A stretch of 64,000 nucleotides of DNA. Origin: Eledone cirrhosa. Its lineage: Eukaryota. The stretch lies in NCBI GenBank assembly GCA_964016885.1, contig OZ024745.1, positions 55,304,001 through 55,368,000 of the forward strand. The letters run 5' to 3'. A program made the position numbers and the translations under genes. Positions within the stretch are counted from its first letter, which is position 1. Each line of letters opens with the position of its first letter. Shown here in pieces: positions 1 through 64,000 of the stretch. The notes under the pieces were generated by a model. The model made no database searches. It was not told where the DNA came from and was given only the letters and a program-made list of their open reading frames with translations.

Positions 1-197
1 TTATTTTTGAAAAGCATTTAGAAATGCGCAACCGGTAAAAACTTAAAAACTTAAAACCACAACTGAATACTAACCCATACAATCACTAATACTCTTTTAT
101 TCCTAATTAAACCATTTTTCAACTGTGAACAATTTGTCAGCATTTTCTATTCCGTTTACCAATATATAATAACTTGTGTGTTACACCTCTATTCTTT

Positions 198-201
<4 letters not shown>
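1..201 (+). mobile_element. Non-coding pLTR-like repeat (family A); other copies at 16345-16541 (-) and in the 47292-47718 fold-back
   Basis: Near-identical sequence (AAAAGCATTTAGAAATGCGCAACCGGT...CCGTTTACCAATATA) at three loci, each abutting (TA)n. Confidence 0.75.
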
Positions 202-239
<38 letters not shown>

Positions 240-367
240 AAGTTATATTTAAAATTGTTGGGTTACAACTAGTAAATATTTATAACTGATATAAAAGCAC
301 TCGACAAATATTTGGAGTATATTTACAATATTAAATAAATGGAAAACTATATTTATAAAACCATATT

Positions 368-434
368 TATTTCATTATATATATTTCGGGGATATCATAT
401 TAACAATATGCTATGCCTTCATCAGACAAAATAC
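368..434 (-). ncRNA. Minimal type I hammerhead ribozyme in a PLE-type pLTR fragment (~240-625)
   Basis: Minus strand reads GTATTTTGT-CTGATGA-[stem II]-GAAA-TATATA-TA-ATGAAATA. Stem I pairs with G-U; the stem III loop is palindromic. Confidence 0.75.
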
Positions 435-619
435 AATATAAACAGTTTTATAGATAAATATATTCGACATACCGTAATAAACATCGACTTCATTTGAAGA
501 GGTTTACGCTAGCAGTGAAAATTTTTAAAAATTCATAATATTATTCCTGCGATTACTCTACAAGATTATATATCAAGCAGATTTCAATATACTAATAAAA
601 ATATATATTATATTATAAA

Positions 620-689
<70 letters not shown>

Positions 690-1143
690 GCACGAGTTCT
701 GTCAGAAAAGAAACAAGACTAGGGGGCTGGTGTCGCAAAGAATATTTCAAGTCCAGAATAAAAACTACAAGTTTTCCTTTCGAGTCTAACGGTTGGAGAA
801 TAATTTTAATCTTTATGATAATCTTCCAAACACTGTCTAGCTTTATGGCCGGCTTACGTTCGATCTATCGAACACTCAGTCAACAGTTACCACACACCAG
901 CAGCCTAACTGACTCGACGTTGGCCAGAGTCCTGCTCGTTAAAGCCCTTCCGCTCCTGGGATCACCTACCCCCTTTTGTGCAATTGGAATACCCTCAAGG
1001 ATGACATCGTCTCGTCTCCGTACACTTGGGGCAGTATTTCGAATGATTATAAAGTGATTTTCTCCACGCAAACCGAAATAACATTAGCAAACATAATGGT
1101 TGCAGAGAACTGAAATGCCAGTTTTATATTCCCAGGATATTAA

Positions 1144-1147
<4 letters not shown>
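690..1147. mobile_element. Possible decayed mariner-type non-autonomous element
   Basis: The start CACGAGTTCTGTCAGAAAAG resembles mariner TIRs and the element is flanked by TA arrays; the right TIR matches only weakly. Confidence 0.25.
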
Positions 1148-1226
<79 letters not shown>

Positions 1227-1236
1227 GCGTGTGCGT

Positions 1237-1292
<56 letters not shown>

Positions 1293-2224
1293 TTCGTATA
1301 TGTATATATACATACGGCATGTTTACAAATAAACAGTTGGAAAGCCTTTTTAGATATAATTATTGAAAAACTGACGGGGAGTGACGTTTAGCACATTCCA
1401 GCAGATGTACTGTGGGAGAACTGCCAACGCATGTCTGGCCGTCTTCGCCTGCTCATTTTGGAATTTGAAACAGGGGCAAACATATAGTAGAGGTGGACAA
1501 CTATATACATACATATACGTGTGTATGTGTGCGAGTATGTGCATGTGTTTTTCTTTGTGTGTCTGTGTGTCTATATATGTATGCGCGTGTGTGTGTGTTT
1601 GTGCGTGTATGCTGTCGCACAAAAGTTTAATATTTAAAAATGTTGAGGTCGCTTCTCAATCATTTAGTCGTGAGTTCTTTCAAATTATGTGACATTATAG
1701 ACAAGTTTTCTTTAAGATACTATTTCTTGATCTTGGAAATAACACAATGAAGCACTCTAATTCTAGGTTGCCTTACTAAGAATCTAATGCTAGGGAAAAA
1801 TGCTTGTGATATCTTCTTTTATATTTCTATATTGCTTTACTGGGAATCTACACCGCGGTTAATTTTATGCTATATTTTATATATATGTGCTTCGCAGAAT
1901 TAGATATAATTTAGCAATCTTTTCTTTGAGAAGTTATGTACATTGGTGACAAATAGCCCACTTATTGCTGAAAGGTTCGTGGAGGCAGAGTCCCCAGACA
2001 ATCACTGCAGCGGGTTCTATTAGAGGCAACCGTCTCCAACTGATCCGGCTCGATCCCCAATCGTTACAATTCAACCGTGTTCCGCGGGGTCTACCCCTGG
2101 GTCACTTGCCTCTTAGTTTTGCCCGTAAAGTCTGTCCAGTGAATCTTCCCTGAGACATTCTAACTACATACCCATAGCATCGAAGCTCCCTCTCTCTCTC
2201 TCTCTCTCCCTCTCTCTCTCTTTA

Positions 2225-2256
<32 letters not shown>

Positions 2257-2280
2257 ACTCACACTCTCTCTCTCTCCCTG

Positions 2281-2319
<39 letters not shown>

Positions 2320-2394
2320 ATACATATACATTTATATTCGGACACATATAATCAATACACACACACATATTATACATATTATATATATATATAT

Positions 2395-2802
2395 GGTGGC
2401 TGCCAACTCGTTTTCGAGTACGGCCACTACGTTATGTCCATGTAGGAGAACCCCTACCGATGCGCTGAACGAGTGTGACTTTTTAGTCCAGCCAGCGACT
2501 TGAAAACTCTGGTACAAACACTACACTTGTGACAATTACTGACACATAGTGCCGGGCCCATGGTACCAATGTGACGACAGTGCAGAGAGATCTCCAGATA
2601 TAAAGCAATGCCTGTGCCGTGAAGCTTTTATAGTGAGCAAAGGCACTGCACAAAGCCAGTCCCACTCTCTTAACCAAGATGATATTTACCAAAAAGAAGA
2701 ACAAGTCAACATCATTGGATACCATCAGGGTTGCTGGTGTTGTATCAGAGTTTTCCTTCTCCTAGAATTCTGCCTTGACAAAGGCTAAGGGGTCATCTCT
2801 CC

Positions 2803-2806
<4 letters not shown>
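2395..2806 (-). mobile_element. Bipartite non-autonomous RTE derivative (~410 bp, SINE-like)
   Basis: Minus strand: RTE 5'UTR-type motif CTAGGAGAAGGAAAACTCTGA at the 5' end; a C2H2 finger relic (CSVCTRVFKSLAGLKSHTRSAH) and RTE-like 3'UTR at the 3' end. Copies at 31943-32355 and 57023-57240. Confidence 0.65.
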
Positions 2807-2880
<74 letters not shown>

Positions 2881-3221
2881 CATGTGTGTGTGTTTGTGTG
2901 AGTGCTTAGATAATCAAAGCTGGTATGCATTTAATAATATTCTTCAACGAGCCACTCTTCTTATTAGCTAACTGTAGAAAAACAATTGAAAATAGTTTAT
3001 GTTGCCTACAGGAAGCTAATTCATTGGTAAATAGTTTCATATTCAATTGAAAGTAGAAAAGGAACACGTTAAAACAAATTAACATCTACTTTTAAGACCA
3101 TATATCCTGTCATAAGATGCTTTATAAGTATACCCTAATTTTCATTCCATCTCTGTCACTCTCTTTCAATGTAAACACACACAGATACACAGACACACAG
3201 ATGCGCATACACACACACACG

Positions 3222-3304
<83 letters not shown>

Positions 3305-3607
3305 TTAAAGAGGAGCCAATCTTTTAGAGAGAGATGGAGATAGGAGAGGAGATAGGAGAGGAGAGATTGGTGAATTAATTAGAAGCCAAAGCTTAAAGGC
3401 ATGTGCTCAATGTGCAATATTCAGTGGAAGGCAGCTAGGTGGCTGGGTTCATGTGGCCATCTTGTTACCCATAGGCAGATCTCACACAATGCAGACTCGA
3501 CAGAAAAATACTGCTCGACTATGACAGACAATGGACACCATAGTGAAATATGGAACATTACATTTATGTAACATTCTTTCCTTATTTTAATTTATATTCC
3601 TTTTGAA

Positions 3608-3726
3608 GTTCCGATGAGCTGCTCTATTTTTACCTATGTTAATTATTTTCAACTGAACTAGATCAATAATGATCTATAATCATTTGATCCAGAAATATTA
3701 TATGGAGTAGCGAAACAATTGTAAAC
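3608..3726 (+). ncRNA. Type I hammerhead motif, CCGATGA core variant
   Basis: GTT-CCGATGA-GCTGCTCTAT...ATGGAGTAGC-GAAA-CAATTG-TA-AAC: 10-bp stem II and palindromic loop III. Confidence 0.7.
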
Positions 3727-3851
3727 GGACATTATTATTATTAATATTATTATTATTATTCTCTACATTCCTTACATCAAACTAAAATATGTTGACAATC
3801 TTTTAATAATGTCTTCCTTGTGACATTTGTGGTCTTGTTTTGCTTAACTAA

Positions 3852-3906
<55 letters not shown>

Positions 3907-4093
3907 TAATACATTTGAAGACTAAAATCCAAAGAGAGCTCGATAAGGATAAATATATATCAAATATATAAGAACCGTAGAGCAAATATTTATTAAGATA
4001 ACATATTAATGTTTAAGCAAAGAATCGCTCTTTCACCCTTAACGGGATCTTCTGTGAAATATTTACTTCTGCGTTCACAGATTGATTTTTTTT

Positions 4094-4142
4094 GTTTCAG
4101 AAGATCCCATTAAGGGCGAAAGCAGCGATTCTCTGCTTAAAC
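4094..4142 (+). ncRNA. Type I hammerhead motif, CAGAAGA core variant, in a fold-back (3985-4053 / 4098-4165)
   Basis: GTTT-CAGAAGA-TCCC-ATTAA-GGGC-GAAA-GCAG-CGATTCT-CTGC-TT-AAAC: all three stems pair. Confidence 0.65.
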
Positions 4143-4163
4143 TTTAATCTGTTATTTTAATAA

Positions 4164-4203
<40 letters not shown>

Positions 4204-4925
4204 ATGAATCAAACATAAATAGCTGCATGTATATATAAATGAAGTATGGTGTTTACTTGTTTAGATATTAGATGAAGTGAACCCGAACAAGCTGAAACCT
4301 CGCTTTTATGGCCACCTTTCTAAAAAAATAATATTTTCCTCCTACCTACATGACATAAGTGCTCATTCATTTAATGCTTGAATATTTTAAGGACTATGGT
4401 GACTGAAACATATATCCTAATACACACGCACACGCACATACATACATACAAACAGACACCCACATATATATGTCTGTGTGTGTCTGTGTATGCATATTAA
4501 TATGGAAATTATATATGTATTTGTTAGATTAGTCTTGCATCTTTTCATGATAAAATTAATATTTTTTCATTTCTTATAATAGTATTTATTCATTCATCGT
4601 GTGCCTTTGATGTTGTGAAAAATGAATGGCTGAGAGATCGATTTACGTCTTTGTGATTAATATTGAAAAAAAAATTGTCTTTACTTTCTATGTTGTCCTC
4701 TACTAAATCTTTATCAATATATATTAGCTTCGTCTCGCGTCTAATTACATTTATTAATATTCTTCTAGTGTTCTTTGACGTTATACACAGTATCTCTCAT
4801 TAGGTCAAATGCCCTTTATCGTGTAGATTTTTTTTTATATATGTATTGCGCTTTCGTATTCGATTCGCATTGACTCTTCATCACAAATCCAATCTTCTAT
4901 AAGGTTAATAAGATGTGATACAGAC

Positions 4926-5320
4926 ATACAAATGTCCTCATCTCGAATTAAGAAACATGCCCTTACACTCACATATATCTGCCGTCATGAATATTTGGAT
5001 AAGCAAATAATATTCAATACACACACACACAGACTCACACACTGGTGCGCACATACACACATTCACACACACACATAAACACATACTCATACACACACGC
5101 GCGCACGCAAACATACACACAAACATAGTGTATGTTTGCGTGCGCGCGTGTGTGTATGAGTATGTGTTTATGTGTGTGTGTGAATGTGTGTATGTGCGCA
5201 CCAGTGTGTGAGTCTGTGTGTGTGTGTATTGAATATTATTTGCTTATCCAAATATTCATGACGGCAGATATATGTGAGTGTAAGGGCATGTTTCTTAATT
5301 CGAGATGAGGACATTTGTAT
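4926..5320. repeat. Near-perfect inverted repeat, ~193-bp arms, 9-nt loop
   Basis: 4926-5118 is the reverse complement of 5128-5320, including a CA/TG-rich stretch. Confidence 0.9.
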
Positions 5321-6479
5321 ATCTTTATCATATATATATATATATATATATATATGAGGGGGGGGGGGGTGCTGGAAAGAGTGACAAATCGAAAGAGAGA
5401 GAAAAAGTAATAAAAACTTCTCGATTCACTTAATGTTATATACTTTCAACAGATACTAAAATTATAGGGACACGCAGTTACAAGAAATCTAAAATACTCA
5501 ATATATCAAAGTATTACTGGGTAATTGCTGGCCTTGTGCCTAAAGTAGAAACAATTATTAATAACAGATGAATGATTCAATTATGTAACTGACTAGATTG
5601 TAAACAAAATACATTCAAAACAATATGCCAGAAATTAGAATTGATATTTCGGACCTGTGCACAAGACCTAAACTTCCGGGTTATTATTCTTTTTATTTTT
5701 TATCTTTTGGAAACATCAATGGCACATTAATTCTAAAAAATGATTACCTACCAAAACTGAGGATTTTTGAGAAAGCATCTGAAGTGTACCAAGGACTGAA
5801 TATTAATATGGTAGACCTTTATTTTATTTAAAGTCTCAAATGTGGCTCTGTTGTTGTTATGCACACAGAAAACGCGTATATTATACAATCTATGATATAT
5901 AACAATACATACTAGACAAGGTATGAATGAAAACAATGTTGAAAAAAGTAGAAAAAAATCGTCTAAGTGATAAATATTCAGTCTTATCAGTTTTAGATGT
6001 GTCACACGTAAATTCTACGAATTACGACAACTTCAAAGGAATGAAATATTTACGGAGACTTTCTAATAGTCGAGGACCACATGAGTACATATACCCACGC
6101 CAAATGCTGTAAAACTAAGGCCAACTAAATATGGAAGTTCCAACCGCCGAAATATATTGCTGAATCTTCCCCAACCGCATTCAGATATTTATACGAGATG
6201 GTGTAGATATTTTCAATATTGACAGAATTATACGAGATGGCGTACATATGCTGAACTTTCAGAGATTTGGAGAAAATGATCTAGATATACTAAACAATAT
6301 TTCGAAAGATTTGAAAGGACACACATGCATTCAACAGAATTGAGAAAATAGTATTGAGAAATTAAAATACAGTCATGATTACTTTCTTAATAAACACCAG
6401 ACCGTTTGACAGGAAATTCATTATAGAAGCATTTCTGCTAATTTTATTTGTCTTAAATACATTAAGTTGTACAAAAATT

Positions 6480-7220
6480 AAAGCAGATTTTTACGTTATT
6501 TTATTCGATTCAGCATGGTTTTATGAATGAGAACGCACGCAAGTTGTGTTACATAATGTATCATTTTTAGTGCTCATTTTATGTTCCTCCTTTTTTATAT
6601 AAAATGCAAATTTTTCATTAGACCGATCATTAAATGTCAAATCAAGAATTTTACCAGATTTCATTCTATAGGTGTAAACTTGGCTGCAGTTTAGTGCGAT
6701 CTGCTAGAATCATTAATGAATTTCGGGGTCCAAGGAAGTGTTAACAATTATAAAGTGTGACGTTTATTTCAAACATTCCTTCATGGTGTTCACTTTTCAC
6801 GTTAAGGAAGATCTTAGATCTCATTCGGCAACTGGCAACGATGAACTGAAAACTTTGGAAGATGCAAATCCTCGCGCAATTTTTGGAACGATTCCTCTTC
6901 AACATTTAGAAAGCCAAAGAATCTTGAAAAATGGGTGCGACAGACACTGAGCAAAGATCAGAATGTTCGCCATTATGAAGTCCGCTCTCCATTCTTTAAC
7001 AAAATGATATATTTTGTGATCGCATTTTAACGATCGATGAAATGTGGATGTTATGCAAGATGAAGATTTAAAAGAAACGCCAAAACAATTCCCAAATCTG
7101 ACGATGGACAAAAACATGTTGTGGTGACTATTTATTTCTCTACACCCAACTTGTTATATATCTTTCTACATCTTGACGAAACACCCAGAGCTGCATTTTG
7201 TCACAAAATGGATGAAATAG
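6480..7220 (+). pseudogene. Highly decayed mariner transposase relic
   Basis: Fragments such as DED.KETPKQFP resemble Mos1-type transposase motifs; many stops and frameshifts. Confidence 0.3.
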
Positions 7221-7586
7221 AGCGTATTTAAACCCCATTTATCAATATAAAATGCAGCGATAAACCGAAATATATATTTTGTTAAATTGCATCCATATGA
7301 TATGCATTCACATTCAATTCAGTAGAGGGAGCGTTAAAGATTCCATTCATAAATATTTAATAACAATAAAAATTTCAAAATTCGAGACTGACACGAATCT
7401 CAAACCTAAGGACTCCCTGCAATTCATTCTTTTGGATTTTCTCATCAAAAATATGCCCCCACCAACATTTCATTCGGTTTAGCTCAGGGAATCTAAACAA
7501 GTTTCCCAAATACAAATCAAATGAAGAAACTGGAACGAACGAAAATAATGCCTCACGAAGAAAAACTTTCCTCTAAAATTAATGAT

Positions 7587-7780
7587 TAATTGTCTCTACT
7601 TTTGCCAGTAGGCCAGAAATTATCCCAGTGTATTACTGGGATAATTGCTGGTACTTTATTTCGTAAGGATGAAATGCAAAGTTAACCTCGCCGGGATTGG
7701 AACTCAGACCATGAAGGGCCGTAACTCTTTGCTGCTAAGCATGGTGTCAGACCCTCTACCGATACTGCCAATCCACCACC
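7587..7780 (-). mobile_element. tRNA-derived SINE (octopus-type), near full length
   Basis: Minus strand has an A-box-like TGGCAGTATCGG, a B-box GAGTTCCAATCC, the core CTTTCATCCTTACG and the 3' end AAAAGTAGAGACAATTA. Confidence 0.75.
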
Positions 7781-7791
7781 AAAATTAATGA

Positions 7792-7915
7792 ATAATTGTT
7801 TCTACTTTTGGCACAAGGCCAGCAATTATCACAGTGTATTACTGGTACTTTATTCTATCGACCCCGTAAGGATGAAAGGCAAATTTAACCTCGGCGGGAT
7901 TTGAACTCAGACTGT
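7792..7915 (-). mobile_element. tRNA-derived SINE, 5'-truncated, tandem to the previous copy
   Basis: B-box GAGTTCAAATCC, core GCCTTTCATCCTTACGGGGTCGATA, 3' end GGCCTTGTGCCAAAAGTAGAAAC. Confidence 0.8.
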
Positions 7916-8283
7916 AAAATTAATGAATACTATTGTACAACAAGCAATGAAAATTAACACACAATAATTTAAAGGAACACAATCTTAAAGATAAAAGAAA
8001 TGTGATACGTTCAGTGTGCTCCTCTTTAACGGGTCTAATAGTCTTAAATAAGCATACGTGAAGTCGTTATAGTAGCCGTTTAGCTTCCTGCATTTCCAAT
8101 ATATTATTTGGCTGCTTTCTTGGTGATAATGGCTTCTTTGATTCTTAAATATTCTTATCACCGGTGAGATGACGAAAAGGAAAGTGGGTCATTTAATATC
8201 AGAGATATCATTACCTGTCTACACGCATCCGCATTTCGGGCACGTAGACCAGACCAATTAAGGAAGAACACCTCGTTAGTTCG

Positions 8284-8315
<32 letters not shown>

Positions 8316-8340
8316 TGTAATAAACAACACAAGGCAATTA

Positions 8341-8400
8341 TTCCATTTACCAGTGGTTTCTTAAAAGCAGAAAATGTTGATTTCAATCCTCAGAATGAAA
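8341..8400 (-). ncRNA. Type I hammerhead ribozyme
   Basis: Minus strand: TTTCATT-CTGAGGA-TTGAAA...TTTTAA-GAAA-CCACTGG-TA-AATGGAA. Confidence 0.75.
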
Positions 8401-8454
8401 AAATCCTGGTCTGTTTATTGAATTTGGATTTTAAAAACAAAAATGCAATCTATT

Positions 8455-8514
8455 TTTCATTCTGAGGATTGAAGGCAAATTGTTTTGCTTTTAAGAAACC
8501 ACTGGTAAATGGAA
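8455..8514 (+). ncRNA. Type I hammerhead ribozyme
   Basis: TTTCATT-CTGAGGA-TTGAAGGCAAA...TTTGCTTTTAA-GAAA-CCACTGG-TA-AATGGAA: 7-bp stem I and 11-bp stem II. Confidence 0.85.
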
Positions 8515-8741
8515 TAATTGCCTTATGTTGTTTATTACATAACTATTAAGCTCTGTTACCTACATAGAGCACTCTTTTTTCCTGGACTTTTCCGACGGAA
8601 TTACTTCACATATATATATATATATATATATACAAATGTAAGTTTAGTAAAATCGTTTAGTAAAAGTTTTGGCGGTGGCCAAGCTAACGATATACAATTA
8701 TGAATGTGCAGCAAATCACTCGATATGGTTGTGTAGAGTAA

Positions 8742-8897
8742 TAATTGTTTCTACTGTTGGCACAAGGCCACCAGTTAGCCAGTACATTAATGGTACTCTA
8801 TTTTGTCGACCCCGTAAGGATGAAAGGCAAAGTGAACCTCGGCGGGATTTGAACTCAGACCGTAAAGCATGGCGTCCGACTCTCTACCGATACTGCT
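8742..8897 (-). mobile_element. tRNA-derived SINE
   Basis: Same family as 7587-7915 (B-box, CCTTTCATCCTTACGGGGTCGAC core). Confidence 0.8.
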
Positions 8898-9134
8898 AAT
8901 AATAACATACGTTAGATAGTTTGACGGATTGAAAACTGCGGCAGGTGAGTTCAGCAACATGATACGAAAGGAACGAAAAAAACAATCAGCTTATATATAT
9001 ATATACGTATATATATATGTATATATATAAATATATATATATATCAAGCTTTAACCTAATATATACCTTCCATATACTGTACCGATTGTGTTGTTATCTC
9101 TGTTTAAATTTTACATACATATATATATATATAT

Positions 9135-9250
9135 ATAGGAACCAGTAAGACCCCGACGGCTGAGCTCAAGCCGTTTCGACGGCTAATTCTGGACTGAATT
9201 AGCCGTTGAAACGGCCTGAGCTCAGCCGTCGGGGTCTTACTGGTTCCTAT
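9135..9250. repeat. Fold-back hairpin containing the 3' half of a hammerhead
   Basis: ~55-bp arms with a TGGACT loop; the right arm reads GAAA-CGGCCTGAGCTCAGCCG-TC-GGGGTC. Confidence 0.85.
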
Positions 9251-9327
9251 TACCCACTCTACTACCCCAAGTATTGAGTACTTTGGTGCGTTATGGTCCA
9301 CCTGGTTCCTTACCACATTTCCTTCGT

Positions 9328-9429
<102 letters not shown>

Positions 9430-9432
9430 CAT

Positions 9433-9585
<153 letters not shown>

Positions 9586-9714
9586 ATATCGTTTAGGCTT
9601 CATAAAAGAGAGTAGCATTCCGGAAATATGTTTGTTATTGTTTTATTGTATTTGTCATCCTTTGATATATATCAATTGCATAGTAGCAGGTTTCTGAAAC
9701 GTATTAGTTATTTA

Positions 9715-9764
<50 letters not shown>

Positions 9765-9809
9765 TATATTATATTAATAAATGGAAACTATATTTATAAA
9801 ACCATAATT

Positions 9810-9874
9810 ATTTAATTATGTATATTTCAAGGGCAACCAAGGCAAATTTTGGTGCGCTTTCATCAGATAATATA
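9810..9874 (-). ncRNA. Hammerhead motif (degenerate stem I), related to 368-434
   Basis: Minus strand: CTGATGA-AAG...CTT-GAAA-TATACA-TA; the flank ATGGAAACTATATTTATAAAACCAT is shared with the copy at ~340. Confidence 0.6.
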
Positions 9875-9940
9875 CAAAACGTTAACGGTTGGAGGTTCTC
9901 TGGATATATGTATATATATATATGTATGTATATATGTATG

Positions 9941-10135
<195 letters not shown>

Positions 10136-10158
10136 ACGTGTGTGTGTGTGTATCTATG

Positions 10159-10952
10159 TATGTGTGTGTGTATGTATACAGTCATGGTTCACTGGATGAA
10201 GAAATACCTGACACACAAATCCTTATAGCATTGGATATACTATTTTATCCTCTCAAATGCGTTGGGTAGGCCATGTCGTGGGCATAAATGAGAAAAGACT
10301 CCCAAAACAACTATTTTACAGTGAATTGGGAAATGCCCTCAACACAAACCAAGAAGAAGATAGAAGGATTGTATAAAAAACAACCTTAAAGATCTACTGC
10401 TTGATGTTCAGACCTGGGAAGTGCTAACTTTAATGAGGAGTAAATGGCGAGTACATGATATGGAAGGCCGCAGAAGGTTTGAAGAGAGACGTCTTGATCA
10501 TGAAAAACCTAAACGTCAGCTTCGAAAAGGCTACAGTGTGAACCTTAATACGAACATAAGGAGCTGGATTTGTGAGGTTTGTGATCGTTTACTGCTATCT
10601 AAATCTGGGTATATCACTCATTTAAAATCACATAAAAAAACAACTCTATGCAGATATATCCCTCCAATACTAGGTGAGACAACATGTTTGGTGTACAAAA
10701 TGATCTGCACATCCATCCCTGGTCTTAAAAGGCATATGAATGTACATAAGGAAGACATCCCACAAACTGACCCAATATATCCAATAGAGGTCATATCATT
10801 TGTCTGTCGCATTTGTTGCAGACCATGCAAATCTAATGTTAGACTTAAAAGCCACTTAAGAGGCCATGAAGGGCCGTTTGGAGTTGATCACGGTTGATGG
10901 AGTGACATAGGGAGACGGCAATCATCTGCAAAGATGAAGCAATCCCCACCAT
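10159..10952 (+). mobile_element. 3' fragment of an RTE-clade LINE with C-terminal C2H2 zinc fingers
   Basis: RWVGHV and RLPKQLFYSEL motifs of the RTE ORF C-terminus, then CEVCDR..HLKSH and CRICCR..HLRGH fingers (ORF 10421-10897). Confidence 0.75.
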
Positions 10953-12051
10953 TTAGTCGACTCATTATATTCTGTGTATAATCTTTCCTTCGAGATATCC
11001 GAAGCTTATGTTTGACTCGTAACTATTTCAAAGGCCACTACACTGACTCAGAACATGAAAGAAATTTATCCATATCGTGGAGAGAAGTCTACAATGACCG
11101 CAATAAATTAGATCCTAAATTCACCGAAGGCTAAATGAGTAATGGAAAACTGACTAATTAACTCACCAAACGTATGGTAATTGAATTATTTTGCTATAGG
11201 TGTTAATATGAGGAAATACCTATATGTTGTAATAATCTTGGAACGACATGAATTTCAAAAATACGAATAATTTTAGATGTTTCGAGCCTTGAATACTTCA
11301 TCAATGTTGCACTAAACACACATTTTGTTTATTGCACATACATAATGCACTAAATGATTTCACACTTTACAAAACACTTCCGAATTATGTAAACCTTCAT
11401 TTTTAGTTGTAAAGAAGGTATGTTCTACTTTCTACAATAAATGAAACCAAGTACATTTGATTAAACAATGAAAATCCAATAGATTCCTAAATTAATTTAT
11501 GAGGCAATTATAACACTCCGGGCAATGATTATCTAGACTTTGTCTCCAGGAAAAAGACTATAGAGAAAGATGTAGCGAAAATTTAATTTCTCTCCTTTTT
11601 TTCTTTTTCTGTTGATTAATTTTATCAAAATGTAATTCCTGGTATGTATAACTTACTCTTCTCCATTGTAGTCATCTACACACCAATACACAATTAAACC
11701 GGTAAAAGTGGCTGTAACACAAGGTAAAGTTTAAATTAATAGACTCTAAAGTTAATCGTTTTAGTGGAAAATAAGTCATAAGGTTAGACTTCACTGCTGT
11801 AAATGGAATTTCTCTTAATTAAATTCGTCTATAATTATCAGTAGAATTCCTCGAAGGTGTCGATAGTAATATCAGGAATAGACGATATAAATACATTAAA
11901 TATTAGCAGACGTTTGAAGAAATAATCTCACTTCACTCATGTTGGACAGATTGGTAAACCACCTTACAATCACTATAAAGAAAAATATAAATATACACAC
12001 GCTTACGAAAACAAACTCACATACACACACACACAGACACTCACACACACA

Positions 12052-12165
<114 letters not shown>

Positions 12166-14861
12166 TAGGTTAATTTCCATTCAAATTTGGACACACTCAA
12201 ATAATCCTTCCTTGGACAAGAGTGTCATTATAGCTAACTTACGCTTCTCCCGTAGCAAAATAATAATACGAAGATTTTTTCCAATCGTGATGAATATTTT
12301 CACGATGGTGAGAATGAAGCAGATCAAAAAGATGTTGGTGTAGGAAAATGAGCTGGAGAGAAAATAGAAGGGAAATACATATTATCAACAAAATAGTTCA
12401 TGAAAATTATTGCATCTGTGTTTGCTTAAAGTTCAAATGCCACCAATGCAAAATTTATTAGTTGCATGTATCTGGTCGAAACTTTGTTTTACATGTACTA
12501 AAATATTATTTATATATAACATTCTGGCTTATGAAAACACTGCATACCATTCATTAATATTATAATTGTTTCTCGCATGTGAAAACATTTCAGAATCTAC
12601 CATACCCAAATCTGTATATGCATATTCTCACCTACGCATTTACAAAATACCAGATCCGACAATTAATGTAACATTGTGTTTCAAAATAGTATTTGAATAG
12701 TGTAATCTGAGATATGAGAGCAAATGTAATAGTATTAAATTGGTGGCATAAGTGAGTGATGTCGACATGTTTGGGTCGATAAATATTCCTGATGCTCTTA
12801 TTCAAATCATATCTCTATTCAAGATAAACAATTAAATGAGATTTGTACTACATGAAAGGCGTCTCTTCTATTGATTCCGGTTCTAGATAACCGGGAACCA
12901 TGCCAGGCATTGTGGATTCAACATCCACAGCATTACTAAATACGAAATTATAAAATTGAATTAATGTTTATGTGAAAAGATGGTGTCCCTGCATTACTGT
13001 CATGCCTAAGCGATTGTGGGATCACAAAGAGAATACACCAAAACGGTAAGCAAATGCTGGCCTCCATCCTGCAAGGCCCTACTGAAGGTCTGGCGTGATT
13101 GGAAAAGGATCATCTAATACGAGCTGTCCCTCACCAACCTCTGATGACTATTGCCAACATTATAACAGATTCACGGCGAAACCTCTTAAATCAGTGGCTG
13201 GTGGCACTATTTGCATCGAAGTCCGAAGAATCATGCATGATAGAATCAGGCGACTAGTTGGTAGAATATAGGCATCTTGATTATATATAGAAATGGCGTA
13301 TGCAATCAAGAGCCGTTTCGTATGAATGACAACCAAGAATTTATTTTTCAAATGATTTATATACGTACCCATATGTGATTACAATTTTATTTATGGATTT
13401 CTTTGGATTATGCTGTTTTCCTTTTATTTGCGCAAGTACACGTTAAGCGATTTTGCTATGAAGCTTTTTAAAACATTACTCTTTTAATACAAGTCTCACA
13501 ATGCTTCATATTAACTTCACTACTCTCTCCCTGCCTCCCTCTCTCTGTCTCTGTCTGTCACACTCTCTATGTCTCTCTCTCTATCTTTCTCTGTGATATA
13601 TATATATATATAGGGGTATTCTTTTATTATTTGTCCAGTTTCAGCAATTACACTGTGGATATGCGCTGACACCAGTTACATTTAGATTATCCTAGCGGCC
13701 CTGTATTTATTTTCTCAAATCTAATAATTATTTATGTGATATCTTATTCTTTGACCACATATATCTCTGTGCTTGTATTTCATTTACTGTAAAACCCATA
13801 TCCTATCATTAGACACTGAATTGGTTGGATAAGTGTCCAATTTTAGAGCTTCATGCTTTAAAATGTATCGGGACTTTTAGGCTTTGGAAATTAAGAGGAC
13901 ATTTTTTTTTTTAATGCGTAGAATAGTGTGGGTAAATTATTTATTTAGGATTCGGTTCCAAACCTGAGTTTGTTGCTGGACAAACTCAGGTTTGTAAAGA
14001 GGTTAAACTAGTGTTTAGAAAATGAGAATGTATTTATACTTATATTTTATGTGTGCTGTTTTCTTCTAGCAACCAAATACAGTTTGGTGATATTGAGTAT
14101 GTTCTGATTTTAATCGTAGCATTCTTAAATATTGAGATTTTGTAGTGGAACAGATGTATGTTGCATATTATACGTCAATAGCATCTGTTTTTGCGGTAGC
14201 ATTCAAAATGAACTTTAAAAATATTATAGTGAAAATACTTCATTGGTCAGTATATATTGATCCTTTTTAAACATATTTTCACAAAATCTCCATTGATATT
14301 CTTTACTTGTAATCTTTATATATCATTTTTGCAAATGCCTTATTTTATATTATATATCAGCTGGTCTATCAATCCTCTCAAATTCGATAAATAATGCAGT
14401 CCAAGATATATTCAGGTGAGGACTATTCGTAAATATTACTTCCAAATATTCGTTGATTTTTCGCAAATTAAAGAAATAAATGTTAAATCTATTAACATTA
14501 GACTTTAATGGTATATCCTAACTTTTAGACGTGAAGCTCTCTAAGAGCATTATTTACTGCAGTCATCTCATTAATATTGCCATAATTGAATCTTATACAT
14601 TGCTGGCAACGATACAGGATCTTACAAAACCTTCCTAAAAATAATATTTCAACTACCACTGAACAATCCAAGTACTCACGTATCTCCATAGCCATATCTC
14701 CCCCAAAAAGGTGTCGAAAGGAACGCATATTATGTCGTTCTTCTAAATAGCTTGTTGATACCTATTTCATCAGGAATTAACGAGACATGTATGTACTAGA
14801 TAATTTGTAAACATACAAATGTAAAACATCTGCATAATTCATGAAATATGGGGGTAACATA

Positions 14862-14904
<43 letters not shown>

Positions 14905-14914
14905 CACACATATA

Positions 14915-14955
<41 letters not shown>

Positions 14956-15454
14956 TTATTTATTAGTGTATAACAAAGAACTAAAAAGGTTAACCTACAG
15001 AAGAGTGAAATATAATGGATGAGGATTACAATTTCTTAGGAAATCAAAATCATTATATGTTAACACCATTAATAACACTTATAACTGATCAAATGTTAGT
15101 CGCGTATCGCTATTATTAGATTATAAATGTGTCGATTTAACTGTCATCACTCGGAGGTAGCTAATTGTACGGTCAATGAACTGAGATCTTGTATATAATC
15201 TATATACCTAAGTTACAAATATTAGTACATCTGAAGCTACAAGGAATATCATTAATAATAGATTTTCTTAATATTTATTTTCGTACATATCTCTCGTTCT
15301 ATACGAAAAAAAGATATATGGCGTTTGGGTCTAATTGAAACACAGATATCTGCGTTTGTTAAAGAACATAAGAAGCTACGCATGTATATGATATACGTGA
15401 AACTAGGCCTTATAAATATTCATGATCTGTTTGATTCAAATGAAGAGCATACAT

Positions 15455-15585
15455 TACGGCCCTTTATGGTCTGAGTTCAAATCCCGCCAAGGTTAACTTG
15501 GCCTTTCATCCTTACGGGGTCGATAAAAAGTACCAGTAATGTACTAGATGTTTGCTGGCCTTGTGCCAAAAGTAGAAACAATTAT
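15455..15585 (+). mobile_element. tRNA-derived SINE, 5'-truncated
   Basis: GAGTTCAAATCC, GCCTTTCATCCTTACGGGGTCGATAAAAAGTACC, GGCCTTGTGCCAAAAGTAGAAAC. Confidence 0.8.
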
Positions 15586-15848
15586 TTAAAGGCCTGGTTA
15601 AGGATAGCAAGTGGTTGAACTATCTGTTCATATCAGCGCATGTTTTTAAGCATATCTATTGCACAAAATCACCATCATCCATGTATGTAATTGCAATGCG
15701 ACTAATGCTTGCAACCAAGAACGAATTAACCTAGCCAAACAATCTTGGCTTCGCAATTAACAAAGAACACAATTTTTTCAAATTGCATAGACACATGACA
15801 CACAAGCCGACTTCTGTAGAAACAAAGCAAAGAATAAAATACCATGAT

Positions 15849-15950
<102 letters not shown>

Positions 15951-16303
15951 AATAGAATGAAACCAAATTTCATTTCTCACTCTTAGTACGGCACTTACTT
16001 AAATGTATATACTTTCAAACGTTCAACCATCTGGCAGGAAGGTATACGATGCTGACGATAGCTAATAATCTTGAAACTAGTACATCGTTCCTGTGTCAGT
16101 GTTGAACAAAAAGGTGACGTGGTTGCCTAAACACTGTACGGCGTAATTCGGGCTGTTTGTTTGTTTACAAACAAACACACCGAGCATTATAATAAATGTT
16201 CGGTAAACCGATACGTGCATATATATATGTGTGCATGTATGTATATATATATACATACTACTGTACGTATGTATACATATATGTATGTACGTATACATAC
16301 ATA

Positions 16304-16308
<5 letters not shown>
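15951..16308 (+). mobile_element. Retrozyme-like family B copy with a short 5' inverted piece
   Basis: Homologous to the 30662-31280 unit; 15951-16006 is inverted relative to the rest. Confidence 0.7.
16046..16088 (+). ncRNA. Minimal type I hammerhead ribozyme
   Basis: ACGATG-CTGACGA-TAGCTAATAATCTT-GAAA-CTAG-TA-CATCGT: perfect 6-bp stem I. Confidence 0.75.
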
Positions 16309-16344
<36 letters not shown>

Positions 16345-16351
<7 letters not shown>

Positions 16352-16541
16352 TAAACGGAATAGAAAATGCTGACAAATTGTTCACAGTTGAAAAATGGTT
16401 TAATTAGGAATAAAAGAGTATTAGTAATTGTATGGGTTAGTATTCAGTTGTGGTTTTAAGTTTTTAAGTTTTCACCGGTTGCGCATTTCTAAATGCTTTT
16501 CAAAAATAATTTTGAGATAGAGCGTCTGTGTTGTTTGCTCT
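16345..16541 (-). mobile_element. Family A pLTR-like copy
   Basis: Reverse complement of 1-165 plus an extension; matches 47292-47490. Confidence 0.8.
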
Positions 16542-16556
16542 GATATATATATTTAA

Positions 16557-16628
16557 AGAGAGAGAGATAGATAGATAGATAGATAGAGACAGAGAGAGAG
16601 AGAGAGAGTGAGAGAGAGAGATAGAGAG

Positions 16629-16719
<91 letters not shown>

Positions 16720-16737
16720 GGAGAGAGAGAGAGAGAG
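16557..16737. repeat. (GA)n/(GATA)n microsatellite
   Basis: Direct reading. Confidence 0.95.
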
Positions 16738-19700
16738 TAGTGTAATTTACACAAGGAATTACATGTAGTAAAAACTGATATTTTCGTCAAGCCAGTACAA
16801 TGCGGTAGAAAAAAACGCTGGGCGAACGATGACAAATGAAAAGAAGCAAAATAAAGTAATATTTTACTTACTGTATTTTCGTATTATATTTCAGGTCTAC
16901 CACTCTCCTTTCGTATTGGGTATGCAAAAATGCGATATAGGAATATTTATTTCGGTCATTGGATCTTATTTTGCCTTCCAATCCATTTCTCCTGTGTCCA
17001 TACTATCATATATTCTGTCTATAGTTATTCCATGAGTACATCATTCTTGTAACCGTGCAGGGCTTTCTGCCAAATAGAGACGTTGGTATAATCATCATAG
17101 TATAGATCCATACAACCCCAAATCATCTATTGTTGCAAGAAACTATGTCTAAATGTATTTCCTGTGCGTAATTCAGGAATGTATCTTATTCAGAAACCAA
17201 ATGTGTAAAACAATTGTTAAATTGGCTGCCTTCAACATAGATTAATAGGTATTGAGTCACCTGCTATAGTATTGATGCCATTCATTTGATAAACCTAATA
17301 TTTATAATAGTTGAATAAATTTGTGGATTTGATATTCACTATATTTTTGGTAATTTGGCTGTATAATTGATCTTAAATATATTGAGAAAACTTTCCTGCG
17401 ATTGGCCACCGTCCCTATGATGCTAGAGCCTAGATAACGAAAATGCGTTTCAAGATAAAGTATCAGTAACGATTGTGTGAAAACAATTATCGCTAGCAAA
17501 AATGCAATGTTGCGATTTAAAGATATATTATTAACCACAAGTTAACATGCATAGAAATTGATCACTCTAGTTAATTGAATCTGTCTGGCGGACATCATAT
17601 CACAAATTCATAGTTCAAATACCGTAACATATGATACTATATAATTCATACAATCTTTAAATTTCCAACTGCAGAAATTACAAATTCAATGCAATAATGT
17701 AGTATAACCTGGTATTATTGTTTTAGTAAATATATATGTAGAGATAAGCAGATAATATTCGGAAAGCTTGTACAAAATATGAATAACACCTCATGGGCGT
17801 TAAAGATGCATTATCATCGAATATTCCGTTACAAACAAGTGATTTATAGCCAGCTAGTAATATATATTCTTAATTAATTGATTAACATAATTTGTGGTAG
17901 CCGACTGATAATTATATGTTCTCTTTTCCTTGTTGAATATATGAAAGTGGATTATATTGATTTAACATACAACATATATAGGTTTTGTATATATAGATGA
18001 GGCAATTCTTTCGGCAAGCATGTTTAACTCATATGCGAAATAACTTTGTAGCTTGTGTCGATGTTTCACTATGGCTACATATTCGACTAGTTGTATAGAT
18101 AAAATGGATATATATTGTAGCATAGGAAATAACATGAGGTCGATCTATAACACTTTGGTCATTAACAATTCTACATTACTAGATTGGCTTTTCGCAATGC
18201 AGGATGTAATTATTTTTTTTTTGTTTAATGAACTTATATTAAATACATAAATTTCTATTAAAAATCTTAAAAGAAACTTTTAAGGGTTTTTAATTCAAGT
18301 CAGATGATTCCATGTAAGGCATATTGTCTTTTATAATTTTGCATTAATTGTAGCAATTATTCTAATTAGAATGCAACTAAATATTTATGGTATGCCGATT
18401 ATTTATTACGGCTTAACATTACGAATTAATATAAATGCAAATAAAACAATTTCACGTAGAACAATAATCTCTCTAGATACAGTAAATATTTTTCCTGCGT
18501 TGTAACATGTCACTAAAACGGGAAAAAAATGTTTGCGTTAAAGTACAATCTAACAGGTTCATATATTTGTCTTGTATTATACATTCAGTTTTTTTTTAAA
18601 TTTAGTTCTTCATTTTCGAAACAACGTTCAATGGATTTTTATAACACATTTCCAATGAAAATTTGCGTAACGAAACATTTCAATTATAAACATGATGAAT
18701 ACTGAATTTACGTTGCTGTAAATATTTAGGAAGCAGCTAATATTAATAAATGGTACCCGCAGAGTTTAGGGAATTACAAATCAGATTGAGTTTTGGTAAA
18801 ATACAGATTTACGTATCGTTGATTTTTACACCTCTGGAAGTATTTTCCCTATACAATATTCGCCTTCACTTTAGCAAATCCTGATAATAGATTGTTGTGA
18901 AAAGCCAATGCAGGTAATCTTTTACAAGTGTGTATTATTTTCAAATGAGTATGTTTGGCAAATAAATTACCGTTATAATATTTATAAAAAATGAGAGCAT
19001 TCTTCCGAAATTATTCCGAGCGGCAGAATAATAAAATGATTTATTTACAAAGTTCATATTTTGATTAAATTGTAAATATATGAAGATTAATACAATGGTC
19101 ACTCTCGGTAGCTCATATTTCGGTAGTATGTGCGATGGTGTCACTAAGCGTTTCAGGTGCCAAATATTCGTCAGCAGAAACGGAAGTCATTTCGATCCCC
19201 ACTCGATAGTAAACCCGAACCCGAATGGACTAAAGGAAAACTGCATTGGAGTTTGGAACTCAAATATATGGAAAAATTATGCTTAACCAACATGCCCATG
19301 TGTATGCACATGCGCGGATACATGTATGTATCTGTGTGCACGCATATATACATACATGCATGTGTATGCATGTCTGGGTGTATGTATTTGTATGAACATG
19401 TCTGTGTAAGTGTATGCATATGTATGTGTAGATCTTCGATTTTTTCATCTGTATATATGTGCAGCGTCTTAACTATATACGCTTTCCTGAGTACAGTGTA
19501 TGTGTGTAGATATGTGTATATTTATCAAAATACCTTTGAAATAACTTTTTGGAAAGGCTCTTTGAAGCCTTTTTAAAGTTTTTTTTATAGGGCTATTTTT
19601 CTGAAATGTGTGTTTTTTAAGGTATTCTGGGGGTGTGTTTTTCTGAAATATTTTTTTAAAATTATTTCTAAGTATTCGCTGCACATTCAATATTTACTGT

Positions 19701-20214
19701 GATTGTCGCATATAATAAAGTTTCGGGTCTGTGTGATTGCTGTGGGTGTATAAGTACCCATATGTATCACGCCTGCGCGAAATATGGACATGTGTTTGGG
19801 CACCTACAGGCCGGGAAGTCTGCGACAGGCCGCGAGCGGTTCAATGATACAACCCTTTACCTCCTACAGTAGTAATTCCGATATAAGAAGCAACTTTGAT
19901 TGCTAGGTGGAAAAAGAAAAGAACCAAATATATGACGGCCATGAGTGGCCAAGTATACCGATGACGTGTACAATAGATGACCACTCGCAGAAAGACGACA
20001 ACAGGATTTAAGCTCCCGGGTGAAGGCCCCGTGTGTAGCTGGACGTTTGGAAACACTGATTCGTAGAATCAAAACGTATCGAGACGATTCCAGAGTCAGG
20101 TTCGATCATTGCATCAATCGTGCCTCGAGTTGGTCGCCAGAGTAACGATTGTAATATGTATAATACATTTTATTTGTCGCTCCACTGATTCTCATTTTCT
20201 TATGTGATACATAC

Positions 20215-20313
<99 letters not shown>

Positions 20314-20335
20314 ATATATATATATATATATATAC

Positions 20336-20441
<106 letters not shown>

Positions 20442-20518
20442 TTATTATTATTACTATATATATATATTTATTATTATTACTATATATATATATATATATT
20501 TTATATATATATTATATA

Positions 20519-22873
20519 ACTTTAACTTTAACTTTGATAACTTTGATAGGTTTCGGCCAGTATTGGCCCAGGCCATGTCTAACTTAATAGCACCACATTG
20601 CGAAGTTTTACAAATTAGTGTTTGGGCACCATGTCCCACTCGAGCAAAGAGTTATTGTTTGCGGAGGCATATCCGAGTGTAGGAGGCTTAGCTGGGATTT
20701 CTTGAAAGAATTTATCTAAAGACTTTTTGAACTTGATGGGGTCTGTCTCTGCTTTGATGTGTTTTGGTGTAATGTTAAAGAGTGCAGGGCCAATTGAGGT
20801 GAAATAATTATGCCGTATTGTTGTTATGAAATGCGAGTGAGATTTTTTGTCGTGGGCGGATAGCACGGGGCCCAAGTCTTAGGTGTACATTAAAGGTGAT
20901 GCCAACATTTTTTGGGCGAAGCTGATGCAATATTTTCCACATCATGCAGATAATGTAGCGCTCACGGTGATGTTGGAGAGAATAAATGTTGAGCTTTTCT
21001 AATCGACTCCAATAGTCAAGGCCTGTGATGCCATCTATCTTTTTTTGTAATTGACATTTAGGGTGCTTCAAATTTCATGATACATTGTTTCGTGTGGGGT
21101 GACCACAGTGGACAACATTATTCAAGGTAGGGTCGGGCAAATGTGGAGAAGAGAAGGATAACAGTGTGGATATCTCTGGACTGGAACATCTGACAATCCA
21201 GGTACACATTCTGCGGGCCATATCACTTTGCTGTTTATATGTGTGGCCCAGCTTATGTTGTTGTCCACAATTACTCCCAGGTATCTGATGTTATTGGCTG
21301 CCACTAGAGTTTCACCCGAAGGAAGAGAGTATGACAGTTTCAGGGCATCCTTTTTTCCAAAATGGATTAATTCAAACTTATCCTCATTCAACGGCATATT
21401 ATTCATTTCTGCCCATTGGATAACAGACAGTAGGTATGACTGAAGGCAAGTTCGGTCACCCACCTCATTGATGACCCTTTGGAGCTTGGAATCATTTGCG
21501 AAGATTCTTATGTTGCTGTGCTTGATGATGTCAGTAATGTAATTATTTTTACATGATGAAAAGAAGTGGGCCCAACACAGTGCCTTGTGGGACGCCACTG
21601 CTGACTTTGGCAGGGCTTGATTTTACTCCTTCGACTACAACATGTTGGGTTCTTCCAGAGACACCAACATTGTATAGTTTTTTCAGTAGAATTTTATGAT
21701 CAACCCTGTCGAAGGCCTTGCTGAAATCAAGGTAGATGGCATCAGTGTTGGAGCCCTCTCCCAAGTCTCTCAAAACATCGTCAAAGTGATGAAGGAGCTG
21801 CGGTAGGCAGTCCCTTCTATTGCGGAACCCATGTTGGTTGGAGTTCAGCAGGCCATTGCTTTCAAGAAAGTGGGTTATTCGTGATCTCACCACCCTCTCA
21901 AATACCTTGATAATATGATAGGTGAGTGAGATCGAACGGTAGTCCACTTCAATGGACTTATTTCCCTTTTTGGAGACTGGGACAACGGACTAGGACAGAA
22001 AGTTTTCAGGAATATAGCCAGTTTCAAGTGAGTTCCTCCACAGATTAGCAAGAGTGGATGCAAGTTGGTGTCGATACACCTTCAGGACACAAGCAGGGTA
22101 CCTGTCGGGGCCTACTGCTGAATTGTGTTTAACTTCGTTTATTGCCGCTAAGACAACAGGGGCGCCAATCGTTATGTCTGATATAGTGTGTTGGGGATTA
22201 ACATCACTGATACGGCCAGATCGGCCATATTAGGATTGCTGAAAACAGAACGGTATTGTTTCTGCAGTATCTCGCCCATGGTTTTGGCATTGTCTTGGAG
22301 TGTGCCATTTTCATCAACTAGGGAGCCAACAGTGGAGACGGTGACCTTGTGTTTTTTAGCAAATGAAAAGAACACTTTGGGGTTTAGTTTGATTTTTTCA
22401 ATGGCTCACCTCTCTTCAGCTATTCTCTGGTTATTGATGTTGGTCATCATACATTGCTGGAGGGTATATTTTTTTTACTCAAGCAGGGCGATAGCCATTG
22501 AATGTGTGTGTTGCTGTTGGCAGTATTTTAGTGTGTTAATTTTTTTGTTTCTTCTTTTTATTTCTCTGATAATTGCTTTTCTGTTTCGGGGATACTGCAC
22601 TTGATTTTGTTCACAGGTTTTGGTGGGGTGTGTTAATGCATATATTTGTGACAGTATCTACAAAGAAGTGCCAACATGTTTTGATGTTGGTGGAAGTGTG
22701 TGCTTGTGTAAAAGACCAGTCGACATGTGATAGTTTGTTCATAATTGCATCCCTGTTGGCATTCTAGGGATCCATGTTATCAAATGGGTGGGGTGGAAAG
22801 AGGACGCTGGGGTTAGCTTTCGACTGGTGGAATCTCAGGTTACAAAGAACTATGTCATGGACTGAGAGAAGGG
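20519..22873 (-). mobile_element. 5'-truncated, frameshifted CR1-clade LINE (RT region and 3' end)
   Basis: YRSISLT, QHGFR, DFSKAFD, SGVPQGTVLGPLLF, YWSRLEKLNIYSLQ; short (AAAGTT)-type 3' tail at ~20519-20548; same family as 32377-36210. Confidence 0.9.
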
Positions 22874-22981
22874 ATATATATATATTTTATATATATATAT
22901 ATTTTTATATATATATATATATTATACATATTTGATATATATATATATTTTATATATATATATATATATTTTATATATATA

Positions 22982-23180
<199 letters not shown>

Positions 23181-23309
23181 GTTTCTTAGAACCTGAGCTG
23201 GTTTTGAAAAGGGTGGTATCAAAGGGGTAAATTAACAAATGAAATGATCTGGGGTTTTGTTTTATGTGAAAAGTGAAGCACTAGACATGGGTGGTAAACA
23301 ATTTTTTTT

Positions 23310-23495
23310 AAATCGGTGTACTCACTATATGTGCCTTTACCGCCCTTTCAAGCTCCAGAATAAACGGAAAATCCAAGCGGACTTCCAGAAGAGCCTTCTT
23401 TAGATACCTCCCTTCCCAATGGAAGTCGGCTTGGATTTTCCGTTTATTCGGGAGCTTGAAACCGCGGTAAAGCACATACAGTAAGTACAGCGAAT
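23310..23495. repeat. Diverged inverted repeat with a hammerhead 3' half
   Basis: 23310-23378 pairs with 23419-23495; the right arm has GAAA-CCGCGG-TA. Confidence 0.65.
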
Positions 23496-23661
23496 TTTTT
23501 TTAATTTATTTTAAAACATTTTCTCTATTTGCTATACCTTGATTTTATATGTTCTGATGTGCTAATTTATTAACCCGCCATAGAACTACATTGGCATACC
23601 GTTGGATATTACTCGTTTCCCTACATGTATTTTTTACACGTTGGAATTCATACTTTATTAT

Positions 23662-23728
<67 letters not shown>

Positions 23729-23767
23729 ATATACTTATATATATAGTATATATATATATATATATAT

Positions 23768-24634
23768 TTCGTTTCTGAATTTGTTTAGCAAGATTCTTTA
23801 TCTGAAAATGTGTGTTGAAACCGATATTGTTATACTTTGGGAGGGTCATGTTGCCAATAAGAAACACACGCACCAGTTGCTTTAACTTCAATTTATTATA
23901 ATAAATTTATAAATTTAGGAATTTATAAATTTCCGGTTGGTTGGTTGGTTCCACAACCAGATGGTTGTTTATATATTGTCAAAGTTCTTTCGGTACACAT
24001 TCTGTGACCTCTTCAGTGACTGCGGATTCTTTTCTTTGTTTTTGTGCCTCTCCTTTGTTCTGTCCTACGCCATTTTGTTTCTGTGTTGTGTGCTTAGTTA
24101 GCGCGTGTGTTACATCCGGGTGTCTGTGTGTGTTTATATTTGTTTATTTACATGTTACTGGTTAGTTGTTTGTTCTATGTGTGTTTTCACTTTGTCCTTA
24201 ATTGTAAGTTGTGATGTTGCTATTCTATTCATGCTTTCTATTTAATTTTGGTTGGAGTTCATTTATTTTTATGGCCTCTGTGATTTTCTGTGTGTAGATT
24301 CTATTTGTATTTCTATGTTCTCTAATTTACCCTTATGTTCTATTTTAGCATGTTGGTATTGTACAGATGATTCTTTACTATCTTGAAGCTCTCGCCAGTG
24401 TTCATTTATCCGTTCTCCTATACTACGAGCTGTCTAACCTATGTACACTATATTCTTATATCTACATTTTCCTTCAGTACATCTTATGCTATATACTACA
24501 TTTCTAGTTTACAGATCTAGTTTACACATCTTAGTTTACAGATTATACATTTCTTATATATACAGGGAGGTCTTTGAAAAGTGTATGTATTGCTAATAAG
24601 AGTTTTTATGGAGGTACCTGGTCTTTCTACTATC

Positions 24635-24635
<1 letters not shown>
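23768..24635 (-). mobile_element. Decayed PLE 3' fragment (GIY-YIG end plus pLTR), related to 41580-42590
   Basis: Minus-strand translation gives TRNVVYSIRCTE and EAIKINELQPKLNRK; the 3' region matches 42500-42590. Confidence 0.75.
23978..24020 (-). ncRNA. Minimal type I hammerhead ribozyme
   Basis: Minus strand: GTCA-CTGAAGA-GGTCACAGAATGTGTACC-GAAA-GAAC-TT-TGAC. Confidence 0.75.
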
Positions 24636-24665
<30 letters not shown>

Positions 24666-24696
24666 TCTATATTCTATATACATATATATATATTTA

Positions 24697-25804
24697 ATAC
24701 ACTAACAGAGAAAGCTTTAAGCAGTACTCCGACCGACTTCTGTCTCACTCAACAAACATTATGATATACCTTAGTATAATCCCAATTATACGTTTGGGGT
24801 GCTAACTATTCGTATTTTGCGGATAGCTAGTTGTATTATTTTATAAGAGACATAATTAAATACATCCCTCTTTCCAGACGATAGTTTCATTATAAGTTTT
24901 CTACAAGTTGGGAAAATAATGTCCAGGTTATGTAGAAGCCTACACATAGTCCAGAATGCCCAACAATATCGATATAAAAACCCTACCTATATTAATATTC
25001 AGCGATGGTACGCGTCAGTGTTAGAGTGACCGCCAAATTTGACATTCCAGCAGTGTCACAAAGAGAAATCTCACACCGTCACCAACCGGGAAGGGGAGGT
25101 CATCGTAAAACATAAAAGGATAAAATAATATGCACGCAGGTCAATTAATTCTGTCAAGAATTTTAACCGTACGTGAAGAACTCAATTGGATATAAATATA
25201 TATATATATGCATGTATTATTTATACATGCATATAAGTATTTTCTCAGGCTAAAAACAGAGATAAGATACCGGAAAAACAATCAACATTTCTTACAAAGA
25301 ATAAAAAAAGAAAGTCATACCTAAAAATATCTGGAAATTTTCATATCTGGCCAATTCAAGAGTATAATATTTAATAAACTAACAGAGAAAGCTTTAAGCA
25401 ATACTCCGACAGACTTCCGTCTCAATCAACAGACATTAGGATATCCCTTAGTATAATCCCAACTATACTTTCGGGGTGCTGGCTATATGTATTTTGCGGA
25501 TAGCCAGTTGTATTATTTTATATGAGACATAATTAAATACATCCCTCTTTCCAAACGATCGTTTCATTATAAGTTGTCTACGAGATGGGAAAATAATGTC
25601 CAGGTTATGTAGAAGCCTACACATAGTCTATAAGAATATATGCAGGTGGGCACTTATAAATCATCAGTGGATGCCCAACAATATCGATATAAAAAAAAAC
25701 CCACCGATATTAACATTCAGCGATGGTACACGTCAGTGTTAGAGTGACCACCAAATTTGAAATTCCAGCAGTCTCACAAAGAGAAATCTCACGCCGTCAC
25801 CAAG

Positions 25805-25808
<4 letters not shown>
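24697..25808 (-). mobile_element. Non-coding tandem unit (period ~677, ~1.6 copies), family C; another copy at ~59850-60310 (+)
   Basis: CTAACAGAGAAAGC occurs at 24702 and 25379; TA-flanked; contains a hammerhead. Confidence 0.75.
25550..25671 (-). ncRNA. Type I hammerhead ribozyme with a long stem II insert
   Basis: Minus strand: TCCA-CTGATGA-TTTATAAGT...ACTTATAAT-GAAA-CGATCG-TT-TGGA. Confidence 0.8.
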
Positions 25809-25886
<78 letters not shown>

Positions 25887-25895
25887 ATCTATCTA

Positions 25896-27800
<1,905 letters not shown>

Positions 27801-27821
27801 GTTTGCGATTTTATATATATA

Positions 27822-27863
<42 letters not shown>

Positions 27864-27875
27864 TATATATATATA

Positions 27876-28254
27876 TAGTATGAAAAAAGAAAAAATCAGT
27901 GATACATCTGGACTCAGTTTATTGCGTGTTACAATTGTTTCGCCGGTAGGTAGTTCGAGACATGATCACTGTATGGATGTGGCTGATTCTACGGCTGCAG
28001 GTTCTAATGTAGAAAATAACAGCCAATGGCATGACAAGAGTGGAAGATGTTTTTGAAGGTGTTTTTTGATGATAACACCCCAGTGAGAAAATTTACTCCG
28101 AAAGAATTGCATGTGCCCGAAGGAACCTGCAGCCGTAGATAGAATCAGACAAATCCATACAATGATCCTGTCTCGAGCTACATGCCGGCGAAACAATTGT
28201 AACACGCAATAAACTGAGTTCAGATGTATCACTGATTTTTCGTTTTTTATACTA
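27876..28254. repeat. Diverged inverted pLTR pair with a degenerate hammerhead
   Basis: 27876-28004 pairs with 28123-28254; both carry GAAA-CAATTG-TA-ACAC; the 5' core is degenerate (CCGAAGG). Confidence 0.7.
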
Positions 28255-28336
28255 TTCACATTGTGCTCTGTGAGAATATTGAGTGCTAATTTTGGAATAC
28301 CGCCTATGGAAGCACCATAGCTACCATTAAACATAC

Positions 28337-30293
<1,957 letters not shown>

Positions 30294-30416
30294 TTCTACC
30301 TGGAGTTGCGACCGATAGATAGTTTTAGCAACTGGAAAGACCGACGAAAACATTGTTTCCTCGGTCCGATTTGAGGAAAGTCGATCGATCCTTTTTTTTT
30401 ATATATATATATATAT

Positions 30417-30532
30417 ATAAGTTGTAATATAATGAAACGAAATTTCATTTCTCACTCTTAGTACGGCACTTACTTAAATGTAAGTATGTATGTATACGTA
30501 CATACATATATGTATACAGACGTACAGTAGCA

Positions 30533-30568
<36 letters not shown>

Positions 30569-31274
30569 CAGGTACACATATATATATGTACCTATCACTT
30601 TAGCGGACGTTTATTATAACGCCCGCTTTGTCCGTTTGTAAACAAGCGGACAGCCTGATTTATCGTTCCTGTGTCAGTGTTGAACAAAAAGGTGACGTGG
30701 TTGCCTTAACACCGTATGGCATAAATCAGGCTGTACGCTTGTTTACAAACGGACAAACCGGGCGTTATAATAAACGTCCGCTAAACTGATACGTACATAT
30801 ATATATATATGTGTACCTGTATGTATATATATATATATATATATGCATGCTACTGTACGTCTGTATAGATATATGTATGTACGTATACATACATACTTAC
30901 ATTTAAGTAAGTGCCGTACTAAGAGTGAGAAATGAAATTTCGTTTCATTATATTACAACTTATCGTATTCGGTACGCCTGGCCGACTGAACTCACTCGAT
31001 ATGCAAATTTGGCTGCTCAGCCGTTAATTTTCATAAGGAAAGTATATACTTTCGAACGTTCAACTATCTGGAAGAAGGGTATACGTTGCTGATGATAGCT
31101 AAGAAGCTTGAAACTAGTACATCGTTCCTGTGTCAGTGTTGAACAAAAAGGTGACGTGGTTACCTTAACACCGTACGGCATAAATCAGGCTGTCCGATTG
31201 TTTACAAACGGACAAAGCAGGTGTTATAATAAACGTCCGCTAAACTGATACGTACATATATATATGTGTACCTG

Positions 31275-31280
<6 letters not shown>
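30417..31280 (+). mobile_element. Retrozyme-like element (family B): 5' inverted arm 30417-30663, a 459-nt monomer and a partial second monomer
   Basis: ATCGTTCCTGTGTCAG occurs at 30662 and 31121; 30417-30663 is the reverse complement of 30721-30963; no ORF. Confidence 0.8.
31083..31125 (+). ncRNA. Minimal type I hammerhead ribozyme at the monomer junction
   Basis: ACGTTG-CTGATGA-TAGCT-AAGA-AGCTT-GAAA-CTAG-TA-CATCGT; predicted cut after 31119. Confidence 0.8.
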
Positions 31281-31347
<67 letters not shown>

Positions 31348-31399
31348 GTATATATAGAAAAAATTTACGAAATGGAAATGCGGGTATATAGAATTTATT

Positions 31400-31516
31400 A
31401 GGTAACAATTGTTTCTATAGTGTATGAGTTACCTATACCTCGCTATTTGAATAATACACAAATATTATCAAAAACCGAAAGTACACTGTAAGCCAACACA
31501 CCATCTCATCAGACCT
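31400..31516 (-). ncRNA. Type I hammerhead in a pLTR-like fragment (~31355-31910)
   Basis: Minus strand: AGGT-CTGATGA-GATGGTGTGT...ATACACTATA-GAAA-CAATTG-TT-ACCT. Confidence 0.8.
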
Positions 31517-31942
31517 TTGTATTAGAATGACATGAAAATATTTTATACACTAGATAAAAGATAAAGAAGGAGGTAGGAAGAGAAGGGGAAGAGGGAAGTG
31601 AGTAAGGCGGAGGGAGTCTTAGGGTTTAAGACTGTCAGACTAGTAGAGATTGTGAAGAGAGAATGTTTTGGCAGCAGCTAGCTTAATGAGGCGTGCTAAG
31701 GTTGGCTGGGAAGTAGATACTTCTAGTGGTGTTGTTCGGACAAAATTTAGTTAGAGGGGTCAAAGTGGTACAATGTCACAGACAAGTTATTAGGGCTATT
31801 ATAGTAGCAGGTTATTTCTAAAGGGGTCCAGAAAAACAGCTCAGGATTCCTTTTCCTTTGAGCACATAATTTACAGGGAATACCGGCAGTCTATGGCTCC
31901 GTTAACTTATATCTATCTATCTATATATATATATATATATAT

Positions 31943-32355
31943 GGTGGCTGCCAACTCGTTTTCGAGAACGGCCACTACCCTATATCCATGTAGGAGAACC
32001 CCTACCGATGCGCTGAATGAGTGTGACTTTTTAGTCCAGCCTGCGACATGAAAACTCTAGTACATACACTACACTTGTGACAATTATTGACACATAGTGC
32101 TGGGCCAATGGTACCATGTGACGACAAGTGCAGAGAGATCTCCAGATATAAAGCAATGCCTGTGCCGTGAAGCTATTATAGTGAACAAAGCCACTGCACA
32201 AAGCCAGTCCCACTCCCTTAACCAAGATGATATTTACCAAAAAGAAGAACAAGTCAACATCATTGGATACCATCAGGGTTGCAGGTGTTATATCAGAGTT
32301 TTCCTTCTCCTAGAATTCCGCCTTGATAAAGGCTAAGGGGTCATCTCTCCCGGGA
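31943..32355 (-). mobile_element. Bipartite RTE-derived SINE-like copy
   Basis: Collinear with 2395-2806, with the same ends. Confidence 0.7.
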
Positions 32356-32376
32356 TATATATATATATACATATAT

Positions 32377-35300
32377 GAATTCAAGCACAATAGCTGAATT
32401 ACTGAATGACAGTATCCCTCAACCACTCACTCTGTCATCATTATCGCCATCACCATCACCACCGTCACCATCTTCTGCCACATCAACATCTTCTGCCTCA
32501 TCAACTGCTCGTAATGGACCACTGCTCTCTCTCCAACCACAGTTGTCATCATCATTATCATCGTCACCACTACTGCTTTCTTCCACCACATCACCACCAC
32601 AGCGATGCCATAGTCAAAAGAATTTTTTTTTTAAATCTACGAGCTGTATGCACCCCCCACTATACATACTAGAAACCCCAAAATATGCCGCTACTCACTA
32701 CGTCAGGGGCTATGCACACGTAGCGATTTTATATTTACCCATTTACCGGGTACGAGGCGCACTAACACTGCCAACCAACACAAAAGCTCGCTGCCTTCAC
32801 GCATAGGTCGCAGTCCCCAAATCTGTCAACATTCCCAACGTGAGAGGCTATGTCTGCTGACTGACTGTCCCTTCACTCATCTTCCTGGGACACAACGCGC
32901 AAAGAGAAATTGGGCTGCATGCAAACACACAAACCGCAATAAAACCACTCCCTACTGCGGTAATGCTGCTCCAGTCTCCTCACAAAGATATGATTACAAC
33001 AACAACAAAAGTAATGCTGCTCCAGTCTTTTCACAAAGACACGATTACAACAACAACAAATACAACAACAACAACAACAAAGGAGGGAACTGCAACCCTA
33101 TCCGATGGTGTAACCACAATCCAATCAAAAACTGCTCCCTGAACAAGAACATTTTTCTTTTTTAGCCATGAACCAGGCAAAAGAGATAGAGAAAAACATT
33201 TTAGCCATCACTGAACACCATCCTTACTGTCACTAACTCACAATCTCAAAACAAGCCCCCTGCAACAGTCAAAACCAGCCACCACACTAGCCTCCACATT
33301 TTTAGTCAATACACAAGGTATCAGCCGTTCCATTAATGCAAAGAAAAGGAAGATCCAATTCATTGAGGATTGGGTTGGTAACCATCCATTTCACATCCCC
33401 TTCTTCATACTTACTGAGACCCACCTTGACAACTCCCACTTGGAGGCCGAAGTAAGAGTTTGAAATCTCACAACCATCTGTGCGGATCGTGTTGGCAGAA
33501 GGAAGGGTGGAACTGCCATTTTGCGGCATGATTCCTTTAGGGCAGATGGTAACACAACATTCTCCAATGGTTACTGTGAATCAGTCACTGTGCACAATAA
33601 AGCCAATGACCTGACATTAGTTGGGCTCTACACCACAAACACCCATAATTTGCTTCAAAGTATGCCTCAACAGTATTAAATGCTTTATTAAACAGTGTCA
33701 TTCTAGCAGCATACTTTTGATGAGAGACTTTAATCTACCCTGTGTCGATTGGTCTACATGTAGTTTGAAACCAGGAACCACAAACTCAACCACTGACAAA
33801 GAAGCTGTCGAGTCACTTCTTGACTTCATGAATGAGTTTTTCTTGTCCCAACTTGTCCTTGCACCAACGAGGCATCAGAAGAACATTCTGGATCTAGTGT
33901 TTAATAACCACAGTAACACTATACATAATATTACAGTGGAAAAAACCCTTCTCTCAGACCATGGTTCTTTGTAACCTGAGATTCCCGTAGCTTAAAGCTA
34001 ATACCAGGGTCCGCTTTCCAACCCACCCATTTGATAACATGGATCTCTACCAACTGGGATGCAATTATGAACGAACTATCACATGTCGACTGGTCTTTTA
34101 CACACGCACGCACTTCCAGCAACTTCAAAACATCTTGGCAGATCTTTGTAGACACTATCACAAATATATGTACAAAACACACCCCAACACAACCTGTGAA
34201 GAAAACCAAGTGCAGTATCCCCCTAAACATAAAAACAATTATCAGAAAAATAAAATCAAAACAAAAAAATTAATACATTAAAACACTGCCAACAGCAACA
34301 CACACATTCGATGGCTATCGCGCTGTTTGAGTAAAAAAAAATATAACCTCCATGATGACCATCATCAATAACCAGAGAATAGCTGAAGAGAGATAGGCCA
34401 CCGAGAAAATCAAACTCAACCCTAAAGTTTTCTTTTAATTTGCTAAAAAAACAGGTCACCGTCTCCACTGTTAGCCCTCTAGTTGATGAAAATGGCACAC
34501 TCCAAGACAATGCCAAAACTATGGGCGAGATACTGAAGAAACAATACTGCTCTGTTTTAAGCAATCCTAATATGGCCGATCTAGGCCGTATCAGTGATGT
34601 TAATCCCCAACACACTATATCAGGCATAACGTTTGGCGCCCCTGATGTCTTAGCGGCAATAATCGAAATTAAACACAATTCAGCAGTAGGCCCCGATAGG
34701 TTCCCTGCTTGTGTCCTGAAGGTGTGTCGACACCAACTTGCATCTCCTCTTGCTAATCTGTGGAGGAACTCACTGGACACTGGCTATATTCCTGAAAACT
34801 TTCTATCCCAGTCCGTTGTCCCAGTCTTCAACGAGGGAAATAAGTTCCTTGCAGTGAACTACCGTCCGATCTCACTCACCTCTCATATTATCAAGTTATT
34901 TGAGAGGGTGGTGAGATCACGAATAACCCACTTTCTTGAAAGCAACGGCCTGCTGAACTCCAACCAACATGGGTTCCGTAATGGAAGGGACTGCCTACTG
35001 CAGATCTTGCATCACTTTGACGATGTTTTGAGAGCCTTGGGAGAGGGCTCCAACACTGATGTCATCTACCTTGATTTCAGCAAGGCCTTTCAGAGGGTTG
35101 ATCATAAGATTCTACTGAAAAAACTATCCAATGCTGGTGGCTCTGGAAGGTTACTACAGTGGATCAAATGTTTCCTGACAGACAGAACCCAGCATGTTGT
35201 AGTCGAAGGAGTAAAATCAAGCCTTGCCAAAGTCAGCAGAGGCGTCACACAAGGCACTGTGTTGGACCCACTTCTTTTCATCATCTACATTAATGACATT

Positions 35301-36210
35301 ACTGACATCATCAAGCACAGCAACATAAGAATCTTCGCAGATGATTCCAAGCTCCAAAGGGTCATCAAATGAGGTGGGTGACCGGACCTGCCTTCAGTCA
35401 GACCTACTGGCTGTTATCCAATGGGAAGAGATGAATAATATGCTGTTGAATGAGGATAAGTTTGAATTAATCCATTTAAAAAAAAAGGATGCCCTGAAAC
35501 TACCATACTCTCTTCCTTCGGGTGAAATTCTAGTGGCATCCAATAACTTCAGATACCTGGGAGTAATTGTGGACAACAACATAAGCTGGGCCACTCATAT
35601 AAACAGCAAAGTTGATATGGCCCGCAGAATGTGTTCCTGGATTCTCAGAACTTTTCAGTCCAGAGATATCCACACTGTTATCCTTCTCTTCTCCACTTTT
35701 GCCCGACCCCACCTTGAATACTGTTGTCCACTGTGGTCACCCCACACGAAACAAAGTATCATGAAAGTTGAAGCACCCTAAATGTCAATTACAAAAAAGA
35801 TAGATGGCATGACAGGCCTTGACTATTGGAGTCGATTAGAAAAGCTCAACGTTTATTCTCTCCAACTTCGCCGTGAGCACTACATTATCTGCATGATGTG
35901 GAAAATATTGCATCAGCTTTGCCCAAATGATGTTTGCATTACCTTTAGTGTACACCCAAGGCTTGGGCCCCGTGCTATCCGCCCACGACAAAAATCCCAC
36001 TCGCATCTCATAACAATAATTCGGCACAATTATTTCACCTCAATTGACCCTGCTCTCTTTAACATTACACCAAAACACATCAAATCAGAGACAGACCCCT
36101 TCAAGTTCAAGCAAGAAGTCTCTAGATAAATTCCTTCAAGAAATCCCTAATAAGCCTCCTACACCCGGATATGCCTCCGTAAACAATAATTCTCTGCTCG
36201 AGTGGTCCAT
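32377..36210 (+). mobile_element. Near-full-length decayed CR1-clade LINE (ORF1 CCCH relics, APE endonuclease, RT)
   Basis: ORF1 relics ICRYSLRQGLC..FTHLPGT and ICQHSQRERLC...CPFTHLPGT; APE motifs LTETHL, DFNLP, LDLVF, LSDH; RT motifs YRPISLT, QHGFR, FADDSK; RPHLEYCCPLWSP; several frameshifts. Confidence 0.9.
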
Positions 36211-36249
36211 CAATTGACAGACATCAATTTATTTATGCCATCTGATATT

Positions 36250-36307
36250 TTATCTGATGAGGACGTACTGACGAAACAGCACAGTAACTCTGAAATATAT
36301 ATAATAA
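36250..36307 (+). ncRNA. Type I hammerhead in pLTR 36217-36357 (degenerate inverted copy at 38368-38490)
   Basis: TTAT-CTGATGA-GGACGTACTG...CAGTAACTCT-GAAA-TATATA-TA-ATAA. Confidence 0.75.
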
Positions 36308-36352
36308 CATATATATGATCACATGAACGTCTATAATTATTAATATTTTGAA

Positions 36353-36390
<38 letters not shown>

Positions 36391-36398
36391 ATATATAT

Positions 36399-37857
<1,459 letters not shown>

Positions 37858-37924
37858 ATATATATATATAGAGAGGTTATATATATATCTATATATATAT
37901 CTATATATATATATAGAGAGAGAG

Positions 37925-37970
<46 letters not shown>

Positions 37971-37971
37971 T

Positions 37972-38022
37972 AGTTTCAGAAGATCCCGTTAAGGGTGAAA
38001 GCAGCGATTCTTTGCTTAAACT
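37972..38022 (+). ncRNA. Type I hammerhead, CAGAAGA core variant
   Basis: AGTTT-CAGAAGA-TCCCGTTAAGGGT-GAAA-GCAG-CGATTCT-TTGC-TT-AAACT. Confidence 0.65.
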
Positions 38023-38041
38023 TTAATCTGTTATTTAAATA

Positions 38042-38072
<31 letters not shown>

Positions 38073-38119
38073 TGTATCTATATATATGTATGTATATACA
38101 TATATATTTTTTACATATA

Positions 38120-38260
<141 letters not shown>

Positions 38261-38367
38261 AAATATATATATATATATAAAATATATATACATACATATA
38301 TATAGATACATATGTATATATATATATACATATATATACATATATACACACATATATATATATATAT

Positions 38368-39945
38368 TAATTCAAAATATTAATAAATATAGACGTTCAT
38401 GTGATCAAATATATGTTATTATATATATTTCAGAGGTACTGTGCTGTTCCATCAGTACGCCCCAATCAGATAAATAAATTGATGTCTGACATACCTCAAC
38501 TGTGCTGATGGTTCAATTCCAGTCTTGGCAGTGATTAGTTATGACAAAACTCAATATTTATATACCATAAGTAGCAACATGACAAACTACATATAATTAA
38601 GAGGGTACGTAGGAAAACGTGTATAAAAAATAAAATAAATAAATATATAGATAAGTAAAATACATAAACACATAAGTACATAACTGTTAAATATTTAAAT
38701 AATTAAATATGTAAATATCCGTATTAGAGAAAAAAGCAAACCAGAGAGAGAGAGAGAGAGCTAAATAGAGGAGGAAAGGAACATATAGAGAGATGAAGAT
38801 AAAAACGAAAAAATGGAGATATAGATGGTATAATATAAATACATAAGGAGAAGAAGAATAGAGGTATATGATGCGTGACCGTAGAAACGATCAATTAAAT
38901 ACCCTGAAATGTTTACTCTATAATATTTGAAAGAAATTATACTTTTATATTATATCAAAATTAAAACAATATAAAGTGATATAAGATAAAATAACATATT
39001 TTCAAAGATAATCTGGTGCATATTTAAATTAGTAAATACATTTAATAATTTAGTTATAAAATTCAAAATTCAAAATTCAAAATATTATTAACTAACAATG
39101 GTGCTTACAAATATAGTAAATATGATATTATTAAACTTAACTTATTTAGATAATAGCATCTGTATAAGCATTTTATATAAACAATACTATTTAAATCGAT
39201 ATTTGTCAATTACATATAAGATTAATTATTAGTTATAATTACATTTGAGAGTATTATTATTTCGATTCAACCAAATGTTACTGTATTCAATACTATAAAT
39301 CAAGTTAAATACAGATTATTAATCAATTTAGATAAAACGAAACTTATACACGATAAATGTAAACAATATCTTCGTACGCCGTATCCAAACGTTTAAATTA
39401 ATTAAACGGTTTAAAAGTCTGAAGATATTACACATCTCAAATTTATAAAATACAGTATTTAAAAAGAGGATTCTAAATCGAAACTAAAGATATTTAAACA
39501 ATCAAGAGATTATCATACTCTTTGAAAGAACAGGTATGCATTTCCTAAGGTGAGGTAGAAACATTATACACAATATCAATAATAGCAATAATAGCAATAA
39601 TAGAAGTATTACAAGAATTATCAATAAGAGTCAATATCTTTTCTCACTCAGTCAATGTTTTTTTCCTAATTGTATATGATGCTTGAAATGTTGTTGCAGA
39701 TTTATGGTGGCAATTTGAGAATAACTCACTTTTTTTATTAATTAAATTACCATAATTAGCAATTATTAATAGAGTGTCCGTTTTGCAAAGAGTGCAGTAG
39801 GTGAGATGGAATGATTCCGGTAAACTTCACAGTTTCGAACTTTAGTCCAAAAGATTGAGTATTTTAAATTTTTCTCTTTTAAAGACCATATTAATTGTGA
39901 TAAAGAAGTAGATAATTTCTTATCCGGATTATAAAAAGAATGTTT
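38368..39945 (-). mobile_element. 5'-truncated PLE: GIY-YIG C-terminus (39665-39945) plus a long AT-rich 3'UTR/pLTR
   Basis: STSLSQLIWSLKEKNLKYSIFW, CTLCK, INKKSELFSNCHH. Confidence 0.75.
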
Positions 39946-39948
39946 ATA

Positions 39949-42694
<2,746 letters not shown>

Positions 42695-42813
42695 TAATAA
42701 GAGGAATTCCAACTTTGTCTGATTTACTCGTTTTATTTACAATCCTTTAAAATATATATAATATGGTATTATAATGAAATAGTATGATAGAATATTAAAT
42801 TCTAAGTGTTAAT

Positions 42814-42852
42814 TGAACAAGTACTTTCATGCTTTCGCAATCTTCAGGTTCA
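42814..42852 (-). ncRNA. 39-nt minimal hammerhead ribozyme
   Basis: Reverse complement of 42904-42942. Confidence 0.8.
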
Positions 42853-42903
42853 TGATATGTCGTGACAGTCGAGTTTGCAATTTTCAACTGTCACGACTTA
42901 TCA

Positions 42904-42942
42904 TGAACCTGAAGATTGCGAAAGCATGAAAGTACTTGTTCA
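42904..42942 (+). ncRNA. 39-nt minimal hammerhead ribozyme
   Basis: TGAAC-CTGAAGA-TTGC-GAAA-GCAT-GAAA-GTAC-TT-GTTCA. Confidence 0.85.
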
Positions 42943-43112
42943 ATTAACACTTAGAATTTAATATTCTATCATACTATTTCATTATAATACCATATTATAT
43001 ATATTTTAAAGGATTGTAAATAAAACGAGTAAATCAGACAAAGTTGGAATTCCTCTTATTAATATAATCTTCTATACACAATCATACACACCCGTGTATA
43101 TTTACTTATCTA

Positions 43113-43203
<91 letters not shown>

Positions 43204-43358
43204 TTTTTTTTTAGTGTATGTTGGTTGTTTACCGACACTTCAGTATGCAGATTGGAGCACTCGGTGAAATAGGCAGGTTCGTTTGGTTACTCCAGTGTAA
43301 TGTAAAATAAAGTAATTAAGTCACACATTTAAGATTTGGCTTCGTTTATTAAAGATGT

Positions 43359-43413
43359 ACTGCTATATATTTTTCGGTGACAGCCATCATTGGCTGTGAC
43401 CTCTTCAGGTAGT
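43359..43413 (-). ncRNA. Hammerhead motif (slightly degenerate) in the pLTR
   Basis: Minus strand: ACTAC-CTGAAGA-GGTCACAGCCA-ATGA-TGGCTGTCACC-GAAA-AATATA-TA-GCAGT. Confidence 0.7.
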
Positions 43414-44528
43414 CCGAATTGGTGTGGTAGAGACAGGTACACATGTTGTTAAAGTGATTTACTCCGTCAATACTCCGGTATGTCTAGCTCCTGGTTGGGT
43501 TGCTATTTCTCTGAGGAACTGGAATCATATGATTTAGAACAAACGAATTGCGGCATCTCTCCTCCCATTGGTCAGTTGTGAGAACATTCCTCAGTCAAAA
43601 GTCTATAGACATTTTTTTCTGAGGCAAGACAATCTGTTGTAGTTGTTTTTCTTAAGTACAGCTGACCTCCTCCCTTGTGTTTATTGGTGTTAGGGGGTCA
43701 GCTGGCAGGTCAGCCTTAGTTCAACTGATGCTGACTTTAGAAGAATGAGAGTGTGTGGGTTGGCATCAATCCTACCACCCTTTCACGTGGTACGGGGTGC
43801 CAAACGAATAATGGAATCAGATAAGGTAAAATGAAGAAATAAAATATAAACAAATAAGATAAAATAAATAATAAAATAATAAGTTACGATACAATAAAAT
43901 GAAGAAGTAAAAAAAAAAAATAAATGAATAAAATAGAATAAAATGCGTGTTTGTTATAGACAATATCAAATACCAAAGAAGAATTAAGTGCGTCCTTGTT
44001 ATAACCAATATTAAAGTTTGAAAGATTTGGAAAATATTGACTGAAGTAGAAAGGCTATGTGTCAGAATCGGGAAATGCAAAGGGTTACGATCTTTACACT
44101 ATCAAGGGGTGGTGCGTTTTAAGAGCTAATTAGGCAAGATTGGAGTGTAAAACACCATAACCTGAGTGTCAAAATCCCGAAATGCAGAGGACTACAGTTT
44201 TTAATTCGGTATAGAGTACATATGTGTATATGTCAACCCACATCGTTGCAAGCCCAAACGCACCAACACGAGCCCAGGTGCATCCCATATTCACACACAC
44301 ACACACACACACACCCATATATATATATATGTATATATATACTCGCACACACACACACGCGCGCGCGCACACGCATATGTAATTATCAGTGCATGTACAA
44401 TCTTAAATAACAGGATCTATGTATGGGCATATGCATAGGTACTGCACACAGGAGTCGATCGAGCCAGGGGTAGGAGTGGTGAAAATATAGGGTGTGGTTT
44501 ACCGTGGGCTCGGTGTGGCCGGGCTACT

Positions 44529-44805
44529 GTCCCTATAGCTTGAGGGAAGTTCCCTTCCCAATGCGTTGTTGTTGCCCATATAGATAGAGGAAGGTCCCGG
44601 CCTTGAGGTGTCTACATGTCCCGGGGATGTCTCTATAGCTTGAGGGAAGTTCCCATCCCACAGTGTTGTTATTGTTCATATAGCTTGAGGAAGGTCCGGG
44701 CCTGGGGTGTCTACATGTCCCGGAGAAGTCCCTATAGCTTGAGGGAAGTTCCCCTCTCAGTGTGTTGTTATTGTCCATATAGCTTGAGGTGTCTAGATAT
44801 CCCGA
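44529..44805. repeat. ~100-bp tandem repeat (~2.8 units, with ~50-bp sub-repeats)
   Basis: GTC(C/T)CTATAGCTTGAGGGAAGTTCCC at 44529, 44629 and 44728. Confidence 0.9.
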
Positions 44806-46575
44806 AGAAGTCAGTCTTGCTTCCACCACTGAGTATCTCAGGGTCTCGCTCTGACATGGTTTGCAGATGCCAGATCCCCCTTTATCAGGTGGTACTTTCC
44901 TGATTTGGGAACAGACCAGAGAGTATGGGGTCTTGTCCAGCTTGAGCTTCCAGATCAGTTCGGAAAGAGCCGTACTTTTCCTTTTGTCCTCCTTATTAAA
45001 GGAATTGCGATAGTTATATCATCGGTCCTTAAAGCTCGTTGATGTGGCTCCTATGTAAAGGTGTTCGGGGTTGGGGGTTTTTACCCTACATCCGTATATT
45101 AAGTTTTTCCTTAGGCATTCATTACTAATGCTGGGATTCTGCAGTTGCAGGAGGTGGTCGACCTCCGCGTGCATAGTGGGGTTCCCGTTGAGTATTATAT
45201 GGCCGTCCTCCCACGGGGGCGGTGGGGGATCCCTGGGTCTATTTGGGTTACTGGGTCCACTCTTTTTTCCCTCCGCATGGTTCTGCCGTGTGCCTATATT
45301 GCCAGCTTCCGGGATGTGTGTTGTTTTTAAGTCAACCCCTGTTAATGCTAGCTATGTGCTAGGCCACATTTAGAATGGAAGAATATGAGAGTTTTACAGT
45401 GTGTCTTTTGAAGTTCTTGCGGTATCTATGGTCCTTCAAGAAGCATTTATCTAGTGCTCTAAAGAATGAGCGGGGCATGCTGTTCTTTAGGCCCGCTGAG
45501 TATGGTGGGTTGTACCACATGATTTTTTGTGTCTAATCCTATGTGGATGGGTTGAGCGTGTCGTGGGCTGTTGGGAGTTGTTGGGTTGTTGGGTTGTTAG
45601 TGGTTCCCGCATTGCTGCTTCCCCTTTGGGCGCTATGTGTTCCGCTAACTTCTCGGCCCGTATCTCTGGGGTAGTTGTTACCCACGCTGGGAGTTCTACG
45701 GTGGGATGGTCTTCCATCGGTCCCGCTTCGTGTCCTGCAGTTGAGGGCGTCGGGCACGGGGTGGTCGATAACACCCCTGAGACCGCTACTCGTACCGAGT
45801 TTCCTCCCATAGTTATGTGTATGCGTGCCCCTCGCCAATGTGGTGGTGTCGGGTTCATAGTGTTTAGTTGTTTTTACTCTACTTGTATTGTTAGGTTCCC
45901 CCCTCCCAGATTCTGTGTGTCGGGGTATCCGTTGGGTTATCCCCGTCATGGCGCCTCGGATTATATGGTATATTTTGGCCATGCGCCGCCTTATTTAGAG
46001 CTGCCTTGTAATATTCCGCGTTGCGAACGAAGATCTCCTTATGTGCGGACAGGCTGGAGATCCTGTCCGAGACACTCTTCACTACGGCCTTAATTATGGA
46101 TCTAGGGTGGTTTGACTTGGCATTAACATATACCAGTTTCACGTTGGGCTTGTGATAGGGGTAGTATTGCTCGGTGTTCAGGTTTAGGGTGGTGTCTAGG
46201 AAGTTAACTACCTTTCTATGTGGATCTAGTTCGATATTGAGCCCATGGTTCTTAAAGAAATGCGGAATACGTCTCTTCATTCTCTCCACCATAGTGGTGC
46301 TGTGGTCATAGACTGTGAAGCGTACATCGTCACGATACAATCCGCCGCCCAGGCAGGGGACTTCATCTTTTATCTGCTTCAGCAGGAATAGCCCAACCAG
46401 ATCCGTTACCTGTGCGGAGTCGCTGGAGCCCATCGTGATGTCAAAGTTATTTGGCCAATCACTTCTGGTCCAAAGGTCTCCACCGAAACTGATCAGGGTC
46501 TTTCGGGCGGCGTGGATGATGCCCACCTCCTCGCGTGTTAGGTCCGTATTGGACGTCGCTAAAATAAGGGCCTTA

Positions 46576-47007
46576 GACCATAGATACCGCAAGAACTTCA
46601 ATAGACACACTGTAAAGCTCTCATATTCTACCACGCGAAGTGTGGCCCAACACATATCTAACATTAATAGGGGTAGACTTAAAAAACACACACACACGGA
46701 AGTTGGCAATATAGGCACCCGGCAGAACCATGTGGAGGGAAAGAAAGGTGGAGCCAGCAACCCGAACAGACACAGGGACCAGACACCGGGCCCGAGGGAG
46801 GAGCAGCATATAGTACGCAACGGGAACCCCACATTATGCACGCGGAGGTCGACCACCTCCTGCAACTGCAGAAACCCAGCATTATGCCCCCTTAGTAATG
46901 AATGCCTAAGGAAAAACTTAATATACGGATGTAGGGTAAAACCCTCCAACTCCGAACACCTTTACATAGGAGCCACATCAACGAGCTTTAAGGACCGACG
47001 ATATAAC
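46576..47007 (+). mobile_element. Inverted PLE coding segment (linker plus start of GIY-YIG)
   Basis: Diverged reverse complement of 45013-45433; TVKLSYST, CNCRNPALCPLSNECL, LIYGC..YIGATS. Confidence 0.85.
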
Positions 47008-47010
47008 CAT

Positions 47011-47230
47011 TCTCTGATGACTCCAAACTTTTGTTTGGTGTCATCAGAGCATTATCAATGTTTGTACATATAATTAACCTCCTATCAACTGAATACCTCC
47101 TATTCAACTGTAAAACACCTGATGTTCTTACATTGAGCTATTTCTCTTACTGGTAATAAGGTAGTAATAAATTACTGACATTTCCTGATTATAGTTGTTT
47201 ATAGTATAGTATATACATAACTATAAATAG

Positions 47231-47235
<5 letters not shown>
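47011..47235 (-). mobile_element. pLTR fragment ending in a fold-back inside hammerhead stem II; relatives at 57375-57640 and 60320-60485
   Basis: CTCTGATGAC-TCCAAAC-TTTT-GTTTGGT-GTCATCAGAG; the downstream sequence is shared with 57450-57635. Confidence 0.65.
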
Positions 47236-47856
<621 letters not shown>

Positions 47857-47860
47857 ATAC

Positions 47861-47905
<45 letters not shown>

Positions 47906-47906
47906 C

Positions 47907-48051
<145 letters not shown>

Positions 48052-48061
48052 TATATAAATA

Positions 48062-48266
<205 letters not shown>

Positions 48267-48282
48267 TTATATATATATATAT

Positions 48283-48472
<190 letters not shown>

Positions 48473-48667
48473 AGATAAATCTACCAAGAGTTTACGGTAG
48501 TGTCCAATCCGTATGAAGAACTCAATGTAGTCCGGATATCATGGAAAGAAGAGATACAATGAAAAATCACTTTCGGTGAAAGATAAACGGAATACAGAGT
48601 CAAGATAAAATATTAAAAAAATAATGAATAAAACAATGAAACAGTTCCTTATATTAAACAAAAAAAG

Positions 48668-48822
48668 TTCATTATTTAACGATCGTTTCTAGGATATATA
48701 TGTGTTAGAATTGGCATGCATATTCAACAGATCTATGTACAAAATTATACAAAATTATACAAACTATCAAGATTAAATATACATACCAAACACACATATA
48801 TGCCGTCTTCAGAAATAATGAA
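48668..48822 (-). ncRNA. Type I hammerhead ribozyme
   Basis: Reverse complement of 56592-56746. Confidence 0.85.
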
Positions 48823-49426
48823 ATATATTTATTGATAATAACAACAATTCAAAATTTCAGGTCCGTTTGGGAACGGAGTTCAAATTGACCAATGAAAATA
48901 CAAAAAATTTTATGCAGTTTGGTGTGTGTATATACATGTAATTAACTTCGTACACATATTTATATAAAGATATATGCTCACATGCATACGCATGCCAAAA
49001 AGATGTATGCAAATACAAAAATTCAAGGCTAATGTCTCTGTAAGTTTATAATCCACAGATAAAATGCGTATAGACACATAAATATGAAATAAATGTATAC
49101 ACACATTCACATACTCACACATATTCGTACACTCACACACACACGCGCGTATATGCATAAACATACACATAATTACGAACATACATACACACAAACACCC
49201 CCAGACACATATATATGTGCATATAGCATTATCATAAGCATATGGACATTAATGCACGCACATAAACACTGCCACACACATTTAGATCAAGATACAGAAA
49301 TTAGGTGGGAGGGGGGGAGAGGTCAGTATTCAACGGTTTCGGCAGACTGCTTATTTATAGATGTATCTATAAACTTAGAAATAAAAAGAAAAGAAAAAGA
49401 AAAAAGAAAAAAGAAATATATCAAGA

Positions 49427-49470
<44 letters not shown>

Positions 49471-49892
49471 TATACATACAACACACACACACACACATAT
49501 ATAAACATATACATATATATATACACATATATACACACATACATATATATATACACACATATATACACATATATACACACACATATATACACACACATAT
49601 ATATATATACACGCACATATACATACACACACATATATATATATATATACAAACAAGCAAAATATAAAGTATACATCGATATACATACATATAGACATAT
49701 AAATAAATACACACGCATACACACACATACATATACATACATATACATACACATATATATAAACACATACATATACATACATATACATACACATACCATA
49801 TAAATACACATACACATACACAGCCGCATAGATATAGAGACACATACATATACACATATAAATACATAGACACATACATACATAAACACATT

Positions 49893-49952
<60 letters not shown>

Positions 49953-49974
49953 TACACACATATACACATACACG

Positions 49975-50022
<48 letters not shown>

Positions 50023-50162
50023 TATATATATATATATACATATATATATACATATATATATATACACACACATACATATACACACGCATATATATATATA
50101 TTTATATACATTCACAACACTCGTATATATATACACACACTCATACATATACACACATATAC

Positions 50163-50205
<43 letters not shown>

Positions 50206-50392
50206 CAAATATATATATACATATATATATATATACACATATATATACAGTCACATCTACATACATATATATATATATATAAAAATACACTCATATATAT
50301 ACACACATACACATACATACCCACATATAAATATATATATATACATAAATATATATACACATACACACGCACACACACACACACATACATAC

Positions 50393-50465
<73 letters not shown>

Positions 50466-50936
50466 CACACATACATACACATACATACACATATACACAC
50501 ATACATATATATTCACACACACACACCTACACATACATACACATACACATATATAAAGATATATATACACACATACACACACACCCATATATAATAAATA
50601 TATATATATATATATACATATATATACATATACATACATATATACATACATACATACACATACATACATATATATACACACATATACATACACACATACA
50701 CACATACATACATACACACACACATACATACACACACATACGTACTCATACATAGACATAGATATATATTCACACACACATACGCACTTACATATACGCA
50801 TATATACAAATACATACGCATCCATATATGCGTATATACATACAAACACCACTACACTCTCACACAACTCAGACATACAAAGAAAAAGGTATATACATAT
50901 ACACATATACACATATAAACAGAGATATATATACAC

Positions 50937-50975
<39 letters not shown>

Positions 50976-51795
50976 CAACCACATACATATACATACATAC
51001 ACATATACACACATACATATATAGTCACACACACACACCTACACATACATACATATATAATAAATATATATATATACATATAAATATATACATATATATA
51101 TATACATATACATACATATATACATACATATATACACATACATACATATATATACACAAATATATACACACATACACACATACATACATACACACACACA
51201 TACATACAAACACCACTACACTCTCACACAACTCAGACATACAAAGAAAAAGGTATATACATATACATATATACACACATAAATAGAGATACATATACAC
51301 ATATATATATATATATGCATACATATATATATATATATATACCCACACACACATACAACCATAAACACACATACAAACACATACATACACACATATATAC
51401 ATATATATACACACACACAAAGACACACATACACATATATATTTATATATATATATATATATATACACATTTTCACATATATATATATACACATAAATTA
51501 TATTATAATAATAAATAAATAATATATATATATACATATACAAATATATACATACATAGACATACATATATATACACACACACACACACTCACATATATA
51601 TGCGCGCATACGTACACATATACACATACACACATATACACATAAACATATACATGTGCATACATGTACATACACACATATACCCACATAGATACGAAGA
51701 TACACATATATATAGAGAGACATACATATACATACACATATATACACACACATACATACACACATATATATACACATACATACACGCACACACAC

Positions 51796-51853
<58 letters not shown>

Positions 51854-53062
51854 GCATATATATATATATATATACACACAATCATACATCCTTATTTGCA
51901 TGCGCATATATGTATTTTTATACTTAGATATAAACACCCAAACATATATACACCTACCTACATATATATTCATACATACACGCTTACAAATACAGATAAT
52001 AATAGTAGGGGGGAAGGGGGGGAAGGGGATTATAGTAAATATATGTTTCAAGAAACATAGAATATTAATCTGTATTTGGATCTCAATATGTGTTTACATA
52101 GTTTCAGTATTAGGAAATGCAAAATTATGCATTTCAATATAAGTATACCATTAATTATAGGTTAACTAAACTAAAGATAGTTAACGTATTGATTTCTAAG
52201 GTGTAAATTACTTAGGTTTATAATATTTGAAGCAGAATTTTGAAGTTAAATAGTAGTAGAGTATTAATTATAGTATAACTAAATTAAAATTATTAACGTT
52301 ATGGTATCAATATTAGGAAATGAATTTGGTAATAGGGAAAAAACAAATAAAGTATTACATCGGTAGTAGAATATAAATTATAGGTTAACTAAATTAAAAA
52401 TTATATATTAATTTCTATAGTATATGTTAATTAGGTATATAATAAATAAAACAGATATTGTATTTTATCAATAGCAGAATATAATTATATGTAAACAGAA
52501 ATCAAAACTAATACACATATATATATACATATACATACATATATATATATACACATATATATACATACATACACATACACATATATACATACATATACAT
52601 ATTTTTTCAAAAATTGCAAAGAATATATTAATTAGGTATACATCCAAAACACATCCCATTCTATGATTACATGACACTCTGCAATCCGTCTGTATTAGGA
52701 TACTAATTTTAAGCCAATAAATTAAATTTTTAGGTTGACTAAATTTAAAACCAAATTATAAATATATTTCTAAAATGTATATTAATTAGGTCTATAATAC
52801 TAAAAATTATTTCTCTGTCCTTGAATATACGATATTTTGTTATATTTTATCTGTAAAGGAATTTTAATAAAGGGTTAAATAAATTAAAATTAATCTATAA
52901 ATTAAATTACTAAGTATATATTAGTAATATTTAAAGGTTTTTCACAATTTATGATTACACAATATTTTATATTCTCATCTGTAGTAGAATTTTAATTAAA
53001 TTAAATTTATAGGTTAACTAACATTTAAATTAAATTATATATTAATTTCTAAAATAATGTTA

Positions 53063-53725
53063 TTAATTAGGTTTATAATATTTAAATGTTTTTTTTAGTT
53101 TATGATTACACGATATAATTAATTCCTGTCGTTTATTTAATAGGATATCATTAGATTTCATTATTTCAAATAGTTCTTGGGAACATAATCTACATTCATT
53201 TCTATTATTTTGATAAGGGGTGGCTCTTTTGAGCACACTCCAGGTCAAATCATATTCTATATTCTTATTTTTATAACTATTGATTTTTTCTGCTAGAGAT
53301 GTTGTATTAGCCAGTGCGGCATTTTTAAAACTATGCTTGTGGGTATTAAACCTTGTCTTAAAATTGTTAGAAGTAGCTCCTATATATGAGCAAATAGAAT
53401 CTTTAGTTTTAACATTACATTTATAGACTATGTTGTTAACAAGACAATTCCCTTTTAATGGGCAGTTTGCTTTGTTTCTACAGTTACAACCTTTCGTTAA
53501 TTCTGTATTTGAGGAGATATTATGGTTAGTTTGATGTATTGGTGGTATACTTATGGTTTTCTTACATTTATATGCATTATAGGCACTTATATTTTGTTTT
53601 ATGTTATTTGTTGTTGAGTATGAGAATTTAACTGTAGACCTATTTAAGATTTGATGGTATTTGTGGTTTGGCGGGAAGTTTTTCTCTAGGATATAAAAAC
53701 ATTTTTTAGCAATATTATCCTTAAT
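53063..53725 (-). CDS. Open-frame C-terminal ~220 aa of a PLE protein (thumb end, Zn linker, GIY-YIG); 5'-truncated
   Basis: My translation: FPPNHKYHQILNRSTVKFSYST...GCNCRNKANCPLKGNCL..IVYKC..SYIGATS..FKTRFNTH...CRLCSQE..LLNKRQE..SCNH; no stop seen. Confidence 0.8.
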   Translation of the reverse strand: MKDNIAKKCFYILEKNFPPNHKYHQILNRSTVKFSYSTTNNIKQNISAYNAYKCKKTISIPPIHQTNHNISSNTELTKGCNCRNKANCPLKGNCLVNNIVYKCNVKTKDSICSYIGATSNNFKTRFNTHKHSFKNAALANTTSLAEKINSYKNKNIEYDLTWSVLKRATPYQNNRNECRLCSQELFEIMKSNDILLNKRQELIISCNHKLKKTFKYYKPN

Positions 53726-54453
53726 TTGTATATGTATATATATATATTATTTATTTATTATTATAAAATAATTTATGTGTATATATATATGTGTGAAAAT
53801 GTGTATATATATATATATATATATATAAATATATATGTGTATGTGTGTCTTTGTGTGTGTGTATATATATGTATATATGTGTGTATGTATGTGTTTGTAT
53901 GTGTGTTTATGATTGTATGTGTGTGTGGGTATATATATATATATGTATGTATATATATATATATATGTGTATATGTATCTCTATTTATGTGTGTATATAT
54001 GTATATGTATATACCTTTTTCTTTGTATGTCTGAGTTGTGTGAGAGTGTAGTGGTGTTTGTATGTATATACGCATATATGGATGCGTATATATTTGTATA
54101 TATACGTATATGTAAGTGCGTATGTGTGTGTGAATATATATCTATGTCTATGTATGAGTGTGTATGTGTGTGTATGTATGTGTGTGTGGATGTATGTATG
54201 TGTGTATGTGTGTATATATTTGTGTATATATATGTATGTATGTGTATATATGTATGTATATATGTATGTATATGTATATATATATATGTATATATTTATA
54301 TGTATATATATATATTTATTATATATGTATGTGTGTGTATGTGTGTATTATATATCTTTATATATGTGTATGTGTATGTATGTGTAGGTGTGTGTGTGTG
54401 ACTATATATGTATGTGTGTATATGTGTATGTATGTATATGTATGTGGGTGTAC

Positions 54454-54517
<64 letters not shown>

Positions 54518-54992
54518 GTGTATATATATCTCTGTTTATATGTGTATATGTGTATATGTATATACCTTTTTCTTTGTATGTCTGAGTTGTGTGAGAGTGT
54601 AGTGGTGTTTGTATGTATATACGCATATATGGATGCGTATGTATTTGTATATATGCGTATATGTAAGTGCGTATGTGTGTGTGAATATATATCTATGTCT
54701 ATGTATGAGTATGTATGTGTGTGTATGTATGTGTGTGTGTATGTATGTATGTGTGTATGTGTGTATGTATATGTGTGTATATATATGTATGTATGTGTAT
54801 GTATGTATGTATATATGTATGTATATGTATATATATGTATATATATATATATATATATATTTATTATATATGGGTGTGTGTGTATGTGTGTATATATATC
54901 TTTATATATGTGTATGTGTATGTATGTGTAGGTGTGTGTGTGTGAATATATATGTATGTGTGTATATGTGTATGTATGTGTATGTATGTGTG

Positions 54993-55065
<73 letters not shown>

Positions 55066-55222
55066 GTATGTATGTGTGTGTGTGTGTGCGTGTGTATGTG
55101 TATATATATTTATGTATATATATATATTTATATGTGGGTATGTATGTGTATGTGTGTATATATATGAGTGTATTTATATATATATATATATATGTATGTA
55201 GATGTGACTGTATATATATGTG

Positions 55223-55291
<69 letters not shown>

Positions 55292-55431
55292 ATGTATATG
55301 TGTGTATATGTATGAGTGTGTGTATATATATACGAGTGTTGTGAATGTATATAAATATATATATATATGCGTGTGTATATGTATGTGTGTGTATATATAT
55401 ATATGTATATATATATGTATATATATATATA

Positions 55432-55464
<33 letters not shown>

Positions 55465-55945
55465 GTATGTATGCGTGTATGTGTATATGTGTGTAAAAAA
55501 AAATATATATATATATAAGAATGTGTTTATGTATGTATGTGTCTATGTATTTATATGTGTATATGTATGTGTCTCTATATCTATGCGGCTGTGTATGTGT
55601 ATGTGTATTTATATGGTATGTGTATGTATATGTATGTATATGTATGTGTTTATATATATGTGTATGTATATGTATGTATATGTATGTTTGTGTATGCGTG
55701 TGTATTTATTTATATGTCTATATGTATGTATATCGATGTATACTTTATATTTTGCTTGTTTGTATATATATATATATATATATGTGTGTGTATGTATATG
55801 TGCGTGTATATATATATATGTGTGTGTATATATGTGTGTGTATATATGTGTATATATGTGTGTATATATATATGTATGTGTGTATATATGTGTATATATA
55901 TATGTATATGTTTATATATGTGTGTGTGTGTGTGTTGTATGTATA

Positions 55946-55987
<42 letters not shown>

Positions 55988-56591
55988 TCTTGATATATTT
56001 CTTTTTTCTTTTTTCTTTTTCTTTTCTTTTTATTTCTAAGTTTATAGATACATCTATAAATAAGCAGTCTGCCGAAACCGTTGAATACTGACCTCTCCCC
56101 CCCTCCCACCTAATTTCTGTGTCTTGATCTAAATGTGTGTGGCAGTGTTTATGTGCGTGCATTAATGTCCATATGCTTATGATAATGCTATATGCACATA
56201 TATATGTGTGTGGGGGTGTGTGTGTGTATGTATGTTCGTAATTATGTGTATGTTTATGCATATACGCGCGTGTGTGTGTGAGTGTACGAATATGTGTGAG
56301 TATGTGAATGTGTGTATACATTTATTTCATATTTATGTGTCTATACGCATTTTATCTGTGGATTATAAACTTACAGAGACATTAGCCTTGAATTTTTGTA
56401 TTTGCATACATCTTTTTGGCATGCGTATGCATGTGAGCATATATCTTTATATAAATATGTGTACGAAGTTAATTACATGTATATACACACACCAAACTGC
56501 ATAAAATTTTTTGTATTTTCATTGGTCAATTTGAACTCCGTTCCCAAACGGACCTTAAATTTTGAATTGTTGTTATTATCAATAAATATAT

Positions 56592-56746
56592 TTCATTATT
56601 TCTGAAGACGGCATATATGTGTGTTTGGTATGTATATTTAATCTTGATAGTTTGTATAATTTTGTATAATTTTGTACATAGATCTGTTGAATATGCATGC
56701 CAATTCTAACACATATATATCCTAGAAACGATCGTTAAATAATGAA
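56592..56746 (+). ncRNA. Type I hammerhead ribozyme, 10-bp stem I
   Basis: TTCATTATTT-CTGAAGA-[CATATATGTGT...ACACATATAT]-GAAA-CGATCG-TT-AAATAATGAA. Confidence 0.85.
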
Positions 56747-56800
56747 CTTTTTTTGTTTAATATAAGGAACTGTTTCATTGTTTTATTCATTATTTTTTTA

Positions 56801-56972
<172 letters not shown>

Positions 56973-57022
56973 CATTTATATATACACACACATATATATA
57001 TACATATAAGTATATATATATA

Positions 57023-57240
57023 TGGTGGCTGCCAACTCGTTTTCGAGTACGGCCACTACTTTATATCCATGTAGGAGAACCCCTACCGATCCTCTGAACG
57101 AGTGTCACTTTTTAGTCCAGCCACCGACTTGAAAACTCTGGTACAACCACTACATTTGTGAAAATGATTGACACATAGTGCTGGGCCCATGATACCATGT
57201 GACGACAAGTGCAGAGAGATCTCCACATATAAAGCAATGT
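57023..57240 (-). mobile_element. 5'-truncated RTE-derived SINE-like copy
   Basis: Matches the 3' half of 2395-2806. Confidence 0.7.
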
Positions 57241-57248
57241 ATATATAT

Positions 57249-57380
<132 letters not shown>

Positions 57381-57407
57381 CACAACTATCAAAGTTATGT
57401 TCAAATC

Positions 57408-57452
57408 GCTGACAATTGTCTCTTCCAAACTTTTGTTTGGCGTCATCGGAGC
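57408..57452 (-). ncRNA. Degenerate hammerhead (CCGATGA / GAGA core)
   Basis: Minus strand: GCT-CCGATGA-CGCCAAAC-AAAA-GTTTGGAA-GAGA-CAATTG-TC-AGC. Confidence 0.5.
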
Positions 57453-57639
57453 ATTATCAATGTTTGTACATATAATTAACCTCCTATTCAACTGAAAACC
57501 TCCTAATCAACTTTAAAACACATGGTGTTCTTACATTGAGCTATTTCTCTTACTGGTAATAGGGTAGTAATAAATTACTGAGCTTTCCTGTTTATAGTTG
57601 TTTATAGTATAGTATATACATAACTATACATAGTATCAT

Positions 57640-57734
<95 letters not shown>

Positions 57735-57735
<1 letters not shown>

Positions 57736-57878
57736 GTACATATATATAAGTGTGCATGTATGTATATATATATATACATACTACTGTACGTCTGTATACA
57801 TATATGTATGTACGTATACATACTTATATTTAAGTATCAGCCGTTCTAAGAGTGAGAAATGAAATTTCATTTCATTCT
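57735..57878 (+). mobile_element. Fragment of family B
   Basis: Matches ~30790-30948. Confidence 0.7.
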
Positions 57879-57913
57879 TTTCTCTCTATATATATATACA
57901 TATATATATACAA

Positions 57914-57953
<40 letters not shown>

Positions 57954-58071
57954 ACTTGTATGTATATCCACATAACTGTATAAGAGGGCACACGACTGTA
58001 CAATGTTGATTTGGCGATTAGTAGTGTTAAAGAATATAAGAAAAACGTACACATTCAAATAAAATCAATAT

Positions 58072-58600
58072 GCTAACTGGGGGGTTTCCGTGGGCCACGA
58101 TAGGAGGATAACCCACAAAAAGCCTCGAATGAACTGCCCGGTTGGCAGAGAGTTGTAAGCGCTTGCATGCATTTCAAGCTCCAAGGACTCTCTCACGATC
58201 TTCGCTTGACCCTGAGAACACTAGCTATGTTAAAACCTGTATAGTGGAGGGCGAACACAACATGTCCATCGTTTAGGAAGAGTTGGAGATGCCATAACAT
58301 CAGTGAATGTTTGTGCATCGTCGGCACGCGATGCCATGTCTTTCAAGCATTGGATGTTGACAGAAAAGGAGCCCCTTGACCAGGGGAACCATTCCTTTCC
58401 TCAAAATGCGAAAGTGTAACCTCTCGAATGGAGTCAGACTAGACCAGGAATAAAGAAGAAGAAGAAGAAGAAGAAGAAGAAGAAGAAGAAGAAGAAGAAG
58501 AAGAAGAAGAAGAAGAAGAAGAAGAAGAAGAAGAAGAAGAAGAAGAAGAAGAAGAAGAAGAAGAAGAAGAAGAAGAAGAAGAAGAAGAAGAAGAAGAAGA
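58072..58600 (+). mobile_element. GC-richer non-LTR/SINE-like insert with a (GAA)n tail (~58454-58600)
   Basis: Composition shift followed by about 49 GAA units; family not recognised. Confidence 0.45.
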
Positions 58601-59170
58601 TACTGATGATGAAAAAGATGTGGATGAGTGAGATAGGTATTTCTAAAACAATGGAGTGTATACATATATAAAACTCTTGTAGATTTAAATCGTTTGGTGG
58701 CACGAAGGTAGTATCACAGACAGTCTGCTTAATAAAAGGTCTATGTACAGATAAATAAATATAAAAGGTGAAAATGTGCCAATTAGATTATTTCCTCTGA
58801 CTTTAGAATACAATAAGTATGACAGATATGAACAATATTGTTTTTTTTTATGTTCATCATACATCACACGAACATTTTTTATTGATACTGTTTCTTTATC
58901 TTCGTTCTAATTCCAAAGGCAAATCATCTCAAATTGGTGGTGCATCGTATATACATCAATGTATTTAATTCCTTCATGGAATGCTTCTTTGCCAATTAAG
59001 CAGTACAGACAACGCCCATAAAAGCGTGCACTAATAAACTTGACAAAACTGTGGCACCCATAATGATGAGCTAAACCTGACAAAAACAAAATTACGCATA
59101 AACATAGGCACACGTAGGAATAAACACATATATATGTATCTATACATATATACATAGACACAGACCTATA

Positions 59171-59227
<57 letters not shown>

Positions 59228-60002
59228 TATATATGCATATATGCATTTATATATACATATACATATATAATATATATGTGTGTGTGTGTGTGTGTGTGGA
59301 TAGATAGCGAGATGTAGAGAAGCAGATATACGTATTGTACATGTATATTTCCACACATATTGTTGTAGTGTACGCCTGTATGAGTCTGTTTGTGTATATG
59401 GGTGTGTATGCGTGTGCGCGCGTGTGTGTGTGTTTCTGTATGTGCGTGTATGTGTAAAGTCGTAATTCTATAATGAATACAACTGTATTGTCTTCTCTAC
59501 ATGTTGTCAAACATTTATGCATATAATACAGAAAAATAGAAAATTATTGGAAATCATTAAATCCAAAGCGCTGTAAGAAAATGTATATTAGTAGTATTGT
59601 GAACTTCACAATATTATTTTCGTGTTATGATATTGGTCTGATTCATTATTACTAAAATATTGTCTAATTGTTACATTTGATTTCACATTCGTAAAGAAAC
59701 TAAAAATATGCATCAAATGAAGAAGAACAAAAAAGAGCAGAAATACACACACAATCTATGAAAAACACACATACACACACTGATATATATATAAATATAT
59801 ATATATGTATATATTATATTATTTTTTATTTTCTCGTGTATTGGTTGTCTCCCCTTCCCGCTTTGTGACGCTATAATACTTCCTCAGTCAAAAACTGCTG
59901 GAATTTCAAATTTGGCGGTCATTCGATGCGTGAGGGAGTAACTTAGCAGACACGATTTTTAACTGCGGTAAGAATGTTTTCTTATATCAAAGTTTAATGG
60001 GC

Positions 60003-60127
60003 TTCCACTGATGATTTATAAGCGCCCACCTAAATATATTCTTACATGAATATATGTTAGGCTTCTACATAAACTGGAAACATTCTCCCAATTTGTAGAA
60101 AACTTATAATGAAACAATTGTTTGGAA
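60003..60127 (+). ncRNA. Type I hammerhead ribozyme (family C copy ~59850-60310)
   Basis: TTCCA-CTGATGA-TTTATAAG...CTTATAAT-GAAA-CAATTG-TT-TGGAA. Confidence 0.85.
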
Positions 60128-60532
60128 AGAGAGATATATTTTAACTTTAATTATATCTCATAAAATAATACAACTGGCTTTCCACAAAATACATATAGTT
60201 AGCACCCCAAACACTTAAATTTGGTTTATACTAACATATAACCTAATGTTTGTTGAGTGAGATGGTTACCAGTCAGAGTTTAGCTTTAAGCTATCTCTGT
60301 TATTGTATTAAATATATATGTATATATAGTATTAGTTATACTATTTATGGTTATGTAAACACAAAACCTTAAGCAGTTGTAAGTATTTTACACACACCCT
60401 AAATAGTGGTAGGCAGTAATGTATTACTACCTTATTACCAGTAAGTTAAGTAGCTCAATGTAAAAACATCAGATGATTTACAGAGCAGTTATATGAAATA
60501 TATGAATCAAAGAACTGTTCAAAACATTATTG

Positions 60533-60579
60533 TGCTTACAGCTGTTTCCTCCAAACCGAGGTTTGGATTCTTCGGAGCA
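60533..60579 (-). ncRNA. Hammerhead, CCGAAGA core variant
   Basis: Reverse complement of 62074-62120. Confidence 0.7.
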
Positions 60580-62073
60580 ATTTATTAATGCATGGACAGT
60601 TATATGACCTCCTTTTCAGCCGAGAGACATACCAATACATATTCAAACATTGATACATATTCAAACATTGTGGGTCAACATTCATTACAGAATTTAGAGT
60701 GGCAGTACACACTTCGAGATTACATTTATATTAATAGGTACAATCAAAAAAATCAAAGATATAGGTTAAAGTACAACATGAAGATAAGTGGTTATATAGT
60801 GCAAATGTTATATGTGTGGCACGCATGTGCGTCTTGTTTATATAGTGTGGCAGAGAGATATGTGTGGTAGAGGCACTTAGGTAGGTAAATAAGAGTGTTA
60901 GGTTGGTAGATCTGGTGGCAAAGTCTTTATATGCAATGCAATGACTTCACCAAAGTCTTTATATGCAATGCAACTGCCGTGCGGGTTGTACGTATATGGA
61001 TGATCTGACGGTCAGAGAGGGGTCGCGAGGACTGCGACTTGACCTTTGGCCTGCTTGGGGATGATTATCTTTCGACATCCAATGTAGCAAGCGATGACCC
61101 GGATCTTACCAGAGATCATTGGGTCCTGAAGCAATCCTGCAATCACCGCGCCTGGTCATATGAGCAGACTACAACCATAGAGATCATTAATTTAGAATCC
61201 TCGCTCATCATCTATAATTTCCATTTGTAGCACCTTAAGATGGGTTAATCCACCCTAATAATAATATGGTCACCTTCAGCATAATTTAGTTAAACTACTC
61301 TATAGTTAGTACACTTTATGCTTTAAAAGTCTCTCTTGGAAGGTGCACCTCACCATAGAATTTAGGGTCTATATTGAGACACATTTTAATGGCTAGATAT
61401 AGAAACCCCAGAGTTACCTCCCCGCATGCATTAACTCCCCTTAGCCACACACACACTTCCGGTATTCAATGGCGTCTCTCGAAACGTAACAACCACCTGT
61501 ATCGAACTAAAGAGCACCAGACTACGATCTCTAACTGGATTGTCGTGGATTATGTGAAAGGCATATAATCGAAATATACACTCCCTTGACCATGAAAATA
61601 CCGAAGTACATGAATTACTTGACATCCCTGCGCTGTGCATCTCCAATACTTATAACACTTTTAATGCTTGCACTATCTTTAATGCTTATAATATTTCTCC
61701 ACACACAGACTATATCAATCATATAAAGACTTTGCCACCAGATCTACCAACCTAACACTCTTATTTACCTACCTAAGTGCCTCTACCACACATATCTCTC
61801 TGCCACACTATATAAACAAGACGCACATGCGTGCCACACATATAACATTTGCACTATATAACCACTTATCTTCATGTTGTACTTTAACCTATATCTTTGA
61901 TTTTTTTGATTGTACCTATTAATATAAATGTAATCTCGAAGTGTGTACTGCCACTCTAAATTCTGTAATGAATGTTGACCCACAATGTTTGAATATGTAT
62001 CAATGTTTGAATATGTATTGGTATGTCTCTCGGCTGAAAAGGAGGTCATATAACTGTCCATGCATTAATAAAT

Positions 62074-62120
62074 TGCTCCGAAGAATCCAAACCTCGGTTT
62101 GGAGGAAACAGCTGTAAGCA
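62074..62120 (+). ncRNA. Hammerhead, CCGAAGA core variant
   Basis: TGCT-CCGAAGA-ATCCAAAC-CTCG-GTTTGGAG-GAAA-CAGCTG-TA-AGCA. Confidence 0.7.
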
Positions 62121-62197
62121 CAATAATGTTTTGAACAGTTCTTTGATTCATATATTTCATATGTATATATATATATATATGTAAGTATCCACACGGG

Positions 62198-62228
<31 letters not shown>

Positions 62229-62332
62229 TCATACATACAAACACATATATACACATACATATGTACTTGTGGGTTATATTGAACGAGTAATTTTGGGGAG
62301 GTGAAAGTCGATTAAATCGACCCCTGTACGTT

Positions 62333-63445
62333 ACTTGTTATTCTTAAGGGTTTTTATGGCCAAGCGGACTTCCTTCTCGGTGAAGTCATCAGTATTGATA
62401 GGCAACAAACTTGTAGGTTCCTTAGTGTCTGCTGGCACACGTGGCTCCGGTCGCTTGAGGACTTCCTTGAAATGTTCAGCCTATCTGACTAACTTTTCTT
62501 CACTCTTGGAAAGCAGCGTACAATCTTTCCCTTTCACCGGGCCTGAGTTAGCTCTAGAGCTGCCGGTGATTTTCTTGGCAATTTGGTACACAGAGCGCAT
62601 GTCATTGCGTGCCGCATCTGCTTCCGCCTCATCTGCCTTACCCTCAAACCACATTCGTTTGTCCTTTGGGGCGCTGCGTTTCACCTCCTTGTCCTTGTCA
62701 ACATACTGCTGATATACCTTGATGGCCTCTGGGGTAGTGGCATACCTCTTCTGGTGTAGGGCTTTCCTTTCATTAATCAGCTGCCAGGTGTTGTCGCTGA
62801 CCCAAGCTTCTCTGAGGGACTTCCTGTAGCCCAGAATTTCTTCCCCTGCAGCTTCCATGGTCTTCTTCATTTCCTCCCACCAATTGACCGAGCCTGGTAC
62901 AGACTCCTCAAGGACAGCAAATCTGTTCCTCAAAGCAGCCTCGAACTGTGCTTCTGTGTCACCGTTCTTCAGCTTGGTAGTGTCAAAAGGCCTTGTAGTG
63001 AGTGCTCTCTTCTTCTGATTCCTCAGACTGATTTTAAGTTTGGTAACAGACAGATAGTGGTCACTGCATACATCTGCGCCCCGGTAGACTCGGACATCCT
63101 GCAGGCAAGGAGCTCTCCAACTTGGGCCAATCGCAATGTGGTATATTTGCGTCTTGGTCCTGTGGTCGTTCGAAACCCACGTGACCTTGTGGATGTTCTT
63201 GTTGTCAAATAGTGACGAGCCGATTTTCATATTGTTCATGGCACAGAACTGGACAAACCTGTCCCCGTTGTTCATGCGGTTTCCATAAGCATGGGGGCCA
63301 AGGACATGTTCAAAGCCAACCCTGCTTCCCCCGATCTATGCGTTCTTGTCTCTCATGATGATCAGGATGTCATGACGTGGGGTTTTGTTTACAACATCTT
63401 GTAGTTGCTGGTAGAAAGCGTCCTTGTCATCACCGATATGTTCGT
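62333..63445 (-). mobile_element. RTE-clade LINE, inverted 5' segment (APE C-half and linker)
   Basis: KDAFYQQLQ, NNGDRF, HKVTWVS, DVRVYRGADVCSDH, ending at EVRLAIKTLKNNK. Confidence 0.9.
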
Positions 63446-64000
63446 CACCAGGTATGGATGGCATTTCTGCTGAAATGCTGAAGTCAGGAGGCGAAAGCAT
63501 GGTCAAGTGGATGGGCCACTTATGTAATATTGTGTGGAACACGGATGAAGTCCCAGAAGATTGGAGAAACAGAGCGGTTGTCCTTATTCCCAAGAAGGGC
63601 AACCTTGCCGAATGTGACAACTGGAGGGGAGTGACACTTCTCTCCATACCAGGGAAGGTCTATTGTCTGATGATCCTGAACCGCATACGTGGCATGGTAG
63701 ACCGGGAACTGCGAGAACAATAGGCAGGGTTCCGACCAAAACGTTCCTGTGCAGAGCATTTCTTTAAGGTACGCCGCATCATTGAGAGGTACAACTAATT
63801 CCAGAAGCCCCTCGCCGTCAGCTTCATCGATTTCTCCAAAGCATTCGATAGCATTCATCGACCGTCACTCTGGAGCATCATGCATGAGTATGGGGTGCTC
63901 CAGAAAGTCATTTCGGCAATCAAACAGATGTACGCAAACTCCAAGTGCTGCATACGGACAGAGGATGGTTACAGTGACTGGTTTGAGGTGGTTACTGGTG
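63444..64000 (+). mobile_element. RTE-clade LINE RT region (continues beyond the window; has stops)
   Basis: SPGMDGISAEMLK, IPKKGNLAECDNWRGVTLLSIPGKV, AGFRP, FIDFSKAFDSIHR. Confidence 0.9.

Follow-up and report, generated by a model that had tools for sequence, protein, structure and literature searches.

The question raised by this locus is whether a short, non-coding repeat that appears to begin at the cut site of its own ribozyme was copied from a self-cleaved RNA, and by what kind of enzyme. The sequence-only reading proposed a retrozyme-like monomer starting at its own cut site, with a self-cleaved, possibly circular RNA copied by the reverse transcriptase (RT) of a Penelope-like element (PLE). 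The window, meaning the whole 64-kb stretch of DNA that was analyzed, is contig C5:55304001-55368000 of a microsatellite-rich 3.0-Gb genome. Unit positions are numbered from +1 = 31120, the first base after the predicted cut. The focal element, and two further copies of the family in the window, comprise the following features, some of them also found in a second (sister) family of the same genome:

30401..30419, no strand: (TA)n target run on the left of the element, from the sequence and from family 3' ends, which run into (TA)n
30417..30663, minus strand: inverted arm, the reverse complement of unit +61 to +303 by sequence comparison
30662..30663, no strand: head-to-head junction with a 2-nt overlap (AT), the forward arm starting from +2
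30662..31119, plus strand: forward unit, 459-nt period, 36% GC
About 30796-30902, plus strand: TA-rich tract inside the forward unit
30895..30905, plus strand: first recurrent 3'-end site (..CATACTTA), unit +239 to +245, putative RT start (89/285 3' ends)
30931..30949, plus strand: hairpin AATGAAA-loop-TTTCATT, directly before the second 3'-end site
30957..30963, plus strand: second recurrent 3'-end site (..CAACTTAT), unit +303, putative RT start (122/285 3' ends)
31001..31008, plus strand: ATGCAAAT word, within the 12-nt longest exact word common to both families
31083..31125, plus strand: minimal type I hammerhead, predicted cut after 31119
31120..31280, plus strand: partial second unit, ending within its own TA tract (a class with 28/285 family 3' ends)
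15948..16313, plus strand: second copy, with a short inverted arm (15948-16007), ending at the first 3'-end site
57721..57908, plus strand: third copy, short, 5' truncated, and without a hammerhead; match limits take in flanking TA

The inverted arm proposed at 30417-30663 was recovered as described, as were the 459-nt period and a forward start at 30662 close to the cut (match to the postcut sequence from +2). The arm had been read as a fusion at the 5' end of the element; its presence was upheld, but its reading as 5' decoration was not. The outer end of the arm (30417) is the commonest 3' end of the family and one of two fixed 3' ends, and the arm is therefore a second primed cDNA. At the other side, the end of the second unit merges with the target (TA)n, which reaches about 31340. 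No ORF of at least 150 amino acids was found over the focal element, in agreement with the earlier statement that it has none, and ARAGORN found no tRNA gene in the 64-kb window. A short stretch upstream of the focal element (window 30180-30300) is presumably SINE-like. The copy proposed at 57735-57878 was found within the slightly wider limits listed above. The one proposed at 15951-16308 was likewise found, with a forward arm that runs from about -80 (some 80 nt upstream of the cut) through the hammerhead; this hammerhead had been called intact, but one stem II pair is broken (C.U instead of C-G at 16069).

The hammerhead proposed at 31083-31125, with predicted cleavage after A31119, was confirmed by its core and stems. 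The core CTGATGA (31089-31095) is followed by GAAAC-TA-GTA. Stem II is AGC/GCT with a U.U closing pair, stem I contains a U.U mismatch at 31086 (G.U or A-U in the majority of copies), and stem III consists of 2 bp and a 2-nt loop that together form the palindrome ACTAGT/ACUAGU (31113-31118). Compared to Rfam, the focal hammerhead had no match at the gathering score and a weak match below it (HH9, 17.3 bits, E = 0.31); the ribozyme call is based on core and covariation, not on this score. Among 13 natural variants from the focal and sister families, which are kin and whose covariation stems mostly from the single split between the two families, the core was invariant except at its free position, both partners were altered in 7 of 13 hammerhead pairs, and 90.5% of cells were paired (versus 19 to 46% in slid controls). 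These compensatory changes in the predicted stems support, but do not prove, a conserved ribozyme. The energy fold of the monomer does not form the hammerhead (z = +0.72), and stem III is unable to close in the monomer. Two ACUAGU palindromes pair in a duplex of -6.8 kcal/mol, and circular folds gave z values of -5.3 and -11.0 (versus 40 shuffles). Cleavage is predicted to take place in a dimer, by analogy with axolotl retrozymes as described in PMC7229834; eight of nine Xenopus retrozyme dimers are reported as uncleaved in vitro (10.64898/2026.07.22.740005).

The 31-mer just past the cut had 13,307 exact genomic matches. Copies occur singly, as partial tandems, head-to-head, and in long arrays, with tandems of 2 to 76 units. 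The array at C2:60.57-60.61 Mb contains 76 full units, is 4 to 5% heterogeneous, and has no ORF of at least 120 amino acids in the 10 kb scanned. A candidate coding element between C2 hammerhead matches 4 kb apart was rejected, as it consisted of variant units of a plain array. The sister family has a unit of 466 to 469 nt without a TA tract, and up to 11,154 places matched its ribozyme pattern, some of them being variants of the focal family. The two families share identical words (12, 11, and 11 nt) near the 3'-end region and the GAAACTAGT core, and an 11-nt word of the hairpin at 30931..30949 is also present in the sister family. The shared word ATGCAAAT may represent a putative promoter octamer or an RT-binding element. 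Sister-family loci (C1:5.73-5.76 Mb, 30.83-30.84 Mb, and 56.385-56.398 Mb) include head-to-head arrays of up to 10 + 10 full units. Identical sister-family arrays were found on four contigs or loci, some of them unlinked, so this family is very young. In a pattern search for third families, the first 100 of 3,594 places comprised 95 of a sister subfamily and 5 of a focal-word variant. Two irregularities were seen among the arrays. At C1:56.387-56.392 Mb (L385), one variant is confined to the minus arm, where units 0, 1, 3, 4, 6, and 7 have it; this periodicity of 3 may reflect a trimeric template or later expansion. Four loci (L275, L276, L279, and L284) have the same inversion junction, +8/+67 with 4 nt of overlap, which may be due to a microhomology hotspot or to copying of the structure.

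With a type I hammerhead in each unit, short tandems, no coding capacity, and a GC content of 36% (below 50%), the focal repeat is very probably a previously undescribed member of the animal non-LTR retrozymes. The titles and abstracts of openly accessible papers contained no description of the focal family or of head-to-head retrozyme anatomy; the family may already be present in some repeat library. As characterized in PMC7229834 and 10.64898/2026.07.22.740005, animal retrozymes are likewise short non-coding tandems with a type I hammerhead, low GC content, thousands of copies, a self-paired predicted circle, and co-occurring PLEs. The unit (457 to >500 nt) is slightly longer than the 150 to 450 bp quoted there, and fixed internal 3' ends and head-to-head arrays are not among the features described in the passages compared (the main text of PMC7229834 has 0 occurrences of "inverted"). 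RNA circles have been seen for animal retrozymes. For the focal family, no homologous pLTR was found in the two PLE families compared. Axolotl and newt repeats share its short stem III and are reported to cleave as dimers. Newt satellite 2, also a tandem hammerhead repeat with a short stem III, has a reported snRNA-type promoter (PMC2220036); the focal family, for its part, conserves the ATGCAAAT word, for which a promoter role is putative.

Whether copies start at the cut site was examined across the genome. At 150 loci, each genome position being used once, 130 5' starts could be assigned to unit positions that are resolvable; those within the TA tract are unplaceable and were not counted. 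Between -211 and +8, 3 of 95 starts, including that of the focal copy, fell at -3 to +5 (P = 0.68). In a walk along the first 55.7 Mb of contig C1, the corresponding count was 1 of 61 (P = 0.90). In the same walk, 122 segments crossed the cut, versus 2 that started within 5 nt of it. A genome-wide junction pattern gave 20 matches at +1/+2 and 24 at the control position +8/+9, with equal baselines (103 and 101 of 109). After inspection by eye, by which 7 of the 20 test matches and 2 of the 24 control matches were dropped as indel variants of intact ribozymes, 13 true junctions remained at the cut versus 22 at the control (P = 0.18), in a test whose patterns require two nonmatching letters and so miss some junctions, the focal one included, and in which 4 control matches represent one common junction. 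For the sister family, 1 of 35 starts lay within 5 nt of the cut, in a sample biased by the picking of loci by ribozyme. On these counts of starts and junctions, a cut-site start was rejected as a family rule: copy starts plotted against the cut showed no excess there in either family, and 5' starts are scattered over the unit, an outcome that the sequence-only reading had itself named as refuting. Since other copies start anywhere in the unit, the focal start beside the cut looks like chance; the junction at +2 is a chance one.

The fixed ends of the family are its 3' ends. Resolved 3' ends (n = 285) were distributed among +240 to +256 (89), +285 to +308 (122), the TA tract (28), and other positions (46), so that two internal sites, separated by about 60 nt, account for 211 of the ends, which run into (TA)n. 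The true first 3' end is at about +239 (..CATACTTA), and the range from +285 to +308 is a single site, blurred by subfamily indels, whose ends mostly enter (TA)n. This second site (+303) lies 157 nt ahead of the next cut, and 20 of 22 sister-family 3' ends were at the matching site. Among insertions in the C1 walk, 36 of 70 were head-to-head and 0 were tail-to-tail only. Both outer ends were at fixed sites in 57 of 87 head-to-head insertions, and 36 of 57 head-to-head junctions overlapped by 0 to 5 nt.

Partial tandems, 5' truncation, inverted 5'-truncated copies, fixed internal 3' ends, and a (TA)n target are all features of PLE insertions. The anatomy of the element and its copies thus supports the earlier description of a non-coding, tandem, hammerhead-bearing, Penelope-style non-autonomous element, one that is likely mobilized by a Penelope-like RT, with internal priming and with read-through of the cut. 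Non-autonomous Chlamys elements such as MRC1, together with Naiad/Neptune insertions, as presented in PMC8557442, share multicopy head-to-tail insertions, an inverted 5'-truncated copy, and a microsatellite target that masks target duplications; they have a helper-like 3' end and no canonical hammerhead, whereas the focal family has a hammerhead and no matched helper. The Poseidon PLE of Anolis is reported to nick AT-rich DNA, extend both strands, and start at two internal sites (PMC11167929). It resembles the focal family in having two RT starts downstream of the hammerhead, an AT-rich target, and no ends at the cut, and differs in its 30- to 40-bp tail, compared to sites about 60 nt apart and no ORF in the focal family. 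For the anole PLE, the same source reports that ribozyme cleavage is unneeded for insertion in vitro and that no reads begin at the cut.

Mobilization of animal retrozymes by PLEs via circular RNA is a published hypothesis based on co-occurrence and sequence kinship (PMC7229834; 10.64898/2026.07.22.740005). The reading preferred here, with a probability of roughly 0.6, is that the focal family is a high-copy, non-coding PLE parasite whose RNA is cut to unit length, circularized, and copied by a borrowed PLE RT. Tandem copies would be transcribed, two cores would pair via the ACUAGU palindrome and then cut, and a host ligase would close the monomer into a circle. The GIY-YIG endonuclease of the helper would nick (TA)n DNA, and the RT would begin at an internal site beside the hairpin and pass the ligated cut site, for anything from a fraction of a turn to many turns. 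It would often work on both DNA strands, the two cDNAs being joined head-to-head via overlaps of 0 to 5 nt.

Segments that read through the cut indicate a template with an intact cut site, which would be either a ligated circle or an uncleaved multimer. Of the self-cleaved, possibly circular template proposed initially, the linear cleaved monomer is contradicted by the random 5' starts and the circle is not. A circular RNA template is considered probable, an assessment that leans on PMC7229834, in which retrozymes of coral, mussel, and axolotl were shown to form circles. In the insertion at C2:44.95 Mb, 8 units over both arms are identical across 353 nt, with TA tracts that differ in length, and their haplotype was matched by no other scored copy (40 of 3,204 candidates scored, at this one locus). 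Such an apparently private haplotype, present in every unit of the two arms, suggests that the sequence passed through a single unit. In a sister-family insertion, 18 of 18 units were identical across both arms; when the haplotype test was applied to a sister array, identical units were found at three other places, so that haplotype is not private. For 52 head-to-head insertions, arms differed by 3.4% on average, versus 2.4% to the nearest other copy, and rare variants common to both arms were found in 12 of 52 insertions compared to 5 of 49 controls (P = 0.07). At less than even odds, the insertions are a direct genomic trace of rolling-circle reverse transcription, in which a Penelope-like enzyme copies a circular RNA at both strands of one (TA)n site. 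Two cDNAs would be initiated at the same internal hairpin of a single circle, each would extend outwards through as many as about ten turns or more, and the two would be joined head-to-head.

An unlikely alternative, and the one that survives best, is that the family is a PLE parasite whose template is the uncleaved multimeric transcript of an array, with the hammerhead acting rarely or at another step. Cut-site read-through and fixed 3' ends fit it equally well, homogeneous young donor arrays would likewise yield identical units, stem III cannot close in the monomer, and the anole PLE is reported to use uncleaved RNA in vitro (PMC11167929). Some arrays contain periodic variants, a sign of either multimer templates or expansion at the DNA level after insertion. 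Against an uncleaved template, compensatory changes maintain the ribozyme stems in both families, an apparently private haplotype fills both arms at C2:44.95 Mb, and circles are observed for related animal retrozymes (PMC7229834).

It is improbable that the unit is no more than a terminal repeat belonging to a long, coding PLE and was later expanded as a satellite by DNA-level events. Such an origin is proposed for vertebrate retrozymes in 10.64898/2026.07.22.740005, and the heterogeneity of the 76-unit array and the periodic variants elsewhere point to DNA-level expansion after insertion. The dispersed multiunit insertions with a fixed 3' end on both sides, and the identical arrays on unlinked contigs, argue against it, as does the finding that none of 40 copies picked by 3' end alone had a PLE ORF fused upstream; one of the 40 had an ORF about 500 nt away, past a TA run. 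No ORFs of an autonomous PLE (RT or GIY-YIG) were found on the unit, in the 10 kb of array scanned, or fused to those 40 copies, and the ends of two PLE families had none in common with the unit (60 loci and 6 longer stretches compared). Both families are represented in the window, the first as follows:

48605-56809: very young PLE family, with an ORF remnant at 53063-53746 on the minus strand

At all 150 scored loci, this family showed 98 to 99% amino acid identity, with an 830-amino-acid frame (L211:1116-3608) whose protein was assigned GIY-YIG and HTH_animal clusters by Atlas; Pfam at threshold gave nothing in four PLE frames. The terminal repeat of the young family (window 48.6-48.8 kb) appears hammerhead-like by eye: stem I has 10 bp, stem II contains an insert of about 120 nt, and stem III is palindromic. 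The second family (window 40818-41360; L213-L216) encodes an RT followed by a GIY-YIG-like domain in open frames of at most 1,304 amino acids and has a CTGACGA-stem-GAAA core near its TA junction. Further CTGANGA..GAAA cores in the window (42847-42941, 43408, 24016, and 36254) are probably terminal repeats of other PLE families. Joins between the retrozyme and PLEs were also seen. An apparent chimera (L143) was rejected, as it is a later PLE insertion into the TA tract of a unit whose remainder lies beyond. At L052/L285 (L285:1836-1945), the 5' end of the retrozyme is head-to-head with a truncated PLE frame without a TA run; no unit remainder was found in this single case, which is possibly a mixed insertion that would name the helper. 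The joins at L107 and L255 are ambiguous.

Mobilization by something other than a PLE, such as a LINE or a DNA rolling-circle element, is very improbable. The search found no helper, and LINE twin priming also yields inversions. The units have no poly(A) or simple-repeat 3' tail of their own, and their internal 3' ends, partial tandems, (TA)n target, and inverted 5'-truncated copies follow the PLE pattern described in PMC8557442; PLE families of the same genome also end in (TA)n. Least probable of all is a linear self-cleaved monomer from which the RT runs off the 5' end at the cut, as the +2 start of the focal copy would suggest, because the starts and junctions of both families counted above oppose it and only near-perfect template jumping at the cut would hide the signal.

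The class of element was already known, and the cut-site start that drew attention to this copy is chance. The insertion anatomy of two very abundant families bears the PLE signature of internal fixed starts and priming on both strands, and the likely RT start sites are mapped to the base, which supports PLE mobilization and makes it testable in vitro. If the rolling-circle reading is true, then, with an active sister family and intact 830-amino-acid PLE frames, the retrozyme-PLE circular RNA pathway would be directly testable.
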